Positions 1-64,000 are shown, numbered from the stretch's first letter. The stretch: DNA of 64,000 nt from Candidatus Latescibacterota bacterium (GCA_965116885.1 OZ220741.1:736001-800000); one strand, 5' to 3'. The notes: generated by a model not told the origin, from the sequence alone. A program made the numbers and translations.

Positions 1-533
1 CCCGCAAACGTCCGCACATTTGCGAACGTCGATGCCGAATGCTTTAATCCCTTCAATTGTGGCACGCGGTCTTGAATTTTTGCCATCATCCCCGGCGTAA
101 TTTCCACGCCTGTTGCCCCCGGCAAATTGTACACAAATAGCGGCAGATCTGCAGCACCTGCCACAATTCGATAATGCTCGGCAATATCGTCGTCATCGCG
201 CCGATAAAAAAACGGTGGCACACAACACAGCGCATCTGCACCCACATGGGCTGCGTGCTCTGCCAACCTCGCTGCGCGGTCTGTTGTTGGCGCACCCACA
301 TGCATAATAACTTTTGCACGCCCATTCGATTGATCCACAATCGCCGATGCAACCTGCATATTTTCATCATCGTCCAACAACACACTCTCCCCAGTACCCC
401 CCGCAACCCAAAAACCGTGTACACCGGCTTCGATATTAAACTCTACAATTTTGCGAAACACCGCTTCGTTAAACCGTCCGTCCTGTCCCATAGGCGTCGC
501 AATAGCAGGTACTACGCCCACAAAATCGCCCAT
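1..533 (-). CDS. Dihydrodipicolinate synthase / N-acetylneuraminate lyase family aldolase (3' end runs off the window; not in the ORF track)
   Basis: Manual translation from ATG at 533: MGDFVGVVPAIATPM...GFWVAGGTGES...VIMHVGA...VPPFFY...LPLFVYNLPG...GLKHS, with the GxTGE, YNxP and Schiff-base Lys motifs of the DHDPS/NAL family. Confidence 0.85.
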   Translation of the reverse strand, partial: MGDFVGVVPAIATPMGQDGRFNEAVFRKIVEFNIEAGVHGFWVAGGTGESVLLDDDENMQVASAIVDQSNGRAKVIMHVGAPTTDRAARLAEHAAHVGADALCCVPPFFYRRDDDDIAEHYRIVAGAADLPLFVYNLPGATGVEITPGMMAKIQDRVPQLKGLKHSASTFANVRTFA

Positions 534-547
534 TCAAATCTCCCATT

Positions 548-1315
548 TTAGAGTCCTTGCCCCAGCGTGCGAATATCCAACCGCGTAACACTCACATGTC
601 CCGCACGCAAAACCATACCATCTGTACCCGCGCGTTCTTCTACCTCTGGCTGATCGATATTGTGATAATATCCCTCTTCTGACGCCACAAAACACGACGT
701 GTAAAACGTATGCCCGAGCACCGTTTGTACAACGCGCCAGTCATCAGATGGTTCAGCCGGCATATTCACATTCCACGTCACGGGATCGGACAGAAAATCT
801 GTCCGATCGTTCAAAAACGCAAATACGCGATTCAACATCGCACGACATCTTTCGAACAACAATTCCCGCACATCGGGTTGCATCGCGCGATCTTCAACCC
901 ACTGTCGAAACACCTGCGCGGGTAAAACCTGTGACAATGCCACACCCGGCAATCCCGCGATATTGGCTTCCAGAGCAGCCCCAACTGTCCCCGATGAAAG
1001 CGTGAAACTCAACCCCGAATTACTACCCATATTAATACCCGAAATCACCAGATCGGGCTTGCCGCCGTCAAACAAATGATAAATGCCAAAATTCGCGCAA
1101 TCCGCTGGCGTCCCCGAAAACGAGTATGTCTCACACCCAAACCCATCCAACCGCTCGACAAGACGCATGCCAAACCGCGTCATCGCCTTGCCTTTCCAAC
1201 TCTGCTCCTCGGCGGGCACCACGGCTTTCACATCACCCATCGCCTGAAAATAATCCACAGCAAACAAAAACAAAGGAGAATCCAAACTATCGTCATTCGT
1301 CAATAAAATTTTCAA
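548..1315 (-). CDS. surE: SurE-family 5'/3'-nucleotidase
   Basis: ILLTNDD, SGTPADC, PDLVISGINMGSN, SSGTVGAALE and NVNMP motifs. Confidence 0.85.
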   Translation of the reverse strand: MKILLTNDDSLDSPLFLFAVDYFQAMGDVKAVVPAEEQSWKGKAMTRFGMRLVERLDGFGCETYSFSGTPADCANFGIYHLFDGGKPDLVISGINMGSNSGLSFTLSSGTVGAALEANIAGLPGVALSQVLPAQVFRQWVEDRAMQPDVRELLFERCRAMLNRVFAFLNDRTDFLSDPVTWNVNMPAEPSDDWRVVQTVLGHTFYTSCFVASEEGYYHNIDQPEVEERAGTDGMVLRAGHVSVTRLDIRTLGQGL

Positions 1316-1318
1316 AAA

Positions 1319-2797
1319 TCACCCCCCAATCTCCTCAAAAGGATACATCGGCTCGCGGCGAAACTCGTATTCAAAACCTCGCATATCCGCCGCTGTTGCG
1401 CCCGGTGTATCCACCCGAATTAAAGCCGTACACACCGGCTGATACGCCGCAACAGGTGCATGCACACCCTTGGCCACAACCACCTGAAACGCGGCGGGAT
1501 CGAGATCGCAACTCGTCATCAACCCCAGACTCACGGGCACCGCGCGCCGCGAAGTCAAACTAATTGCAATACCCGTATCCGTCTCCACAATCGCCGTTGG
1601 TCCCATATCAAAAGCAGTTCGCCCGCCGTGTCGCACCTCTGCCTCTCTGTACTTCCCCAGGTGCAAACTGCGCACCCGCACCTCTGCTCTCAAAGGCGCA
1701 CCGTGCAAATCATCCGTCTTACCTCCGATATCCAGCACCACGCGATTTCCAACCCCCGTCTCTCGCGCTCGCGCCTGCGATTCCGGATCAAAAATACACA
1801 CAAAGCCCGTGGTATTTCCCCGCCTGTGCAACTCGTGCAAAATTTCCGTACCATCACCCGCTGACCCTCCACCCACATTATCGCCCATATCGAGCAAACA
1901 AACAGGACCCTCTTGTCCCACCGCCATATCAACAGCATCTGGAACAGGGATATACTCGCCCACAAACTCCGCGCGATGAGCAAACAAAAAATCCGCCAAC
2001 CGATTCGCCAGCACCTGTGCCCGCTCCACATCACCATCTGTCACCACCACAAATGCCGACCCCATCTCCTCTACATCGGCATACGGAAAACCCAGCACAA
2101 CACTATTCGACAAAACACCGGGTTCTCCCAACATCTCATCTGCCAATTCATACATCGGCAAACACGGCGGCGCAAAAGTCGATTGACGCTCAATATTAAT
2201 CCCAATACGGGGAAAAGCCCCCGCTTGCACAGGCGCCACCTCTCCCTTCAGCGTTCGCACCATCAGCGACGCAGCTTCCAGCCCGCGCTGCTTCTGATCG
2301 AGATGGGGATTCGAGCGATAGGCTATCGTCGCATCGCACGCCGCAACCATGCGCGGCGACAAATTGGCATGCGGATCAATCGTGCAAATAATCGGCTTCT
2401 CAGGCCCAACCGTCTCGCGCAAACGCGACAACCAGTGCCCATCCATATCGCGGTACTCGTCGCCCTCACCCGAATTTGCCCCGTGAGGCGCCACCAGATA
2501 CCCATCCACTTCACCCACAGCCTCCACCTCATCAAACATCAACCGCATCAATTCTTCACACGTCTCTCTGGTAATGCGTCCAGAAGGCGTTGTCCCCGCA
2601 TGAAAAATCGGCAGTGCATCGATGCCTGCCGACTCCAAACCTTCTAAAAATCCACTAACTTCGTGATGTCCACCCGAATAGTGATCATACATCGCCCGAC
2701 CCGTAAAAATCCCGTCCCTTCGGAACGAATCCATAGTCGTTGGCGTGCTGATAAACGTATTCGACTCGTGCAACAGTGAAATAATGCCCACGCGCAT
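1319..2797 (-). CDS. M81 (MlrC-like) metallopeptidase
   Basis: HESNTF, PHGA, DPHAN, PHLD, GFPYAD and DMGDNVGGG motifs; start placed after a GAGGAG RBS (alternative start 2815). Confidence 0.85.
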   Translation of the reverse strand: MRVGIISLLHESNTFISTPTTMDSFRRDGIFTGRAMYDHYSGGHHEVSGFLEGLESAGIDALPIFHAGTTPSGRITRETCEELMRLMFDEVEAVGEVDGYLVAPHGANSGEGDEYRDMDGHWLSRLRETVGPEKPIICTIDPHANLSPRMVAACDATIAYRSNPHLDQKQRGLEAASLMVRTLKGEVAPVQAGAFPRIGINIERQSTFAPPCLPMYELADEMLGEPGVLSNSVVLGFPYADVEEMGSAFVVVTDGDVERAQVLANRLADFLFAHRAEFVGEYIPVPDAVDMAVGQEGPVCLLDMGDNVGGGSAGDGTEILHELHRRGNTTGFVCIFDPESQARARETGVGNRVVLDIGGKTDDLHGAPLRAEVRVRSLHLGKYREAEVRHGGRTAFDMGPTAIVETDTGIAISLTSRRAVPVSLGLMTSCDLDPAAFQVVVAKGVHAPVAAYQPVCTALIRVDTPGATAADMRGFEYEFRREPMYPFEEIGG

Positions 2798-2811
2798 CGG
2801 GAATACTCCTC

Positions 2812-3252
2812 TCATATTTCCACAACGAGATACGTCTCCTCCACCGTCACTTCAAACGTCTCTGCCACATAGGGACCCTTCACCAATCCCGCCATATCTC
2901 CCTCGCCCTCTATCTCTGCGCCCTGTGCAACTTCCACCTCATAGCTGCGCACGCGCACACTGGAAGGATCGACCCACGATTGCCCCGTCTTAATATCGTA
3001 CTCCCATCCATGCCATGGACACCGCAAAATTTCCCCCTTGCGCGTGTACTCGTATTCTCCCGGCACATTTGCCGTCACAAAACCCGACACCCGTCCCTTG
3101 CACAGCGCGCCCCCCTGATGAGGGCATCGATTCCTCAGAGCATAAAATTCGCCGTGGACATTAAACACCCCGATCTCCCGCCCCTCAATCGTCACCAATT
3201 TTCGCTCACCCGGAGGGATCTCATCAACTGTTCCAATAATATGTTTCGCCAT
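2812..3252 (-). CDS. Rieske [2Fe-2S] ferredoxin
   Basis: CPHQG and CPWHGW Rieske ligand motifs, 146 aa. Confidence 0.9.
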   Translation of the reverse strand: MAKHIIGTVDEIPPGERKLVTIEGREIGVFNVHGEFYALRNRCPHQGGALCKGRVSGFVTANVPGEYEYTRKGEILRCPWHGWEYDIKTGQSWVDPSSVRVRSYEVEVAQGAEIEGEGDMAGLVKGPYVAETFEVTVEETYLVVEI

Positions 3253-3260
3253 AATACTCC

Positions 3261-4352
3261 TTACGCCAACTGATACAACGCCCGCGCATTCTCCGCCAGA
3301 ATATTGCGCCGCACATCCTTATCCATACCCGAGGGCAGCGCCACATCGGGCGCGTCAAAATCCCAGTGGGGATAATCCGTGGCAAACATCAACTTATCGT
3401 TCATATCCATATGATCCATCATCTGAAAAAAGTACTCGCGTTGTGGGGGTTCTTCCATAGGTTGCGTACTGACCCAGAAATGATCGCGGACATACTCCGA
3501 CGGCAGCCGCTTCAAATGCGGCAACTCCACCTTCAGCTTCTCATAACAACTATCCAGCCGCCACATCAAAGGGGGCATCCACGCAAATCCCCCCTCAATC
3601 AACACCACTTTCAAATCCGGAAACGCTTCAAACACGCCTTCATACACCAAACTCGTCACCTGCGCCTGAAATGCCGTGGGCATGCCCCCGTGATCCTCAA
3701 TATAATGCGACGGCTTGCCCGCGCCCGTAATCGGACCTGCGCCTGTACCGCCAAAATGAATCGCAATGGGAAAACCATTTCTCACCGCAGCCTCATACAC
3801 TTTCCAGTACTTGCGACTGCCCAGAGGCTCCATAGTCCGCACCACCAGAAGCACCTGCACAAATCCCGGATGATCGCCCATGCGGTCGATCTCTGCCGCA
3901 GCCAACTCGCCATCTTCATAAGGTGCAATCACAGACCCGCGCAACCGGGGTTCCCGCCCGAGCCACGCATCGGCTTGCCAATCGTTCACAGCCTGCCCCA
4001 TCGCCGCAGCATAACGCAAATTTTGCTGCCCACCCACGCCGATCAACGGCGTTAAAATGCCGTAATCCATATCCCACTCATCCAGCAATTGCGCGCGCAA
4101 AAACTCCAAATCGGATCCCGGCGGTCCCGAAGGCGGCCAGGCATCGTGGCGCGCGGCATTTGGCACAGCGCGGGGATACGCCGACCCGATGCGTCCGCGA
4201 CCACCAATGGTTCGGTGATAATCGTGCCATTCCTCCGCCAGATATTGAAACCACATATCCCCAGACTTCATCGTCACATGAACATCGCAATCAATAACGG
4301 CTGTTTTTTCGCGCCTTTCTATTTTTACCTCATCCATCAGCGTATCAGCCAT
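3261..4352 (-). CDS. Amidohydrolase_2-fold metalloenzyme, probably a dinuclear oxygenase working with the adjacent Rieske protein
   Basis: IDCDVH, IAIHFG, VLIEGG and FATDYPHWDFD motifs; AAGGAGG RBS before ATG 4352. Confidence 0.8.
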   Translation of the reverse strand: MADTLMDEVKIERREKTAVIDCDVHVTMKSGDMWFQYLAEEWHDYHRTIGGRGRIGSAYPRAVPNAARHDAWPPSGPPGSDLEFLRAQLLDEWDMDYGILTPLIGVGGQQNLRYAAAMGQAVNDWQADAWLGREPRLRGSVIAPYEDGELAAAEIDRMGDHPGFVQVLLVVRTMEPLGSRKYWKVYEAAVRNGFPIAIHFGGTGAGPITGAGKPSHYIEDHGGMPTAFQAQVTSLVYEGVFEAFPDLKVVLIEGGFAWMPPLMWRLDSCYEKLKVELPHLKRLPSEYVRDHFWVSTQPMEEPPQREYFFQMMDHMDMNDKLMFATDYPHWDFDAPDVALPSGMDKDVRRNILAENARALYQLA

Positions 4353-4482
4353 CTCGTGCCTCCTTGAAATCAAAATGCTATTCAACCACATTATCAGAAG
4401 TATAACGCAACATATCGGGGAAAGCAAACCCGATATGCGCTGTATCTGCATCGTTCAAAAGATAGGACTTTGTCTCTTCAAT

Positions 4483-4548
4483 ATCAAATGCCCAACCCTT
4501 GACAGTAAGGAGATTTTTAAATAGAATCTGATGGCGGTTATAAAGACC
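4483..4548 (+). repeat. Direct repeat copy 1 (~65 bp) containing a sigma70 promoter
   Basis: atcaaatgcc..ccttgacagtaaggagatttttaaatagaatctgatg..tataaagacc recurs at 4888-4953. Confidence 0.9.
4499..4527 (+). promoter_or_regulatory. sigma70 promoter P1 facing the island
   Basis: TTGACA-17 nt-TAGAAT. Confidence 0.75.
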
Positions 4549-4643
4549 ATGGGCGAATGAGATTATTTATCATGAAGAGTGTGCATAATTCATTTGTTGT
4601 GGTGAAACGACCTGCAAAGCTTTTTTAATATTTTTCTTTTATG

Positions 4644-4819
4644 CCTTCGGCGACCTACTTTTTGTCACCAGCCACAAAAAGTAGGCAAAAAAGGCCGCTC
4701 TCAAACGCCGAAGGGCTAAGCACAGCGCAAACCGTTTCTTTAGGAATACACCATGTAGTGGCCTTCACAGTTGAGATACCATAAAAATGTCCGCTGCGAG
4801 ACGGACTCGCGCGCTGTGC
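4644..4819. other. Nested-hairpin structured element (MITE/REP-like or ncRNA)
   Basis: Stems ccttcggcg/cgccgaagg (4644-4652/4706-4714), cctactttttgt/acaaaaagtagg (4654-4665/4674-4685), gcacagcgc/gcgctgtgc (4720-4728/4811-4819), gtccg/cggac (4789-4793/4802-4806). Confidence 0.6.
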
Positions 4820-4887
4820 GTGATGGTTTTGACCAATGATTTTTCGCAATGACTTATCTGAAGTACTGTACAACGTTAATTTGTAAG

Positions 4888-4953
4888 ATCAAATGCCCGG
4901 CCTTGACAGTAAGGAGATTTTTAAATAGAATCTGATGATGATTTATAAAGACC
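4888..4953 (+). repeat. Direct repeat copy 2 containing the identical promoter core
   Basis: Near-identical to 4483-4548. Confidence 0.9.
4903..4931 (+). promoter_or_regulatory. sigma70 promoter P2 upstream of the DUF4338 gene
   Basis: TTGACA-17 nt-TAGAAT, about 120 bp before ATG 5051. Confidence 0.8.
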
Positions 4954-5050
4954 GCGAACACACCGGTGAGATTCATACTATCAACCTTCATAAAGGACTC
5001 AGGTTGTAATTGGCGTGACAAATCCCTAATTGAATTCTAACACCCGATGA

Positions 5051-6235
5051 ATGAACCTGATCTTGGTCATGAAACTTACGAAAAAAGAACGCTCCCTAAA
5101 AAAGCATCTGCTCAGTATGGTTGAGCAGTTGCCTTCTTCAGATGATGCGCTAAATAAAGAGCAGATCCGATCCTTACACGCAGGGAAACGCCTGTCCATC
5201 ATGGCATCTATGAATGGTTTTTTTAATCATCACATTGAACTTCTACGCGAGCATATTGCCAGTCCAAACGAAATCAATATCTCCAAGATTAAACCCTACT
5301 TAAGCGTCGTGGCGGGGGGAACAAGCGACTCTCAAATCTTCAACGCTGCCTCACTTCTCTGGTCCGTACCAGTAAGCAAAGGCTTCGGACGACGTATGCG
5401 TTACCTTGTAAGGGATAAAAACAATGGTAAACTCATCGGTATTATCGGCCTAACCGATCCCGTCTTTAACCTCACACCACGAGATGCCTGGGTTGGCTGG
5501 GATTCCAATGGTCGCAAGGAACGTTTAATTCATATTATGGATGCATTTGTGCTTGGTGCTATGCCACCCTACAGCAAAATTTTAGGTGGTAAACTGGTGG
5601 CCTTGTTGGCAACTTCGAGCGAAGTAGTAAAAAACTTCCGACTAAAATATCGCAACTATAAGGGTATAATAAGTGAAAGAAAGAAGGACCCTCGCCTTGT
5701 GCTTTTGACAACATCCTCAGCACTTGGTCGGTCATCGATATACAATCGCCTGCGAATTCCGGACAGTATTGCATTTCTCTCGAATGTTGAGAATAATCGA
5801 GTTCCAACATGGTACACACAAGGTTATGGACATTTCCATATCGACGATGATACATTCAGAAAACTACAGAATGTCCTCATTCGTCGTAAGCACTCCTACG
5901 CCAGAGGAAACAGGTTCGGTGATGGCCCAAACTGGCGTATCCGAGTCATTCGCAAAGCTACAATGGAACTGGGATTGAAAGCAGACATTCTTCAACACGG
6001 TATCCGTCGACAAGTTTTCGTTATCCCTCTCGCTCACAATACGCGCGACTTCCTTCTCGGAAGGGCAAAACGCCCTAAATATATCACGATGTCAGCGAAC
6101 CAAATTACTGACTATTGGATTGAAAGGTGGGCGAGTCCTCGGGCACGACGATTCCCAGAATGGAGGAAATGGAACCTCGAAGAAACGATTACGGACCTTC
6201 ATCGACTTCATATAGTCGCTAAAAAAATGGGCTAA
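5051..6235 (+). CDS. DUF4338 / Druantia DruA-like protein
   Basis: WSVPVSKGFGRRMRYLV, GKLIGIIGL.DPVF, GAMPPYSKILGGKLVALL, TTSSALGRSSIYNRL, TQGYGHFH and GDGPNWR blocks as recalled for DruA/DUF4338. Confidence 0.8.
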   Translation: MNLILVMKLTKKERSLKKHLLSMVEQLPSSDDALNKEQIRSLHAGKRLSIMASMNGFFNHHIELLREHIASPNEINISKIKPYLSVVAGGTSDSQIFNAASLLWSVPVSKGFGRRMRYLVRDKNNGKLIGIIGLTDPVFNLTPRDAWVGWDSNGRKERLIHIMDAFVLGAMPPYSKILGGKLVALLATSSEVVKNFRLKYRNYKGIISERKKDPRLVLLTTSSALGRSSIYNRLRIPDSIAFLSNVENNRVPTWYTQGYGHFHIDDDTFRKLQNVLIRRKHSYARGNRFGDGPNWRIRVIRKATMELGLKADILQHGIRRQVFVIPLAHNTRDFLLGRAKRPKYITMSANQITDYWIERWASPRARRFPEWRKWNLEETITDLHRLHIVAKKMG

Positions 6236-6239
6236 CAAC

Positions 6240-7403
6240 ATGTCACTAGCAAATCTGGACAGAGATGAACTTCGAAAAAGGATCGTAGAGGCATATAGCG
6301 CCGACGAACCACATCTTCAAAAGTTTCGTGAGTACGCAATACGCCTCCGAAACGGGGTGAAACCACTTCGTACCTATTCCGTCAATGCCGTCTCGTTTGT
6401 CTCCGCCGATGGAGGTGATAACCGTCTCACCTTCAATCCGGCAATTGTTGAACTTATACGTGTGGTAGATTCACGTGGTAATGAGCATGCGCTTGACGCC
6501 ATCTCCAGTACCATTAGTATTGAAGAACTGGAGAAAAGGGCCAAACAGGGATCAAGGCACACAATTACACCCTTGAAGCGATTAGCTCAGGATACAGGCA
6601 AAACGCTCAAACAGATGTCGTATCTTATCCGGGCACTCGGTACCCCTGGCAAAAGCACAGGAGCAATGCGATGCTACCGCGATATTGTGGAATGGGCTGT
6701 TCTATACGACCTTGTCGCTAACCCTAACCTTCAATGGGGAGGCGATACAATCTTGGTGCGAGATGGTCTCCTACGAACCAAATCGTTTTCTCGAGACATG
6801 TTTCCGCTACTTGATCAGAAAATTCGTGCCGGCATTGCCGCTCATGCCAAAAGAAATGTACAACTGTCATTGGTCGGTGTAGCTAAGCAAAGTGCCGTGC
6901 TTGGTCGCCTCGCTGTTGCTCTGGAACTTGAGGCGACATTCCACAAACCTTATCCCTGTTTTGTTCGGGTTGATCGTGATATTGAAGAAGAGTGCTACAA
7001 CTTCGATCGTACTTGGCTCGACACATATGAAACTACCGAAGAGGATGATACTGGCCGAAGACTTTACCAGTCCCTTGGAAAACTCTACCTCGTCAAATTC
7101 GGCGATAGACCAATGGATCCTGTCTGGCCTGTCGATATTGCCGTATGGCAGGTTCACCAAGCAGAACGCATCCTCGGACAACTGACGGTTGATGCTCAGC
7201 AGGGCTTTCCTATTCCGGACTATCCGATGTGCATCCAGCGAGCACACGATTTTGCAAAATTATCGGGACTCGAGATTCAGGATCTTCAGGATATGCTTCT
7301 TCAAGGGATGTGTAACAAACTTACGGCTGAAGAAACCGAACGCCTGCTTCGCCTGAAGTATTTAGGACAGACGCTGGCAAATCTCAGATACAAGGAGGCG
7401 TAA
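6240..7403 (+). CDS. NurA-like 5'-3' nuclease (RNase H-like fold)
   Basis: SADGG, LVRDG, LVGVAKQS and YPxxxxRAHxxAK motifs; lies directly upstream of a HerA ATPase. Confidence 0.75.
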   Translation: MSLANLDRDELRKRIVEAYSADEPHLQKFREYAIRLRNGVKPLRTYSVNAVSFVSADGGDNRLTFNPAIVELIRVVDSRGNEHALDAISSTISIEELEKRAKQGSRHTITPLKRLAQDTGKTLKQMSYLIRALGTPGKSTGAMRCYRDIVEWAVLYDLVANPNLQWGGDTILVRDGLLRTKSFSRDMFPLLDQKIRAGIAAHAKRNVQLSLVGVAKQSAVLGRLAVALELEATFHKPYPCFVRVDRDIEEECYNFDRTWLDTYETTEEDDTGRRLYQSLGKLYLVKFGDRPMDPVWPVDIAVWQVHQAERILGQLTVDAQQGFPIPDYPMCIQRAHDFAKLSGLEIQDLQDMLLQGMCNKLTAEETERLLRLKYLGQTLANLRYKEA

Positions 7404-7404
7404 T

Positions 7405-9453
7405 ATGTTGTTTGCGGACTCGCAAATCATGGGCACATTCAAAGGGTTCAATGAACGCGGCCTGGAGTTTGCAGCCGAAATCGTTGCTCCATACGATGCA
7501 AGCATGCTTGACCGGCCACAACTCGGCCAGTTTCTTCTCGTCGAACTCGGGTCACAAGAGGAAGCATCTCTCGGACGTATAACTCGCTTCGTCCCTTCCG
7601 GATTGTTAGCGACACCGGAAGGAGAAGATTACGTAAACACAATGCAGCGTAGGCAGCAAGAGGTCCCCGAGGATCTGAAGGAGCAACGTCTCAAATATCG
7701 CGTCCAGGTGAAATTGCTCGGAGCAGTCCGCACAACCGATAACGGAATCATATACGTTCCTTCGCAACGCAGACTACCGCATCTCGGTGCTCGTGTCGCC
7801 TTGCCCAGCGCTCAAGTTCTGCAAGAACTCTGCAAACTAAGCCAAGGCGAGACGGAGTTGGGAGTGTACGTATTGGGTGAATTCGTATTCAGCGGTACTG
7901 AACACGACCAAACCCAGCCAGAACTAATATCATTTAATCCACGTCTTCAAGTCACCTTCGACATAAACAATCTCGTTTCCCGACGCTCTGTCGTCTTTGC
8001 ACGTGCAGGCTATGGAAAGTCCAATCTCGTCAAGTTCCTTATTGCGGAGTTGTATCAAAAACAACCGATGACCTCTAACAACCGTCCTGTCGGCACACTA
8101 ATTTTCGACCCTGATGGAGAGTACTTTTGGCCTGACCGTGTAGCGGATCGTCCAGGGTTATGCGATGTGCCAAACTTAAAAGAACGACTCTTAGTGTTCA
8201 CCAACAGACCGGCTCCAAACGCATACTATGGCAGTTGGAAAGCTGGCGAGGTGAAGCTCGACATTCGAGACCTCTCCCCACGTGATGTAATCAGTATCGC
8301 AATTTCTTCTGATCGCCAAACCCAACAAAATGTGCTCAAGCTCAAGAGCGTCTCCGATTCTAACTGGCGTAAACTTGTTGATCTGACCCATCAACAGGGA
8401 CTACAGGCCAGTGATGAGGAAGTCGGTCAACTCCTTGGCTATACCGGGTCACAAATCTCTCAGAACGTAGCAGAAATTGGGGCTGCTCGTAGCAACATGT
8501 CTGGCGTAGTACGTACCCTCCATGACCCGGACAGCCAAGTGCTGTCGGGAACGCTACAAGCTTTGGCGAACGGGAGAATTGTTGTAATTGATATCAGCTT
8601 ATTGAGTTCGAGTGCTGGCAATATGCTCGCCGGACTGCTTCTCCGTAGAATATTCTCGCACAATCAGGAGCACTTCACGGGTGGAGATCCCATCATTCCC
8701 GTTGTTGCCATTGTGGAAGAGGCACAAAGTGTCCTTGGTCGTAATCTGGACGATACCAGTCCCTATGTCGAATGGGTGAAGGAAGGACGCAAGTACGATC
8801 TGGGAGCCATGCTTATCACACAACAACCGGGTGCGATGGCACCCGAACTACTTAGTCAGGCGGACAACTGGTTCTGTTTTCATTTACTCTCGGAAGGTGA
8901 TGCCAGTATTCTCGGAAGGTATAACTCTCATTACTCATCAGATATTCTCGCTCATCTTATCGCAGAACCTATTCCTGGTAACTGCTACATGTGGAGCGCA
9001 CCCCACCAACCCTTTGTTCTTCCCGTTCGCCTACGTGATTTTGGTGAAATCTATAAAGACAATATATGCAAAGATGAACAGGCGCAAGCCATTGAAGGCA
9101 CAGGTGCTAAAGAAGTGATTAAAGCAACTTCGGACGCAATGGCTCGCATTAAAGACAATATGGTGGAGCAATTGAAGGATCGCAGTACCAAGTACTATGT
9201 GGTCCCTAACAGGGTCAATGAGAGGCAAGAGTTACTTGGGATATCTGATGGGCAATTGTACTACCTCATCAAAAATAGCAAAAATCCTGAAGATAGCCGG
9301 ACAGAAAATGAACTAAAACGCCCAATTCTCACACTGTTGCTCGGCGAAGGAAATCTTCATATAGTCGAACATGATAGCAAGCAGTACTATTGCGCGACCC
9401 CTCAGGACTGGGAGCGCGTGATAGGAAGGCAACCGCCGCGCTCATACCTATAA
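7405..9453 (+). CDS. HerA/FtsK-like ATPase (HAS barrel + DUF87)
   Basis: Walker A ARAGYGKS, IFDPDGEY, Walker B IVEEAQ, KEGRKY, ITQQP, LLSQ; AAGGAGG RBS. Confidence 0.9.
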   Translation: MLFADSQIMGTFKGFNERGLEFAAEIVAPYDASMLDRPQLGQFLLVELGSQEEASLGRITRFVPSGLLATPEGEDYVNTMQRRQQEVPEDLKEQRLKYRVQVKLLGAVRTTDNGIIYVPSQRRLPHLGARVALPSAQVLQELCKLSQGETELGVYVLGEFVFSGTEHDQTQPELISFNPRLQVTFDINNLVSRRSVVFARAGYGKSNLVKFLIAELYQKQPMTSNNRPVGTLIFDPDGEYFWPDRVADRPGLCDVPNLKERLLVFTNRPAPNAYYGSWKAGEVKLDIRDLSPRDVISIAISSDRQTQQNVLKLKSVSDSNWRKLVDLTHQQGLQASDEEVGQLLGYTGSQISQNVAEIGAARSNMSGVVRTLHDPDSQVLSGTLQALANGRIVVIDISLLSSSAGNMLAGLLLRRIFSHNQEHFTGGDPIIPVVAIVEEAQSVLGRNLDDTSPYVEWVKEGRKYDLGAMLITQQPGAMAPELLSQADNWFCFHLLSEGDASILGRYNSHYSSDILAHLIAEPIPGNCYMWSAPHQPFVLPVRLRDFGEIYKDNICKDEQAQAIEGTGAKEVIKATSDAMARIKDNMVEQLKDRSTKYYVVPNRVNERQELLGISDGQLYYLIKNSKNPEDSRTENELKRPILTLLLGEGNLHIVEHDSKQYYCATPQDWERVIGRQPPRSYL

Positions 9454-9660
9454 TATGAGCGTGACGGGCCGGACAAGACAGCGAACTCTACATCAAGTAG
9501 CGCACGGAACGGTAAGCAATTAAAAGCGAAATGACTTAACCGCTGGCTCATATGGATCAAATGCGCCAACCTCGCGTGCGTGTTTGCACTATTCGCCATC
9601 AAAAAAATATAATAATCTACACAGAACAAAAGCCGTTATACGGCAGGAAGCGAGAAAGAG

Positions 9661-10422
9661 ATGCCTGATCAGTCGCACCTGGATGACCGTTATTTTGTGG
9701 ACAATACTGTCTATAATTGCCCTTTTTGCAACCGTCGAAATGTCTCGTATTACATATATGATAAGGTATCTTTTGATTGGACTGAGGACAAACCCTGTCA
9801 TGTTTACTTTGCCCGATGTGGTTCGTGCAGCGGAAAATCAATGCATTTGTCCTTTAGAGACTTGAAACTATATGGTATAGGCGATGGACGTAGTTCTCTA
9901 TTCTTATCTTCTCAGATGTCTTCAGAGTCACTTGATGATCAGTTTTTTTATTCCGTTCCAACATCTTTTTTTGTTTTGGATAAACGCATTCCCCGAATTC
10001 TGCGTGAGCTTCTCATCGAGGCCGAGGGTTCTCTCAAGAGTAACTTTCTAACCGGTGCCTCAGCTTGTGCTCGTAAGATCATCTATGAACTGGGATCGCT
10101 TCAAGAGGTTGATGGTGACAATTACGAAGATCGTATCAAATCACTTAAAGACAAACATCCGGAAGTAGAGCCGACGTATTTTGACACGCTCCTTACAATC
10201 CAACAGGTGACAAGTTCCAAGGTTCATGAGGATTCATACGATGGCTGGAAGTCGCAACATTTACAAATTATCCTTGCATCCCTTCGAGAAATTCTTCACG
10301 AGTTATATGTAGTGCCAGCATTGCGCGATGACAGGAGAAAATCAATTCTGGATTTAAAAAAGGAGTTGATTCCAGAGGATGTTTCAGTATCGGAGAGCAG
10401 CGATGAAGAGACAGGCACCTGA
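9661..10422 (+). CDS. Zn-ribbon plus DUF4145 (HEPN-like) protein
   Basis: CPFC...CGSC N-terminus; IPxxLRELLIEA..SL...GASACARKIIYE...KVH helical C-terminal domain. Confidence 0.6.
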   Translation: MPDQSHLDDRYFVDNTVYNCPFCNRRNVSYYIYDKVSFDWTEDKPCHVYFARCGSCSGKSMHLSFRDLKLYGIGDGRSSLFLSSQMSSESLDDQFFYSVPTSFFVLDKRIPRILRELLIEAEGSLKSNFLTGASACARKIIYELGSLQEVDGDNYEDRIKSLKDKHPEVEPTYFDTLLTIQQVTSSKVHEDSYDGWKSQHLQIILASLREILHELYVVPALRDDRRKSILDLKKELIPEDVSVSESSDEETGT

Positions 10423-10460
10423 CAAGTGTACCATCAGATGAATTTGTAGATTTTAACGAT

Positions 10461-10751
10461 ATGATTATTCGTTCTGTTCGCCATAGAGGCTTGCGCCATC
10501 TGCTTGAGGATAATAATCCCAGGTTCCTGCGACAAGACTTGGTTGACCGGGTACGCAAAATTTTGACGGCCCTGATCCTCGCCGAACTTATGGACAACTT
10601 TATCGCCAATGCACCACCCGGCTGGCGTATCCATCGGCTCTCAGGTGACCGGCAGAGTGAATGGAGCATTTCGGTATCTGGCAATTGGCGGATTACCTTT
10701 ACACAAGATGGCGAATACATTGACCGCTTGAATTTGGAGGATTATCACTAA
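10461..10751 (+). CDS. higB: HigB-like (RelE/ParE superfamily) toxin
   Basis: IRSVRHRGL, PPGWRIHRLSGDR, WSISVSGNWRITF and C-terminal EDYH. Confidence 0.9.
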   Translation: MIIRSVRHRGLRHLLEDNNPRFLRQDLVDRVRKILTALILAELMDNFIANAPPGWRIHRLSGDRQSEWSISVSGNWRITFTQDGEYIDRLNLEDYH

Positions 10752-11056
10752 TGGCTGACAACGGCATTGAAATAACCATGACACCTTCGCATCCCGGAGA
10801 TTTCATCCGCACGGAAATTGTCGAGGAACTGGGCTTGAGTGTTACAGAGGCAGCCGAGATTCTGGACGTTCATCGAGCCACTCTTTCCGACCTGTTGAAC
10901 AGCAATACAACCCTATCAGCGGAGATGGCACTGCGTATTGAGAAAGCCTTTGGCATCAGCATGGATACACTGTTGCGAATGCAAGCGTGGTACGACGCCG
11001 CGCAAATGCGGGCGCGTGCTAATGAGATAGAAGTCAAACGCTATCAACCTGCTTGA
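10751..11056 (+). CDS. higA: HigA antitoxin (XRE HTH)
   Basis: HPGDFI, LGLSVTEAA..L.V.R.TLS, SAEMALRIEKAFG, LRMQ; start overlaps the higB stop (TAATG). Confidence 0.9.
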   Translation: MADNGIEITMTPSHPGDFIRTEIVEELGLSVTEAAEILDVHRATLSDLLNSNTTLSAEMALRIEKAFGISMDTLLRMQAWYDAAQMRARANEIEVKRYQPA

Positions 11057-11097
11057 AAACAACCGCAGACGAACTTCGATTTTTTGAGAAAAAAACA

Positions 11098-11316
11098 ATG
11101 AAAATATCTTATGATCGGGAAGTGGATGCGCTGTACATTTGCTTCAAAGAAACAACCGTTACAACGAAACATCTCGAAGATGGTATTGCGCTGGATTACG
11201 ATGAGGAAGACCGCCTCGCGGGCATTGAAATTCTCGACGCCCTGAAGCGGCTGGATGATCCAGAGATATTCAAACAGGTCATCATTGAAGACATCGCACT
11301 CGGTGAAATCCGTTAG
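11098..11316 (+). CDS. DUF2283 family small protein
   Basis: MKISYDREVDALYI...LDYD..GIEILDA pattern. Confidence 0.8.
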   Translation: MKISYDREVDALYICFKETTVTTKHLEDGIALDYDEEDRLAGIEILDALKRLDDPEIFKQVIIEDIALGEIR

Positions 11317-11329
11317 TTATAAATTTGCT

Positions 11330-11959
11330 ATGAATCTTGAGAACAAAATACTTTTAACGCCCGATACTTCTAACTATCCAGCGGCATTACAGCGTTGTTC
11401 CGATAATGGGTGTCTGCCGACGGTCACAGCGCAGGGCAACCTCGATTTACTCGACAGTACATTGCTCGGCTTCTTCTGCTCGGTGCGCTCACCCGGCGAT
11501 ACAATCCTCAAGACCTACGATCTTGCGCGGACACTCCGGGATACAGACGCGACAATCATCGGCGGTTTTCAGTCGCCAATGGAAAAGGAGTGTCTGGATT
11601 TGTTGTTGCGGGGCACGGCACCCGTCGTCGTCTGCCCGGCGCGGGGACTCAATCGCATGCCGAAAAGCTGGCAGAAACCGCTCGCCGAAGGACGCATGCT
11701 AATTCTTTCCTTTTTCAACGGCAACATCCATCGCCCAACCGCAGCCATAGCAACCCGGCGCAACGCGTACATCGCCGCACTCGCCGACCGCATCCTCATC
11801 GCCCATGCAGAACCGGGTGGCAAAACAGAGACCCTGTGCAAGAACGCGCTGGCTCAAAACAAGCCGGTGTTCGTCCTGGACTCACCTGACAATGCCCACC
11901 TCATAGAACTCGGCACCATACCTATCCCGGCTGACAGCCTCGAAAAATTTACCTCTTGA
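11330..11959 (+). CDS. Stand-alone DprA/SMF (SLOG) domain protein
   Basis: YPxxL, GNLDLL, IIGGFQSPMEK, RRNAYIAALAD, AEPGGKT; lacks the SAM and winged-helix domains of full DprA. Confidence 0.75.
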   Translation: MNLENKILLTPDTSNYPAALQRCSDNGCLPTVTAQGNLDLLDSTLLGFFCSVRSPGDTILKTYDLARTLRDTDATIIGGFQSPMEKECLDLLLRGTAPVVVCPARGLNRMPKSWQKPLAEGRMLILSFFNGNIHRPTAAIATRRNAYIAALADRILIAHAEPGGKTETLCKNALAQNKPVFVLDSPDNAHLIELGTIPIPADSLEKFTS

Positions 11960-11991
11960 CCAAAAAGTAATTTTTAAATACCGTCTTTCTA

Positions 11992-13896
11992 ATGAAACTA
12001 ATCTATTTTCTCATTCCCTTACTCTTTTGTGGTTGTCTCGCACCCGATCCAGGGCACCGTGCAAAAACGGGTGAAGCCGCACAATCCAACGCGGCGATCC
12101 ACGAAACGCGCGCACCCGTACAAATCGACCCAAAAATCCTGATCAACCGCACCTTTGGGGAAGCTCCCATCCTCGCCGAAAAAGTAAAAAACGGAGAACT
12201 CCCTGCCGTATCTGAACGCCTGCCTGAAAATCCACTCATCGTCGTCCCCCTGGACACCATCGGACAATACGGCGGCGTCTTGCGACGCGCACTCACAGGC
12301 GACATCATCCAAACAGCGGGAACCAACAAAACACTGAGCGAAAACCTCATGGGATTTTCGCGTCCCCTGCCCGACAGCATCGTACACAACCTCGCGGAGA
12401 GTTTTGAATTTCGCGACGAAGGCCGAACCGCAATTTTCAAAATCCGCAAAGGCATCAAATGGTCAGACGGCGTACCATTTACAGTTGACGACATATTGTT
12501 CTGGTACTACGACATGACCTTTGACGACAACGCCCGCCCCCACAACCAGCCCGTGCCCCCCTCAGTGTGGGTCGTCGATGGCAAACCCATTGACCTCAAA
12601 AAAATCGACGACCACACCCTTGAAGTCTCATCATCCAAACCCCTCGGCCGCGTATTACACGCCCTGTGCTTAGACGTCATAGCACAGCCCAAACACCATC
12701 TGTCACACCTGCACCCCCGCTACAACCCCGAAGCGACATACGAAGAATTTCGAGAACAAGCCACCAATGCCATGGTCATCATGAAACCCGGCATGCCGCG
12801 CCTATCCGCATGGGTCCCCGTCGAATGGATCCGCGGGCAACGCATCGTTTATGCGCGCAACCCCTACTATTGGAAAATCGACACAGCCGGCAATCAATTG
12901 CCATACGCGGACCGCATCGAATTTACCGTCATCCAGGACCCCCAGGTTATCCTGCTCAAATTTGTCAACGGCGAACTCGACCTGTTTGGCCGCTACTCTC
13001 GCATCAACATGTTTCCCACCCTGCGCACGGAAGAAAAAAAGGGCAAATTCAAATTGCGGATCACCGGTCCAGACCGAGGTCCCGCCTATTACCTCAATTG
13101 GGACACCCCAAAACCCGCCCTGCGAGAAGCCTTTCGCAACCGCGACGTACGCATAGCCCTGTCTTATGCGATCAACCGCGAAGAAATCAACCAGATCGTC
13201 TATCACGGCCTCCTCGACCCCGCGGGCTACTCCTTCGCGCCCTCTAACCCGCACTATTCAGAAGCCGCCTATCGCAAATACGCCAAATTCGACCCCGACA
13301 AATCCCACGACCTCCTCGACAAAGCCGGATACCGCGACACAGATGGCGATGGTTGGCGCGAACTCAAAGACGGATCGCGTTTTGAACTCAACATCGATGT
13401 CGTCCCCGGCGTTGGCGTCGATGTTTCCGAACTCGTCTCCGAACACTGGCGCGACATCGGCATCAAAGCCAACCTGAACATTTCCCTGCGCGACATTGTA
13501 TGGCCCCGCCGCCTCAACGGCGAATTTGACATTCACCACTGGGGCCTCGAAGGCCCCGCCGACCCCCTGGGCCGCCTCAATGACTGGGCAATTATGGCAC
13601 CCACCGTCCCCTTCTGGCACCGCAACGCCTCCAAAGAAGGTCCCGCGTGGTTGCACGAAGCCACAACGCGCATTAAAAAAGTATTGACAACCGTAGATCC
13701 CATAGCCGTTCATGAACACATGACAAAAGTGCGCGACCTCCACACCGACAACGTACCCGTCATCGTCGTCGGCTCCGCCTATTCCATCTGGGGAGCCAGC
13801 ACGCGACTCGGCAATGTCCCCATGCAGGGCAGCGCCGCCGACGTACACCGCGGTTGGGGTCGCCCCGTATTTCACGAACAGATATTTATCAAATAG
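11992..13896 (+). CDS. ABC transporter substrate-binding lipoprotein (family 5)
   Basis: Lipobox LFCGC; GELPAVSERLPENP, KWSDGVPFTVDD, RNPYYWKIDTAGNQLPY. Confidence 0.9.
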   Translation: MKLIYFLIPLLFCGCLAPDPGHRAKTGEAAQSNAAIHETRAPVQIDPKILINRTFGEAPILAEKVKNGELPAVSERLPENPLIVVPLDTIGQYGGVLRRALTGDIIQTAGTNKTLSENLMGFSRPLPDSIVHNLAESFEFRDEGRTAIFKIRKGIKWSDGVPFTVDDILFWYYDMTFDDNARPHNQPVPPSVWVVDGKPIDLKKIDDHTLEVSSSKPLGRVLHALCLDVIAQPKHHLSHLHPRYNPEATYEEFREQATNAMVIMKPGMPRLSAWVPVEWIRGQRIVYARNPYYWKIDTAGNQLPYADRIEFTVIQDPQVILLKFVNGELDLFGRYSRINMFPTLRTEEKKGKFKLRITGPDRGPAYYLNWDTPKPALREAFRNRDVRIALSYAINREEINQIVYHGLLDPAGYSFAPSNPHYSEAAYRKYAKFDPDKSHDLLDKAGYRDTDGDGWRELKDGSRFELNIDVVPGVGVDVSELVSEHWRDIGIKANLNISLRDIVWPRRLNGEFDIHHWGLEGPADPLGRLNDWAIMAPTVPFWHRNASKEGPAWLHEATTRIKKVLTTVDPIAVHEHMTKVRDLHTDNVPVIVVGSAYSIWGASTRLGNVPMQGSAADVHRGWGRPVFHEQIFIK

Positions 13897-13900
13897 CGAT

Positions 13901-14899
13901 ATGACCAACTACATCATCCGCCGTCTATTGCACATGATCCCCACGCTGATCCTGATCTCAATGGTCAGCTTTGTGGTCATACAAGCACCACCGGGCGATA
14001 TGCTCACCTCTCGCCTCGCCGAATTGGCCGAACAGGGCGAACTCGGATCTGAAAGTGCAATGGCGCAAATCGACGCCCTGCGCGAACGCTATGGCCTCAA
14101 CGACCCGATCTATGTGCAATACATCCACTGGATCTGGAAAATCGTCAGCGAAGGCGACTTCGGACAATCCTTCACATACGAAATGGACGTGATGGAACTC
14201 CTGGCCGAACGTCTGGGACTCACACTTACTCTCACACTCTCCACATTGATCTTCACCTGGATCGTCGCCATACCCATTGGCATCTACTCTGCCACCCGAC
14301 AGTATTCGATAGGCGATTACGGCTTTACCTTTCTCGGATTCATCGGTCTGGCCACGCCAAACTTTTTGCTGGCTCTGGTTATTATGTTCATTCAAGTCGC
14401 CGTCTTCGAAGCCGAATCCGTAGGCGGCCTTCTCTCTCCCGAATACATAGGCGCTGCCTGGTCGTGGGCAAAATTTGTCGATCTCCTCAAGCATATATGG
14501 GTCCCCATCATCGTCATCGGCACGGGCAGCACAGCGGGCATCATCCGCATTATGCGCGGCAACCTGCTCGACATACTCGGCCAACAGCACATTCAAACCG
14601 GGCGCGCCAAGGGCCTCAAAGAAGGCAAAGTCATCGTCAAATACGGCGTGCGCATCGCCATCAACCCCCTCGTCAGCCGCCTGGGCCTCGAACTGCCCAG
14701 CCTGCTCTCTGGCGCCGTTGTCACCGGCATCGTACTCGGCCTGCCAACAGCTGGCCCCATTTTTCTCACCGCACTCACATCTCAAGACATGTATCTGGCA
14801 GGTGCATTCCTGCTCCTATCCGCCACCTTCTTGCTCATCGGCAACTTATTAGCCGATATTCTCCTGGCATGGCTCGATCCGAGGATTCGCTATGAGTAG
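13901..14899 (+). CDS. ABC transporter permease (OppB/DppB-like)
   Basis: YIIRRLL, GDFGQSF, TGRAKGL loop; multiple TM helices. Confidence 0.9.
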   Translation: MTNYIIRRLLHMIPTLILISMVSFVVIQAPPGDMLTSRLAELAEQGELGSESAMAQIDALRERYGLNDPIYVQYIHWIWKIVSEGDFGQSFTYEMDVMELLAERLGLTLTLTLSTLIFTWIVAIPIGIYSATRQYSIGDYGFTFLGFIGLATPNFLLALVIMFIQVAVFEAESVGGLLSPEYIGAAWSWAKFVDLLKHIWVPIIVIGTGSTAGIIRIMRGNLLDILGQQHIQTGRAKGLKEGKVIVKYGVRIAINPLVSRLGLELPSLLSGAVVTGIVLGLPTAGPIFLTALTSQDMYLAGAFLLLSATFLLIGNLLADILLAWLDPRIRYE

Positions 14900-16034
14900 T
14901 TTCGTCGAAACACCTCTCGACGAGCGCGTGGAAACCCTCGTTGAAGAAAATACAACCACCGCCACCTATTCACAGCGCCAGCTCATCTGGCGGCGTTTCA
15001 AAAAACACCGCGCCGGAGTCATTGGTGGATGTGTGGTCATCTTTCTCTACATCTGCGTCTTTCTGGGCGAATTTCTTGCCCCACACGACCCGGCGCATCG
15101 TTATTACGACTATGTACACTTGCCCGCCCAGCGCATCCACATATTCTCTCAAGACGGCATCCACTGGCCTTTTGTCTATGGCATCAAAAAATCTTTTGAC
15201 CTGCAAACCGGTATCAAAACCTATACCGAAGACGCCTCTGTGCGCTATCCCGTGTACCCCTTTGCGCGAGGTGCCGAATACACATTCTATGGCCTCTTTA
15301 CCACCGACATCCACATGTTTGGCACCGGCAAAGGCAATCCCCTGTTCCTCCTTGGCACCGACCGCTTTGGGCGCGACATGCTCTCGCGCATCATCGCAGG
15401 AGGCCGCATCTCCCTCACCATTGGCCTGCTCGCCGTATTCATCAGCCTCACCCTCGGCTCTACACTCGGTGTGATCTCTGGCTATTACGGCGGCAATATC
15501 GACAATATCATCCAGCGCATCATCGAACTCATCTTCGCATTTCCATCTATCCCCATCCTCATGGCCCTCAGCGCAATATTGCCCCCCGAATGGCCTTCGC
15601 ATCTGGTCTTCATGGGCATTGTCACCGTACTCGCGCTCGTGGGATGGGGCGGACTCGCCCGTGAAATACGCGGCAAAACTCTGTCCATCCGCGAAGCCGA
15701 CTTTGTACTGGCCGCCCGCGTGGCTGGCGCCAAAGACCACCGCATCATCTTTCGACACCTGCTACCGTCCATGTTCAGCCACATCATCGTCATAGCAACC
15801 CTCGCTATTCCCGGATTTATCCTCGGCGAAAGCACATTGAGTTTTCTGGGCCTGGGCATCAAACCGCCCATGACCTCCTGGGGACTGCTCTTATCCGACG
15901 CCATGAACATTCACTCGCTCAGTCTCTATCCCTGGCTTCTCATACCGGGAGTCTGCATCATCATCGCCGTCCTCGCCTTCAACTTTCTCGGCGATGGCCT
16001 GCGCGATGCAGCCGATCCTTATTCAAGCAGATAA
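14892..16034 (+). CDS. ABC transporter permease (OppC/DppC-like)
   Basis: LGTDRFGRDMLSR, FVLAARVAGA, ESTLSFLGLG, GDGLRDAADP. Confidence 0.9.
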   Translation: MSSFVETPLDERVETLVEENTTTATYSQRQLIWRRFKKHRAGVIGGCVVIFLYICVFLGEFLAPHDPAHRYYDYVHLPAQRIHIFSQDGIHWPFVYGIKKSFDLQTGIKTYTEDASVRYPVYPFARGAEYTFYGLFTTDIHMFGTGKGNPLFLLGTDRFGRDMLSRIIAGGRISLTIGLLAVFISLTLGSTLGVISGYYGGNIDNIIQRIIELIFAFPSIPILMALSAILPPEWPSHLVFMGIVTVLALVGWGGLAREIRGKTLSIREADFVLAARVAGAKDHRIIFRHLLPSMFSHIIVIATLAIPGFILGESTLSFLGLGIKPPMTSWGLLLSDAMNIHSLSLYPWLLIPGVCIIIAVLAFNFLGDGLRDAADPYSSR

Positions 16035-16037
16035 AAT

Positions 16038-17024
16038 ATGACCCAATCGCTCTTAGACATACGCGACCTCAAAACCTATTTTCACACCGACGATGGCGTC
16101 GTGCGCGCGGTCGATGGCGTATCTCTATCCATAGCGCCCCAAAAAACACTCGGCGTGGTCGGCGAATCCGGCTGTGGAAAAAGCATCACCGCCTTTTCAA
16201 CCATGCGCCTCATCCCGAGTCCCCCGGGCAAAATCGAACACGGGCAAATCCTCTTTCACAAAGACCCCGAAAGCGATCCCATTGACCTGACACAACTCAA
16301 CCCCAAAGGCACGCAGATGCGCGACATCCGCGGGAATGACATCGCCATGATTTTTCAGGAGCCTATGACCTCTCTCAGCCCTGTACACACCGTGGGCAAT
16401 CAAATTTCCGAAGCGATCATGCTGCATCAAAATGCAGACAAAAAAGAAGCCCGCGAACGCGCCATCGATGCCCTCAACAAAGTGCGCCTACCGCGTCCCG
16501 ACCGCCAGGTCGATGCGTATCCCCATGAACTCTCAGGTGGCATGCGCCAGCGCGCTATGATCGCAATGGCCCTCTCGTGCAACCCCAGCTTACTCATCGC
16601 CGACGAACCCACGACAGCCCTCGATGTCACAGTCCAGGCCCAAATCCTGGACCTGATGCGCCATCTCCAATCCGACATCGGCATGGCGATCATGCTCATC
16701 ACCCACGACCTCGGCGTCGTCGCCAGCATGGCCGATTATGTCGCAGTAATGTACCTGGGCAAAATCGTCGAATACGCCGACACGCGCACCGTCTTCAAAA
16801 ATCCACGCCATCCCTACACCAGGGGCCTGCTAAACTCCATCCCACAAGTGGGCCAAAAACGCCGCCTGGTACCCATTGAAGGCACAATCCCCGACCCTTT
16901 TGAAATCCCACAGGGCTGTGCCTTTGCCCCTCGGTGCCCGCACGCAATGGACAAGTGCCGCGAAGAACCGCAACTCCTCGAAATCGAATCGGGGCATCGC
17001 GTCAGTTGCTGGCTGGAAAACTGA
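16038..17024 (+). CDS. ABC transporter ATP-binding protein (OppD-like)
   Basis: [27 protein letters not shown]-terminal Cys cluster. Confidence 0.92.
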
Positions 17025-17047
17025 CCGCTTCGCAAATGGAATCGGAC

Positions 17048-18076
<1,029 letters not shown>

Positions 18077-18100
18077 AAGTCGTTTTAAAACCAAAGCAAC

Positions 18101-18130
18101 CACCGATGAACACCGATAAACACAGATAAA
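18101..18130 (+). repeat. Three tandem 10-mers (CACMGATRAA)
   Basis: caccgatgaa caccgataaa cacagataaa. Confidence 0.8.
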
Positions 18131-18152
18131 AGGCACCGTCCATCACCATCCC

Positions 18153-18180
18153 TTGACTTGATACTATTATTTAGTATATT
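18153..18180 (+). promoter_or_regulatory. Promoter with an embedded palindromic operator; probably a leaderless TA transcript
   Basis: TTGACT-16 nt-TATATT, ATG 5 nt downstream; inverted repeat atacta-ttatt-tagtat at 18161-18177. Confidence 0.65.
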
Positions 18181-18185
18181 CAAAA

Positions 18186-18464
18186 ATGGACTGGACCGTA
18201 ACGATAGCAGGAAAGGCGCAAAAGCAAATCGGACGTTTGCCCCAACAGGTTAAAAAGAACCTTCTTGCTCTAATCAGAGAGATTGAAGTAGCAGGTCCAG
18301 TCCGAGGGAACTGGCCTAACTACAGTTCCCTTGGAAAAAATCGGCACCATTGTCATATTAAAAAGGGAAGACCCACTTACGTTTCTGTTTGGGAAGTGAA
18401 GGACAAAAATATCAAATTGGTAGAGGTGACGTATGCAGGTACTCACGAAAAAGCACCGTACTGA
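18186..18464 (+). CDS. RelE/ParE-superfamily toxin
   Basis: 92 aa basic protein, W.V....KAQKQI..LP, HHCHIKKGRPTY, YAGTHE; upstream of an XRE gene. Confidence 0.75.
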   Translation: MDWTVTIAGKAQKQIGRLPQQVKKNLLALIREIEVAGPVRGNWPNYSSLGKNRHHCHIKKGRPTYVSVWEVKDKNIKLVEVTYAGTHEKAPY

Positions 18465-18789
18465 AATAGAGACCATCGAACTACGTTTTCTTGGTCCGAA
18501 AAAAAAGCGCAAGCAAGCCGTTAGAACACTCGGGTCCATGGGCTTTGTAGATATATCTGATGCAGTTCCATGGCGCGAGTATTTTCCTTATACCGACGAG
18601 CAATTGCCCGGTGTTTCTCTATCGGGTGCAAGGGGGAAGGAAGGATTGACACAACGGGAATTATCCAAGTTGACTGGCATTCCGCAACGACACATTTCGG
18701 AAATGGAAAATGGCAAACGACCTATTGGGAAGGAAACAGCAAAAAAACTCGGAAAAGCTCTCAAAATAAGCTATAAAGTCTTTCTATAG
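18433..18789 (+). CDS. XRE-family HTH antitoxin
   Basis: GLTQRELSKLTGIPQRHISEMENGKRPIG HTH. Confidence 0.85.
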   Translation: MQVLTKKHRTEIETIELRFLGPKKKRKQAVRTLGSMGFVDISDAVPWREYFPYTDEQLPGVSLSGARGKEGLTQRELSKLTGIPQRHISEMENGKRPIGKETAKKLGKALKISYKVFL

Positions 18790-18805
18790 AATATCAGGAG
18801 CAATA

Positions 18806-19621
18806 ATGTCCCTAACACAAGAACAACTCGACCGCTTCCGCACCCAAGGTTACGCCATCGTCCCCGACATGTTCACCCGCCGGGAAATACGCGCCATGCG
18901 CGCTGAACTCGACCGCTTCAAACGCGAGGGCCTCCTCCGCAATGTCGCCACCGACGGAGATGGGCAAACCCATTCACAAACGCAAATCAACCTGCAAATC
19001 TGTCCCATCACGCCCAAAAGCCCGTTTTACCGCGCCCTGCACTTTCACCCCAAAGTCCTCGCCCTTGTCGAGCAACTCATCGGCTCACCCTTTGTGTTCT
19101 ACCTCGACCAGATCTTTCTCAAACCCGGCAAACAGGGCATTGGCACGGACTGGCATCAGGACAACGCGTATTTCAAAATCAGCGACCCCGCCAAAGGCGT
19201 TGGCATGTGGGTTGCCCTTCACGATGCCAACATCGCCAACGGCACGTTACATATCGTACCCAACAGCCACCGCGAAATTTACGCCCACGATCGGGACCCC
19301 AACAGCGACCATCACATCCACTGCACAGTACCCGAAGAAAGAGCCATCCCCATCGAATTGCCAGCCGGAGGTGTCGTCTTCTTCAACTTTGGCATAGCCC
19401 ATCGCACACTTGCAAATACCACAAACAGAGAACGCGCGGGTCTTGCCCTGCACTTTTTGAATACGGCCTATATTCCCAAAACCGTCAGAGCAACCCGACG
19501 CTATACCCACCTCACAGGTCCCCTTGCCACAGGCGGAGAAAAAGAATACGGCCTTTGTGTTGCCAACACCTGGCCCAACGAAGTAGATCGCCTGCTCACT
19601 CCTGCGCCCTTGCCCTTATAA
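18806..19621 (+). CDS. PhyH-family Fe(II)/2OG dioxygenase
   Basis: WHQD, WVALHDA..NGTL..VP.SH, distal HRT...N. Confidence 0.9.
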   Translation: MSLTQEQLDRFRTQGYAIVPDMFTRREIRAMRAELDRFKREGLLRNVATDGDGQTHSQTQINLQICPITPKSPFYRALHFHPKVLALVEQLIGSPFVFYLDQIFLKPGKQGIGTDWHQDNAYFKISDPAKGVGMWVALHDANIANGTLHIVPNSHREIYAHDRDPNSDHHIHCTVPEERAIPIELPAGGVVFFNFGIAHRTLANTTNRERAGLALHFLNTAYIPKTVRATRRYTHLTGPLATGGEKEYGLCVANTWPNEVDRLLTPAPLPL

Positions 19622-19883
19622 CGCGCTTCACCTTGTGAACCTCGCGCCAAAGTACCCGGACCTTACCCTGTCTCTCCGTCGTCACCACAATCTCTTCTTC
19701 ATCTGCCCGCAACAAAATCCCTTGAAATGTCGTACCTTCTCTGGTCTCTATCAACACAGAATCCCCCACCGAGACTTGCTCTGAAGAATGCACCACCTCG
19801 TAATAAATATAAGACGAAGGCGATGTGGTCTCGCATCCACAAATCCACAGACTCAAAATTGCAACGAGTAGCAACCTGTTCAT
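19596..19883 (-). CDS. Small lipoprotein with an Sm/SH3-like beta domain
   Basis: MNRLLLVAILSLWICGC lipobox; VGDSVLIETREG..FQG pattern. Confidence 0.65.
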   Translation of the reverse strand: MNRLLLVAILSLWICGCETTSPSSYIYYEVVHSSEQVSVGDSVLIETREGTTFQGILLRADEEEIVVTTERQGKVRVLWREVHKVKRVIRARAQE

Positions 19884-19891
19884 AATATGCC

Positions 19892-20770
19892 TCACCGCGG
19901 TTCTGCTGAAAAAACCCGCCACTGATCTACAGGTCGAAATTTCTGTTTGAACTGACGCAAACCCGATAAACCCAAATCCCCGGCGTCATTTACGCGGCGA
20001 TAAGCAGACAACGCGCCATAGACACGCCATCGCAAAAAATACGATAAATCGGGCAACTCGGGATTGGTCTTTGCAACAAAAAAATGCGCCAAATCGGTCT
20101 GCATCTCTCCTGCCAGGGCAAAAGCCTCAATCCGCCCCGCCACCTCCACGCCCCACCCCCACAACACATCTTCTGACCAAAAATGAAACTGATCAAGCGC
20201 TGCCCGCGTATATCCCCAGTCCAGCAAAAAGGGATGCCGACGCCCCTGCCGACGACGCCAATGCTTCAACAGCGCAAAACAATCCGGCACATCCCACACA
20301 GTCAAAGCGCGAAAACGGAATGCGTGGGTGCGCTCAAACCGCCGCACCCGCTTGCGCACATCCCTAAAACATCGTCCGCTCGCCGCAACAATTTGCGATG
20401 GATCGTAAACGTATTCCACGTCTTTATCGCGCAGCGCAAACTGTTCGGTATCTACATATTTGGCATCACAGGCATCTAACCACAAAATTCTCGGCAGACG
20501 GCCACCCTGATGAGATGCGAGCTTATCGACAACCCTCTTTAGCGTATCAGCATCACAGGGAACAGGTGGCACCAGCAAGTCAACACCATCTGGACGCTGT
20601 ACAAACAGACACGTACTCCCCGCAATTTCATCCACACATACAATCCGATTGGGTGCGAGACTAAACGCACAGAGAAAGGGCGGAAAATAACACCAGGCTC
20701 GTTTGTTTGCTCGCAAAAACACATCGCGCAAATACTCGCCGTGTGTGGGATCAATGGGATGCCCGATCAC
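19892..20770 (-). CDS. DUF2156 / aminoacyl-tRNA-dependent transferase (LPG synthase C-terminal-like, tandem GNAT)
   Basis: EYVYD......SG..F..VRK.VRRF, AFALAG, HFFVAK, VNDAGDLGLSGLRQFKQKFRP. Confidence 0.75.
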   Translation of the reverse strand: MIGHPIDPTHGEYLRDVFLRANKRAWCYFPPFLCAFSLAPNRIVCVDEIAGSTCLFVQRPDGVDLLVPPVPCDADTLKRVVDKLASHQGGRLPRILWLDACDAKYVDTEQFALRDKDVEYVYDPSQIVAASGRCFRDVRKRVRRFERTHAFRFRALTVWDVPDCFALLKHWRRRQGRRHPFLLDWGYTRAALDQFHFWSEDVLWGWGVEVAGRIEAFALAGEMQTDLAHFFVAKTNPELPDLSYFLRWRVYGALSAYRRVNDAGDLGLSGLRQFKQKFRPVDQWRVFSAEPR

Positions 20771-21764
20771 CTTGTCGCCGCCTTTTGAGATCAGCCGTGT
20801 ACAGTGCCCCGTGATATTTACCAGTTACAAGAGGCTGTGGCTTCCCTGTAGAAATAAGACGAATCATCTGACTGACCCCACCCAATACCTGGGCACCGAC
20901 ATATTCATTAAAATCCGGTATTATTTCCACAGGCGCAAAACCCATCTCGATCAACAAACCAATCGCCCGCGCTGTCTCGTCCGGTGAACGACGGCCAAAA
21001 CTGACAAACCCCTGCTTACCCACCTCGGGCACCAGCGCAGAAGCACCCCGCGAAACAAAAAGCGACAAACCGGGCAACGTATAGGGTGGATCGGTAAAAA
21101 ACACATCCATTTGCCCGCACAGGTCAGCCGGAATATCCTCGCGCAAATCGCGTGCGATCACAGTGATAGGCAACCCTTCGCGTTCACCAATCACACTTAA
21201 AAAGTCAACGAGTCGCCCATCGCACTCCAGCACCACCACCTGCCCGAGCACAATCTCCAAATGCTGCGCCAACAATCCCACCGCCACCGACGTCAGATCG
21301 TCGTCACCCAGAACGAGTAAATTTCGCCCTTCGAGTGCATCGTGTTCGTACAAATACATCGCACGCCTTAAAACAGTCTCAGGCGTTGCATGGGACTGAT
21401 CCAGTTTGACATCGACCTTTGGCCGCCTCTCGGCAATATTTGCAAGGCGTTTGCACACCTCTTTCAAAACCACAGGAATGGGGGGCACACCTGGGCGCGC
21501 AAAGCGTTTGCGGCATGAAAGCCCCAACTCCGATTGCACAACACTCAGGCCCTTACCCGTGAGCGAAACCCCACCTTTTCGCGTCAAAATACCTCTCTTT
21601 TCCAATTCGCCCCGCACAGCGGCAACCACGGGAACGGGCAAGCCCACCTCCTGAGCGACATTGCGAATGGGAATCTGCTCAGACATAAAAACCGTTCGCA
21701 GAATGCGACGGACACCCTCGGCACCTTCGGCCAGCCGCGCCTGGGTTGCCACCTCGCGCAGCAA
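20751..21764 (-). CDS. Branched-chain polyamine synthase BpsA-like (DUF43) with N-terminal winged helix
   Basis: LDQSHATPET..RRA, LEGRNLLVLGDDDLTS, DVFFTDPPYT..G..LFVSRG, FNEY; start codon uncertain. Confidence 0.8.
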   Translation of the reverse strand: MLREVATQARLAEGAEGVRRILRTVFMSEQIPIRNVAQEVGLPVPVVAAVRGELEKRGILTRKGGVSLTGKGLSVVQSELGLSCRKRFARPGVPPIPVVLKEVCKRLANIAERRPKVDVKLDQSHATPETVLRRAMYLYEHDALEGRNLLVLGDDDLTSVAVGLLAQHLEIVLGQVVVLECDGRLVDFLSVIGEREGLPITVIARDLREDIPADLCGQMDVFFTDPPYTLPGLSLFVSRGASALVPEVGKQGFVSFGRRSPDETARAIGLLIEMGFAPVEIIPDFNEYVGAQVLGGVSQMIRLISTGKPQPLVTGKYHGALYTADLKRRRQGDRASH

Positions 21765-21783
21765 GTCAACGGAGAAACTTGAC

Positions 21784-22872
21784 CTATGCCGTTTCGGAAT
21801 CAGTGTTATCGTCAGCCTCCTCGCTCACAACCCCGAGATCATCGTCCCGAGCAAGCAAATTTTCATCATCCTTGCGATGTCTTAAAACCACATACATCAA
21901 ACTCAGTCCCGACGCATAAGTCGCCTGAACATAAGCAACCACAATCCCCGTAATCACAATGAGCATCACCCCGAGGATGCCACCACCCCAGACCTCTGCT
22001 CCCGACGGTGTCCCCGGCACGGGCAAACTCGCAAACAAATCATCCCATTTCTCCGGGACAAACAAGAGGTAGTGCGATGCCACATAAAAAAGATTGGCCA
22101 GTTTAACATCCATAAACCAACCACATACCCAGGCAATCAGACCAATCGCAGCCATGGTCAAAGCTCCCATCACCATCAAACCAACCCAAACTGCAAAAAT
22201 CATCCACACCGCATACAAAACCAATCGCCAGGGCTGTGACCACGTCAGTGAAAACGACTGTATCACAACATCTAAAATATCATACCCCTCAGTGCCCACA
22301 ATAGCTGGCGACATAATCACAGCAACAACAAATACCAGACTGACAAACACAGCCAACAATGCCGCAAAAAAAATGGGAATAAAACACAGCGCGAAAACGA
22401 CTTCACCCACCACTGGGATCCAGCCGGCAACCCACCCAAGCGCAATACCGCCAATCACAAAAAGAGCAAACAGAGCGAGCACCGCAACAGGACCAAACAG
22501 CACGGCTTTCCAGCGCAATCTCGCAAATCGCCAGGCATCGCCAACCGAATAAAACTCATCGCCCCGCAGTTGCTGAAAAGTGATCTTGCACATCATACTG
22601 GTCGTTACAAACGCCACCGCAAGGGCAAACACCATACCCAAAATGTGCAATCCCGTACCAAACAGATCAAATTCACCAAGCGTTGCGCCGGGGAATAAAC
22701 CATATCGCTGCCACAGACCCGCACTGCCCGCGCGAACATGCGCGATAAGCAACAAAACCGAATACCCCGCCCAGGCCGCGATTAGTCCCAACAGCCCAAC
22801 CCAAATTTTTTTCCCAGACCAACCCAGCCGCACACACCGAAAAATATCTCGAATATCAAAATGCAGATTCAT
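21784..22872 (-). CDS. Polytopic membrane protein, unknown function
   Basis: About 7 hydrophobic segments; native codon bias; in an operon. Confidence 0.75.
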   Translation of the reverse strand: MNLHFDIRDIFRCVRLGWSGKKIWVGLLGLIAAWAGYSVLLLIAHVRAGSAGLWQRYGLFPGATLGEFDLFGTGLHILGMVFALAVAFVTTSMMCKITFQQLRGDEFYSVGDAWRFARLRWKAVLFGPVAVLALFALFVIGGIALGWVAGWIPVVGEVVFALCFIPIFFAALLAVFVSLVFVVAVIMSPAIVGTEGYDILDVVIQSFSLTWSQPWRLVLYAVWMIFAVWVGLMVMGALTMAAIGLIAWVCGWFMDVKLANLFYVASHYLLFVPEKWDDLFASLPVPGTPSGAEVWGGGILGVMLIVITGIVVAYVQATYASGLSLMYVVLRHRKDDENLLARDDDLGVVSEEADDNTDSETA

Positions 22873-22880
22873 ATTACTCC

Positions 22881-23447
22881 TTACTGTTCAGATGGTTCTT
22901 CCCGCTCATTCAAATTGAGCACCTCTCGAACCGCAGTCAAAAAATCGCCCAATTCCATGTGCGATGTTTGCGCTTGCGCGGGTTTGCTACGCACACCAGG
23001 AGGCAGGGGCACATGCCTGAGCACGACCTGGCGATTTCCTCCTTCGCCCATCTGTACAGCATAACAACCCTGTCCCAACCCCACCGGCCACGGCGATCCA
23101 AAACCATCTCGCTTCGAAAGAAACAGCACGGTCTCTTGTCCTGCCACAAACTGCGGCATACCTGGCACCTGCATGCGTCGCCCTTCCCATTTACCACCGG
23201 GTAAAGTCAGCACCATTTCTGAATCGGCCTGCCCTTTGACCACCTCCATGACTCTAAACCGCGTTTGCGTAAAAATACCTTCTCGATCGGCAAAAACTGC
23301 ATTCTCGCGCGTGAGACATTTGACATATACAATAGTCTGTGCGGTTTCGCACATCTCTTCAAAGACAAACGTCTTCACAGTTGTCGCCCAGGTGGGTGTC
23401 CACCCCATAGCCATCAACATCAAACCTGCAAACAATCGTTTATACAT
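22881..23447 (-). CDS. Secreted hypothetical protein
   Basis: AGGAGG RBS, signal peptide, LPGG....VPGMPQF..GQE.VLFL..VGLGQG. Confidence 0.7.
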   Translation of the reverse strand: MYKRLFAGLMLMAMGWTPTWATTVKTFVFEEMCETAQTIVYVKCLTRENAVFADREGIFTQTRFRVMEVVKGQADSEMVLTLPGGKWEGRRMQVPGMPQFVAGQETVLFLSKRDGFGSPWPVGLGQGCYAVQMGEGGNRQVVLRHVPLPPGVRSKPAQAQTSHMELGDFLTAVREVLNLNEREEPSEQ

Positions 23448-23548
23448 TCTCCTACCTCCTGAAAAAACAGCCGCCAGTAAACATTTCAAATATCATCTTC
23501 TTATACATCTCAACAAATAAACAGTTGCAGGATGAACTGCGGAGCAGT

Positions 23549-23580
23549 GTAAAACTGGTCTGGGAAACGACCAGTTTTAC
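23549..23580 (-). terminator. Hairpin at the 3' end of the CCA gene
   Basis: gtaaaactggtc-8 nt-gaccagttttac, perfect 12-bp stem. Confidence 0.5.
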
Positions 23581-24908
23581 CCCGCTCCGTCTATTCGTTC
23601 AAACACCTGCGCTGCCAATCTCAACGCCTCATCGCGTTGCGTCACACGCCCTTCTAACTGGGCATCTTCAACAGCCCGCAACACCTGCTTAAACGCGGGA
23701 CCTGGTTTTTTTCCCATCGCAATCAAATCGCGTCCATTAATCAACGGAACGGGGCGAATTTGTTCTGGCTCCAGATTCTCCAGCGCAGCCTTACAAAACG
23801 CATAATTGTCCAACGCACCATGGCTCGACAAACAATCAATCCGGTGCAATGCCAGGTGATCTTCAAACCGATCCGTACGCAAAAACCGCTTCAACGTACT
23901 CGAGCGCATCTCCTGTACATGCATAAATTTGTGATGATCTGCCACCAATGCCACAATATGCTTTGTCTGTTCCGACGAAAAACGCAACCTCCTGCAAATC
24001 TCCTCGGCCATCTCGCGCCCAACTTTTGTATGATTGTTAAACCGAATGCGATCCCGCACCTCATAAGTAGGAGGCTTACCCACATCGTGCAACAAGACGC
24101 CCATCGCCAATTCTACAGAGGGATAGCGCATCAAACCCAACATAATCAGCGTATGGGTCAGTACATCGCCTTCGGGATGAAACTGAGGCGGTTGGGGTAC
24201 GCCATCCATCGCAACAACTTCGGGCATAAAAACTGCCATCAACCCCAGATCAATCAGCCAGCGCACCCCCAAAGGCGCGCCCCCCTCGATCAAAATTTTT
24301 CCGACTTCATCGCGAATGCGCTCAAGGCTTATGAATGCGATACTCTCACTCAATTTTTCAATAGCCTCTCGCGTCTTCTCCTCAATGGGCCAGTGATACC
24401 GACACGCAAAGCGAATTGCGCGCAACATACGCAATCGATCTTCACTGAATCGAGCATGAGGATCGCCAATCGTGCGAATCACCTTCTTTTTTAAATCAGC
24501 CTGCCCGCCCACATAATCAAACACGGCATCGGCCACTGGATCGTAAAACATCCCATTAATAGTAAAATCTCGTCTCCTCGCGTCCTCTTCTTCATCCACA
24601 AACACCACACCATCGGGATGCCGACCATCGGAATACGCCAGATCGCGACGAAAACGCGCCACTTCATAATGATAATCATCCAGCCGCACAACCACCACCC
24701 CAAAATGTGCCCCAACCACCTGTGCATGCGGAAAAATGCCGATCACCTGTTGGAGATCGGCATTTGTGGCAATATCGTAATCGCGGGGCACCTGCCCCAT
24801 CAACATGTCGCGCACACATCCACCAGCCCACAAAGCGCGAAAACCCCGCGCCTGTAAACGACGCACAACTTCCAGCGCGCCCGTGCGTGCACCCTGATCA
24901 TTCGTCAC
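23577..24908 (-). CDS. cca: CCA tRNA nucleotidyltransferase with HD domain
   Basis: AGGCVRD, DYDIAT, RRDFTING, EDRLRMLRAIRF, HPEGDV..HT, LLHDVGK. Confidence 0.88.
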   Translation of the reverse strand: MTNDQGARTGALEVVRRLQARGFRALWAGGCVRDMLMGQVPRDYDIATNADLQQVIGIFPHAQVVGAHFGVVVVRLDDYHYEVARFRRDLAYSDGRHPDGVVFVDEEEDARRRDFTINGMFYDPVADAVFDYVGGQADLKKKVIRTIGDPHARFSEDRLRMLRAIRFACRYHWPIEEKTREAIEKLSESIAFISLERIRDEVGKILIEGGAPLGVRWLIDLGLMAVFMPEVVAMDGVPQPPQFHPEGDVLTHTLIMLGLMRYPSVELAMGVLLHDVGKPPTYEVRDRIRFNNHTKVGREMAEEICRRLRFSSEQTKHIVALVADHHKFMHVQEMRSSTLKRFLRTDRFEDHLALHRIDCLSSHGALDNYAFCKAALENLEPEQIRPVPLINGRDLIAMGKKPGPAFKQVLRAVEDAQLEGRVTQRDEALRLAAQVFERIDGAG

Positions 24909-24930
24909 ATCAAATCACCTCTTACCTGTA

Positions 24931-26220
24931 TTACTCCTCCACCGTCACCCGCTGAATACGCGCGCCCAAACTGCGCAAGCGCGTATCAATTTGTTCGTAT
25001 CCGCGATCAATCTGTTCGATATTTCTAATCACACTTTGCCCCTCGGCACACAAAGCCGCAATAATCAGCGCCATACCCGCCCGGATATCTGGACTCGACA
25101 AATGCTCGCCATAAAGTTTTGACGGGCCCACCACCACCGCGCGGTGCGGGTCACAAATAACAATCTTCGCGCCCATATCGATGAGACGGTCCAACCAGTA
25201 CATACGCTGCTCAAACATCTTTTCAAAAAACAGCACCGTACCCCGTGCCTGCGTCGCCAACACAATCGCAATACTCATCAAATCGGGCGGAAAACCCGGC
25301 CACGGATCATTGTCAATACGCGGAATCGCATCGCCCACATCCGGCATAATCTCCAGCTTTTGAAAAGGCGGCACCACAATATCCTGTCCATCGACCTCAA
25401 CGTCCAGCCCCAATCGCCGAAACACCATCAAACTCTTGCGCATATTTTTGGGCGCAGCATTGACAATGCGAATCTCGCTATTGGTCGCTCCCGCCAACCC
25501 AATAAAACTGCCGACCTCCATATAATCTGGACCAATTGTATGCGTCGTTCCACTGAGATTTGACACGCCATCAATAACCAGTTCATTGGTCCCAATACCC
25601 GAAATTTGGGCACCCATCCTGTTCAGCATCAAACACAATTCCTGTACATGAGGCTCTGAAGCTACATTGCTCAAAATAGTCGTGCCCCGCGCAAGAACCG
25701 CTGCCATCACGGCATTTTCAGTGCCGGTCACACTGCGCTCATCTAAAAAAATGTCCGCCCCCACAAGCCCTCTGGGGGCCTTAAAATCGTAAATGTGATT
25801 GGTATGGATCCGCACACCGAGTTCTTCGAGCGCAATCAAATGTGTATCGACCCGCCGCCGACCAATGCGGTCGCCCCCAGGTCGCGGAATCGTCGCCTGT
25901 CCAAAACGCCCCAACAACGGACCTGCAAACATAAAACTACCGCGCACTTTTCGGCACAAATCCGCCCGCAACACAGATTTGCGGACATCCCGTGTACAAA
26001 TCGTCAGTTCGTGATCACCTGAGTAGTGAACCTCCGCCCCCAGATCGCGCAAAATTTCAATAATAACAGCGATATCACCAATATCGGGCACATTTTTTAT
26101 CACTACGGGTTCGTCTGTCAACAAAGTCGCCGCCAAAAGAGGTTGCGCCGCATTCTTATTCCCAGCCGGAACAACAGTTCCAGATAGAGCATGCCCACCT
26201 TCGATAACAAATTGTTCCAT
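24931..26220 (-). CDS. murA: UDP-N-acetylglucosamine 1-carboxyvinyltransferase
   Basis: [45 protein letters not shown]. Confidence 0.95.
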
Positions 26221-26336
26221 AAAAAACGTCTCCAATCAATCAAATGGAGGAGAGAAAATAAATGGCTTCGTGGTCATGCCAATCATAAACCAGATAGGAA
26301 AATATTTCAAGAGTAAAAAGGTAAAAAGGGACGGTC

Positions 26337-26408
26337 AGCGGGCGACCCCCTGTGGTCGCCCCTACAAATCACAACATCATCGTAGGGGACGGCCCCTGTG
26401 CCGTCCCG
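26337..26408. repeat. Inverted pair of GTAG-family REP palindromes (REPIN-like), copy A
   Basis: gggcgacc-ccctgt-ggtcgcccctac ... gtaggggacggc-ccctgt-gccgtccc; second copy at 39792-39870. Confidence 0.85.
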
Positions 26409-26438
26409 TATCGGTCAGTCCAATCAGCCCTCAGCCTC

Positions 26439-27494
26439 TCACTTCACACCCCTCTCCATCTCCCAATACAACTGTCCACATCCAGCCGCAATATCATCTC
26501 CCTTGCTATAGCGAACAGTCGCCGTCAATTTTGCCTGAGACAAAATATCGACAAATCGATCAATTGCCTTCTGGGGGGGGCGTTCATAGCGCGCATCGTC
26601 AATGGGATTCCACGGAATTACATTAATTTTACAGGGAATATCGCGCACGAGGGCAATCAGCCTATATGCATCTTCGGCTGTATCATTAAACCCGTGCAAC
26701 AACACATATTCAAATGTCACCCATCGTCTGACCTGACCGTAATAGGCTCGCACTGCGGACAAAAGTTCTGCAATAGGCCACTTGCGATTGATCGGCATAA
26801 TCTCTGATCGCTGTTCATCTGTCGTCGCATTGAGCGAAACAGCCAGTCCGATTTTGAGTTTTTCTTGCGCCAGCTTTGCAATACCCGGCACATGACCGAC
26901 CGTTGACAGCGTAATGCGACGTATGCCCACAGCCGCTCCATAATCCAGATTGATCAATCGAATAGCCCGAATCACCTGATCGAAATTCAGCAGGGGTTCT
27001 CCCATCCCCATCATCACCACATGCGTCAACTCATCGCCCTCCGCGCGCAAAAACCGCTGTGCATACAACACCTGCTCAACAATCTCTGCTGCCGTCAAAT
27101 TGCGGATCAACCCCATGCGCGCGGTCGCACAAAACTGACAATCGAGCGGACACCCCACCTGCGACGACACGCACAGCGTGCGGCGCTTGCCGTCCCACAT
27201 CAAAACACTTTCGATGAGCCGCTTATCGGGCAACTCAAACAAAAACTTAACCGTATCCCTTGACGAAGAACGCAATTCACCAACGCAATTTAATTTCAAA
27301 AGCGTAAATCGCTCATCAAACCGCGCCCGCACGGTCATGGACAAATTCGTCATCGACTCAAAATCCGTGACACCCTTATTATAAAGCCAGTCAATCAACT
27401 GCCGGGTTCGGTACCGCTCCAAGCCCATATCGGACACATACTGTGCCAATTCTTCGGGAAACAAACCTTTGAGTTCTATTTTTTTAGCATTCAT
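26439..27494 (-). CDS. rlmN: 23S rRNA m2A2503 / tRNA methyltransferase (radical SAM)
   Basis: LCVSSQVGCPLDCQFCAT, MGMGEP, FEYVL, IAAGCGQL. Confidence 0.95.
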   Translation of the reverse strand: MNAKKIELKGLFPEELAQYVSDMGLERYRTRQLIDWLYNKGVTDFESMTNLSMTVRARFDERFTLLKLNCVGELRSSSRDTVKFLFELPDKRLIESVLMWDGKRRTLCVSSQVGCPLDCQFCATARMGLIRNLTAAEIVEQVLYAQRFLRAEGDELTHVVMMGMGEPLLNFDQVIRAIRLINLDYGAAVGIRRITLSTVGHVPGIAKLAQEKLKIGLAVSLNATTDEQRSEIMPINRKWPIAELLSAVRAYYGQVRRWVTFEYVLLHGFNDTAEDAYRLIALVRDIPCKINVIPWNPIDDARYERPPQKAIDRFVDILSQAKLTATVRYSKGDDIAAGCGQLYWEMERGVK

Positions 27495-27546
27495 TGTATG
27501 TTCTCGTTATCATGTCGCGATGAGGTTTCTATTCCTTCACAGTACA

Positions 27547-27570
27547 GGCGAAAAATCTTTCGCCCCTTCA
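27547..27570. repeat. Degenerate single REP-like palindrome
   Basis: ggcgaaa-aatc-tttcgcc-ccttca. Confidence 0.45.
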
Positions 27571-27667
27571 CATTTCAATTTACCCAGCTATGCTGATCAC
27601 GTCAAGGTCACAACACGCGTATTACAACATATAGCAGACACAATTTTACGACCCCTATATAATGCGG

Positions 27668-27696
27668 TTGACGTACATAGCGAGATGGTTTATTGT
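27668..27696 (+). promoter_or_regulatory. sigma70-like promoter for the M23/larC genes
   Basis: TTGACG-17 nt-TATTGT. Confidence 0.5.
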
Positions 27697-27754
27697 TGTG
27701 GCGCATATTTTAGTCAGAAACAATTGAGAACGTTTACAAGGGTCCCTCCCCCAC

Positions 27755-29125
27755 ATGCCAGTTCGCGCTTATAAAGGTCAGCCCAAATCCCCCAAGCAAC
27801 GATGGGTCTTCTTCTGCTTGCTAATATCCGTCAGTATGCTCTTTGGCCTTGGTAAAGAACCGGCAAAAGATGAACCCATCGCAACAATGACTGAAGAAAG
27901 TCCCTCAGAATCAGATCCGGTTGAAGCAAATCTCATCCTTCCACTTACCCCTCCAAAACCCAAAACTACCAGAATTGTGGGTTATATCGCCAACAAAGAA
28001 AACCTCACCGAAGCCCTCACGAGTGAAAATATCTCACGCACCGATGTTCTCGAACTTATCGATGTGCTACACAGAGATATTAAACGCACGTCATTCAATC
28101 CCAATATTGTTCGGCGTGGGGATCGCTATGAACTGGAGCTCGACAGCCATTCAACCATTCAGCACCTCAAATACACCAGACAGAACGACCACGAAACGCA
28201 ATTTATTGCCGAACGAATAAATGGCCAACTCAAAGCCAGGCAAGAAAACCTGCCATTGAAGCAAGAGGCCATCATCGTATCTGGCCGCATAAAAGACAAC
28301 ATCTGGAACGCGCTTCGTGAAACCGGTGAAAACCCGGCTCTACTGTGCGATAAACTCGGATACGTATTTGAATATTATATCGACTTTTACAACGACTGCA
28401 GAACAGGCGACCAGTTTACACTTGTCGTTGAAAAACTCTACAACAAATCCGGTGCCTTTGTTCGTTATGGCGATATTCTCACAGCCCAATACGAAGGTGA
28501 CAAAGAATCTTTTCAAGCATTTCTCTATGTTGATCCCAGTGGTGAAGACCGTTATTACGACTCAAAAGGCCACTCCCTACAGGGGCTTTTTTTGCGCAAA
28601 CCCCTGAACTTTACCCGCATCAGTTCCCCATTTACCAGCCGTAGATTTCATCCCATACTCAGAAGATACACTGCCCATCACGGCGTGGATTATGCCGCAC
28701 CTTATGGAACAAAAGTCTGGGCCATTGCCAGTGGCAAGGTTTCTTTTGTCGGACGCAAAGGACCACTTGGCAACTATATCGAAATCGAACACAGCAATGG
28801 CTATAAAACCGGCTATGGTCATCTGAGGGGATTTGCGCGGGGCCTGAAAAAAGGACAGCGCGTCAGCCAAAAACAAACCATCGGTTATGTCGGCTCGACC
28901 GGACGCTCCACAGGCCCACACTTGCACTTCAACTTTTACGCCACAGTAAATGGCAACTACAAACTGATCAACCCAACGCGAAAAATCAATCGCCCCGCAG
29001 GGCAACCCATCTCCGAAAAATACATGGCGTCTTTTCGCCAGCAACGCGACCAGTATCTCGCGCTCTTAGGTCGCAAAAACGGTTCAATCGTCACAGCCGC
29101 ATTACCGATAGGGGTAGCAGAGTAA
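27755..29125 (+). CDS. M23 peptidoglycan DD-endopeptidase (MepM-like)
   Basis: RISSPF..RRFHPI, HHGVDYAA, YGHL, STGPHLHF; N-terminal TM segment. Confidence 0.9.
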   Translation: MPVRAYKGQPKSPKQRWVFFCLLISVSMLFGLGKEPAKDEPIATMTEESPSESDPVEANLILPLTPPKPKTTRIVGYIANKENLTEALTSENISRTDVLELIDVLHRDIKRTSFNPNIVRRGDRYELELDSHSTIQHLKYTRQNDHETQFIAERINGQLKARQENLPLKQEAIIVSGRIKDNIWNALRETGENPALLCDKLGYVFEYYIDFYNDCRTGDQFTLVVEKLYNKSGAFVRYGDILTAQYEGDKESFQAFLYVDPSGEDRYYDSKGHSLQGLFLRKPLNFTRISSPFTSRRFHPILRRYTAHHGVDYAAPYGTKVWAIASGKVSFVGRKGPLGNYIEIEHSNGYKTGYGHLRGFARGLKKGQRVSQKQTIGYVGSTGRSTGPHLHFNFYATVNGNYKLINPTRKINRPAGQPISEKYMASFRQQRDQYLALLGRKNGSIVTAALPIGVAE

Positions 29126-29199
29126 ATACCAGACACTCTTCTCGCCTCCTCGGATAAACAAACCGTGAGCATTCACGGTATTTTTTTTCGAGTTATCTC

Positions 29200-30351
29200 A
29201 TGAAAGTCGCCTATTTCGACTGCTTTGCCGGCATCAGCGGCGACATGACCCTCGGCGCGATCGTCGATGCGGGCCTGTCTTTTGCCGCCCTGAAATCCGA
29301 ACTCGACAAACTCAGTGTACGCGAATTCACTCTCTCTCAGCGTCGTGTGGAAAAACACGGCATTGCCGGCACAAAAATAGATGTCAATGCTCGGGAAGGC
29401 CACGTCCACCGGCACTTAAAAGACGTCCTTGAAATCATCAACAGCAGCGCAATATCGGCCTCTGCAAAAGAAAAAGCCGCGCGCGTCTTTCAAAAACTCG
29501 CCGAAGCCGAAGCAAAAATCCACGGTACCACCATTGAAGCGGTCCACTTCCACGAAGTGGGCGCAGTAGATGCCATCGTCGATATCGTCGGCGCGATCGT
29601 CGGCCTCGAACTCCTCGAAATCGAAGCGATCTACGCCTCAAAATTCCGATTTGGCACGGGCCACACGCGGGGCGCACACGGAGCAATGCCCGTCCCTGTT
29701 CCCGCAGTCGTAGAAATGACAAAAGGCTTTCCATCGGAACGCACAAATATCCCGTATGAACTCGTCACCCCCACTGGCGCGGCCCTCCTCACGGCACTCG
29801 CCTCTAATATTGGCGAAACCATTCAGCTACGCACAGAAAGCACGGGTTATGGTGCTGGCACGCGCGACGTCGAACAGGTACCCAACCTCCTCCGCGTTGA
29901 AATCGGCGAACTCGTCTCAGACCCCCAGACCGATTTTCCCGTTCTACTCGAAACAAATATCGACGACATGACCCCTGAAATTTACGGCTACCTCATCGAC
30001 CGCCTGCTCGAAGCCGGTGCTCGCGACGCCTTCCTCACCCCCGTCATCATGAAAAAAGGCCGCCCAGGCATTCAACTCACTGTCCTGGCCGACCCCAACA
30101 AAGAAACCGAACTCACCGAACTCATCTTCTCAGAAACCACCACCCTCGGCATACGCCGCCTGCCCGTTCAGCGCCACATCCTCGAACGCCGCGCAGACAC
30201 CGTCCAAACCCCTTATGGCCCCATCCGCGTCAAAATTGCCGACATAGGTGGCAAACAGCGCATCACCCCCGAATACGACGACTGTGCCCGCATTGCACGC
30301 GAAAAACAGGTGCCGATACTCGACGTTTACAAAGCTGTCAATTTATCATAA
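29200..30351 (+). CDS. larC: Nickel-pincer cofactor nickel insertase
   Basis: DCFAGISGDM.LGA, HFHEVGAVDAIVDI, ELVTPTGAA, ETNIDD, MKKGRPG, ETTTLGIR, PEYDDC. Confidence 0.92.
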   Translation: MKVAYFDCFAGISGDMTLGAIVDAGLSFAALKSELDKLSVREFTLSQRRVEKHGIAGTKIDVNAREGHVHRHLKDVLEIINSSAISASAKEKAARVFQKLAEAEAKIHGTTIEAVHFHEVGAVDAIVDIVGAIVGLELLEIEAIYASKFRFGTGHTRGAHGAMPVPVPAVVEMTKGFPSERTNIPYELVTPTGAALLTALASNIGETIQLRTESTGYGAGTRDVEQVPNLLRVEIGELVSDPQTDFPVLLETNIDDMTPEIYGYLIDRLLEAGARDAFLTPVIMKKGRPGIQLTVLADPNKETELTELIFSETTTLGIRRLPVQRHILERRADTVQTPYGPIRVKIADIGGKQRITPEYDDCARIAREKQVPILDVYKAVNLS

Positions 30352-30386
30352 CGCAGGTATAGCTACCCTCCCCCCGGTCTCTCCCC

Positions 30387-30428
30387 AGTACGAGGAAGAG
30401 GAGACATACTCTCCCCTTCCTCGTACTA
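30387..30428. terminator. Long hairpin between convergent units
   Basis: agtacgaggaagaggaga-catac-tctccccttcctcgtact, 18-bp stem with one mismatch. Confidence 0.55.
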
Positions 30429-30612
30429 CCGCTCCAGAAGACCCTCAGGATCAAACAGAATCTCCGCATACGATGCATCCCACAGCTCCGTATCATCCCA
30501 ATCGCGCGCTTTCAGCATTAAAATCTACATACTTGACATCATAAAGTTGCCCCGCCAATCTGGTAATCCCAACAGAAATCGGAGGCTTACCCGATTGCCA
30601 ATCCACACTCAT
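30426..30612 (-). pseudogene. Frameshifted gene remnant (possibly nucleotidyltransferase/DUF4037-type)
   Basis: ...WQSGKPPISVGITRLAGQLYDVKYVDF in one frame continues as LKARDWDDTELWDASYAEILFDPEGLLER in another; protein-like and native codon bias; family assignment from memory only. Confidence 0.4.
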
Positions 30613-30630
30613 ATCCCGCAACTCTTTACC

Positions 30631-31212
30631 TCAAGAACGATCTACAAACGGGTCTGGATCGTATCTTGAATGATGTTGCGAAATGCACTGTAACACTTGA
30701 TAGCCATCTACAGGCTGCCACATATAAATTCGTCTGCATTGTGAACACAAAAAAAGAATATTGTCATCGTCAAGAGGATCGTAGAGTTTCTCGATCAACC
30801 TCGATTTTCCATATTTTTCATATAATGCATTGAGCGTTTCCAGGGGAATCGCGCGTAATGCCTCTTTAGAAATCTCCGGTTTTATACCCCACAGAGGTTT
30901 CAAATCAAACCCACAAACGCACTGTCTATCGTGCATATCTCCGTCCCGTCTGTGTACGCGTTCATCGTCAAACCATCTCCAATCGTATAGTCTTTTGCAC
31001 TTTGAACACAACTCATAATGGGCTGCTGTACCCGGCATCTCTTCATTTTTTATGAGGCGATTAATCTCCTCCTGTTCTGGCAGTCCCTGCACCTTCTTTG
31101 TCCCAACCAAACAGTATCGACATCGCCGATTTTTCTGGCGGATATAGAAGATCAGATAGATGGGACCCACCACAATAATCAGCAAAAAAATAAAAGACAA
31201 TAATCGTTCCAT
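30631..31212 (-). CDS. Membrane-anchored multi-CxxC protein, paralog 2
   Basis: N-terminal TM, then CRYC, CSKC, CVCG, CSQC..YMW. Confidence 0.7.
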   Translation of the reverse strand: MERLLSFIFLLIIVVGPIYLIFYIRQKNRRCRYCLVGTKKVQGLPEQEEINRLIKNEEMPGTAAHYELCSKCKRLYDWRWFDDERVHRRDGDMHDRQCVCGFDLKPLWGIKPEISKEALRAIPLETLNALYEKYGKSRLIEKLYDPLDDDNILFLCSQCRRIYMWQPVDGYQVLQCISQHHSRYDPDPFVDRS

Positions 31213-31214
31213 TG

Positions 31215-31787
31215 TTATTCCACTTCTTTCACATTTCGATATACACATTCGAATAGTAGCACATCGCCTTTTGGCACCCACATATAAACCCTGAAACATC
31301 GCTCACAAACGCGCAGTGCGTGGCCTTCTGGAAGTCTATCATGTCGATAGAGCATATCCTGATATCCACCGAGGAGCTTGGCAACATCCTCGCGGCTTGT
31401 CTCTTCAACCAGAGATTGGACAATTTGAGGTGGTAACCCCGTCACAATTGTTTTGAGAATCGGCGGATCTATACTCCAGGGTGTTTTGAGACCACCACCA
31501 CATTCACAATATCGGTCGCTCATATCCCAATCTTTTGATAGCCATCCTTCATCGTAAATCCTGTTGCATTTGGGACAAATTTCTAATTGATCTAAGTTGA
31601 CATCCTCTTGCTCGAGGATACTCACAATAGCGTCACGCCTGCTCTCTTCAAGCGTATCAAGGGGCAAAACGCTCTCACGGCAGACATAACATCTTTTACT
31701 CGTCCTCCTCAGAAATTTGAACAGCAAGATAAAACACAGAATCAGAACACCTGCAAATATCCAGTAGAATTCCATAACTTTACTCAA
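31215..31787 (-). CDS. Membrane-anchored multi-CxxC protein, paralog 1
   Basis: N-terminal TM, then CYVC, CPKC, CECG, CERC..YMW (start may be ATG 31775). Confidence 0.7.
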   Translation of the reverse strand: MSKVMEFYWIFAGVLILCFILLFKFLRRTSKRCYVCRESVLPLDTLEESRRDAIVSILEQEDVNLDQLEICPKCNRIYDEGWLSKDWDMSDRYCECGGGLKTPWSIDPPILKTIVTGLPPQIVQSLVEETSREDVAKLLGGYQDMLYRHDRLPEGHALRVCERCFRVYMWVPKGDVLLFECVYRNVKEVE

Positions 31788-31842
31788 TTCTTAATACATC
31801 AACAAATGTCCATAAATTTAAAACTATAGTGTCCTTTCAAGC

Positions 31843-31871
31843 AATATATCCCAAAGCCAAACAGGTGTCAA
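31843..31871 (-). promoter_or_regulatory. sigma70 promoter for the CxxC gene pair
   Basis: Minus strand TTGACA-17 nt-TATATT. Confidence 0.65.
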
Positions 31872-31981
31872 CGAACCCTGAGTCACAAATATTTGACACG
31901 ATACAATAGACAGTTGCGAGAACCGAAATCACCTGCTATTTTACCAGAGAATTTGCGGAACTAAAACAACGGAGGAAAATA

Positions 31982-34270
31982 ATGAAACTCTGGTATAACG
32001 AACCAGCGGAAGATTGGAATCACGCCTTGCCCGTGGGGGCTGGGAAACTCGGCGCCATGGTATTTGGTGGGGTGAGCAATGAACGCATACAAATGAACGA
32101 AGACTCGATCTGGGCGGGACCTCCCGTACCCAAATCACCACCGGGCGCGCAACAGGTCGTCGCACGCGCGCGTCAACTGCTCTTTGAAGGCAAATACACC
32201 GAAGCGCAGGACCTCGTACAAGAAGGCGTCATGGGAGAACGCATTGTACCGCGCAGCTATCAGACACTGGGCGACTTATTCATCGAGCAAAATGGCGTCG
32301 AACAACACACCGATTACCGCCGCGAACTCTCGCTAAACTCTGCAATCGCCACAACGCGATGGGTCGCAAATGGCGTCTCATATCACCGAGAAGTATTTGC
32401 CACAGCCATCGACCGGGCAATAATCTGTCGCATCGCATCGGACAAAGCAGGCGCAATATCGTGTCGGATATCTTTTCATCGAGAAGAAAACGCGCAGTGG
32501 TCGGGCATATCTGAAAACACACGCCTCATAACCGGACGCGCGGGACACGGAGAAACCCATCCCGGCGTAAAATTCTCTGCGGGCATCAAAGCAATAGCCG
32601 AAAATGGCCGCGTCCAGTGTGCCGACGACACCCTCGTCGTCGAAAATGCAGACGCAGTCACCATAGTCGTCTGCGCCGACACCGACTACAACTTTGACGA
32701 CCCCTACACGCCCCTGACACACGACCTGAAAGCCTCCGCGATATCCACAATAGAAGCGTGTGGTGCGCGTCCATATCCCCACGTAAAACGCGAACACGTT
32801 CGGGATCACAGCACCTACTTTAACCGATGCACCTTCTCCCTCGCAGAAGACAAAAATGACCACATCCCCACAGACCGCCGCCTCGCCGAATTCGAACACA
32901 CATCGGACCTCGCACTCGTCGCACTCTACTTCAACTTCGGACGATACCTCACAATCTGTTGCTCCCGCCCGGGCAGTTTATGCGCCAATCTACAGGGCAT
33001 CTGGAACCAGGAATACGAAGCCCCGTGGAACAGTGACTACCACATCAACATCAATATCCAGATGATCTACTGGCTCTGTGAACTCGTCGGCTTGTCCGAA
33101 TGCCATGAACCGTATTTGGAGTTTTCAAACGCCCTGCGCAAAACAGCCCGCCAAACAGCAACAGAAGTCTATGGCTGTCGCGGAACCGCGGCGCATCACA
33201 CAACAGATGCGTGGCGATTCACCGACCCATTGGGAAAGGTGCAATACGGCATGTGGCCCATGGGCTGCGGATGGAACAGCAGGCACTTTTTGGAACATTG
33301 GGATTTCAACGGCTCAGAAACATTTCTTCGGGACCAGGCCTGGCCGGTTGTGCGGGATGCCGCCCTGTTCTTCCTCGACTGGTTGGCAGAAGACCCAAAA
33401 ACCGGCAAACTCGTATCCGGTCCATCCTCCTCACCGGAAAACCGCTTCCTCGCGCCGGGTACACAGGACGTATGCAACCTCGTCATGGGACCGAGCATGG
33501 ACCAGCAGATAATCTGGGAAACATTTACAAATTGCCTGCGCTGTGCCGAGATCCTATCTCTCGACGACCCCATTATCGACGACATAAAAAGCGCATTATC
33601 CCGTCTCGCAGAACCACAAATCGGCACTGATGGACGCCTGATGGAATGGACGGAAGAATTTGAAGAACCAGAACCGGGGCATCGGCATATTTCACACATC
33701 TACGGCGTGTACCCCGGCTTCCAACTCGTCAACCAACCCGACTTTTTGGCTGCCACGCGCAAAAGCATAGAACACCGCCTCGCGCATGGCGGCGGACACA
33801 CAGGCTGGAGCAGAGCATGGCTCATCAACGTATGGGCGCGCCTGAAAGACGCGGATTGCGCCTGGGAAGACGTGCGGCAACTGCTCATACGCTCGACACT
33901 GCCCAACCTATTCGACAACCATCCCCCGTTTCAGATGGACGGCAACATGGGCGGCGCCGCGGGCATAGTGGAAATGATATTGCAAAGCCATCACAACGCC
34001 GTCGAACTATTTCCCGCACTGCCAGACGCATGGACAGAAGGCAACGCAGAAGGACTGCGGGCAAGGGGTGGATTTATTGTAGATTTACAATGGAAAAACG
34101 AAGAAAAATCCGCGCGCATAACTTCCCTATTGGGCAACCCCATCCGCATGCTATACAACGGATTGATGCGCGCTGTCAATGACGACCAGACGGTCATCGC
34201 AGAGGGCCAGGGGGAAATTGCGTTCCAAACAGAAAAAGACAAAAGCTACAACATAGTCATCTCCCAATAA
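31982..34270 (+). CDS. GH95 alpha-L-fucosidase / alpha-L-galactosidase
   Basis: [64 protein letters not shown]. Confidence 0.92.
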
Positions 34271-35024
34271 TTAACCCATCGGGATCGACCTCATCGCGCA
34301 AAATGCACAACTCCTCTTCTGTGGGCGGCACAGTCTCTACTACATCAGCCACCTGCCCCAAATCAAACCCGGTATTTATCTGCACCTCATCAAACGTCAC
34401 GCCGGGATGCACACTCTCGACCTGCATGCGACACGTATCTTCATCAAAACGCATCACCGCCAGATCCGTAATCACGCGATAAGGTCCCCCGCCTTCGGGC
34501 AACCCCGCAGCCTCCCGCGCCCCTGGCCCGGTCAGATAACCAGGCGTCGTCAAAAAATCAACCTCTTCCACAAAACGACGGCGATCGTGCTGTGTAATAA
34601 TCAGCGTGCGCCAGCAAAAACTCGCAAAATCATTGGCACCTCCGCTACCTGGAAAACGCACACGCGGTTTTTTATAATCGCCAATAACCGTAGAATTTAA
34701 ATTCCCATACGCATCGATCTGAGCACCGCCCAAAAACGCGTAATCCATCACACCCCGCTGGCACGCCTCCATAATATCACACATACTCGTCGCCATAAGC
34801 GCCCGATGTGTCGTGCGCGAATCGCCCACAGAAATAGGCATCGCGGGCAACATCGGCGCCAAACCACCTGCTTCAAAAGCCACCAAAAGCCCCGGCGCAT
34901 GCGTCTTTTGCGCCAGCATCGCCGCAGCACACGGCGCCCCCGTGCCCACCCCAACAGTCGCCCCATCCTCCAGCAACCGGGACGCCACACAAATCGCCAT
35001 TTCAACTTCATTGTAATCAGACAT
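34257..35024 (-). CDS. CoA-transferase beta subunit (glutaconate / 3-oxoacid type)
   Basis: [39 protein letters not shown]; start trimmed to MSDYN. Confidence 0.88.
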
Positions 35025-36024
35025 AACCTGTACCCTTACCTTCCAACCGCCGCAACTCTGCCAGCCGCTCTTCCCCACCGCAAATCTCCAGATAAGTCTC
35101 AAAACAATCGACACCATACAAATACTTATCCAGAAACGCGCGATATGCCTCCACATCTCGCTCAGCGTCCAACCACGCTCTGAGATGCGTCTCATCCGAG
35201 AAATACTCCCCAGCCATATTGCCGGGATACGATCCATAAGGCACATGACACACCGCATCAACACAAAAAGCCGGAATCGCGGTCGCATTTGGATCGCTGC
35301 GAATCTCATCTGTACTCACAATGCGCTCGGCACTCACAATCACACGTTTAGATGCACGCGCCAAATCCCAATCCGCCACCGTAATACCCCGAATGCGACA
35401 ATTCCCGAACAAATCACTCTCGTGCACATGAATAAGCGCCACATCGGGATACAGAGCAGGCACAACCGTCAGCGACTTGCCCGTAAAAGGACATTCAATC
35501 TCCTTTGCTGCACTCTCTCTAAACGTATCGGTCCCCAGCATACTGCGAACAGGCATAAAAGGCACACCTGTCGCCGCTGCCCGAAACCGACATGCCAGCG
35601 CGTAATTTGTCCACTCACACACCTCAACCTCTCCGCTCTCCATCAACCGCCGCGCCTGTGCCGACAACCCGCGCGCTTCCAACCCCAAAATATATGCCGC
35701 ATCCAAACGCGAAAAAATCTGCTTCCCCGTGCGCGTACCCGCCGCCAAAATCTGAAAATCGTGCGTCGTCGTATGACCGGCAAACCCCAGATCTGTTCGC
35801 TCCTGCCGCACAACCTCGTGCAAAAGAGCCGTCGCAATCCTGTTCCCACCAAACCCGCCAGAAGCCAGATAATCCCCATCGTGCACAAACCGCGCAATCG
35901 CATCAGACACAGACATCAGCTTATCTGTCAACGCGCCCTTCTTCTCTCGAAAAAACGCCCGTGCAACATCTGGATCGGGATCTGTAAACAACGGTCCCCT
36001 GCCTGTATTTTCAGAATTTGTCAT
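35017..36024 (-). CDS. CoA-transferase alpha subunit
   Basis: DGD.LASGGF, RFRAAATGVPF.P, PDVALIHV..SD.FGN, PYGSYP. Confidence 0.88.
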   Translation of the reverse strand: MTNSENTGRGPLFTDPDPDVARAFFREKKGALTDKLMSVSDAIARFVHDGDYLASGGFGGNRIATALLHEVVRQERTDLGFAGHTTTHDFQILAAGTRTGKQIFSRLDAAYILGLEARGLSAQARRLMESGEVEVCEWTNYALACRFRAAATGVPFMPVRSMLGTDTFRESAAKEIECPFTGKSLTVVPALYPDVALIHVHESDLFGNCRIRGITVADWDLARASKRVIVSAERIVSTDEIRSDPNATAIPAFCVDAVCHVPYGSYPGNMAGEYFSDETHLRAWLDAERDVEAYRAFLDKYLYGVDCFETYLEICGGEERLAELRRLEGKGTGYV

Positions 36025-36034
36025 TATTCCCACC

Positions 36035-36805
36035 TCACAACGCTGTCCAACCGCCATCTACCAGCAGCGTATGCCCCGTAATGAGATCGGCAGCCGGACT
36101 TGCCAAAAACACCACAGCCCCCACCACATCTTCGGGCTGTCCCACGCGCCCCAGAGGAATGCGAGAAAGCAAATCCTCGCGCAACTCTTCATTGTCAAAC
36201 GTCGATTGTGTCAACGGCGTCAAAATAAACGTCGGACCCACGGCATTCACCGTAATCTGATGGGGTGCCCACTCCACAGCCAACACCCGCGTCAGATTCA
36301 CCACACCGGCCTTACTCGAACAATAAGCCGCCCGCTTGTAATAGCCCACCACCCCATTTTGCGACGCAATATTCACAATCTTGCCACCACCCGTCTCAAT
36401 CATCGACCGCGCCACGCGCTGCGACATAAAAAACAACCCCTTCAAATTCACATCCAGCACCCCATCCCAATCCGCCTCTGTCACCTCGAGCGCGTCCCTG
36501 GGTATATTCACCCCCGCATTATTCACCAGAACATCAACCCGACCATAAGTATCGATAACCCGGCTCACCGCCGCATCAATACTCTCCTGATCTGGCAATT
36601 CCAACCCCAATGGCAACCCCCGCTGCTCTAAATCTTCAATCGCTTCGCACACCTCATCCAATGCATCGACCTTCTGCGGCACCTCACACACCGCCACATC
36701 GGCACCCACCTCAGCCACCGCCAGCGCAATCGCCCGCCCAATACCCGAACCCGCACCCGTCACCAGCACCACCTTATCATCCAATCGCATACTGGGCAAC
36801 ACCAT
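36035..36805 (-). CDS. SDR-family oxidoreductase
   Basis: TGAGSGIG, NNAG, YCSSK, GHTLLVDGG. Confidence 0.92.
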   Translation of the reverse strand: MVLPSMRLDDKVVLVTGAGSGIGRAIALAVAEVGADVAVCEVPQKVDALDEVCEAIEDLEQRGLPLGLELPDQESIDAAVSRVIDTYGRVDVLVNNAGVNIPRDALEVTEADWDGVLDVNLKGLFFMSQRVARSMIETGGGKIVNIASQNGVVGYYKRAAYCSSKAGVVNLTRVLAVEWAPHQITVNAVGPTFILTPLTQSTFDNEELREDLLSRIPLGRVGQPEDVVGAVVFLASPAADLITGHTLLVDGGWTAL

Positions 36806-36819
36806 TGCGCCCGCTCCTT

Positions 36820-39729
36820 TCACGAAGAAAAAGAAATATTATTCTCCGTATGCCGGCAAGAAATATCATCATCCCCGCGAAAATTCCTACACCCCCAGAA
36901 AACCCCATAGCGCCCCTTGCGCTGAACCATATCCGCGCCACACTTCGGACAAACAGGCAACCATGAATCACAATCGGCATCGAGACATATTTTAAATCGC
37001 CCAACGCGCTGCATCGGATTGCCACACGCTTGACATCCGCTCTCAGTATGATTGCACAACGGATAATTGCTACAACCGTAAAACGACTTTCCCTGCACGG
37101 CAACAAGCGTACCCGTCTTGCACTTCACACAGCGAATGCGCTCAAAAGACGCCTGTTCCAAACGGGTCTCAAAATCGTCCAGCGCCAGCGGATATTTATT
37201 CTTCAACAACTCGACCAAAAACTCAGAAGCATTCGCCATATCCCCAACCAGATACACGCGCTGTTTGGCGCGCGTCAGCGCGACGTAAAACAAACGGCGC
37301 TCCTCCGAATGTGGAAAGGGATCTAACGCGGGCAAAAGCGCCTCGAGCAAAGAATGAGAAGTCTTCTGCGAAGGAAAACCGTACTGACCGCGTTCAAGCC
37401 CCAACACCACCACATAATCCGCCTCCAAACCCTTCGCACCGTGAACGGTATTGCACGCAATAGACAAAGTGGGGAACCGCTTCCTCAACATCATCATCTG
37501 CGTGCCATTGGGCAAGTTAAAACGAAACCTGCCCAACAAATAAACCGAACTACCCTCTTCCGCCCGCTCGGCGACATGTGCCAGCACACGATCCAGCCGC
37601 TCATCAAAATCCGCCTCATCCGAAGATCGACGCCTCTTCTCGCGCAACAGTGAAACCGCGGAATGATCTACCATCGCGTGCGTGGTCAACGCCTTCTTAA
37701 CCTGAGCCGGATTCTCAATCACAAACCGGGAAGCAACATCGCAAATACTATTATTAAACCGAAAAGTCTTATCCAGAACCGTAATTTTAGTCGCCCCAAA
37801 TCTCGCCTCAAAATCCGTAGTAAACCGAATATCGCTACCCGTAAAGCGATAAATCGACTGCCAATCATCCCCCACGCAAAACAGAGAACACCCATCAACA
37901 GACTCTCTCAGAACCCGGACCAACCGCGCACGCGGCTCGGAAATATCCTGAAACTCATCCACCAGAATGTACCGCCAGGGCGAAACAAAGTCACCACTTT
38001 GCACATACGCGATTGCCTTGCCAATCATATCGTCAAAATCGATGTGCTTATTTTCTTTCAAAAATGCATCATACTTCTCATAAATCGGCACCACAATTTT
38101 CAAAGCCTGCTGCTGAACCGAACTCAGATGCCCCCCCTGGACAAGCTCTGTCCACGGCTGATCTGGGCGAGGCAAATGGCTCTTATACCGCCTCAACAAA
38201 TCTGTAAGCAACGGTGTCAAATCGCGAATCGCCCCAAACTCCCTCAGCGTATCCAGCATCTCATCTGGCGAACGCGGATTAAATTGCACCCCAGCCTCTG
38301 TTAATTTTTCATACAAACCCGTCAACAAACAACCTTCGGCATATTCGTAGTGAAAGGTCTCAATCAAACGCGTCCCGTACTTCTCGTGAGTCCTGCGCTT
38401 CCAATCCATCCCCTTGTGATATTTCGCACGGGGGACATAAGGCGCCGTATTGCCATCGCGGTCTATACCCCAGTGCTCCAGATAAACACCGCAATCCGGA
38501 AGATAAAAATCGGGCTGGTATTGCCGATAATCCGGATCCCTCGTCTCATGCTCATAATCCGCCTCGTATCGATACGCCACCCCCAGCATAAACAGATGAT
38601 TGGCAATCCACAACTCACCCAGACCCTTTACCATCTCCCCTTGCAGCGTGCGAATCTCATTCGCAAAAATATATTCAAAGTACTCCCCCTGGGTTTTAAA
38701 ATCAAAGGGATTGACCTCCTGATACCTGTAATACCCCAGATAATCCAGAACCCACTGTCTATAGCTCGGAATCTCAAGCAACGCCTCAAACCACTCATCG
38801 ACATGCTTCTCCAGCAACGCACCATCTGTGGCCAGAGGAGAAATCGAAGGCTGCACTTTTTCAACCGAAGCAATAATATCCTTGCCCAACTTGTGAAACG
38901 TACTCGCAACAACACCTTTCTTATCCACGCGCTCATCCAACCGTTCCTGCATCTCCTGTGCCGCCTTATTCGCAAAAGCCAGCATAAGAATCTCATCGGG
39001 CCGTGCCTGCCCGCTCTCAACCAAAAAACCCGCGCGCCCCACCATCGCACTCGTCTTGCCAGTACCCGCACCAGCCAGTACCAGATTATTATCTTCATCT
39101 ATCACACACGCATCGCGCTGGCTCTCGCTCAGAGGATTGCTCTCCACCCCATCAAAAAAGGTCGAAAACGCTTCTTTGAGGCGCTTGACATACTGCGCGC
39201 GAAAATCTTCTACCTCTTGATCGCCCCAGTGCGCCACCTCCTGCACCAGCGTAAAATCAGCATGGCGCTTGCGATCCAAATACCCTACCGCTGGCACCTT
39301 GCGAAACTGATCGAGCATTTCCCGCGCCAGCTCTTTTATCTTCAACAAACGTGAACTGCGCAGATAACCTTCATCCAGCAATCTATTAATCTCCCCGGCA
39401 CACCGCTTCACTTCTGACGCGAACTTTTGAGACTCCTCCAACCAATACCAATAATCCTGCAACCAGTCGAAAAACCCATCCACCTCTGCCTTGCACAGCC
39501 CCTTCAATCGCTCCTCTCCGCGATCCGTCGGCAACACCAGCTCAAAAAACAGCTTCCCGCGATATAATACATCTTCTCGCGTCAAATTTTCAGCGCATAA
39601 GGCAAAGCGTTTGCCCCCGGCCCTCTCCAAAGTCAGACCATCAGATGAAATTAAAATCGTTGCCGTCCTCGCGCCCAAAAGACGCATTGCCCAATGCGGG
39701 GTAACACTTTTGTTTTTAAGTGTATCCAT
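36820..39729 (-). CDS. Helicase IV (HelD/UvrD-like SF1) with an inserted nuclease-like domain and C-terminal Zn ribbons
   Basis: LAGAGTGKT, VDEFQD, VGDDWQSIYRF, HGAKGLE, EERRLFYVALTRAK; CxxC and GCSNYP.C repeats at the C-terminus. Confidence 0.88.
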   Translation of the reverse strand: MDTLKNKSVTPHWAMRLLGARTATILISSDGLTLERAGGKRFALCAENLTREDVLYRGKLFFELVLPTDRGEERLKGLCKAEVDGFFDWLQDYWYWLEESQKFASEVKRCAGEINRLLDEGYLRSSRLLKIKELAREMLDQFRKVPAVGYLDRKRHADFTLVQEVAHWGDQEVEDFRAQYVKRLKEAFSTFFDGVESNPLSESQRDACVIDEDNNLVLAGAGTGKTSAMVGRAGFLVESGQARPDEILMLAFANKAAQEMQERLDERVDKKGVVASTFHKLGKDIIASVEKVQPSISPLATDGALLEKHVDEWFEALLEIPSYRQWVLDYLGYYRYQEVNPFDFKTQGEYFEYIFANEIRTLQGEMVKGLGELWIANHLFMLGVAYRYEADYEHETRDPDYRQYQPDFYLPDCGVYLEHWGIDRDGNTAPYVPRAKYHKGMDWKRRTHEKYGTRLIETFHYEYAEGCLLTGLYEKLTEAGVQFNPRSPDEMLDTLREFGAIRDLTPLLTDLLRRYKSHLPRPDQPWTELVQGGHLSSVQQQALKIVVPIYEKYDAFLKENKHIDFDDMIGKAIAYVQSGDFVSPWRYILVDEFQDISEPRARLVRVLRESVDGCSLFCVGDDWQSIYRFTGSDIRFTTDFEARFGATKITVLDKTFRFNNSICDVASRFVIENPAQVKKALTTHAMVDHSAVSLLREKRRRSSDEADFDERLDRVLAHVAERAEEGSSVYLLGRFRFNLPNGTQMMMLRKRFPTLSIACNTVHGAKGLEADYVVVLGLERGQYGFPSQKTSHSLLEALLPALDPFPHSEERRLFYVALTRAKQRVYLVGDMANASEFLVELLKNKYPLALDDFETRLEQASFERIRCVKCKTGTLVAVQGKSFYGCSNYPLCNHTESGCQACGNPMQRVGRFKICLDADCDSWLPVCPKCGADMVQRKGRYGVFWGCRNFRGDDDISCRHTENNISFSS

Positions 39730-39741
39730 TCACCAATTCTC

Positions 39742-39777
39742 AAAAAAGAAAAGCCTCCTTGCTTCGGAGACTTTTCA
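39742..39777 (-). terminator. Intrinsic terminator after clpP
   Basis: Minus strand gaaaagtctcc-gaagcaa-ggaggcttttc followed by a T-run. Confidence 0.65.
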
Positions 39778-39791
39778 AAAAATAAATAAAA

Positions 39792-39870
39792 CAGCGGGCG
39801 ACCACAGGGGGTCGCCCCTACAAATCGGATTCACAATATCACCGTAGGGGACGGCCCCTGTGCCGTCCCG
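39792..39870. repeat. Inverted pair of GTAG-family REP palindromes, copy B
   Basis: gggcgacc-acaggg-ggtcgcccctac ... gtaggggacggcccctgtgccgtccc. Confidence 0.85.
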
Positions 39871-39899
39871 CATGCGTAGCCCAACCAACCCCCAGCCCC

Positions 39900-40523
39900 T
39901 CACTCACCTATCTCATCAAACCCATTCACAACCCGACTGATCAACCCGTATTCCACAGCCTCATCGGGACTCATCCAATAGTCTCGATCCGTATCTTCCT
40001 CAATCTTTTCAAGTGGCTGACCGGTCTCATCGGCATACATCTCGTTAATCTTCTTCTTAATCTTCACGACCTCCTCAGCCGTGCGCCGCACATCTTCAGC
40101 CACCCCTTGAAACCGCATCGAAGGCTGATGAATCATAAGGCGCGAATTTGGCAAAGCCAGCCGATCTGCCTTATCTGCCGCCATCATAATCACCGTCGCT
40201 GCACTCGCCGACAGACCCGCACTGATAATTTTTACTCTGGGACGGATAAACCGGATCATATCGTAAATCGCAAACCCATCGTACACACTACCGCCGGGTG
40301 AATTAATAAAAATTTTAATCGGTTCTTCTGGATCTTCATGATCCAAAAACAGCAACTGAGCCGTCACCTTAGCCGTCAACTTGTGATCCACGGGATCGGA
40401 AATCAAAATCGTACGCGCATCTATCAACCCCTTGTTCAAAATACCGTTCTTCGACGCGCTATCTTCCTCTTTCTCCTCATCATCGAGGATCACATCGTCC
40501 TCAAAAATCATCCAGTCCTCCAA
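39900..40523 (-). CDS. clpP: ATP-dependent Clp protease proteolytic subunit
   Basis: INSPGGSV, GLSAS (Ser), MIHQP (His), DRD (Asp), EAVEYGLI. Confidence 0.93.
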   Translation of the reverse strand: MEDWMIFEDDVILDDEEKEEDSASKNGILNKGLIDARTILISDPVDHKLTAKVTAQLLFLDHEDPEEPIKIFINSPGGSVYDGFAIYDMIRFIRPRVKIISAGLSASAATVIMMAADKADRLALPNSRLMIHQPSMRFQGVAEDVRRTAEEVVKIKKKINEMYADETGQPLEKIEEDTDRDYWMSPDEAVEYGLISRVVNGFDEIGE

Positions 40524-40560
40524 AAATAAAAATCAAAAAACCCGTTATGTTCAATGGCTC

Positions 40561-40589
40561 AATTTATCCCATATCCCCATTTGAGTCAA
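40561..40589 (-). promoter_or_regulatory. sigma70-like promoter of clpP
   Basis: Minus strand TTGACT-17 nt-TAAATT. Confidence 0.55.
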
Positions 40590-40600
40590 GAGCCTTGCGG

Positions 40601-43600
40601 TTAATTTTTTTTCTCCAAACGCCTATCCGCCTTCACCAACTTCACCCCCACGCTCTTACCATCCTGACACGTAAACGCCACAACCGTCTGATCCGCCTGA
40701 ACCCTTGCGTCCACCAGATCATACGCACCATCCAAACGCCATATCCCTCGCACCGTCACCTCTACCTTCCGGGGCATACTCGCCTGATTGACAATTAGCG
40801 AACCATCCTGACGATGCGGCGTCTGAATCTCCCAACGCCACCCAAAATCCGGATCAGCAACCGAAAGCAATAACCCATCACCCACTTCTCGGGACATTAC
40901 CAAACTCGGCAAAGACACAGACACAATAGCTCCATCCGTCGGCCTCGCATCCTTATCGAACAGCGCATAACCCGTCGCCTTCATCCCCCGATGATGCACA
41001 ATATGAGCCTTGTGATCTCGCTGCCAGACATCATACTCGGGTGCATTGGCAAACGCGCTTACCCTATCCGGCGACCTCTGAACCAACACGGCATATTCAT
41101 AGAATCCATCTTGAGGCGCGCTACCGTGATCCAGATACGCCAATTCAAAAGTTCCTGTACCACCGCTATCCCTACCATAATTTTTAGAAACTTGCTCCTG
41201 ACGCTGCACCCTCAGGTCGCCCCCATCTGGAACCACATACCCATTACCCAACGAATCCATCACCCATACCCTCTGCCCCTTTATCCCCTCAAACATATAT
41301 GGAATCGCATGCACACGCTCCCCATTCACCCCCGTAGAACGGTCCTCAGAGATAGCCGCCTGAAATAGCGGCGTCACCGTCGTATGACCACCATCATCAT
41401 TCTCAATACCAGACCCCAGGCAAACCAGTACATCGTCAAAACAAAACACCGTCTTAACAGCTCGAAAACTCGTATTGAATCTCGTATCGTGCAACTTCAA
41501 GGAGAACACACCATTTTGCCCTTTCAGATTCACCCCACCCACAAAAGTCTCATCCGAAAAATTGCGATCACGTCCCTCGTGTTTGAGCTGCTCATGACTC
41601 AAGCGGATCACCGTCGTACCCGGCCACATACTCCAATCCCATCCATCTCGCACAATCCCACTCGCCTCCCGGCCAACCGGATCGCCACTCGCGTAAACCA
41701 GCATCGTCCCATAGCTCAAATAACGACCGAGCGGATTATTCCTCCCCGACGACTCGTAATCCCACACATATTTACCCCACCCCTTCATACTCACCATCCA
41801 GTCCGCACGCCGATGAATGGACAACGCGCCATAAGGCAGCGTCCAGTGCCCCGAAGGTGGAGTAGCAGATGCATATCCCGCACTTGCAAAATCCGCCATC
41901 ATCTGTATCGCACCCGGCGTGTGCAAATACATCAGCCGCACCGATACCCGCTCAAACAAATCTTCTATCAGCAACTGCGACTTCGGTTTCCAAAGCTGCA
42001 TAAACGCGCCCGACAGTTCTGCATCCACCGGAGCATAACTCAAAGCCACATACATATATGCCGGCAAAAGTTTGGTAGCCACCGCTGTATTCCGCGGAAA
42101 ACGACCATTAACAGCCATTGAAATATCATACGTATTCGCCATAATCCTGGACGTCAACAACGCCTGCTTCAAATTATCGCGCTTATCATCTCCAACCGCA
42201 AAAGGCGTATCGTGCAACAAATACACCAGCACAGAAGCCACATGAAAAGCATTTGGCGCATACCCACTCGCGTAAATCCCCCGATGGTGAAAACCCACAA
42301 AATCCGGCTTAATCGTATCCAACCACCCCGGCGCAATAGATAGTGCATTATTGAGCCACGCGATATAGCAACGCATATTCGCCACCTTCTCGGGCGAATC
42401 GTCCATCATCAAAATGCACAACAACCGATACATCGCCACCGAGCGTATAAAATCCGCATTCGCGCCCAGCACCTGCGGACCCTCATACAACTCGCCAAAC
42501 ATACTGAACCATTTCAGCGTTGCCAACTCTCGTTCCAGCCGCTCCGTATCTTTCAGAATATCCCGCATCAAATACACCGCATGGGCATAGCCAGCAACCC
42601 GCAAAAACTCGTGATGCATCGCCCCAACACCACTGCCATCTGCCCAACCCTGATCGTGCAAATAGTCGAAAACATCTATCACCCGATCACGCGCCTCCTC
42701 ATTGCCATTCAACCGATAATCCAACACCAGACGCAACAAAACCCCCTGAAAAACACTCTGAAAAAGAGGTTCATAGGGCGACAACTCGGCAAACAGGGGC
42801 TTCCCCAAAATGCGATCACCCTCGCGTCGAATCTCGTAATCCGCCAGACTGCGATACCCGCGCCTTATATAGGCTTTAAGCTCATTGAGCCGAATCCTCA
42901 CAGGCTCCCGCTCGTCATCCTTCACCCCATCACCCAGCACCCACGCCTCATATCGCCGGGCAATCGTCTCAAAAGCCTGTCTCTCATCATCAGTTATCTC
43001 TGTAGGAAGCGGACCTGGCAATGTGTTTTGACTCCACCGATATTCGCGACTCCTATCTGCCCTATTCGCATTGACAAAGGGAACCTGAGCATCTGGAGAC
43101 CGCCTGGGGTGAATCCTCTCCACCAACTCCATCAAATCCAGATAAACAGCACCGCTATTCGATGCCCTAATTTCAAACGCCGTCACCCGTCCATTTCTCG
43201 CCCCCTCATAAGACCTGTTCCGCGCATCATCCCGCAAATGGATCCACATCGCCCGCCAGCCCGTAAAATTCAAGCCAAACTCAAACTGATAACGCGGATT
43301 ATTTGCCGACAACTCAGATTCCGTGCCAAACCGAAATGTCAGCACCTCATCGAGAGCCTCCTCGTTGTACACCCACGCCCGAAACCCGGTCAGTGCCTTA
43401 TTGCGTCCCGGCGCGGGATCCGTGAACAAAAGTCGCCCGTTATTCTGCCAGGTCCATTTGAGAGATTGTTGCCCCCCTTTATAACGCCTCGCTGAAAGCG
43501 ACACCTCGCTACCTGCATCCACCTGATAGCTCTCGCCCATAGCCTCAAAATCATAGCGCCAGGACACATCCTGCGCCATCGCCGCACTGGCCAAGCCAAG

Positions 43601-43633
43601 AGCGAAAATAACAATACAGCATTTCAAATTCAT
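40601..43633 (-). CDS. PL8 chondroitin ABC lyase-like secreted polysaccharide lyase
   Basis: Signal peptide; LNFTGWRA.W, DQGWADGS, IKPD..GFHH.G.Y..GY, GRYLSYG, GWDW..WPGTT. Confidence 0.85.
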   Translation of the reverse strand: MNLKCCIVIFALGLASAAMAQDVSWRYDFEAMGESYQVDAGSEVSLSARRYKGGQQSLKWTWQNNGRLLFTDPAPGRNKALTGFRAWVYNEEALDEVLTFRFGTESELSANNPRYQFEFGLNFTGWRAMWIHLRDDARNRSYEGARNGRVTAFEIRASNSGAVYLDLMELVERIHPRRSPDAQVPFVNANRADRSREYRWSQNTLPGPLPTEITDDERQAFETIARRYEAWVLGDGVKDDEREPVRIRLNELKAYIRRGYRSLADYEIRREGDRILGKPLFAELSPYEPLFQSVFQGVLLRLVLDYRLNGNEEARDRVIDVFDYLHDQGWADGSGVGAMHHEFLRVAGYAHAVYLMRDILKDTERLERELATLKWFSMFGELYEGPQVLGANADFIRSVAMYRLLCILMMDDSPEKVANMRCYIAWLNNALSIAPGWLDTIKPDFVGFHHRGIYASGYAPNAFHVASVLVYLLHDTPFAVGDDKRDNLKQALLTSRIMANTYDISMAVNGRFPRNTAVATKLLPAYMYVALSYAPVDAELSGAFMQLWKPKSQLLIEDLFERVSVRLMYLHTPGAIQMMADFASAGYASATPPSGHWTLPYGALSIHRRADWMVSMKGWGKYVWDYESSGRNNPLGRYLSYGTMLVYASGDPVGREASGIVRDGWDWSMWPGTTVIRLSHEQLKHEGRDRNFSDETFVGGVNLKGQNGVFSLKLHDTRFNTSFRAVKTVFCFDDVLVCLGSGIENDDGGHTTVTPLFQAAISEDRSTGVNGERVHAIPYMFEGIKGQRVWVMDSLGNGYVVPDGGDLRVQRQEQVSKNYGRDSGGTGTFELAYLDHGSAPQDGFYEYAVLVQRSPDRVSAFANAPEYDVWQRDHKAHIVHHRGMKATGYALFDKDARPTDGAIVSVSLPSLVMSREVGDGLLLSVADPDFGWRWEIQTPHRQDGSLIVNQASMPRKVEVTVRGIWRLDGAYDLVDARVQADQTVVAFTCQDGKSVGVKLVKADRRLEKKN

Positions 43634-43663
43634 ACTCAGACCTCTAATACTATTTGGGACTGA

Positions 43664-43690
43664 ATCGCGGCTGAAGCATGCCGCGATGAC
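43664..43690. repeat. Short palindromic intergenic element
   Basis: atcgcggc-tgaagcat-gccgcgat-gac. Confidence 0.45.
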
Positions 43691-43707
43691 AACCAAAATC
43701 TTCTGAA

Positions 43708-44973
43708 TTACTGGCCTAATACCGGTGCATCTTCTGGCCTGGGAATATTCACAAAATAGGCAAAAACGGCAACTATCAACACTGCTGGTGCCAGCGCGTA
43801 AAACGCGGGCGCATAAGACCCCGCAGAACTAAAAACAGACTCAATAAACCACGGACCTGTTGCAGAAGCCAAAACCGCAAACACCTGTGCCGCACCCTGA
43901 ATTTTTCCCAAATGAAGACGGCCAAAAATATCTGCCCACGCCGTAAAAAAAATCACCGAAACCACACCCCCGGAAAACCCCAGCAATCCCGCATGTGTCA
44001 GCGCTTGCCCCGGTGTTTTAAGCTGCGGAAACAAAAGCAAATAAAGACCAACCGCCAGCATCGCAACCGTCATCAGCCTGCCCAAAGACCATCGGCGCGC
44101 CGCCCACCCCGCTGTAAAATTCCCCAACAAACCCGTCGCCATAAACGCCGCCATCGCGTATTGAAACACCGTCTCATCAAACCCCAACTCCCCCAATATA
44201 GACTGATTGAACAGCATCACACCCGCAATAACCAGATTGTAGAGCGCACTCCCAATAGCAAACACATAAAAAGCCGGTGTCATCAACGCCTGTACAAGCG
44301 TAAACCCAATCACCGGCTCCTGCGGCTCATCATCTTTCACAACCTCGGTATCCAGCCCAACTGCCTCTGGATCTCGACGAACAAATAGCAGACACAAACC
44401 AGATAGAATCATCAAAATCCACCCCAGCCCCGACCACATAACCCGCCAACCCTGCGTGAGCACAACATCACCAGCAACAACAATCGCAACCGCAAAACCC
44501 AGACTCATAAGCACGGCGAAAATACCCATCGCAAAGCTCAACCGCCGCACAAACCACTTGCCAACCATCGTCAAACTCACCACAGACAGCGCGCTTTGCC
44601 CCACACCCCGCATCAAAACCAGCAACAAAAGCAAAAAACCAGCACCTGTCATCTGGCTAAACCCCAAAACCACCAGACTCAGAACAAATAGCACCGCCGT
44701 CACAACAGCGCGAACCCCAAAGCGATCAATAGTTACACCGCAGACCAAATTGAACAACGCTCCCAAAATAGTCGCCCAGAAATTCATCCCGGCAAAATCG
44801 AGCCGAGAAATACCCAGATCCGCGATCAAAGGCTCTGTAATCAAACCAATACCAACACTTCTGCCCGGCAGCGTAGCCACCATCGCAACCGCCGCAAAAA
44901 CCAAAACCACCCAACCGTAATAAAACAGCATACGCGCGGGTAGCGCATTGTCAAAATTATTTTTTAAAATCAA
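43708..44973 (-). CDS. MFS transporter
   Basis: FYYGWVV, IDRFGVR, WF.RR..A.G, FGR.HLGKIQG; about 12 TM helices. Confidence 0.88.
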   Translation of the reverse strand: MILKNNFDNALPARMLFYYGWVVLVFAAVAMVATLPGRSVGIGLITEPLIADLGISRLDFAGMNFWATILGALFNLVCGVTIDRFGVRAVVTAVLFVLSLVVLGFSQMTGAGFLLLLLVLMRGVGQSALSVVSLTMVGKWFVRRLSFAMGIFAVLMSLGFAVAIVVAGDVVLTQGWRVMWSGLGWILMILSGLCLLFVRRDPEAVGLDTEVVKDDEPQEPVIGFTLVQALMTPAFYVFAIGSALYNLVIAGVMLFNQSILGELGFDETVFQYAMAAFMATGLLGNFTAGWAARRWSLGRLMTVAMLAVGLYLLLFPQLKTPGQALTHAGLLGFSGGVVSVIFFTAWADIFGRLHLGKIQGAAQVFAVLASATGPWFIESVFSSAGSYAPAFYALAPAVLIVAVFAYFVNIPRPEDAPVLGQ

Positions 44974-45014
44974 TTTTCTACTCTGTTAGAATGGGCGCTG
45001 AACATATAGTTAAA

Positions 45015-45049
45015 AAGCTCCAACAAGATGAACTGCTTGTTGGAGCTTT
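45015..45049 (-). terminator. Hairpin terminator downstream of the TIGR04255 triad
   Basis: aaagctccaacaag-atgaactg-cttgttggagcttt, perfect 14-bp stem, T-run on the minus strand. Confidence 0.7.
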
Positions 45050-45066
45050 GCAAATTAAAAAATGGG

Positions 45067-45630
45067 TTAATCCGGTAAACCAATTCGACCCCTAAAATTG
45101 TAAAACCTTTGCATCAGATGCTGAACATAAATTGGTGGTACAACTGCAATCCTATCTATACCGCCCTCTTCAATTGCACGATAAATATTTAAAGTTGCAA
45201 TACCAAAGACATTTTTGAAATCCATATACAAATCAGGTAGAGGTCGGACTTGATCACTATTTTCAATCGACGCTTCTTGAAGATGGTGATACCTTTCGTT
45301 TTGGTTACTCTTCACATTTCTAAACAAGCTCGAATTGAGCTGACTTCGCTGCCGAATATTTTCTTCCTCATAAACGTCACAAAAAAAAATCTGAGCAAGC
45401 TCATTTTGTGGCTTTGGGGGGCCAGTAAATCGCGATACATAATCCCACTCTAAATCACAAGCCGGGTTCATCACCATTACCAGATTATGTTCTATAGGAT
45501 TAAATATTATTTCCAAATCTCGTGATGAAGCTTGAGCAGGTACATCTGCCACAAACTCATGTACACCATATAGTATCTCACCCTGGATTAAGGCTCCAAC
45601 TTCGGGGGAAGGTTCATATTTAAACGCCAC
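45067..45630 (-). CDS. Hypothetical protein, probably PemK/MazF-like fold
   Basis: QGEI, VMVMNPACDL, ERYHHL, MDF, HLMQRFYNFRGRIGLP pattern. Confidence 0.55.
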   Translation of the reverse strand: MAFKYEPSPEVGALIQGEILYGVHEFVADVPAQASSRDLEIIFNPIEHNLVMVMNPACDLEWDYVSRFTGPPKPQNELAQIFFCDVYEEENIRQRSQLNSSLFRNVKSNQNERYHHLQEASIENSDQVRPLPDLYMDFKNVFGIATLNIYRAIEEGGIDRIAVVPPIYVQHLMQRFYNFRGRIGLPD

Positions 45631-45639
45631 GTCACGTCC

Positions 45640-46197
45640 TCAACCGTCAATAATCAACTCTGGTCGAGGAATGGTTTTCCCGACTTTGGCTATTTTAGGT
45701 TGCGTCTCTTGCTCTTGGCTCTTCAACCGGAACCGGGCTGGCGGTGGTGGTTGTAAATGAAATTGAAGTATATCCGCCAATGTTTCCAAAGCCTCTTCTA
45801 AGCCTTGAGATGGCAAACCCGATATGAGAAAATGACAAAAGAATCTCTGCGCGATCTCCCTGCTCTCGCCCTCCTGCTCATTGTAAAAACTAATCTCTTG
45901 CCCCAAAGCACCCACGGTACCACTAAACCTCCAATATCCCTTTACATTTTCTATTTCATTCTGGTTCAAGAGCATATCTGAGCTTCGGGATGCGATCTCT
46001 CTACTCTCGCCCTCTTGCTCATTGTAAAAACTAATCTCTTGTCCTAAATCTCCCACAGTACCACTAAACTTCCAATATCCCTTTACATTTTCTATTTCAT
46101 TCTGGTTCAAGGGCATATCTGAGCTTCGAGGAGAGAGTCCATCGGAAGAGGTCCCCCGCTGTGCGATTAAAGGATTTAAGAATTGAAGGAATTGCAT
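45640..46197 (-). CDS. Hypothetical protein with a 47-aa tandem duplication
   Basis: AAGGAG RBS 8 nt before ATG 46197, inside the upstream gene; alternative start 46116. Confidence 0.6.
   Translation of the reverse strand: MQFLQFLNPLIAQRGTSSDGLSPRSSDMPLNQNEIENVKGYWKFSGTVGDLGQEISFYNEQEGESREIASRSSDMLLNQNEIENVKGYWRFSGTVGALGQEISFYNEQEGESREIAQRFFCHFLISGLPSQGLEEALETLADILQFHLQPPPPARFRLKSQEQETQPKIAKVGKTIPRPELIIDG
45850..46129. repeat. 141-bp tandem duplication (2 copies)
   Basis: gcgatctc.ct.ctctcgccctc.tgctcattgtaaaaactaatctcttg... at 45851 and 45992. Confidence 0.9.
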
Positions 46198-46876
46198 CAA
46201 ACTCACTCCTTTCTTCGGTATAACAGTCTGTATCTATCAAATACTGCTCTTGATTATTTTTATAACTTAGACCATGTCGAAGCCTGACCTTCGATAGTCC
46301 TTTGATATCAACAATATCGAATTCTGCCTCAGAAATGATACGGGACGGTGCAGTCTGAAGGGTTGTATCGCCAAGCAACCCAATGAGAGCCGGATTCAAT
46401 AATTCTGACCACGCTATACCATCTAAACCGATTTTTTCTCGCTCAATTATATCAATATACCTGAGTCCGATTCTGGTGTAAAAATTGGGTTTATACTCTT
46501 CGTCCAATGCCTCAGCAACCAGATTCATCTCCTGACTGAAATTCTCCCAACTCTTGTAGCCATTGTCCGTGAGAGCGATAAAGCCCTGAGTCAGATTGAC
46601 ATATTTTTTTTTATTTTCAGATGCAAACTTATGATTAGGCCCTTCGGGAGTTTTAAGAGAACCTATATTCGAAAGTTGTTCTACTATCCTGGAGAATTCC
46701 TCTGGAAGATATTGATTCTCTCCCTCATAATAGGGATATTGAGACCTTATTCGATCTTGGAAATTAGACGGCGGTTCACTTGCAATTTTCAAAATTTCAG
46801 GAAATCGCAACTGACAAATAACCCTCTGCAATGGGTTTTTTGCGAATATTATTCTGTCAGATTTGGGAAAGGCCAT
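46097..46876 (-). CDS. TIGR04255 family protein
   Basis: FAKNPLQRVICQLRFP, FQDRIR..YP, Y.SWENF, RIGLRYID.I, YLID.D. Confidence 0.8.
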   Translation of the reverse strand: MAFPKSDRIIFAKNPLQRVICQLRFPEILKIASEPPSNFQDRIRSQYPYYEGENQYLPEEFSRIVEQLSNIGSLKTPEGPNHKFASENKKKYVNLTQGFIALTDNGYKSWENFSQEMNLVAEALDEEYKPNFYTRIGLRYIDIIEREKIGLDGIAWSELLNPALIGLLGDTTLQTAPSRIISEAEFDIVDIKGLSKVRLRHGLSYKNNQEQYLIDTDCYTEERSEFDAIPSILKSFNRTAGDLFRWTLSSKLRYALEPE

Positions 46877-46983
46877 ATCATAAATTGTTATTTTGATGAA
46901 ACTCAAACTTTCACAGAATGAAATAGGCAAAACACTTTACGTCAAGCACTTTTTGGACGCTTGACCTATCAAATGGGTTTCTG

Positions 46984-47811
46984 CTATTTATATTCTACAC
47001 ACGCCTTGAGCTTTGCCAGACCCTCTTCAGCGACCACAACAGACCCTTTTGCCCAGTAACTCGGATTAAACAACTCCAGAGACAACATCCCCTCATACCC
47101 CGCATTCTCAAACCCCGCCACAATCTCTGCCCAGGGCGCCAAACCATCCCCTGGATAAACCCGATCCGCATCTGTTATGGTATCCCTGCCGGGCGAAGCT
47201 GGATAATCATTCACATGCACCAAACCCAACTTACCCGGACCCAGATGCTCCAGCCCGTGAAAATGTCCACTCCCCTTGTACATGTGATACACATCCGCCA
47301 GAAGCACCGTATCTGGCCGCCCGCATTCAGCCGCTACAAACAAAGCTTCACCCAGCGTACCCAGAGTCTGCGCAATACCCCAAAACTCCAGCAGCGGTCT
47401 CGCCCGAAACCCGACAACCTCATCCATCAATTCCCCATAGCGACGCGCCACAGAAAACAAATCCACATCCCGGTCCCGGATCCCAAAAGGCGGAGCCGCG
47501 ACATACGTACAATCGAGCGCATCGGCCATCTCAAAACAGCGACGCGCTTCCTCAAGCCCCTTTGCCCGCTCCTCATCCTCTGGCACAGACCACTCAAAAA
47601 ACGCGATCAAATTGACAATCTGAATCCCCCTATCCGCTGCCTTATCGCGTATCTCAGACAGCGAACCACCCCCTGCAACCCACGCATCAATTTCTGCCAC
47701 CCACGGCTCAATCCCCTCATACCCCGCATCCGCCGCAATATCGATGGCATCGACCACAGAAACGCCCTCATTGCGAATCGTGCTGGTATTCAAACAATAC
47801 GAAAAACCCAT
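46984..47811 (-). CDS. Sugar phosphate isomerase/epimerase (xylose isomerase-like TIM barrel)
   Basis: LNTSTI, GYEGIEPW, LLEFWG, DVYHMYKG, HVND, DRVYPGDG, SLELFN. Confidence 0.88.
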   Translation of the reverse strand: MGFSYCLNTSTIRNEGVSVVDAIDIAADAGYEGIEPWVAEIDAWVAGGGSLSEIRDKAADRGIQIVNLIAFFEWSVPEDEERAKGLEEARRCFEMADALDCTYVAAPPFGIRDRDVDLFSVARRYGELMDEVVGFRARPLLEFWGIAQTLGTLGEALFVAAECGRPDTVLLADVYHMYKGSGHFHGLEHLGPGKLGLVHVNDYPASPGRDTITDADRVYPGDGLAPWAEIVAGFENAGYEGMLSLELFNPSYWAKGSVVVAEEGLAKLKACVEYK

Positions 47812-47880
47812 GTTTATTCTCCTCACACAAAGACACGAAGGGATAAAAAACGACCCGTTTTACCCCGCCCGCTCCGTCTA

Positions 47881-47910
47881 TTCATCTGCGTCTATCTGCG
47901 TCATCTGCGG
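47881..47910 (-). repeat. Three tandem ~10-mers (CGCAGATRRA on the minus strand)
   Basis: ttcatctgcg tctatctgcg tcatctgcgg; same family as 18101-18130. Confidence 0.75.
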
Positions 47911-47923
47911 ATACTTCTGTTTC

Positions 47924-49312
47924 CTATATACTCGGCAAAGGTGCCGTATCACCCGTCTCGTGCTGCCACAGGCGAATCGCCGCCGCCATACTGCGAACGC
48001 GATCCCGGTGCTCGGGCGCATCGAACAAATTATTCTCCTCAAAAGGATCGGTATTCAAATCGAACAACTCGCACTGATCGCCCGCACACAAATTCAACTT
48101 CCACCGGTCGCCCGTCACAACACAGCGCCACGGCAGCGTCGCCACCAAATTGATATCGGGAGTTCCCAAATTGCGGTCGCCAATCCCATTCCACTCCATA
48201 AACGCCATGTGCGCCTTCAAATCGCGGTCGCCCGTCAAAGCACCCGCCACACTCTCACCCTGACACTGATCTGGAATCGGTACCCCCGCCAGATCCAAAA
48301 GCGTCGGAACCAGATCCGCGTGACCAAACACCCCATCCACCCGCGTCTGCTCCGCATTCAACCACGGCACATGCATCAAAAACGGAACCCGCGCCGACTC
48401 TTCGTAAAACGCCCGCTTCTCCCACATGCGGTGATCGCCCGCCATCTCGCCGTGATCGCTCGTAAACACAAAAATCGTATTCTCCATCTGACCCGTCTCA
48501 TCCAGCGCCTGCACCATCTGACCAATGGCATCATCCACAATTTTCACATTGCCCAAATACTGCGCCCGCAACTTTCGCCAATTCTCATCCCGCGTCATAT
48601 CTTCTGCCACAACCCGCGCATCCGTGGTATTGCGATAAAAATCCGAACGCACGCGGTTAAACAGCGAATGCCCCTCTGGATGCTTCAAAAACGTCGGTCC
48701 CACCGGAATCTCCTCCGGATCGTACAACCCGTCATAAGGTCCCCGATAAGGCGGATGCGGCTCAAACGTACTGGCAACGAGCAGCCATGGCCGCCCCGTA
48801 TGCTCGCGAATAAACCGCTCGGACTCCGCGCCCACATAAGCCCCAATCTGCGCGGAAGCCGGCATCTCCGCACGTTGCTGGGGCGTAAACCTGTTGGGCA
48901 CATCCGGCGCAAAGCCCTGATCCACCAACCACTGGTGGTACCCACACCCATCCGCAATACTACACCACTCGTCAAACCCGTGCTGACAGTTGCCATCATC
49001 TCCCAGATGCCACTTGCCCACATACCCCTTGCGGTACGTATCGGGCATCATCTCCGCGATGGACAACGTCTCCTCCCTCATCGGAATCCCATTGACCACA
49101 CACCCATGCGAATGCGGATAAAGCCCGGTAATCAACGACCCCCGCGCCGGCGTACAAACCGCCTGCGTCACATAGGCATTCTCAAAAACAAAACTCCGCG
49201 CAGCCAGCGCGTCATGATGCGGCGACTGAATCCACTCATTGCCATAACACGCCATCGTATCCGTGCGCTGCTGATCTGTGATAATAACTACTATATTTGG
49301 TTGACGCGACAT
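47924..49312 (-). CDS. Sulfatase (S1, Cys-type)
   Basis: ITDQQR, CTPARGSLITG, GKWHL, SDHG. Confidence 0.92.
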   Translation of the reverse strand: MSRQPNIVVIITDQQRTDTMACYGNEWIQSPHHDALAARSFVFENAYVTQAVCTPARGSLITGLYPHSHGCVVNGIPMREETLSIAEMMPDTYRKGYVGKWHLGDDGNCQHGFDEWCSIADGCGYHQWLVDQGFAPDVPNRFTPQQRAEMPASAQIGAYVGAESERFIREHTGRPWLLVASTFEPHPPYRGPYDGLYDPEEIPVGPTFLKHPEGHSLFNRVRSDFYRNTTDARVVAEDMTRDENWRKLRAQYLGNVKIVDDAIGQMVQALDETGQMENTIFVFTSDHGEMAGDHRMWEKRAFYEESARVPFLMHVPWLNAEQTRVDGVFGHADLVPTLLDLAGVPIPDQCQGESVAGALTGDRDLKAHMAFMEWNGIGDRNLGTPDINLVATLPWRCVVTGDRWKLNLCAGDQCELFDLNTDPFEENNLFDAPEHRDRVRSMAAAIRLWQHETGDTAPLPSI

Positions 49313-49314
49313 TG

Positions 49315-50652
49315 CTATCTCTCCTGAATTTTAAAATGCCTACCTTCTTTCGCTGCTTGCCATTGGTCTTCTGTATCGATCTCCACGCCGGGATCGCCCT
49401 GTTGATTCATCCAGCAGTCCAGTTCGGCAGACAGGCGTTTCTTCGTCTCTGCGTGCGCGGGATCATCGACCAAATTATTCAACTCACAGGGATCCTCATC
49501 CATGCGATACAACTGCTCAGGGGGACGGCGCATGTATCGATCCACCAAAAACCGCGTATGCTCATTAAACGTCGTATCAAAAACCCATGTCGGCCAGTAC
49601 TGGTGCCATCTAAACTGCCCCATCAGATGCTTCTCAATATAGATCGCCTCGGGCGTCAAATTGCGAATATAGTGATACGTACCATCCGTCACCGCGCGGA
49701 TCGGATAGGGCGGACCCTCGGGAATATTATTATGCATAAAATACGCGAACTCTCGATGTGCATCTGCCTCGCCCAAAAGCACAGACATAAAACTCGACCC
49801 ATCAAAATCAATCGCATCGGGATCGCCGCCCGCAGCCTCAATCAGCGTTGGTGCGACATCTTCATACTGAATAACCGCATCGGTATATCCCGGCTTCACC
49901 ACGCCGGGCCAGCGCACGATAAAACCCGTATGAACACCCGTATTCCAATTCGTCCACTTGCACCCGGGAAACTGCGACCCCTGCTCAGACGTAAAAATCA
50001 CCAGCGTATTATCCGCCTGCCCGGACTCATCCAGCACCGATAGAATCTCACCCACCTCCTGATCCAGCACCTCGATCTCCGCCAAATACTTGGCATAATC
50101 ACTCCGCGTCTCCTCTGTATCCGCCAGATACGGAGGCAACTTCAACGCATCCAGATCAAAATGCTCGGGATTGCCCAGCGTCCACGGCGCGTGCGGCTCA
50201 AAAAGACCTGCCACAAGACAAAAAGGCGCATCCCGATCTTGCTCCACAAACGCGCGAATACCCTCAACGCCAAACTCGGGATCGGGATGTGTGCATCCCC
50301 CCTCAATACCCGGCACATATTCAAAAGGAAAACTCTTATTGGGACCCACATGCTTCTTGCCACACAGCCCCACGCGATATCCCAGATCCCCCAGAAAATG
50401 CGGAAGACTCCTCGTCCCCGGACGCGCAGCAGAATGATTCCAGCACGAACCATTGCGCGCCGGGTACAACCCCGTATAAAGTGCCGTACGGCACGGATTG
50501 CACATCGCCATAGGCAAATACGCCCGATTAAAAACCAGACCATCCCGCGCCAACCCGTCAATATTCGGCGTATCCACATTCTGCCCACCGTAAAGCGACA
50601 AATCGAGATACGTCGCATCATCTGCAATCACGATCAAAATATTCGGTCCCAT
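49315..50652 (-). CDS. Sulfatase (sulfamidase-like)
   Basis: IADD, CNPCRTALYTG, GKKHV, EPHAPW. Confidence 0.88.
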   Translation of the reverse strand: MGPNILIVIADDATYLDLSLYGGQNVDTPNIDGLARDGLVFNRAYLPMAMCNPCRTALYTGLYPARNGSCWNHSAARPGTRSLPHFLGDLGYRVGLCGKKHVGPNKSFPFEYVPGIEGGCTHPDPEFGVEGIRAFVEQDRDAPFCLVAGLFEPHAPWTLGNPEHFDLDALKLPPYLADTEETRSDYAKYLAEIEVLDQEVGEILSVLDESGQADNTLVIFTSEQGSQFPGCKWTNWNTGVHTGFIVRWPGVVKPGYTDAVIQYEDVAPTLIEAAGGDPDAIDFDGSSFMSVLLGEADAHREFAYFMHNNIPEGPPYPIRAVTDGTYHYIRNLTPEAIYIEKHLMGQFRWHQYWPTWVFDTTFNEHTRFLVDRYMRRPPEQLYRMDEDPCELNNLVDDPAHAETKKRLSAELDCWMNQQGDPGVEIDTEDQWQAAKEGRHFKIQER

Positions 50653-52091
50653 AACCCCTCCTTTTTAAGTCCCAATCGCACCAACAACTCTGACGGCGCA
50701 TCAATAGCGCGCAATTTCTCAACCATCAAATTTTGCATACGAGCCAGCGCATCGGATTCACTATCGGCGAGATCATTCTCCTGATCGGGATCCGAAGGCA
50801 TGTGATACAACCGCGTCTTGTGCTTCTCGGGATGTCGCGCAGGCGTCTGCTTGCTCCGCAGCACATCGGCACCCCAATCAAACTGATTCCGATTCGCAAT
50901 AATACTCGAATAAGCATACACCGGCGGATTGGACTCATCCACCCCCTGCAACAGCACATACTCCCCATCGGTAATATTGCACGTCCCCGAAAACTGACCG
51001 TACAAAATCGCATCGCGCCCGGGCGCATCCTCATCCCTCAGAAACGGAATCAAACTCTGCCCGTGCAAATTCACCCCATCGGGCACCGCCAACCCCATGG
51101 CCTCCACCACAGTCGGAAAATAATCAACCGGCTGAACAAACTGCACGGGACGCGCACCGTGACCAAACTCGGGATGCCACACAATCATCGGAATCCGCGT
51201 AATCTCATTCCAGAGCACCCAATTCTTTCCCGTGCGCCCGTGATCGCCATTGTGCGTCCCGTGATCCGACGCGAGAATAATCATCGTATTATCCATCAAC
51301 CCCATATTCTCAACCTGATCCAGAAAATGCCCCACCCAGCGATCCACCATCGTCACCTCACCCGCATAAATCGCCTGCACCCGCTTCAACTCCGCCGCCG
51401 TCAAATTGCCATCCACCCAATCGTACGGCGCCACCGGATACTCCATCACATCGTCTTCCGAATCATCGTACAACTTCACATAGTGGCGTGGCGGATCCCA
51501 TGGCTCGTGCGGATCAAAAGAATCAATCATCAAAAAGAACTCTTGATCCGCATTGTGCTGAAGCCATCGCGCCGCCCGTGAAAACAACTGCGGCGAAAAC
51601 CAATCGCGTTCTTCCTTGCGGATATATTGCGCATTGCGAAAATGCGGTTGCTCGGGCCTGTTATGCGGCGGATAATCCAGCGTCCGATTCTCAAAAACAA
51701 TATCCGAATCCGTCACATACCGGTCCCGCTCCTGCCCGCGCACAAAATCAAATCCCGAAAACGGACGCCAGTACCCACTGCCCGGATTGCTCGTCCAGTG
51801 GTGATACACATCCGTAAAAAAGTAGGACACCTTACCCGCCTCATGCACCGTCCCACCCAGCGTCACATCATCCGGCTCTATACCGCCCCACCCCCGCCAC
51901 GGAAACTCGTATCGCCCCGTCGCAATATCCCGGCGACACGGCAGCGTAGGATACGAAGCCAAATACGCATTCTCAAAAACCGCGCCCCGCTCGGCAAAAC
52001 GATCTATATTCGGCGTGTGAATCCGAGAATTGTCATAACACCCCACATGATCTCGACGCCAGGTATCCAGCACAATCAGAATGACATTCAT
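50634..52091 (-). CDS. Sulfatase-fold hydrolase with Thr at the nucleophile position
   Basis: LDTWRRD, SYPTLPCRRDIATG, FDPHEPWDPP, YAGEVTMVDRW, SDHG. Confidence 0.85.
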   Translation of the reverse strand: MNVILIVLDTWRRDHVGCYDNSRIHTPNIDRFAERGAVFENAYLASYPTLPCRRDIATGRYEFPWRGWGGIEPDDVTLGGTVHEAGKVSYFFTDVYHHWTSNPGSGYWRPFSGFDFVRGQERDRYVTDSDIVFENRTLDYPPHNRPEQPHFRNAQYIRKEERDWFSPQLFSRAARWLQHNADQEFFLMIDSFDPHEPWDPPRHYVKLYDDSEDDVMEYPVAPYDWVDGNLTAAELKRVQAIYAGEVTMVDRWVGHFLDQVENMGLMDNTMIILASDHGTHNGDHGRTGKNWVLWNEITRIPMIVWHPEFGHGARPVQFVQPVDYFPTVVEAMGLAVPDGVNLHGQSLIPFLRDEDAPGRDAILYGQFSGTCNITDGEYVLLQGVDESNPPVYAYSSIIANRNQFDWGADVLRSKQTPARHPEKHKTRLYHMPSDPDQENDLADSESDALARMQNLMVEKLRAIDAPSELLVRLGLKKEGLWDRIF

Positions 52092-52101
52092 AAAAAACTC
52101 C

Positions 52102-52764
52102 TCATGTTAAAACTTCTTCTACCCTCACCCGCAGATCCGCCACAGAATCACCCGCGGCATTGAGCACCACAGGACCATCATAACCATTCGCCTTGAGCGC
52201 GCGGACCACATCCACATCATCCTCCCCAATCGTCACCATCCCGATACGTTCCACATACTTATCCACAATCCCAACAGCGTTATCAACATCCATCGCATTG
52301 AGCCAGACATGCGCGCGCTCGGGCAAATCGGGCATCAAAGCGTCAAAATCCGCCGCACTTTCCAAACACGTATCCACCCCATTCCCGATATTCAGCGTCA
52401 CATCGGGAATATTCTCAAGCAACGCATGCACACCCCTCACCAGAGCCTCACGCGCCTCGCGGGAACGCGCACCACAGAGAAAATTGGCACACCGCAAGCG
52501 GAGTGCCCGCGCCAGATGAACATCCCACTCAACCTGCCGCAAATTGGAACCCGGATCATCGCGCACATGTAACCCCATCAACGCCACCCCCGCATCATCG
52601 AAATAATCGCGAATCATCCTCACCGAAGCATCTGGATGAAAAGGCGAACTCGCCGTAAACGCACAATGCAACACCATAGCATCAAAACCCGCTGCCTTCG
52701 CAATCTTCAAGGCAGCGGGCAACACAGCTTTTGGACACATAACAGGATCAAAACACAAACGCAA
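52102..52764 (-). CDS. Degenerate xylose isomerase-like TIM barrel protein
   Basis: ALKIAKAAGFD start, ALKANGYDGPVVL end; metal ligands largely missing. Confidence 0.6.
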   Translation of the reverse strand: MRLCFDPVMCPKAVLPAALKIAKAAGFDAMVLHCAFTASSPFHPDASVRMIRDYFDDAGVALMGLHVRDDPGSNLRQVEWDVHLARALRLRCANFLCGARSREAREALVRGVHALLENIPDVTLNIGNGVDTCLESAADFDALMPDLPERAHVWLNAMDVDNAVGIVDKYVERIGMVTIGEDDVDVVRALKANGYDGPVVLNAAGDSVADLRVRVEEVLT

Positions 52765-52785
52765 AACAAACCTCCTTCCCTCGTC

Positions 52786-53562
52786 TCACATCCCCTCCCA
52801 ATACGCCCACATATCATCCGGATCTTCAAACTTGAGATCATCCCAATTCGTCCACCGAAAACGCGTAATAATCGCCATGCGAATCTCATCGCTGCAATTC
52901 ATACTCGCGCTGTGAATCAAATGACTGTGCCAGAGCATCGCGGATCCCGCCGGCCCAGAAATCTCTTCATAATCCTCTTCATCCCAATCGAGAATCTCCA
53001 GCGGCCTCGTCGAACGCGGCTCCCCCTCGTAAATCGGCAACTGGTAAAACGCCTTACCCAGGCTCACCCGCGAATGGGTCTTAAAATAATCCGCCATGTG
53101 CTTATGTGTCCTCGGCCACACGCAGGTACCCCCACCCTGGGGCTTCACATCATTGAGATACAGCGTAATACCCACCGTCCAATTATTCACAACACCGCTG
53201 CCAAGCCCGTGGCCATCCATATGATTACCTCTGGGACCTACCCATTCACCACCCTGTGGAAACCGCAAATTCGCCGACGTAATTGGCGGATGCAAAGGCG
53301 CCAGCCGCCCCTTACCAGCCAACTCCTCAACCATACTGTACAGCGGCGAATCGTAAATCAGCGCGTGAAATGCCGCGTGCCCATCCATCCCCTGAGACCC
53401 CTCTTTCCCAACCCACGAAGAAGGATCATTGCGATCCACAGGCAAATGATCCCAGATCACATCTCGCGCAGCTGCCATCTGCGCGGGCGTCACCACATCG
53501 CGTTTAATCACATAGCCCTTCTCTCGAAACACCTCTTTATCATCAACCGTCAAATACGCCAT
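52786..53562 (-). CDS. PhyH-family dioxygenase
   Basis: FREKGYVI, HMDG, GGGT.VWP.TH, WHS.L.HSA. Confidence 0.85.
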   Translation of the reverse strand: MAYLTVDDKEVFREKGYVIKRDVVTPAQMAAARDVIWDHLPVDRNDPSSWVGKEGSQGMDGHAAFHALIYDSPLYSMVEELAGKGRLAPLHPPITSANLRFPQGGEWVGPRGNHMDGHGLGSGVVNNWTVGITLYLNDVKPQGGGTCVWPRTHKHMADYFKTHSRVSLGKAFYQLPIYEGEPRSTRPLEILDWDEEDYEEISGPAGSAMLWHSHLIHSASMNCSDEIRMAIITRFRWTNWDDLKFEDPDDMWAYWEGM

Positions 53563-55016
53563 CACACGCTCCTTCCGTCTGCGATATACCGCTCGACCAT
53601 CTCCCTGAACTCGCGCACAATACCCGGTTCCTGGTTAAACTTATTATACGACTCAAACGGATCATCCCCCATATGATAAAGCTGACCCCTTGACCCCGGC
53701 ACAGGACCCGTGCCCGCACACCCATCCACACCGCGCCCCATATCTCCAGAATTATCACAATCGCCAATCAACTTCCAATCCCCTCGCCGAATCGAAAACA
53801 CCCCCATGCAGGAATGGTGTATCAAATCATCCCGAACAGGCTCAGTCTCCCCCATCAACGCGGGTAAAAAACTCGCACTATCTTCCCCCGCATCCTCAGG
53901 AAGCGTCTCCCCCACAATATCCGCCACAGTCGCCATAAAATCCTGCAACCCGACCAGCGCATCGCAAACCGAATTCGGCGCAACAACACCCGGCCAGCGC
54001 GCGATAAACGGCTCTCTGTGTCCTCCCTCCCAGATAAACCCCTTAAAACCGCGCCAATCACCGCAAGACTTGTGACCATACGTGCGTCCATTACACCCGG
54101 GCAACGCCCCATTATCACTCGTCACAATAACCAGCGTATCATCCGCCAAATCACAGCGATCCAGCGCATCCATCACCTGCCCCACCATCCAGTCAACCAG
54201 CGCGACCATATCCCCCCGGGGACCTGCCTCACTCGCACCGCGCAAAAACTCCGGCACGCATTCGACCGTACACGGTTCATGCGGCGCAGAAGCCGCCAGA
54301 TAAAGAAAAAAAGGCGTATCTTCATCCTCTGCCCGCTCCTCAATATACGCCACAGCCTTCTCCGTAAAAGCCGGATCCGCCTCCTTGTGGTCCCAATCTG
54401 GAACCATCAACCCGCGCCGACCACCCGCCATCTCAACCGGCTTTTGCACACTCGGAATACCCACCGTCTGATCCTGATCGATAAAACAATAAGGCGGTTG
54501 CGCCGTCGAACAACCCGATGTCCCGTAAAACCTGTCAAACCCCAACTCAATCGGTCCGCCAGCAATCGGCTTTGAAAAATCGATCTTATCTTCCTCCACC
54601 GGATCGGGTGATCCACCCGGCCACGGCAGGGGCTGATCAAAATCAAACACCTCACCATCCTTCACACCCCAGCCCAAACCCAAATGCCACTTACCAAAAC
54701 ATCCCGTGTGATATCCACACTTCTTCAACAAAGAAGCCACCGTCATACGCTCAGGCTCAATCAATGGCAGTTCGTAATTGAACAACACATGAGACTTCAA
54801 TTCGGTGCGCCAGCAATAACGCCCGGTCAAAATCCCGTATCGCGTGGGCGTACACACCGCCGAAGGCGAATGTGCATCTGTAAACCGCATCCCCTCGCGC
54901 GCCAACCGATCCATATACGGCGTGGGAATCTTCGACTGCGGATTATAACACCCCACATCGCCATAGCCCATATCATCGGCGAGGATATAAACAATATTTG
55001 GACGTGTATTAGACAT
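53562..55016 (-). CDS. Arylsulfatase (S1, Cys-type)
   Basis: LADDMGYGD, CTPTRYGILTG, GKWHLG, SDNG, EGGHR. Confidence 0.93.
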   Translation of the reverse strand: MSNTRPNIVYILADDMGYGDVGCYNPQSKIPTPYMDRLAREGMRFTDAHSPSAVCTPTRYGILTGRYCWRTELKSHVLFNYELPLIEPERMTVASLLKKCGYHTGCFGKWHLGLGWGVKDGEVFDFDQPLPWPGGSPDPVEEDKIDFSKPIAGGPIELGFDRFYGTSGCSTAQPPYCFIDQDQTVGIPSVQKPVEMAGGRRGLMVPDWDHKEADPAFTEKAVAYIEERAEDEDTPFFLYLAASAPHEPCTVECVPEFLRGASEAGPRGDMVALVDWMVGQVMDALDRCDLADDTLVIVTSDNGALPGCNGRTYGHKSCGDWRGFKGFIWEGGHREPFIARWPGVVAPNSVCDALVGLQDFMATVADIVGETLPEDAGEDSASFLPALMGETEPVRDDLIHHSCMGVFSIRRGDWKLIGDCDNSGDMGRGVDGCAGTGPVPGSRGQLYHMGDDPFESYNKFNQEPGIVREFREMVERYIADGRSV

Positions 55017-55018
55017 CT

Positions 55019-55432
55019 CTAACCTCTCATATCAATCCACGGTTCATCCCCCGACACATCGACCAGCACCTCACCATCGAATTTAGCCGGAGACAAAATC
55101 GCCAAAAAAACCAGATCCTCATCCCCGGCATTATACGTCCCATGCACCATATCCATCGGAATATGCGCCGCATCCCCCGGACCCAGAATTTGCGAAACCC
55201 TATCCACCCACTGTTCCGCCGTCCCCGAAATCACATAAATAACCTCTTCCATACACGGATGGCGATGAAACGCGTGCGCCTTGCCCGGCGGCATCGTCAC
55301 CCGCACCAGCAACAAATGATCCGCCTCGGTCAACCCCTCCCGACTGATCCACTCGTGCGGCCCCCACGGCAATTCCTCCACCTGCACATCGTCTTGCGCG
55401 ATAAACCTCAACACATCAGATTTTGGCATCAC
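55019..55432 (-). CDS. Cupin domain protein
   Basis: HxH...EE.IYV.SG, GD..HIP....H. Confidence 0.85.
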   Translation of the reverse strand: MMPKSDVLRFIAQDDVQVEELPWGPHEWISREGLTEADHLLLVRVTMPPGKAHAFHRHPCMEEVIYVISGTAEQWVDRVSQILGPGDAAHIPMDMVHGTYNAGDEDLVFLAILSPAKFDGEVLVDVSGDEPWIDMRG

Positions 55433-56809
55433 TCACTCCTGCGGCAATTCCTCGGCACAGATATCGATCTCCTCGATCAGCCGCGCCAGATCTGCTTCTA
55501 CTTCTGCCTGCACATCGGCATACGCCGGATCGCCGTACACACTCGTCATCTCCCAGGGATCCTTCTCCAAATCGAACAAATCGCGCTCGCCGGTTCGATG
55601 TACCGCGAGCGTATAATTTTGCGTACGCACGCCATAGTGCTTCGTCGGCCCATCCCAATACGCATAAAAAGCCGACTGCCGCCAATCTTCGGGCGTCTTC
55701 CCCTCGCACAGCGCGCGAAAACTCCTGCCCTGCACCTGTGCATCGGGTTGCAACCCGGCAAAATCGAGATACGTCGCGCCAAAATCCACATTCACCACAA
55801 TATCCTCATTCACCGAACCCGGTGCAATCGCCCCTGGATACCGCATCACATAAGGCATGAGCAGCGACTCCTCCAGAATCAATCGCTTGTCAAAATACGA
55901 ATGCTCGCCCAAAAACATACCCTGGTCAGAAGTATATACCACAATCGTATTCTCCGTCAACCCCTCCTCATCCAGATAATCCAGCAACCGCCCCACACCC
56001 TCATCAATCGCCGTAATACACCGCAAATAATCCTTCACATACTTCTGATAAGCCGCGTGAATCTTCTCCGTCGTACTCATCCCCGTCGTATCCAACCGCC
56101 CCGTGGGCCACTCCCTTCCCCGGAGGCCCTCATCCATCCGCTCGGCCTGCATCAGTATCGTACGGTGGTGATCCTCCAACGCGCTGGACACCTTGTCAAA
56201 CGGCTTATACAAATTCGACGGCTCGGGCAAATCCCCATCCGTGAACAAATCCGCATGACGAGGCGCGTACTCCCACAAACCATGGGGCGCTTTGTGATGG
56301 CACAGCATCAAAAAGGGCTTATCCGGATCGCGCGCCTTCAACCAATTGAGCGACAAATCCGTAATAATATCCGTCGCATACCCCTCGTACTGCGTCGGCT
56401 CGCCATTGCGCGTAAACGACGGATCAAAATAAGCACCCTGCCCCGGCAACACCTCCCAATAATCAAACCCATCCGGATCAGACCCCAAATGCCACTTACC
56501 CGCAATACCCGTTTGATACCCAGAAGCCTGCAACTGCCGCACAAAATTGGGATGATCGTCACTCAGAGGTTGATTCAACCGCAACACCCCATTTTTATGG
56601 CTGTATTGCCCCGTAATAATACTCGCCCTGCTCGGCGAACACAGCGCATTATTGCAAATACAATTGTCAAACCGCATCCCCTCATTGGCGATGCGGTCAA
56701 TATTCGGTGTATCCACCACCTCATTCAGCCATCCGTTATAACAACTAATGGCATTCACAGTGTGATCATCAGACATAATGTAGAGAATATTGGGACGCGA
56801 ATCAGACAT
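55433..56809 (-). CDS. Sulfatase (S1, Cys-type; GlcNAc-6-sulfatase-like)
   Basis: MSDDH, CSPSRASIITG, HHKAPH, TSDQG.FLGEH..FDKR. Confidence 0.92.
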   Translation of the reverse strand: MSDSRPNILYIMSDDHTVNAISCYNGWLNEVVDTPNIDRIANEGMRFDNCICNNALCSPSRASIITGQYSHKNGVLRLNQPLSDDHPNFVRQLQASGYQTGIAGKWHLGSDPDGFDYWEVLPGQGAYFDPSFTRNGEPTQYEGYATDIITDLSLNWLKARDPDKPFLMLCHHKAPHGLWEYAPRHADLFTDGDLPEPSNLYKPFDKVSSALEDHHRTILMQAERMDEGLRGREWPTGRLDTTGMSTTEKIHAAYQKYVKDYLRCITAIDEGVGRLLDYLDEEGLTENTIVVYTSDQGMFLGEHSYFDKRLILEESLLMPYVMRYPGAIAPGSVNEDIVVNVDFGATYLDFAGLQPDAQVQGRSFRALCEGKTPEDWRQSAFYAYWDGPTKHYGVRTQNYTLAVHRTGERDLFDLEKDPWEMTSVYGDPAYADVQAEVEADLARLIEEIDICAEELPQE

Positions 56810-56833
56810 TAAACCCTCCATTTGAAAAAAATA

Positions 56834-58096
56834 TCACCGCTCCGGAACATAATCATCAATAAATTCCGGCATCATATCCAGCACCTTTTGCAAGCGTTCA
56901 CGCGCCGCTTCAGAATCGGCATCGCCCAGCCCCAAAACAATATCGTGTTCTTCCAGCCGATCCGCAGGCACATCGTAAAACCGGCCATCGTGATAAATTT
57001 TAAACCGATGTTCTCGCGCAAACTGCCCCGCGTGATCTTGACCAAAACCAAAACGCGGGTTGTAATGACAAAAAATCCAATCCCTCGGATCGCCCCGTTC
57101 GCCCCGCAACTGGGGCAAAAAACTGCGCCCATCGCACGGCATCCCCTCCGGAATGGGCGCATCGGCCAAATCCATCAGCGTCGGCAAAAAATCGCTAAAA
57201 TCCACCAGATCATCTAACACTATGCCCTCTGGCGCCACACCCTTCCAAAAAGCAATAAAAGGCACATGCGTCCCCGCATCGGGCATCGTACCCTTACCCC
57301 CCACAATCTCAACACCACCCTCAAGCTGGGACGTAATCGTGCGATGCGTACCATTATCACTCGTAAACATCACCAGTGTATTCTCGAGCAAATCCAGCGC
57401 CTCGAGCTTCTCCACAATCCGCCCCACCAGCTTATCCGCATACGCCACCATATCGGCAAAATAGCGCGTATCCTGCTCACCTCTCCGATCTCTATCCCGC
57501 CACTCCGGACTATCGGGCGTGGGAACAAAAGGCGCGTGAACCAGAATCATCGGATAATAAGCAAAAAAAGGCACATCCCGATGTCGCTCAATAAAATCCA
57601 GCAAATAATCACAACAAATATCGGGACCATACCGATCTTGAATATAATCGTCGGGCAACCATTCCCCATTACATTCAATTTGCGGATTTGCATATCGTCT
57701 CTTACCCGTGCGAGTACCATCTTCTGGCGGCGGGGTCATATTCCACAAACAATGCTCGTCAAACCCAAAATGCGCGGGCATCTTATTGTCCTTGCTCAAC
57801 TGCCACTTGCCCGCAACACATGTTGCATACCCCGCATCCTGTAACAAATTGCCAAACGTCTTTTCTCTGGGATTCAAATAGGCGAACCTGTCGTAATTCC
57901 GAAAATTGTACTGCCCCGTCATAATCTCCACGCGAGAAGGCGTACACAAAGGCGTCGAATAACAATGTGAAAAGCGAATCCCCCGCGCTGCCAGATCATC
58001 CAACACTGGCGTCTCATACGTCGTACTCCCATAACAACTCAAACACTCAAATCCCATATCATCTGCCATAATCAACACAACATTTGGTCTCGCCAT
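56834..58096 (-). CDS. Sulfatase (S1, Cys-type)
   Basis: MADDMG, CTPSRVEIMTG, GKWQL, SDNG. Confidence 0.92.
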   Translation of the reverse strand: MARPNVVLIMADDMGFECLSCYGSTTYETPVLDDLAARGIRFSHCYSTPLCTPSRVEIMTGQYNFRNYDRFAYLNPREKTFGNLLQDAGYATCVAGKWQLSKDNKMPAHFGFDEHCLWNMTPPPEDGTRTGKRRYANPQIECNGEWLPDDYIQDRYGPDICCDYLLDFIERHRDVPFFAYYPMILVHAPFVPTPDSPEWRDRDRRGEQDTRYFADMVAYADKLVGRIVEKLEALDLLENTLVMFTSDNGTHRTITSQLEGGVEIVGGKGTMPDAGTHVPFIAFWKGVAPEGIVLDDLVDFSDFLPTLMDLADAPIPEGMPCDGRSFLPQLRGERGDPRDWIFCHYNPRFGFGQDHAGQFAREHRFKIYHDGRFYDVPADRLEEHDIVLGLGDADSEAARERLQKVLDMMPEFIDDYVPER

Positions 58097-58124
58097 ACGC
58101 TCCTCCATTAAATAAACCCGAGCC

Positions 58125-58153
58125 AATTTAATACGACAACATCTCTATATCAA
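58125..58153 (-). promoter_or_regulatory. sigma70-like promoter of the sulfatase run
   Basis: Minus strand TTGATA-17 nt-TAAATT. Confidence 0.5.
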
Positions 58154-58182
58154 CCCTCTTCTGGCACCACTATGAATCTGGT

Positions 58183-58212
58183 TGACACACCAATGCTACA
58201 GATGATACTATT
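58183..58212 (+). promoter_or_regulatory. Divergent sigma70-like promoter of the PhyH gene
   Basis: TTGACA-18 nt-TACTAT with extended TG. Confidence 0.5.
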
Positions 58213-58253
58213 ATATTTCCGTGGAAACAACAGAACAAAGGGAAGGACAAAAA

Positions 58254-59102
58254 ATGAACATCTCGCTCACATCAACAGAACGAAGCTCTGGTGAACTGGC
58301 AAAAGACAAATTGGCAAATGCGATAGAGGCAATACGGCACGACGGCTATGTCATCATCGAGCAAGTGGTAAATCACGCGATCCTCGACGCCCTCAAAACG
58401 CGCATGGACGAAGACTCTGCAAAGCTAATTGAAGCACAAAAATGGGGTGGCGCAGGTGGCGTACAGGGTCATTTACAGCAAGGTCCGCCACCATTTGACC
58501 CATACCTATCCCCAGACATCCTTGTCAATCCCTATGCCATTCAGATCTCACGAGAAATGCTGGGCACAGGGTTTTACTGTTGCTTTTACAACGGCAACAC
58601 CAATACGCCAAACAGCACCTTTCAACCCCTTCATTCTGACGGCGTTCACCTCTGGGGAGAGCAAAACCGCCCCCATCCAGCAACCCAACTCATCATCAAC
58701 ATCTTTCCCCAGGACACATCTGACAAAAACGGATCGACACAAATCTGGCCAGGCTCACACCTCGATATGCGCCCGGTAACAGACGAAACAGAAGCCGATC
58801 GTCGATCCTTTTCACCCCCCATTCAGGCCACCCTCCAAAAAGGCGACATCCTGATCCGCGATTCGCGCCTCTGGCATCGCGGCGTACCAAATCCCTCCGA
58901 TCACAACCGCCACATGATCGCAGTTGTGTACAACATCGGATGGCTGGTCAAACGGCGAACACTCTTCTTCGATAAAAGCAGTAAAAAAATATTCGAAGCA
59001 GGTGGCGTCGATCCCAATGCCGAATTCATCGATCCTCCGTTCGAATACCTGTTTGAAATGGCGTGCAGAAAAATAAAAAACGATCCCATGCGCGGCGTCT
59101 AA
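58254..59102 (+). CDS. PhyH-family dioxygenase
   Basis: DGYVII, QPLHSD, NGSTQIWPGSH, RDSRLWHRG.PN. Confidence 0.88.
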   Translation: MNISLTSTERSSGELAKDKLANAIEAIRHDGYVIIEQVVNHAILDALKTRMDEDSAKLIEAQKWGGAGGVQGHLQQGPPPFDPYLSPDILVNPYAIQISREMLGTGFYCCFYNGNTNTPNSTFQPLHSDGVHLWGEQNRPHPATQLIINIFPQDTSDKNGSTQIWPGSHLDMRPVTDETEADRRSFSPPIQATLQKGDILIRDSRLWHRGVPNPSDHNRHMIAVVYNIGWLVKRRTLFFDKSSKKIFEAGGVDPNAEFIDPPFEYLFEMACRKIKNDPMRGV

Positions 59103-59200
59103 ACCACTTCATTCTCGCCTGGCATAACCGCCCAATCGGTACGCAGTTCCGCGACGTGTTCGCCCAGTTCGCTATCGCTGAGGGGATGGACCGGTCGCAT
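59099..59200 (-). pseudogene. Truncated 5' gene remnant (33 aa)
   Basis: AGGAG RBS, then MRPVHPLSDSELGEHVAELRTD(W...stop); resembles PhyH N-termini. Confidence 0.45.
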
Positions 59201-59216
59201 GGGCTGATCTCCTATC

Positions 59217-60500
59217 TCACTCTGCCTGCTTTTGTTGATTTTTCAGAATCTCGTCGAGAAGCGGCAGTCCTTTGAGCCGCGCTTTCCAGTTTCGAGGCTG
59301 TTTTTCGGCAAGGCTCATAATGCCTTTATTGTATTTGAATCCCTCGCTGGTCACATTCTCAATAATCGGATGCCAACTATCCCCAGTGCGATCTCTTACA
59401 ACCCCAACTGAGGGACCTCTAACCCGTTTGATCTTCCTATCATTCTTATCAAACCGTAGCGCTTTCAGGTATTCCTCCGGAACATTCGCAAGCCCCTTGA
59501 GTGCAATGGCCGCATTTGTCCCAAATATCGCATGGATATTCTTTACCGTAGTCCCATCTGAAAACACACCGGGTTTATAACGCTCATCCGTCTGATTCCG
59601 TTTCTCCACATAACCAGGTCCCATCGTCACGGCAAAAGCACAACTCTTCACAGTCACACCGTCGATTTTGACAACGCCGTTTTGAGCTTTGTGTGGTCCA
59701 AGCAACACCGCAGTACTGCCATTCTCACAATATAGATTCTTTGCCGTAATATCATGCACGCCGCCGTTATGCCCTCCGGCACCCGTTTCCAGTCTAAAAG
59801 TCACCCCACCGCCAATGGCTTCGAGATTTTCAAAATGGATGGTCTCCCCCGCATGCATCTGAACCAAACCGTAACCTGGGCTGGTATTCGTGCTTCTCAG
59901 GTTTCTCACCAGACCAGCGGTTGGCCTGAAGACGCCCTCACTCTCCACATCTCTATCGCTGGACGGCGTAAAGATAAATGCAGAATAAGTGGTAAAACTA
60001 TCCTTAACATCAATATCGGAGAGCAGGAAATTTTTGACCTTCCTGCAGTTGACGGTCCGTATGCCTTCCCCCGCCACACTTCCGCGATCTGAATAATCGA
60101 CAATAAACTTACCGCCCAACCCGCGAATACTGACATTCTCTATGGATTCGGCATTCCTTCCCGTACCCAATCCAAAAACAATGGTCTTCGTACCTTTGGG
60201 CCAATAGGGTTTGATAACCGTGTCTTTCTCGATCAACAGGTGTACATTGGACTTCAAATTGATGCCCCCAAAACGATAAACCCCTTTCGGAACGATCAGG
60301 CGTCCGCCACCTTTTACAGAGACCTCATCAATCGCTTTTTGCAATCGCTCACTCTGATTGCTCTCACCCCCATCATCAACCAGTCCGAAATCCGTCTTCA
60401 GATTCATCGTCAAACCATTTGGATCCATCGTTTCCACGTATGTCGCCTCCGCAACCGCAGTCATTACAAATAGGGTTATCATCAACAATACGGTCTTCAT
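59217..60500 (-). CDS. GH82 iota-carrageenase-like beta-helix glycoside hydrolase (secreted)
   Basis: Signal peptide; LQKAID....GGG.L.VPKG.Y, LKSNVHL, GYGLVQ, GG..FRLETG, GPH..QNG resemble the Alteromonas CgiA blocks GYGLIQ/RMETD/PH..KNG. Confidence 0.7.
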   Translation of the reverse strand: MKTVLLMITLFVMTAVAEATYVETMDPNGLTMNLKTDFGLVDDGGESNQSERLQKAIDEVSVKGGGRLIVPKGVYRFGGINLKSNVHLLIEKDTVIKPYWPKGTKTIVFGLGTGRNAESIENVSIRGLGGKFIVDYSDRGSVAGEGIRTVNCRKVKNFLLSDIDVKDSFTTYSAFIFTPSSDRDVESEGVFRPTAGLVRNLRSTNTSPGYGLVQMHAGETIHFENLEAIGGGVTFRLETGAGGHNGGVHDITAKNLYCENGSTAVLLGPHKAQNGVVKIDGVTVKSCAFAVTMGPGYVEKRNQTDERYKPGVFSDGTTVKNIHAIFGTNAAIALKGLANVPEEYLKALRFDKNDRKIKRVRGPSVGVVRDRTGDSWHPIIENVTSEGFKYNKGIMSLAEKQPRNWKARLKGLPLLDEILKNQQKQAE

Positions 60501-60512
60501 GGTTGTCTCCCC

Positions 60513-62321
60513 TCACTGACGTTCAACATAAACGTAGTAAGCGCCGCAGATGGGCTGGTTGCGCTCGTCGTCGAACCAGGTGTGCAAAAGCGTGGGGCCC
60601 GGCTCCAGATCCACGGTAAACACAACACCCTGATCGTCTGGCTTAACGGGCCTGGCGTAGAATTGTCCACCGACCAGCACACGCGCTCTGGCAATCGGCA
60701 ACGCAATACCCGCTTTCAGTTCGCCATCGGTCAATTGAGCCGCCTGGCAAGCCTCTCTCAGCTTGAGGCCGCTCTCTCTCGGCCAGCGCCGCAGTTCAAA
60801 AGTGTACGTGCCAGCGGCCTCGACCATCAGGTGCCAGTAACTGTTCTTCCGCACGGCCGTCCTCACCTGCCGCTGCTGATCCACAAAGACATCTCGCCAC
60901 TCGCAGGCCGACAGCGTCATCGGATTCTCGGCTTCACTGCCGATGGTAATCCGCTGCACTTGATTGGCGACCGGTTCCACTTCTTGCCACCAGGCATTTA
61001 GATAATCCCGCATCTGCCGGACAATGTCAGGATGCTGATCGGCAACATCGAGATTCTGTTCGGGATCGCTATCCAGATCATACAGTGCCGTTCCTTCAAG
61101 CAAGCGCCACCGTTTCCAGAGCACAGCAGCCCCCTCGCGTCTTATGAACGAAGGGCTGTCGGGCGTCGGGTAGTCCAGCTGCCCGGGCATACGGCTGTAA
61201 TTCACCGTCAACATGCGATCTTCCGGCACCTGCTCCGCACCCCGCAAAGCCGGAGATAGGCTAATCCCGTCCAAACGCAATTCGGCTGGCGATTCCAGCC
61301 CACAAAACTCGATCAAAGTCGGCAAAATATCCTGCACCTGAGTCAGTCCCTCAATCTCCCGGGGTTCGCCCAGACCACCATTTGGCCAATGCAAGAAAAA
61401 CGGTACCCGATGCCCACCTTCCCAGAGCTCGCACTTTTTACCCCGCATCCCGGCATTGTAATAGACAGAACCAAAAGTACTGCCATTATCAGTCATAAAA
61501 ATCAGGATGGTATCCCTATCTACGCCCTGTTCTTGCAGAAAGCGCCGAAGCGCACCGACCTGAGTATCCAGATTTCGAATCATAGCGAGAAAGCGAATGA
61601 TATTTTCTCGCAAATTTTCGGGAAGTGCAGGCAACTGGTGTTCATCCTCTGCAAATGCCGCCTCAATGGCCTCGCGGTCTTCGGCAGGCACAAAAAGTGG
61701 GGCGTGCGGGGCATTGGTCGGCAGGAAAGTGAAAAAGGGTTCTGAAGCCGCGATCCGTGCTTGCATCCACGCTTTTGCCGCGTTGAAAAAGACCTCGGTA
61801 CAGTACCCATCCTGTCGCACGCGAGAGCCATTGTGACAGTATATATCATCGAAATAATCGTTCTCCCAGTAGTCGGGCACCGAACTGATATGAGAGGATG
61901 GAAACCAGAGACTTTCCTCAAAACCGCGGTCTTGAGGACGGTACGGATAGTTGTCGCCCAGATGCCATTTGCCAAACACACCCGTTCGGTAACCGTTCGA
62001 CCGGAAAATATCGGCCATGGTCGGCAAATCTGGGCGCAAAAGCGAGCGTCCGCTGCTCACGTTCACAGCGCCATTGCGTGCCGCATCAAGTCCGCTCAGC
62101 AATTGACCGCGAGTAGGCGTACACATGGGCGCGACGTGAAAATCCATCAGCCGAATACTTTCCCCGTGCAAGCTGTCCAGATTCGGCGTCCGGGCAACGG
62201 GATTGCCGTGACAGCCCAGATCGCCATACCCCTGGTCGTCGGTAATGATCAAAATCACATTGGGGCGAGAAGGGTGCAGGCTCGATGATTCGCGTTCTTT
62301 CAAAACAGTTTTACCTTTCAA
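60513..62321 (-). CDS. Arylsulfatase with C-terminal beta domain
   Basis: TDDQGYGD, CTPTRGQLLSG, GKWHLG, TDNG, EGGHRVP. Confidence 0.92.
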   Translation of the reverse strand: MKGKTVLKERESSSLHPSRPNVILIITDDQGYGDLGCHGNPVARTPNLDSLHGESIRLMDFHVAPMCTPTRGQLLSGLDAARNGAVNVSSGRSLLRPDLPTMADIFRSNGYRTGVFGKWHLGDNYPYRPQDRGFEESLWFPSSHISSVPDYWENDYFDDIYCHNGSRVRQDGYCTEVFFNAAKAWMQARIAASEPFFTFLPTNAPHAPLFVPAEDREAIEAAFAEDEHQLPALPENLRENIIRFLAMIRNLDTQVGALRRFLQEQGVDRDTILIFMTDNGSTFGSVYYNAGMRGKKCELWEGGHRVPFFLHWPNGGLGEPREIEGLTQVQDILPTLIEFCGLESPAELRLDGISLSPALRGAEQVPEDRMLTVNYSRMPGQLDYPTPDSPSFIRREGAAVLWKRWRLLEGTALYDLDSDPEQNLDVADQHPDIVRQMRDYLNAWWQEVEPVANQVQRITIGSEAENPMTLSACEWRDVFVDQQRQVRTAVRKNSYWHLMVEAAGTYTFELRRWPRESGLKLREACQAAQLTDGELKAGIALPIARARVLVGGQFYARPVKPDDQGVVFTVDLEPGPTLLHTWFDDERNQPICGAYYVYVERQ

Positions 62322-62370
62322 TGAACAATTATCAGGTCTTTTTCAGATCTTCCCTGGCCAGATCATCCAT

Positions 62371-63759
62371 TTAATAAATCAGCCGGCCTTTGCGTAGCGC
62401 AGGCTCATTGTAGCGCTCCATCTGGGCAATCAGCTCAGCTTTAAACTTCTCGGCAATCTCTTTGTATTCGGGATCGGAATATACGTTGACCAGCTCATCC
62501 GGGTCCTTATGCAGATCGTACAACCAGGGATCATCAACCTGTGAGAGAACCAGTTTATAACGTCGGTTAACGGCCATAACGGTCTGCGATCCTGAAGTAG
62601 TCATATAGACAATGCGATCATCATCTACCACCTTTTCATCACCGAGAAACGCCGCAGCATCATTTAACCCATGGGCATCTGGAATCTCCTCCTCAATCCC
62701 CATAATACCCAGAATCGTCGGACCGAAATCAACCGTCGTATAGGCGGTATTCACAACTTTCCCCGGCGCGATCTTCTCCGGCCAGCGAATCACAAACGGA
62801 ATCTTTGCACTGCCCTCGTAGGGCATCCCCTTGTTGTGGCGTCTATGTTCGCCCATCAGGTCGCCGTGATCGGCAGTAAAAATTACGATCGTATTCTGAT
62901 CCAACCCCCCGGCTTCCAGATCTGCCAGAATGCGCCCCACATTATCGTCGATGCATTTGACCATCCCAAAATACCTCTGCATCTGCCTCTGATTCAGCTC
63001 ATGGGCCGTATTCCTGTCTCCAAACCGGTGCCATTTCGGCATTTTCTCCACAGGAAAATCCATCGTGCGCGGATTTTGAAAAACCATGTCTTTGTACATC
63101 GTATCGTAGGGCGCGCGAACCGTATTTGGCCCGTGCGGATCCGGGATAGAAACCATAATGCAAAAGGGTTGATTCTGATCGCGCTCGATAATTTCCAGGG
63201 TGCGGATAGTCAACCAATCAGTTGTAAACGATTTTTCGTCGGCATCATCTACTCTGCTGGCAGGTCCACCCCTGTTGTTCCTCGCCGCAACATAGGGCGT
63301 GCCATCATCTTTCAACCCAAGTTTCTTCCAGTGACCGCGGTTCCACATATACCGATTGTCTTCAAAACCGAATTTGTGCTCTGGCGCAAAACCGGGCTTG
63401 GCTTCTCCACCCAGATGCCACTTGCCGAGATATGAGGTGGCATAACCCTGATTCTTGAGCACCTCGGCAAACGTGATCAGCCCCTCTTTCAGGGGAATGT
63501 CGTTTTTATAAACATCGGTAGCAATCGGATAAAGACCGGAAACAAAAGAAGCACGCGAAGGCGAACAAACAGGCGACGACGAATAATAACTGTCGCAAAT
63601 AGCACCGTCCCGCGCGAGCGAATCAATATGCGGCGTATCTACTTTAACGCCTGGTCCCCAGACAAAAGCCTGATCCTCCGTCATCAAATCGCGATAACAA
63701 CCCAATGTGCGAAAATTGTGTTCATCGGTATGAATAATCAGCAGATTCGGTTTACTCAT
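62371..63759 (-). CDS. Sulfatase (S1, Cys-type)
   Basis: HTDEH, CSPSRASFVSG, GKWHL, PDPH.P, ADHG. Confidence 0.92.
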   Translation of the reverse strand: MSKPNLLIIHTDEHNFRTLGCYRDLMTEDQAFVWGPGVKVDTPHIDSLARDGAICDSYYSSSPVCSPSRASFVSGLYPIATDVYKNDIPLKEGLITFAEVLKNQGYATSYLGKWHLGGEAKPGFAPEHKFGFEDNRYMWNRGHWKKLGLKDDGTPYVAARNNRGGPASRVDDADEKSFTTDWLTIRTLEIIERDQNQPFCIMVSIPDPHGPNTVRAPYDTMYKDMVFQNPRTMDFPVEKMPKWHRFGDRNTAHELNQRQMQRYFGMVKCIDDNVGRILADLEAGGLDQNTIVIFTADHGDLMGEHRRHNKGMPYEGSAKIPFVIRWPEKIAPGKVVNTAYTTVDFGPTILGIMGIEEEIPDAHGLNDAAAFLGDEKVVDDDRIVYMTTSGSQTVMAVNRRYKLVLSQVDDPWLYDLHKDPDELVNVYSDPEYKEIAEKFKAELIAQMERYNEPALRKGRLIY

Positions 63760-63774
63760 TTGGTTCTCCCTTAC

Positions 63775-64000
63775 TCAAACTGGGCCAGCCGCCCATCTTA
63801 CAGCCTTTTCCACCAGATAACCCAGTGCGTCTGTCTTTTCGGGATGCGCGCTAAAACAAAATACACGGCCTTTTTCAAACTGCGTGCGAACAATGGCTGA
63901 AGTGCCTGGCATAACGCCTTCAGGCGCACCTTTTTTTGCGATCTCAGTGCGGTATAGAGCAAGACATTCGTAATCGGGGACGAGTGGATCATCCGATTCA
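63775..64000 (-). CDS. 3' end of a BPL_N / class I glutamine amidotransferase-like protein (partial; not in the ORF track)
   Basis: Manual translation ...DYECLALYRTEIAKKGAPEGVMPGTSAIVRTQFEKGRVFCFSAHPEKT...AVRWAAGPV*. Confidence 0.65.
   Translation of the reverse strand, partial: ESDDPLVPDYECLALYRTEIAKKGAPEGVMPGTSAIVRTQFEKGRVFCFSAHPEKTDALGYLVEKAVRWAAGPV

Follow-up and report, generated by a model that had tools for sequence, protein, structure and literature searches.

The DNA analysed here, a stretch of 64 kb (the window), contains three closely spaced genes that raise the question of what a DruA protein does when it is accompanied by a nuclease and an ATPase in place of the partners with which it forms type I Druantia. 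As had been noted from the sequence alone, the genes are co-directional, with 4 nt separating the first from the second and 1 nt the second from the third, and all three of the families then assigned to them hold, DruA and HerA by Pfam and NurA by profile and fold. An AAGGAGG sequence is positioned 7 nt 5′ of the ATG of the third gene, within the 3′-end of gene 2, and this internal Shine-Dalgarno and the 1-nt gap suggest that translation of genes 2 and 3 may be coupled. The predicted promoter previously noted upstream of druA matches the consensus at 11 of 12 positions (Table 1). It falls inside a 37-nt exact repeat (4901-4937 = 4497-4533), with an identical copy of the promoter at 4499-4527. 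The region from 4400 to 10000 has 6 promoter-like sites in total, no excess over the 7.5 ± 2.3 present in shuffled sequences, and it is therefore only the quality of the site upstream of druA that is notable. The island that contains the cassette was correctly described as lacking the strand skew of the host: in 2-kb windows from 4001 to 12000, the GC content is 0.45-0.50 and the GC skew is -0.07 to +0.03, versus 0.52-0.57 and -0.17 to -0.33, respectively, in the flanks. In addition to the cassette, the island has an ORF of 253 aa that matches no family, together with HigB/HigA, DUF2283 and a DprA/PsyrA-like gene (Pfam and PADLOC), of which HigBA and the PsyrA-like gene are defence-like. None of these genes accompanies the triad at the other loci. 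According to Pfam, the island is bordered by an amidohydrolase gene (- strand) on one side and by a peptide ABC-transporter operon (+ strand) on the other.

Table 1. The cassette, its predicted promoter and the surrounding island, positioned in the window
Feature	Position	Strand	Details
Low-GC island without strand skew	4452..11990	.	Composition, Pfam, PADLOC; contains the cassette
Sigma-70-like promoter (predicted), TTGACA-17-TAGAAT	4903..4931	+	11/12 matches; ~120 nt upstream of druA
druA-like gene (gene 1), DUF4338, 394 aa	5051..6235	+	GNAT-like core, residues ~95-340; variable ends, 1-90 and 341-394
TdpB-like NurA-family nuclease gene (gene 2; predicted), 387 aa	6240..7403	+	Profile and fold
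TdpA-like HerA-family ATPase gene (gene 3), 682 aa	7405..9453	+	N-terminal region, ATPase core, C-terminal extension

Profile comparisons show that gene 1, as judged by its sequence, encodes a bona fide full-length DruA, with matches to the Pfam DruA family (PF14236; 1.5e-79) and to the PADLOC DruA model (5.5e-126, 419 bits, model positions 12-387 of 407), and it is 41-45% identical to canonical plasmid DruAs. The cassette thus shares with type I Druantia a full-length DruA as first gene, but its nuclease-ATPase pair takes the place of DruB, DruC, DruD and the large DruE helicase. Their absence, already asserted from the sequence, is borne out by tblastn searches of the 64-kb window (E<=0.01), in which queries taken from a canonical plasmid locus, confirmed as such by PADLOC, found none of the four, and the largest ORFs in the window have 969 and 1031 aa. 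The suggestion that this DUF4338 protein belongs to a clade of its own was not sustained. In the tree, canonical type I Druantia DruA nests inside the DruAs of the triads (AU test p 0.00027), consistent with a DruA module that moves between effector sets.

Gene 2 has no match in Pfam, PADLOC or NCBIfam, and the PADLOC run (v2.0.0) agrees with the expectation that no existing model, there or in NCBIfam, covers this nuclease. A profile search against the PDB did, however, match TdpB (2.2e-17) and, with far less confidence, NurA (0.18). The AF2 model of gene 2 (pLDDT 90.9) has TdpB as its best Foldseek match (8wfd_G and 8wet_G; E 4e-12 to 1e-11, TM 0.64/0.68), followed by the NurA proteins of T. 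kodakarensis, S. solfataricus and D. radiodurans (E 6e-6 to 5e-4), although identity to TdpB in the structural alignment is only 14-17%. In the Atlas clusters nearest to gene 2 by language model, PF09376 is present in 17-30% of members. Profile, fold and language-model neighbours thus assign gene 2 to the NurA nucleases, with their RNase H-like fold, and TdpB is its closest match. Alignment of 57 sequences revealed that D57 (53/57), E151 (55/57) and H336 (45/57) are largely kept and that two further columns are acidic throughout or nearly so, D175 (48 D and 8 E) and D299 (50 D and 7 E), and the catalytic residues probably lie among these five positions. Gene 3 matches DUF87/HerA in Pfam (PF01935; 1.7e-26) and its best PDB sequence match is TdpA (5.8e-23). 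The Walker A and the EEAQ/KEGRKY/TQxP blocks correspond in an alignment that stops at query residue 549, and all 16 sequences compared share GYGKSN (202-207) and EEAQ (438-441) without change. This sequence evidence places gene 3 among the HerA-family ATPases, with TdpA as its closest match.

In the phosphorothioate-based Tdp system, TdpAB is responsible for restriction and TdpC is the phosphorothioate synthase. The complete TdpABC was reportedly described by An et al. in Nat Chem Biol in 2025, a paper cited in PMC12914056, as a phosphorothioate-based defence of thermophiles, and PDB entries 8wet, 8wfd and 8y1k belong to this system. Genes 2 and 3 encode homologues of this translocase-nuclease and, with the restriction half of Tdp as their nearest relatives, the pair is therefore TdpAB-like rather than a repair NurA-HerA. 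The statement that no DUF4338-NurA-HerA system was known to have been described stands, in that no description of the triad was found in the open literature searched, but the likeness of the effector pair to TdpAB had been overlooked. This likeness provides a described precedent for a system that modifies self and degrades non-self with such an effector. TdpABC and the cassette both have three genes, encoding a HerA-family ATPase, a NurA-family nuclease and one further enzyme, but in the cassette this third gene is DruA (DUF4338, GNAT-like) in place of TdpC and the HerA-like protein has about 130 extra C-terminal residues. As stated in the available text of PMC12914056, the phosphorothioate is made by tdpC alone. 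Scans of island ORFs with Pfam and PADLOC revealed no phosphorothioate gene. In these searches gene 1 matches DruA alone, and neither it nor six other island ORFs match Dnd/Ssp modification models. A HerA-family ATPase has also been recruited to defence in SIR2-HerA and DUF4297-HerA, structures of which match gene 3 in the PDB at 1e-10 to 1e-9, but their partners are SIR2 or DUF4297 and they have neither a NurA-family nuclease nor a DruA. The PADLOC HerA models match gene 3 weakly, with 65.9 bits at best.

The family assignments could also be accommodated by an ordinary NurA-HerA pair active in double-strand-break repair, with DruA as an accessory protein, and the archaeal and bacterial NurA-HerA proteins of end resection have the same folds and presumably the same architecture. 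In the window, however, Pfam identifies no Mre11 or Rad50 genes neighbouring the cassette, unlike the repair-type operon on a Pontibacillus replicon, which is only 26% identical, and the cassette is DruA-bearing, mobile, foreign in composition and patchily distributed, with 62-87% identity of the nuclease and ATPase across 11 phyla. The pair thus does not group with repair homologues, an outcome that had been named as one that would refute the sequence-only reading, and a role in repair is extremely improbable.

Recurrence of the triad is evident from 23 related loci in 11 named phyla, with DruA adjacent in 21, the HerA-like gene present in 22 and the intact triad, always in the same gene order, in 17. 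The three genes are co-inherited and are all under purifying selection (dN/dS 0.04-0.19 in 4 unsaturated pairs), and their arrangement is accordingly not a product of chance. No flanking genes are conserved around the triad across the loci, and this, the high identity in many phyla and the compositionally foreign island in the window indicate that the cassette is horizontally mobile. Defence or toxin-antitoxin genes (including those recognized by PADLOC) are located within about 4 kb of the triad in 9-10 of the 23 loci, as anticipated for a defence-island setting. They include R-M, GmrSD/HEC-05, type ISP, Dsr1, dGTPase, PDC-S01, HipA and Fic/PIN genes, with a DruE-like gene in only two loci (L014 and L002). 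Very probably, the cassette is a defence system with a TdpAB-like effector. Alternatively, it might serve its own mobile element, in DNA processing, segregation or competition between elements, and not the host in defence against phages. HerA/FtsK ATPases are common in the DNA pumping of mobile elements, a theme of the available text of PMC10853773, the cassette is housed in a foreign island, and long, plasmid-borne forms of DruA adjoin FtsK-like genes. The triad, however, is accompanied by no integrase, relaxase or replication gene, its neighbours are defence genes rather than transfer genes, and the nuclease has zero matches on 72,556 plasmids and 50,697 phage records. We consider service to a mobile element very unlikely.

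The reading that we prefer, with a probability of about 0.4, is that DruA marks or discriminates self DNA while the TdpAB-like machine degrades foreign DNA. By analogy with the solved TdpAB, the HerA-like protein would form a hexameric, ATP-driven dsDNA pump carrying NurA-like nuclease subunits, through which invading DNA would be threaded and then degraded. DruA would fill the place of TdpC and, in the weakest step of the scheme, may mark host DNA covalently with an acyl-type group, which would halt the pump-nuclease. Specificity would be set or read where the sequences vary, at the two ends of DruA and in the C-terminal domain of the HerA-like protein.

A DNA-marking role for DruA is itself tentative, with somewhat less than an even chance of being correct. 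When the AF2 model of gene 1 (pLDDT 87.4) was compared with the PDB, the top fold matches were nearly all GNAT acyltransferases, but these matches are weak (E 0.013-0.2, TM 0.2-0.57), with none at E<=0.001, and the fold appears only weakly GNAT-like. Among these neighbours are the nucleic-acid acetyltransferases TmcA (E 0.04) and NAT10 and also two GNAT toxins, one of which, TacT, acetylates tRNA. Of the GNAT or Mom-like nature envisaged by the sequence-only reading, the GNAT part is at best weakly indicated, and the likeness to Mom is weak, at rank 25 (E 0.049). Mom of phage Mu modifies DNA adenine and, like TmcA and NAT10, has a GNAT-type fold that acts on nucleobases, although the similarity of DruA to all three is weak. 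No part of DruA could be clearly assigned as a target-recognition domain. A GNAT assignment of DUF4338 is also given in the available text of PMC10853773.

A mark is not required if DruA is a sensor, loader or regulator that binds DNA or a phage product together with the HerA-like motor and so permits the translocase-nuclease to act on foreign DNA, perhaps where ends are free or at replication intermediates. Consistent with this, the divergence of DruA tracks that of the HerA C-terminal domain (partial rank correlation 0.49, permutation p about 5e-4) and core (0.40) and not that of the nuclease (-0.03), but this is a crude statistic, since parts that evolve fast are correlated through shared resolution. 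DruA and the C-terminal extension of gene 3 are both fast-evolving: mean pairwise identity is 49% for DruA versus 70% and 69% for its partners, and within gene 3 mean identity is 40% for the variable C-terminal part (541-682) versus 77% for the core. At two loci of one lineage (L007 and L009), the nuclease and ATPase genes are apparently intact (77-78% identity) with no DruA or DruA remnant within 10 kb. The pair without DruA should harm the cell if unmarked self DNA is the substrate, and these loci are therefore awkward for strict modification-dependent self-protection and count for a sensor. According to the abstracts of preprints on type III Druantia, that system has a sensor protein and, as its effector, a helicase-nuclease that acts on DNA intermediates. 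The 37 DruA sequences aligned, however, have 48 invariant columns and keep an enzyme-like conserved core, and the same type of DruA is found with DruBCDE, TdpAB-like and SspFGH-like partners, a range of unrelated proteins that is hard to reconcile with specific docking. On balance, a non-modifying DruA seems unlikely.

DruA could, as a further alternative, be a co-effector that resembles the GNAT toxins and, beside the nuclease machine, acylates proteins or charged tRNA on infection, resulting in arrest (abortive infection). The two GNAT toxins in its fold list and the existence of DruA forms of about 1200 aa that are fused to a P-loop domain would agree with this. So would the available text of PMC10853773, in which a DUF4338 GNAT is listed with HEPN, NERD and kinases among the co-effector domains that vary at the N-terminus of DndF, and in which Burroughs and Aravind read the fused DUF4338 GNAT as a protein-directed co-effector and not as a DNA modifier. 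In the cassette, however, DruA is the first and a near-constant gene rather than an optional add-on, its 394 aa include additional conserved basic domains, no antitoxin-like partner was found conserved beside it, and it is central to type I Druantia. A toxin-like role is improbable.

Self-marking by DruA, the preferred reading, would have wider consequences. A 705-aa DUF4338 protein is encoded beside SspF/G/H-like genes on a haloarchaeal plasmid (NZ_CP127176.1), so that DruA is found with three unrelated ATP-driven effector sets, namely DruBCDE, the TdpAB-like pair and the SspF/G/H-like set. As in the cassette, DUF4338 is coupled in DndFGH/SspFGH-like modules to an ATP-driven restriction module ending in a HerA/FtsK-class ATPase, but their DruA is long or fused to DndF, and their effector includes a REase and resembles SspF/G/H, not NurA. 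As described, TdpAB and SspFGH each carry out restriction in partnership with a module that modifies DNA. DruA might then be the founder of a new, GNAT-fold class of DNA self-marking proteins, with one non-methyl, non-phosphorothioate mark read by at least three unrelated restriction machines, a proposal we regard as doubtful. If it were correct, the three-gene cassette would be the minimal system in which to work out how type I Druantia acts, so far unexplained. The cassette may offer a handle on DruA function. The mark would also account for a new SMRT signal, called as m6A, that the available text of an unreviewed preprint (10.1101/2024.04.14.589459) reports at CAGCTGNC solely when cells express type I Druantia, a system that according to the same source has no methylase domain; the signal is credited there to type I Druantia and not specifically to DruA. 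The points counted for DruA as a marking module are its pI of 10.58, the TmcA and NAT10 fold neighbours, the swapping of effector sets, the described partnership of two of these sets with DNA modification, this SMRT signal and the faster divergence. After the central strand, DruA has a conserved segment, PPYSxxLGGK, in which P172, P173, Y174, G180 and K181 are invariant.

The three genes lie where the sequence-only reading had placed them, all on the forward strand, with spacers of 4 nt between genes 1 and 2 and 1 nt between genes 2 and 3, and with an AAGGAGG sequence located within the 3′-end of gene 2, 7 nt 5′ of the gene 3 start codon. Gene 2 has no match in Pfam, PADLOC or NCBIfam. A profile built from 57 relatives, compared with the PDB, matches TdpB (8wet_G), the nuclease of the phosphorothioate-based TdpABC defence system, at E 2.2e-17 and the S. 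solfataricus NurA at E 0.18. TdpB is also the best fold match of the gene 2 model (pLDDT 90.9; E 4e-12, TM 0.64/0.68), three NurA structures ranking next, and Pfam NurA is present in 17-30% of the members of the closest ESM Atlas clusters. The acidic and histidine columns kept among the 57 sequences (D57 in 53, E151 in 55, D175 as 48 D and 8 E, D299 as 50 D and 7 E, H336 in 45) are, as judged from the alignment, those expected of an RNase H-like nuclease. Gene 3 encodes a HerA-family ATPase (PF01935, 1.7e-26), whose closest solved relative is TdpA (5.8e-23), and the GYGKSN and EEAQ motifs are invariant in 16 sequences. ATPase residues 541-682 form a ~130-aa C-terminal extension that has no counterpart in TdpA, no Pfam match and no usable Atlas match, and that is the most variable part of the protein (mean identity among triads 40% versus 77% in the core). 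Sequence, profile and fold comparisons thus show that genes 2 and 3 are homologues of TdpAB, a translocase-nuclease of solved structure.

When the nuclease was scanned against one genome per species and the neighbours then identified by tblastn, 23 related loci were found, in 11 named phyla and in unclassified bacteria. Of these loci, 21 have a neighbouring DruA gene, which precedes the pair in 20 and comes after the ATPase in L019, and the ATPase was found in 22, the contig of L013 ending before it. The triad is apparently intact in 17; L022 and L023 are fragmented, and the ATPase gene of L016 is interrupted by ~1.3 kb. This insert (12372-13647, in a Syntrophales genome) has an ORF of 429 aa that matched neither Pfam nor PADLOC, and may be an uncharacterised insertion element. 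The two loci lacking DruA, L007 and L009, share their housekeeping flanks and represent a single lineage, and tblastn with 20 DruAs (E≤10) detected no DruA remnant in either. None of the other island genes of the window accompanies the triad in the related loci. Across phyla, identity to the window proteins is 62-87% for the nuclease, 60-86% for the ATPase and 35-77% for DruA, with mean pairwise identities in 18 complete triads of 70%, 69% and 49%, respectively. Nei-Gojobori dN/dS values for four unsaturated pairs are low (DruA 0.09-0.19, nuclease 0.04-0.08, ATPase 0.06-0.16) and selection therefore maintains all three genes. The nuclease family is large, with 887 clusters at 90% identity (E≤0.001, among 8000 candidates scored) and 297 representatives at 50% identity. 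By tblastn, the nuclease had no match in plasmid or phage collections, and the nuclease and ATPase DNA had none in 5,426 E. coli genomes; when plasmids were searched with the ATPase, the only matches, 25-26% identical, were to SIR2-HerA loci and to a NurA-HerA-Mre11-Rad50 operon of the repair type.

Pfam was used to scan 134 of the 166 ORFs within ~4 kb of the related loci, leaving aside 28 that were short or overlapping (by eye) and 4 of over 1000 aa; these 4 were among the 39 locus ORFs scanned with PADLOC. Defence or toxin-antitoxin genes are present beside the triad in 9 of the 23 loci, or 10 if the HNH-repeat protein of L015 is included, which is consistent with the proposed location in defence islands, but in the 13 others the neighbours are housekeeping or unannotated. 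The DruE-like helicase gene of L014, from a Phycisphaerae genome, is convergent and directly after the triad. Similarity to the N-terminal region of DruE is also present at ~1316-2266 of L002, ~6.5 kb upstream of the triad.

Features of the cassette and its island, and genes beside related loci (window positions unless a locus is named)
Feature	Position or locus	Strand	Basis
Gene 1, DruA, 394 aa	5051-6235	+	ORF call
Gene 2, NurA-family nuclease, 387 aa	6240-7403	+	ORF call
Gene 3, HerA-family ATPase, 682 aa	7405-9453	+	ORF call
Promoter-like site, TTGACA-17-TAGAAT	4903-4931	+	11/12 matches
Rest of island: 253-aa ORF, HigB/HigA pair, DUF2283 gene, DprA-like gene	9661-11959		
GmrSD/HEC-05	L010-L012		
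HsdR or HsdM	L011, L012		
dGTPase	L012		
Type ISP	L013		
Methylase with NotI-like gene, plus Dsr1	L020		
PDC-S01 with Fic and PIN	L002		
HipA	L004, L005		
DruE-like helicase, 1694 aa	L014 13232-18316	-	PADLOC DruE3 287 bits, DruE1 267 bits

DruA has been the defining protein of type I Druantia (DruABCDE) since 2018, and no function was found assigned to it in the accessible literature searched. Gene 1 encodes a full-length DruA (PF14236, 1.5e-79; PADLOC DruA model, 5.5e-126) that is strongly basic (pI 10.58, with 67 K+R versus 33 D+E). Its ends are variable, whereas its core is conserved, with 48 columns invariant. An AlphaFold model built on a 37-sequence alignment (pLDDT 87.4) has no structural neighbour in the PDB at E≤0.001; its top fold matches are weak (E 0.013-0.2) and almost all GNAT acyltransferases, namely KKT23, TmcA, TacT, NAT10 and Naa50. 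DUF4338 is also placed in the GNAT fold in a published analysis (PMC10853773). Comparison with the PDB by phmmer also gave DruA residues 151-211 (window 5501-5683) an apparent likeness to ubiquitin, with an E of 3e-21 for poly-ubiquitin summed over 6-7 repeats and of 0.002-0.04 for di-ubiquitin. These matches were rejected, being judged a weak similarity added up over repeats and spanning the junction of two ubiquitin units; in the AF2 model, these residues belong to the helix-strand-helix core. In BFVD, the viral structures most similar to the DruA model are those of uncharacterised giant-virus proteins (Faunusvirus 6.5e-17, Yasminevirus 2.5e-14, Dasosvirus 5.5e-8) and of a fragment from an uncultured tailed phage (5.5e-8), and so DruA-like proteins may be present in viruses.

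Homologues of DruA are present in 16 plasmid records. The canonical DruA-B-C-D-E order occurs on Ralstonia, Nitrosococcus and Pseudomonas plasmids, with DruB, C and D supported by PADLOC at 508-854 bits. On a haloarchaeal plasmid, a 705-aa DruA is followed by SspF-, SspG- and SspH-like genes, and in Hymenobacter a long DruA is located near an FtsK-like gene. Longer DUF4338 forms are of ~700 aa and ~1050-1230 aa (at 7164-10322 of locus L029 and 4993-8747 of locus L030; proteins P0399-P0411); in some a P-loop domain follows, with weak nSTAND3/AAA_22 matches, and on a Roseivivax plasmid one such form adjoins MzaB-like ATPase genes. None of 21 long DruA homologues is fused to the cassette's nuclease or its ATPase. 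In a tree of 19 triad and 4 type I rows, with 3 long forms as the outgroup and the truncated or fragmented L006, L022 and L023 omitted, three canonical type I DruAs nest inside the triad DruAs. An AU test rejects the tree that groups the triad DruAs together (p 0.00027), with long branches involved and the test chosen after the tree was seen. DruA has thus been exchanged, as a module, among ATP-driven effector sets that are unrelated to one another. The predicted recurrence of a DUF4338 clade beside NurA-HerA therefore stands as regards the gene neighbourhood, DruA being adjacent to the nuclease at nearly all related loci, but the triad DruAs are not a clade apart.

Genes 2 and 3 have conserved motifs and are co-inherited with DruA, and the cassette is mobile and occurs in a defence-type context. 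In the mechanism that we propose, a hexameric pump with the nuclease attached would degrade invading DNA and, most tentatively and by analogy, DruA would mark self DNA. DruA has three partner modules, and two of them, the TdpAB-like and the SspFGH-like, correspond to described systems in which restriction goes together with a module for DNA modification; DruA is itself basic and enzyme-like. Phosphorothioate is made by tdpC alone (PMC12914056), a SMRT signal at CAGCTGNC is reported to depend on Druantia I although no methylase domain is present (preprint, 10.1101/2024.04.14.589459), and the nuclease domain of type I DruE is described as inactivated, with no other nuclease domain in DruE (a second preprint, PMC12458937), all of which count for DruA marking. 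Against this, L007 and L009 have no DruA, the GNAT evidence is weak and the Aravind group interprets the DUF4338 GNAT as a protein-directed co-effector (PMC10853773). The divergence of the ATPase C-terminal extension follows that of DruA: by a crude measure of co-divergence, the partial rank correlation is 0.49 for DruA and the HerA C-terminal domain (permutation p ~5e-4) and -0.03 for DruA and the nuclease. The result speaks more for a link of DruA with HerA than for one with the nuclease, and would be compatible with either shared specificity or physical contact.

As the sequence-only reading noted, DruB-E are absent from the window (tblastn, E≤0.01) and the cassette is therefore not a member of type I Druantia, with which it has DruA in common. 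Its predicted mode of working is most like that of TdpABC, but it cannot be named Tdp because the third gene is DruA, not TdpC. Within the open literature searched, we found no description of the triad, in agreement with the earlier statement that no DUF4338, NurA and HerA system is known to have been described. Members of the nuclease family are named only as hypothetical proteins, where the source gives any name, and consequently PADLOC v2.0.0 and NCBIfam 20 miss the cassette, except for a lone DruA call that would pass for an incomplete Druantia. To a specialist, the combination would be unsurprising in kind, as defence modules recombine. Its value is that it connects DruA with restriction modules that depend on modification, and that it provides a minimal system for tests. 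The same type of DruA located beside a TdpAB-like nuclease-motor and beside SspFGH-like genes, both of which operate elsewhere with a DNA-modification partner, gives DruA a concrete, testable role, and a three-gene, 4.4-kb cassette is a much smaller system in which to test it.

A promoter ahead of the operon had also been proposed, and the site is present. There is no excess of promoter-like sites across the region (6 versus 7.5 ± 2.3 in shuffled sequence), and so only its quality is notable. It is contained in a 37-nt exact repeat (core 4901-4937, identical to 4497-4533), itself part of a ~70-nt element present in two copies (4483-4558 and 4888-4963) 404 nt apart. A weaker copy (62% identical) is located at 11954-11990, directly ahead of a peptide ABC-transporter gene (11992). 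Between the two copies are short hairpins and a 72-aa ORF, on the reverse strand, with no match in a Pfam search. The duplicated element may be a native promoter doubled when the island inserted, or the promoter for a small transcript. From ~4450 to 11990, there is almost no GC skew (-0.07 to +0.03) and the GC content is 0.45-0.50, as compared with -0.17 to -0.33 and 0.52-0.57 in the flanks; the cassette is therefore at the head of an island of foreign composition (4452..11990), and its reported lack of the host strand skew holds. The window has no tRNA gene, there is no Rfam match within 4300-12200 at E≤0.1 and, the promoter repeat excepted, no long terminal repeat bounds the island. The 253-aa island ORF belongs to no family in Pfam or PADLOC, and the DprA-like gene also matches PADLOC PsyrA (55 bits), with no PsyrT partner. 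The window as a whole has a GC skew of unusual strength and uniformity (-0.2 to -0.37 in most 2-kb windows), making foreign insertions conspicuous. A second low-GC patch (45000-47000; GC 0.40, weaker skew) has three reverse-strand ORFs of 187, 188 and 277 aa, with no match in a Pfam search, and is flanked by MFS transporter and sugar-phosphate-isomerase-like genes, adjoining PL8 polysaccharide lyase and sulfatase genes.
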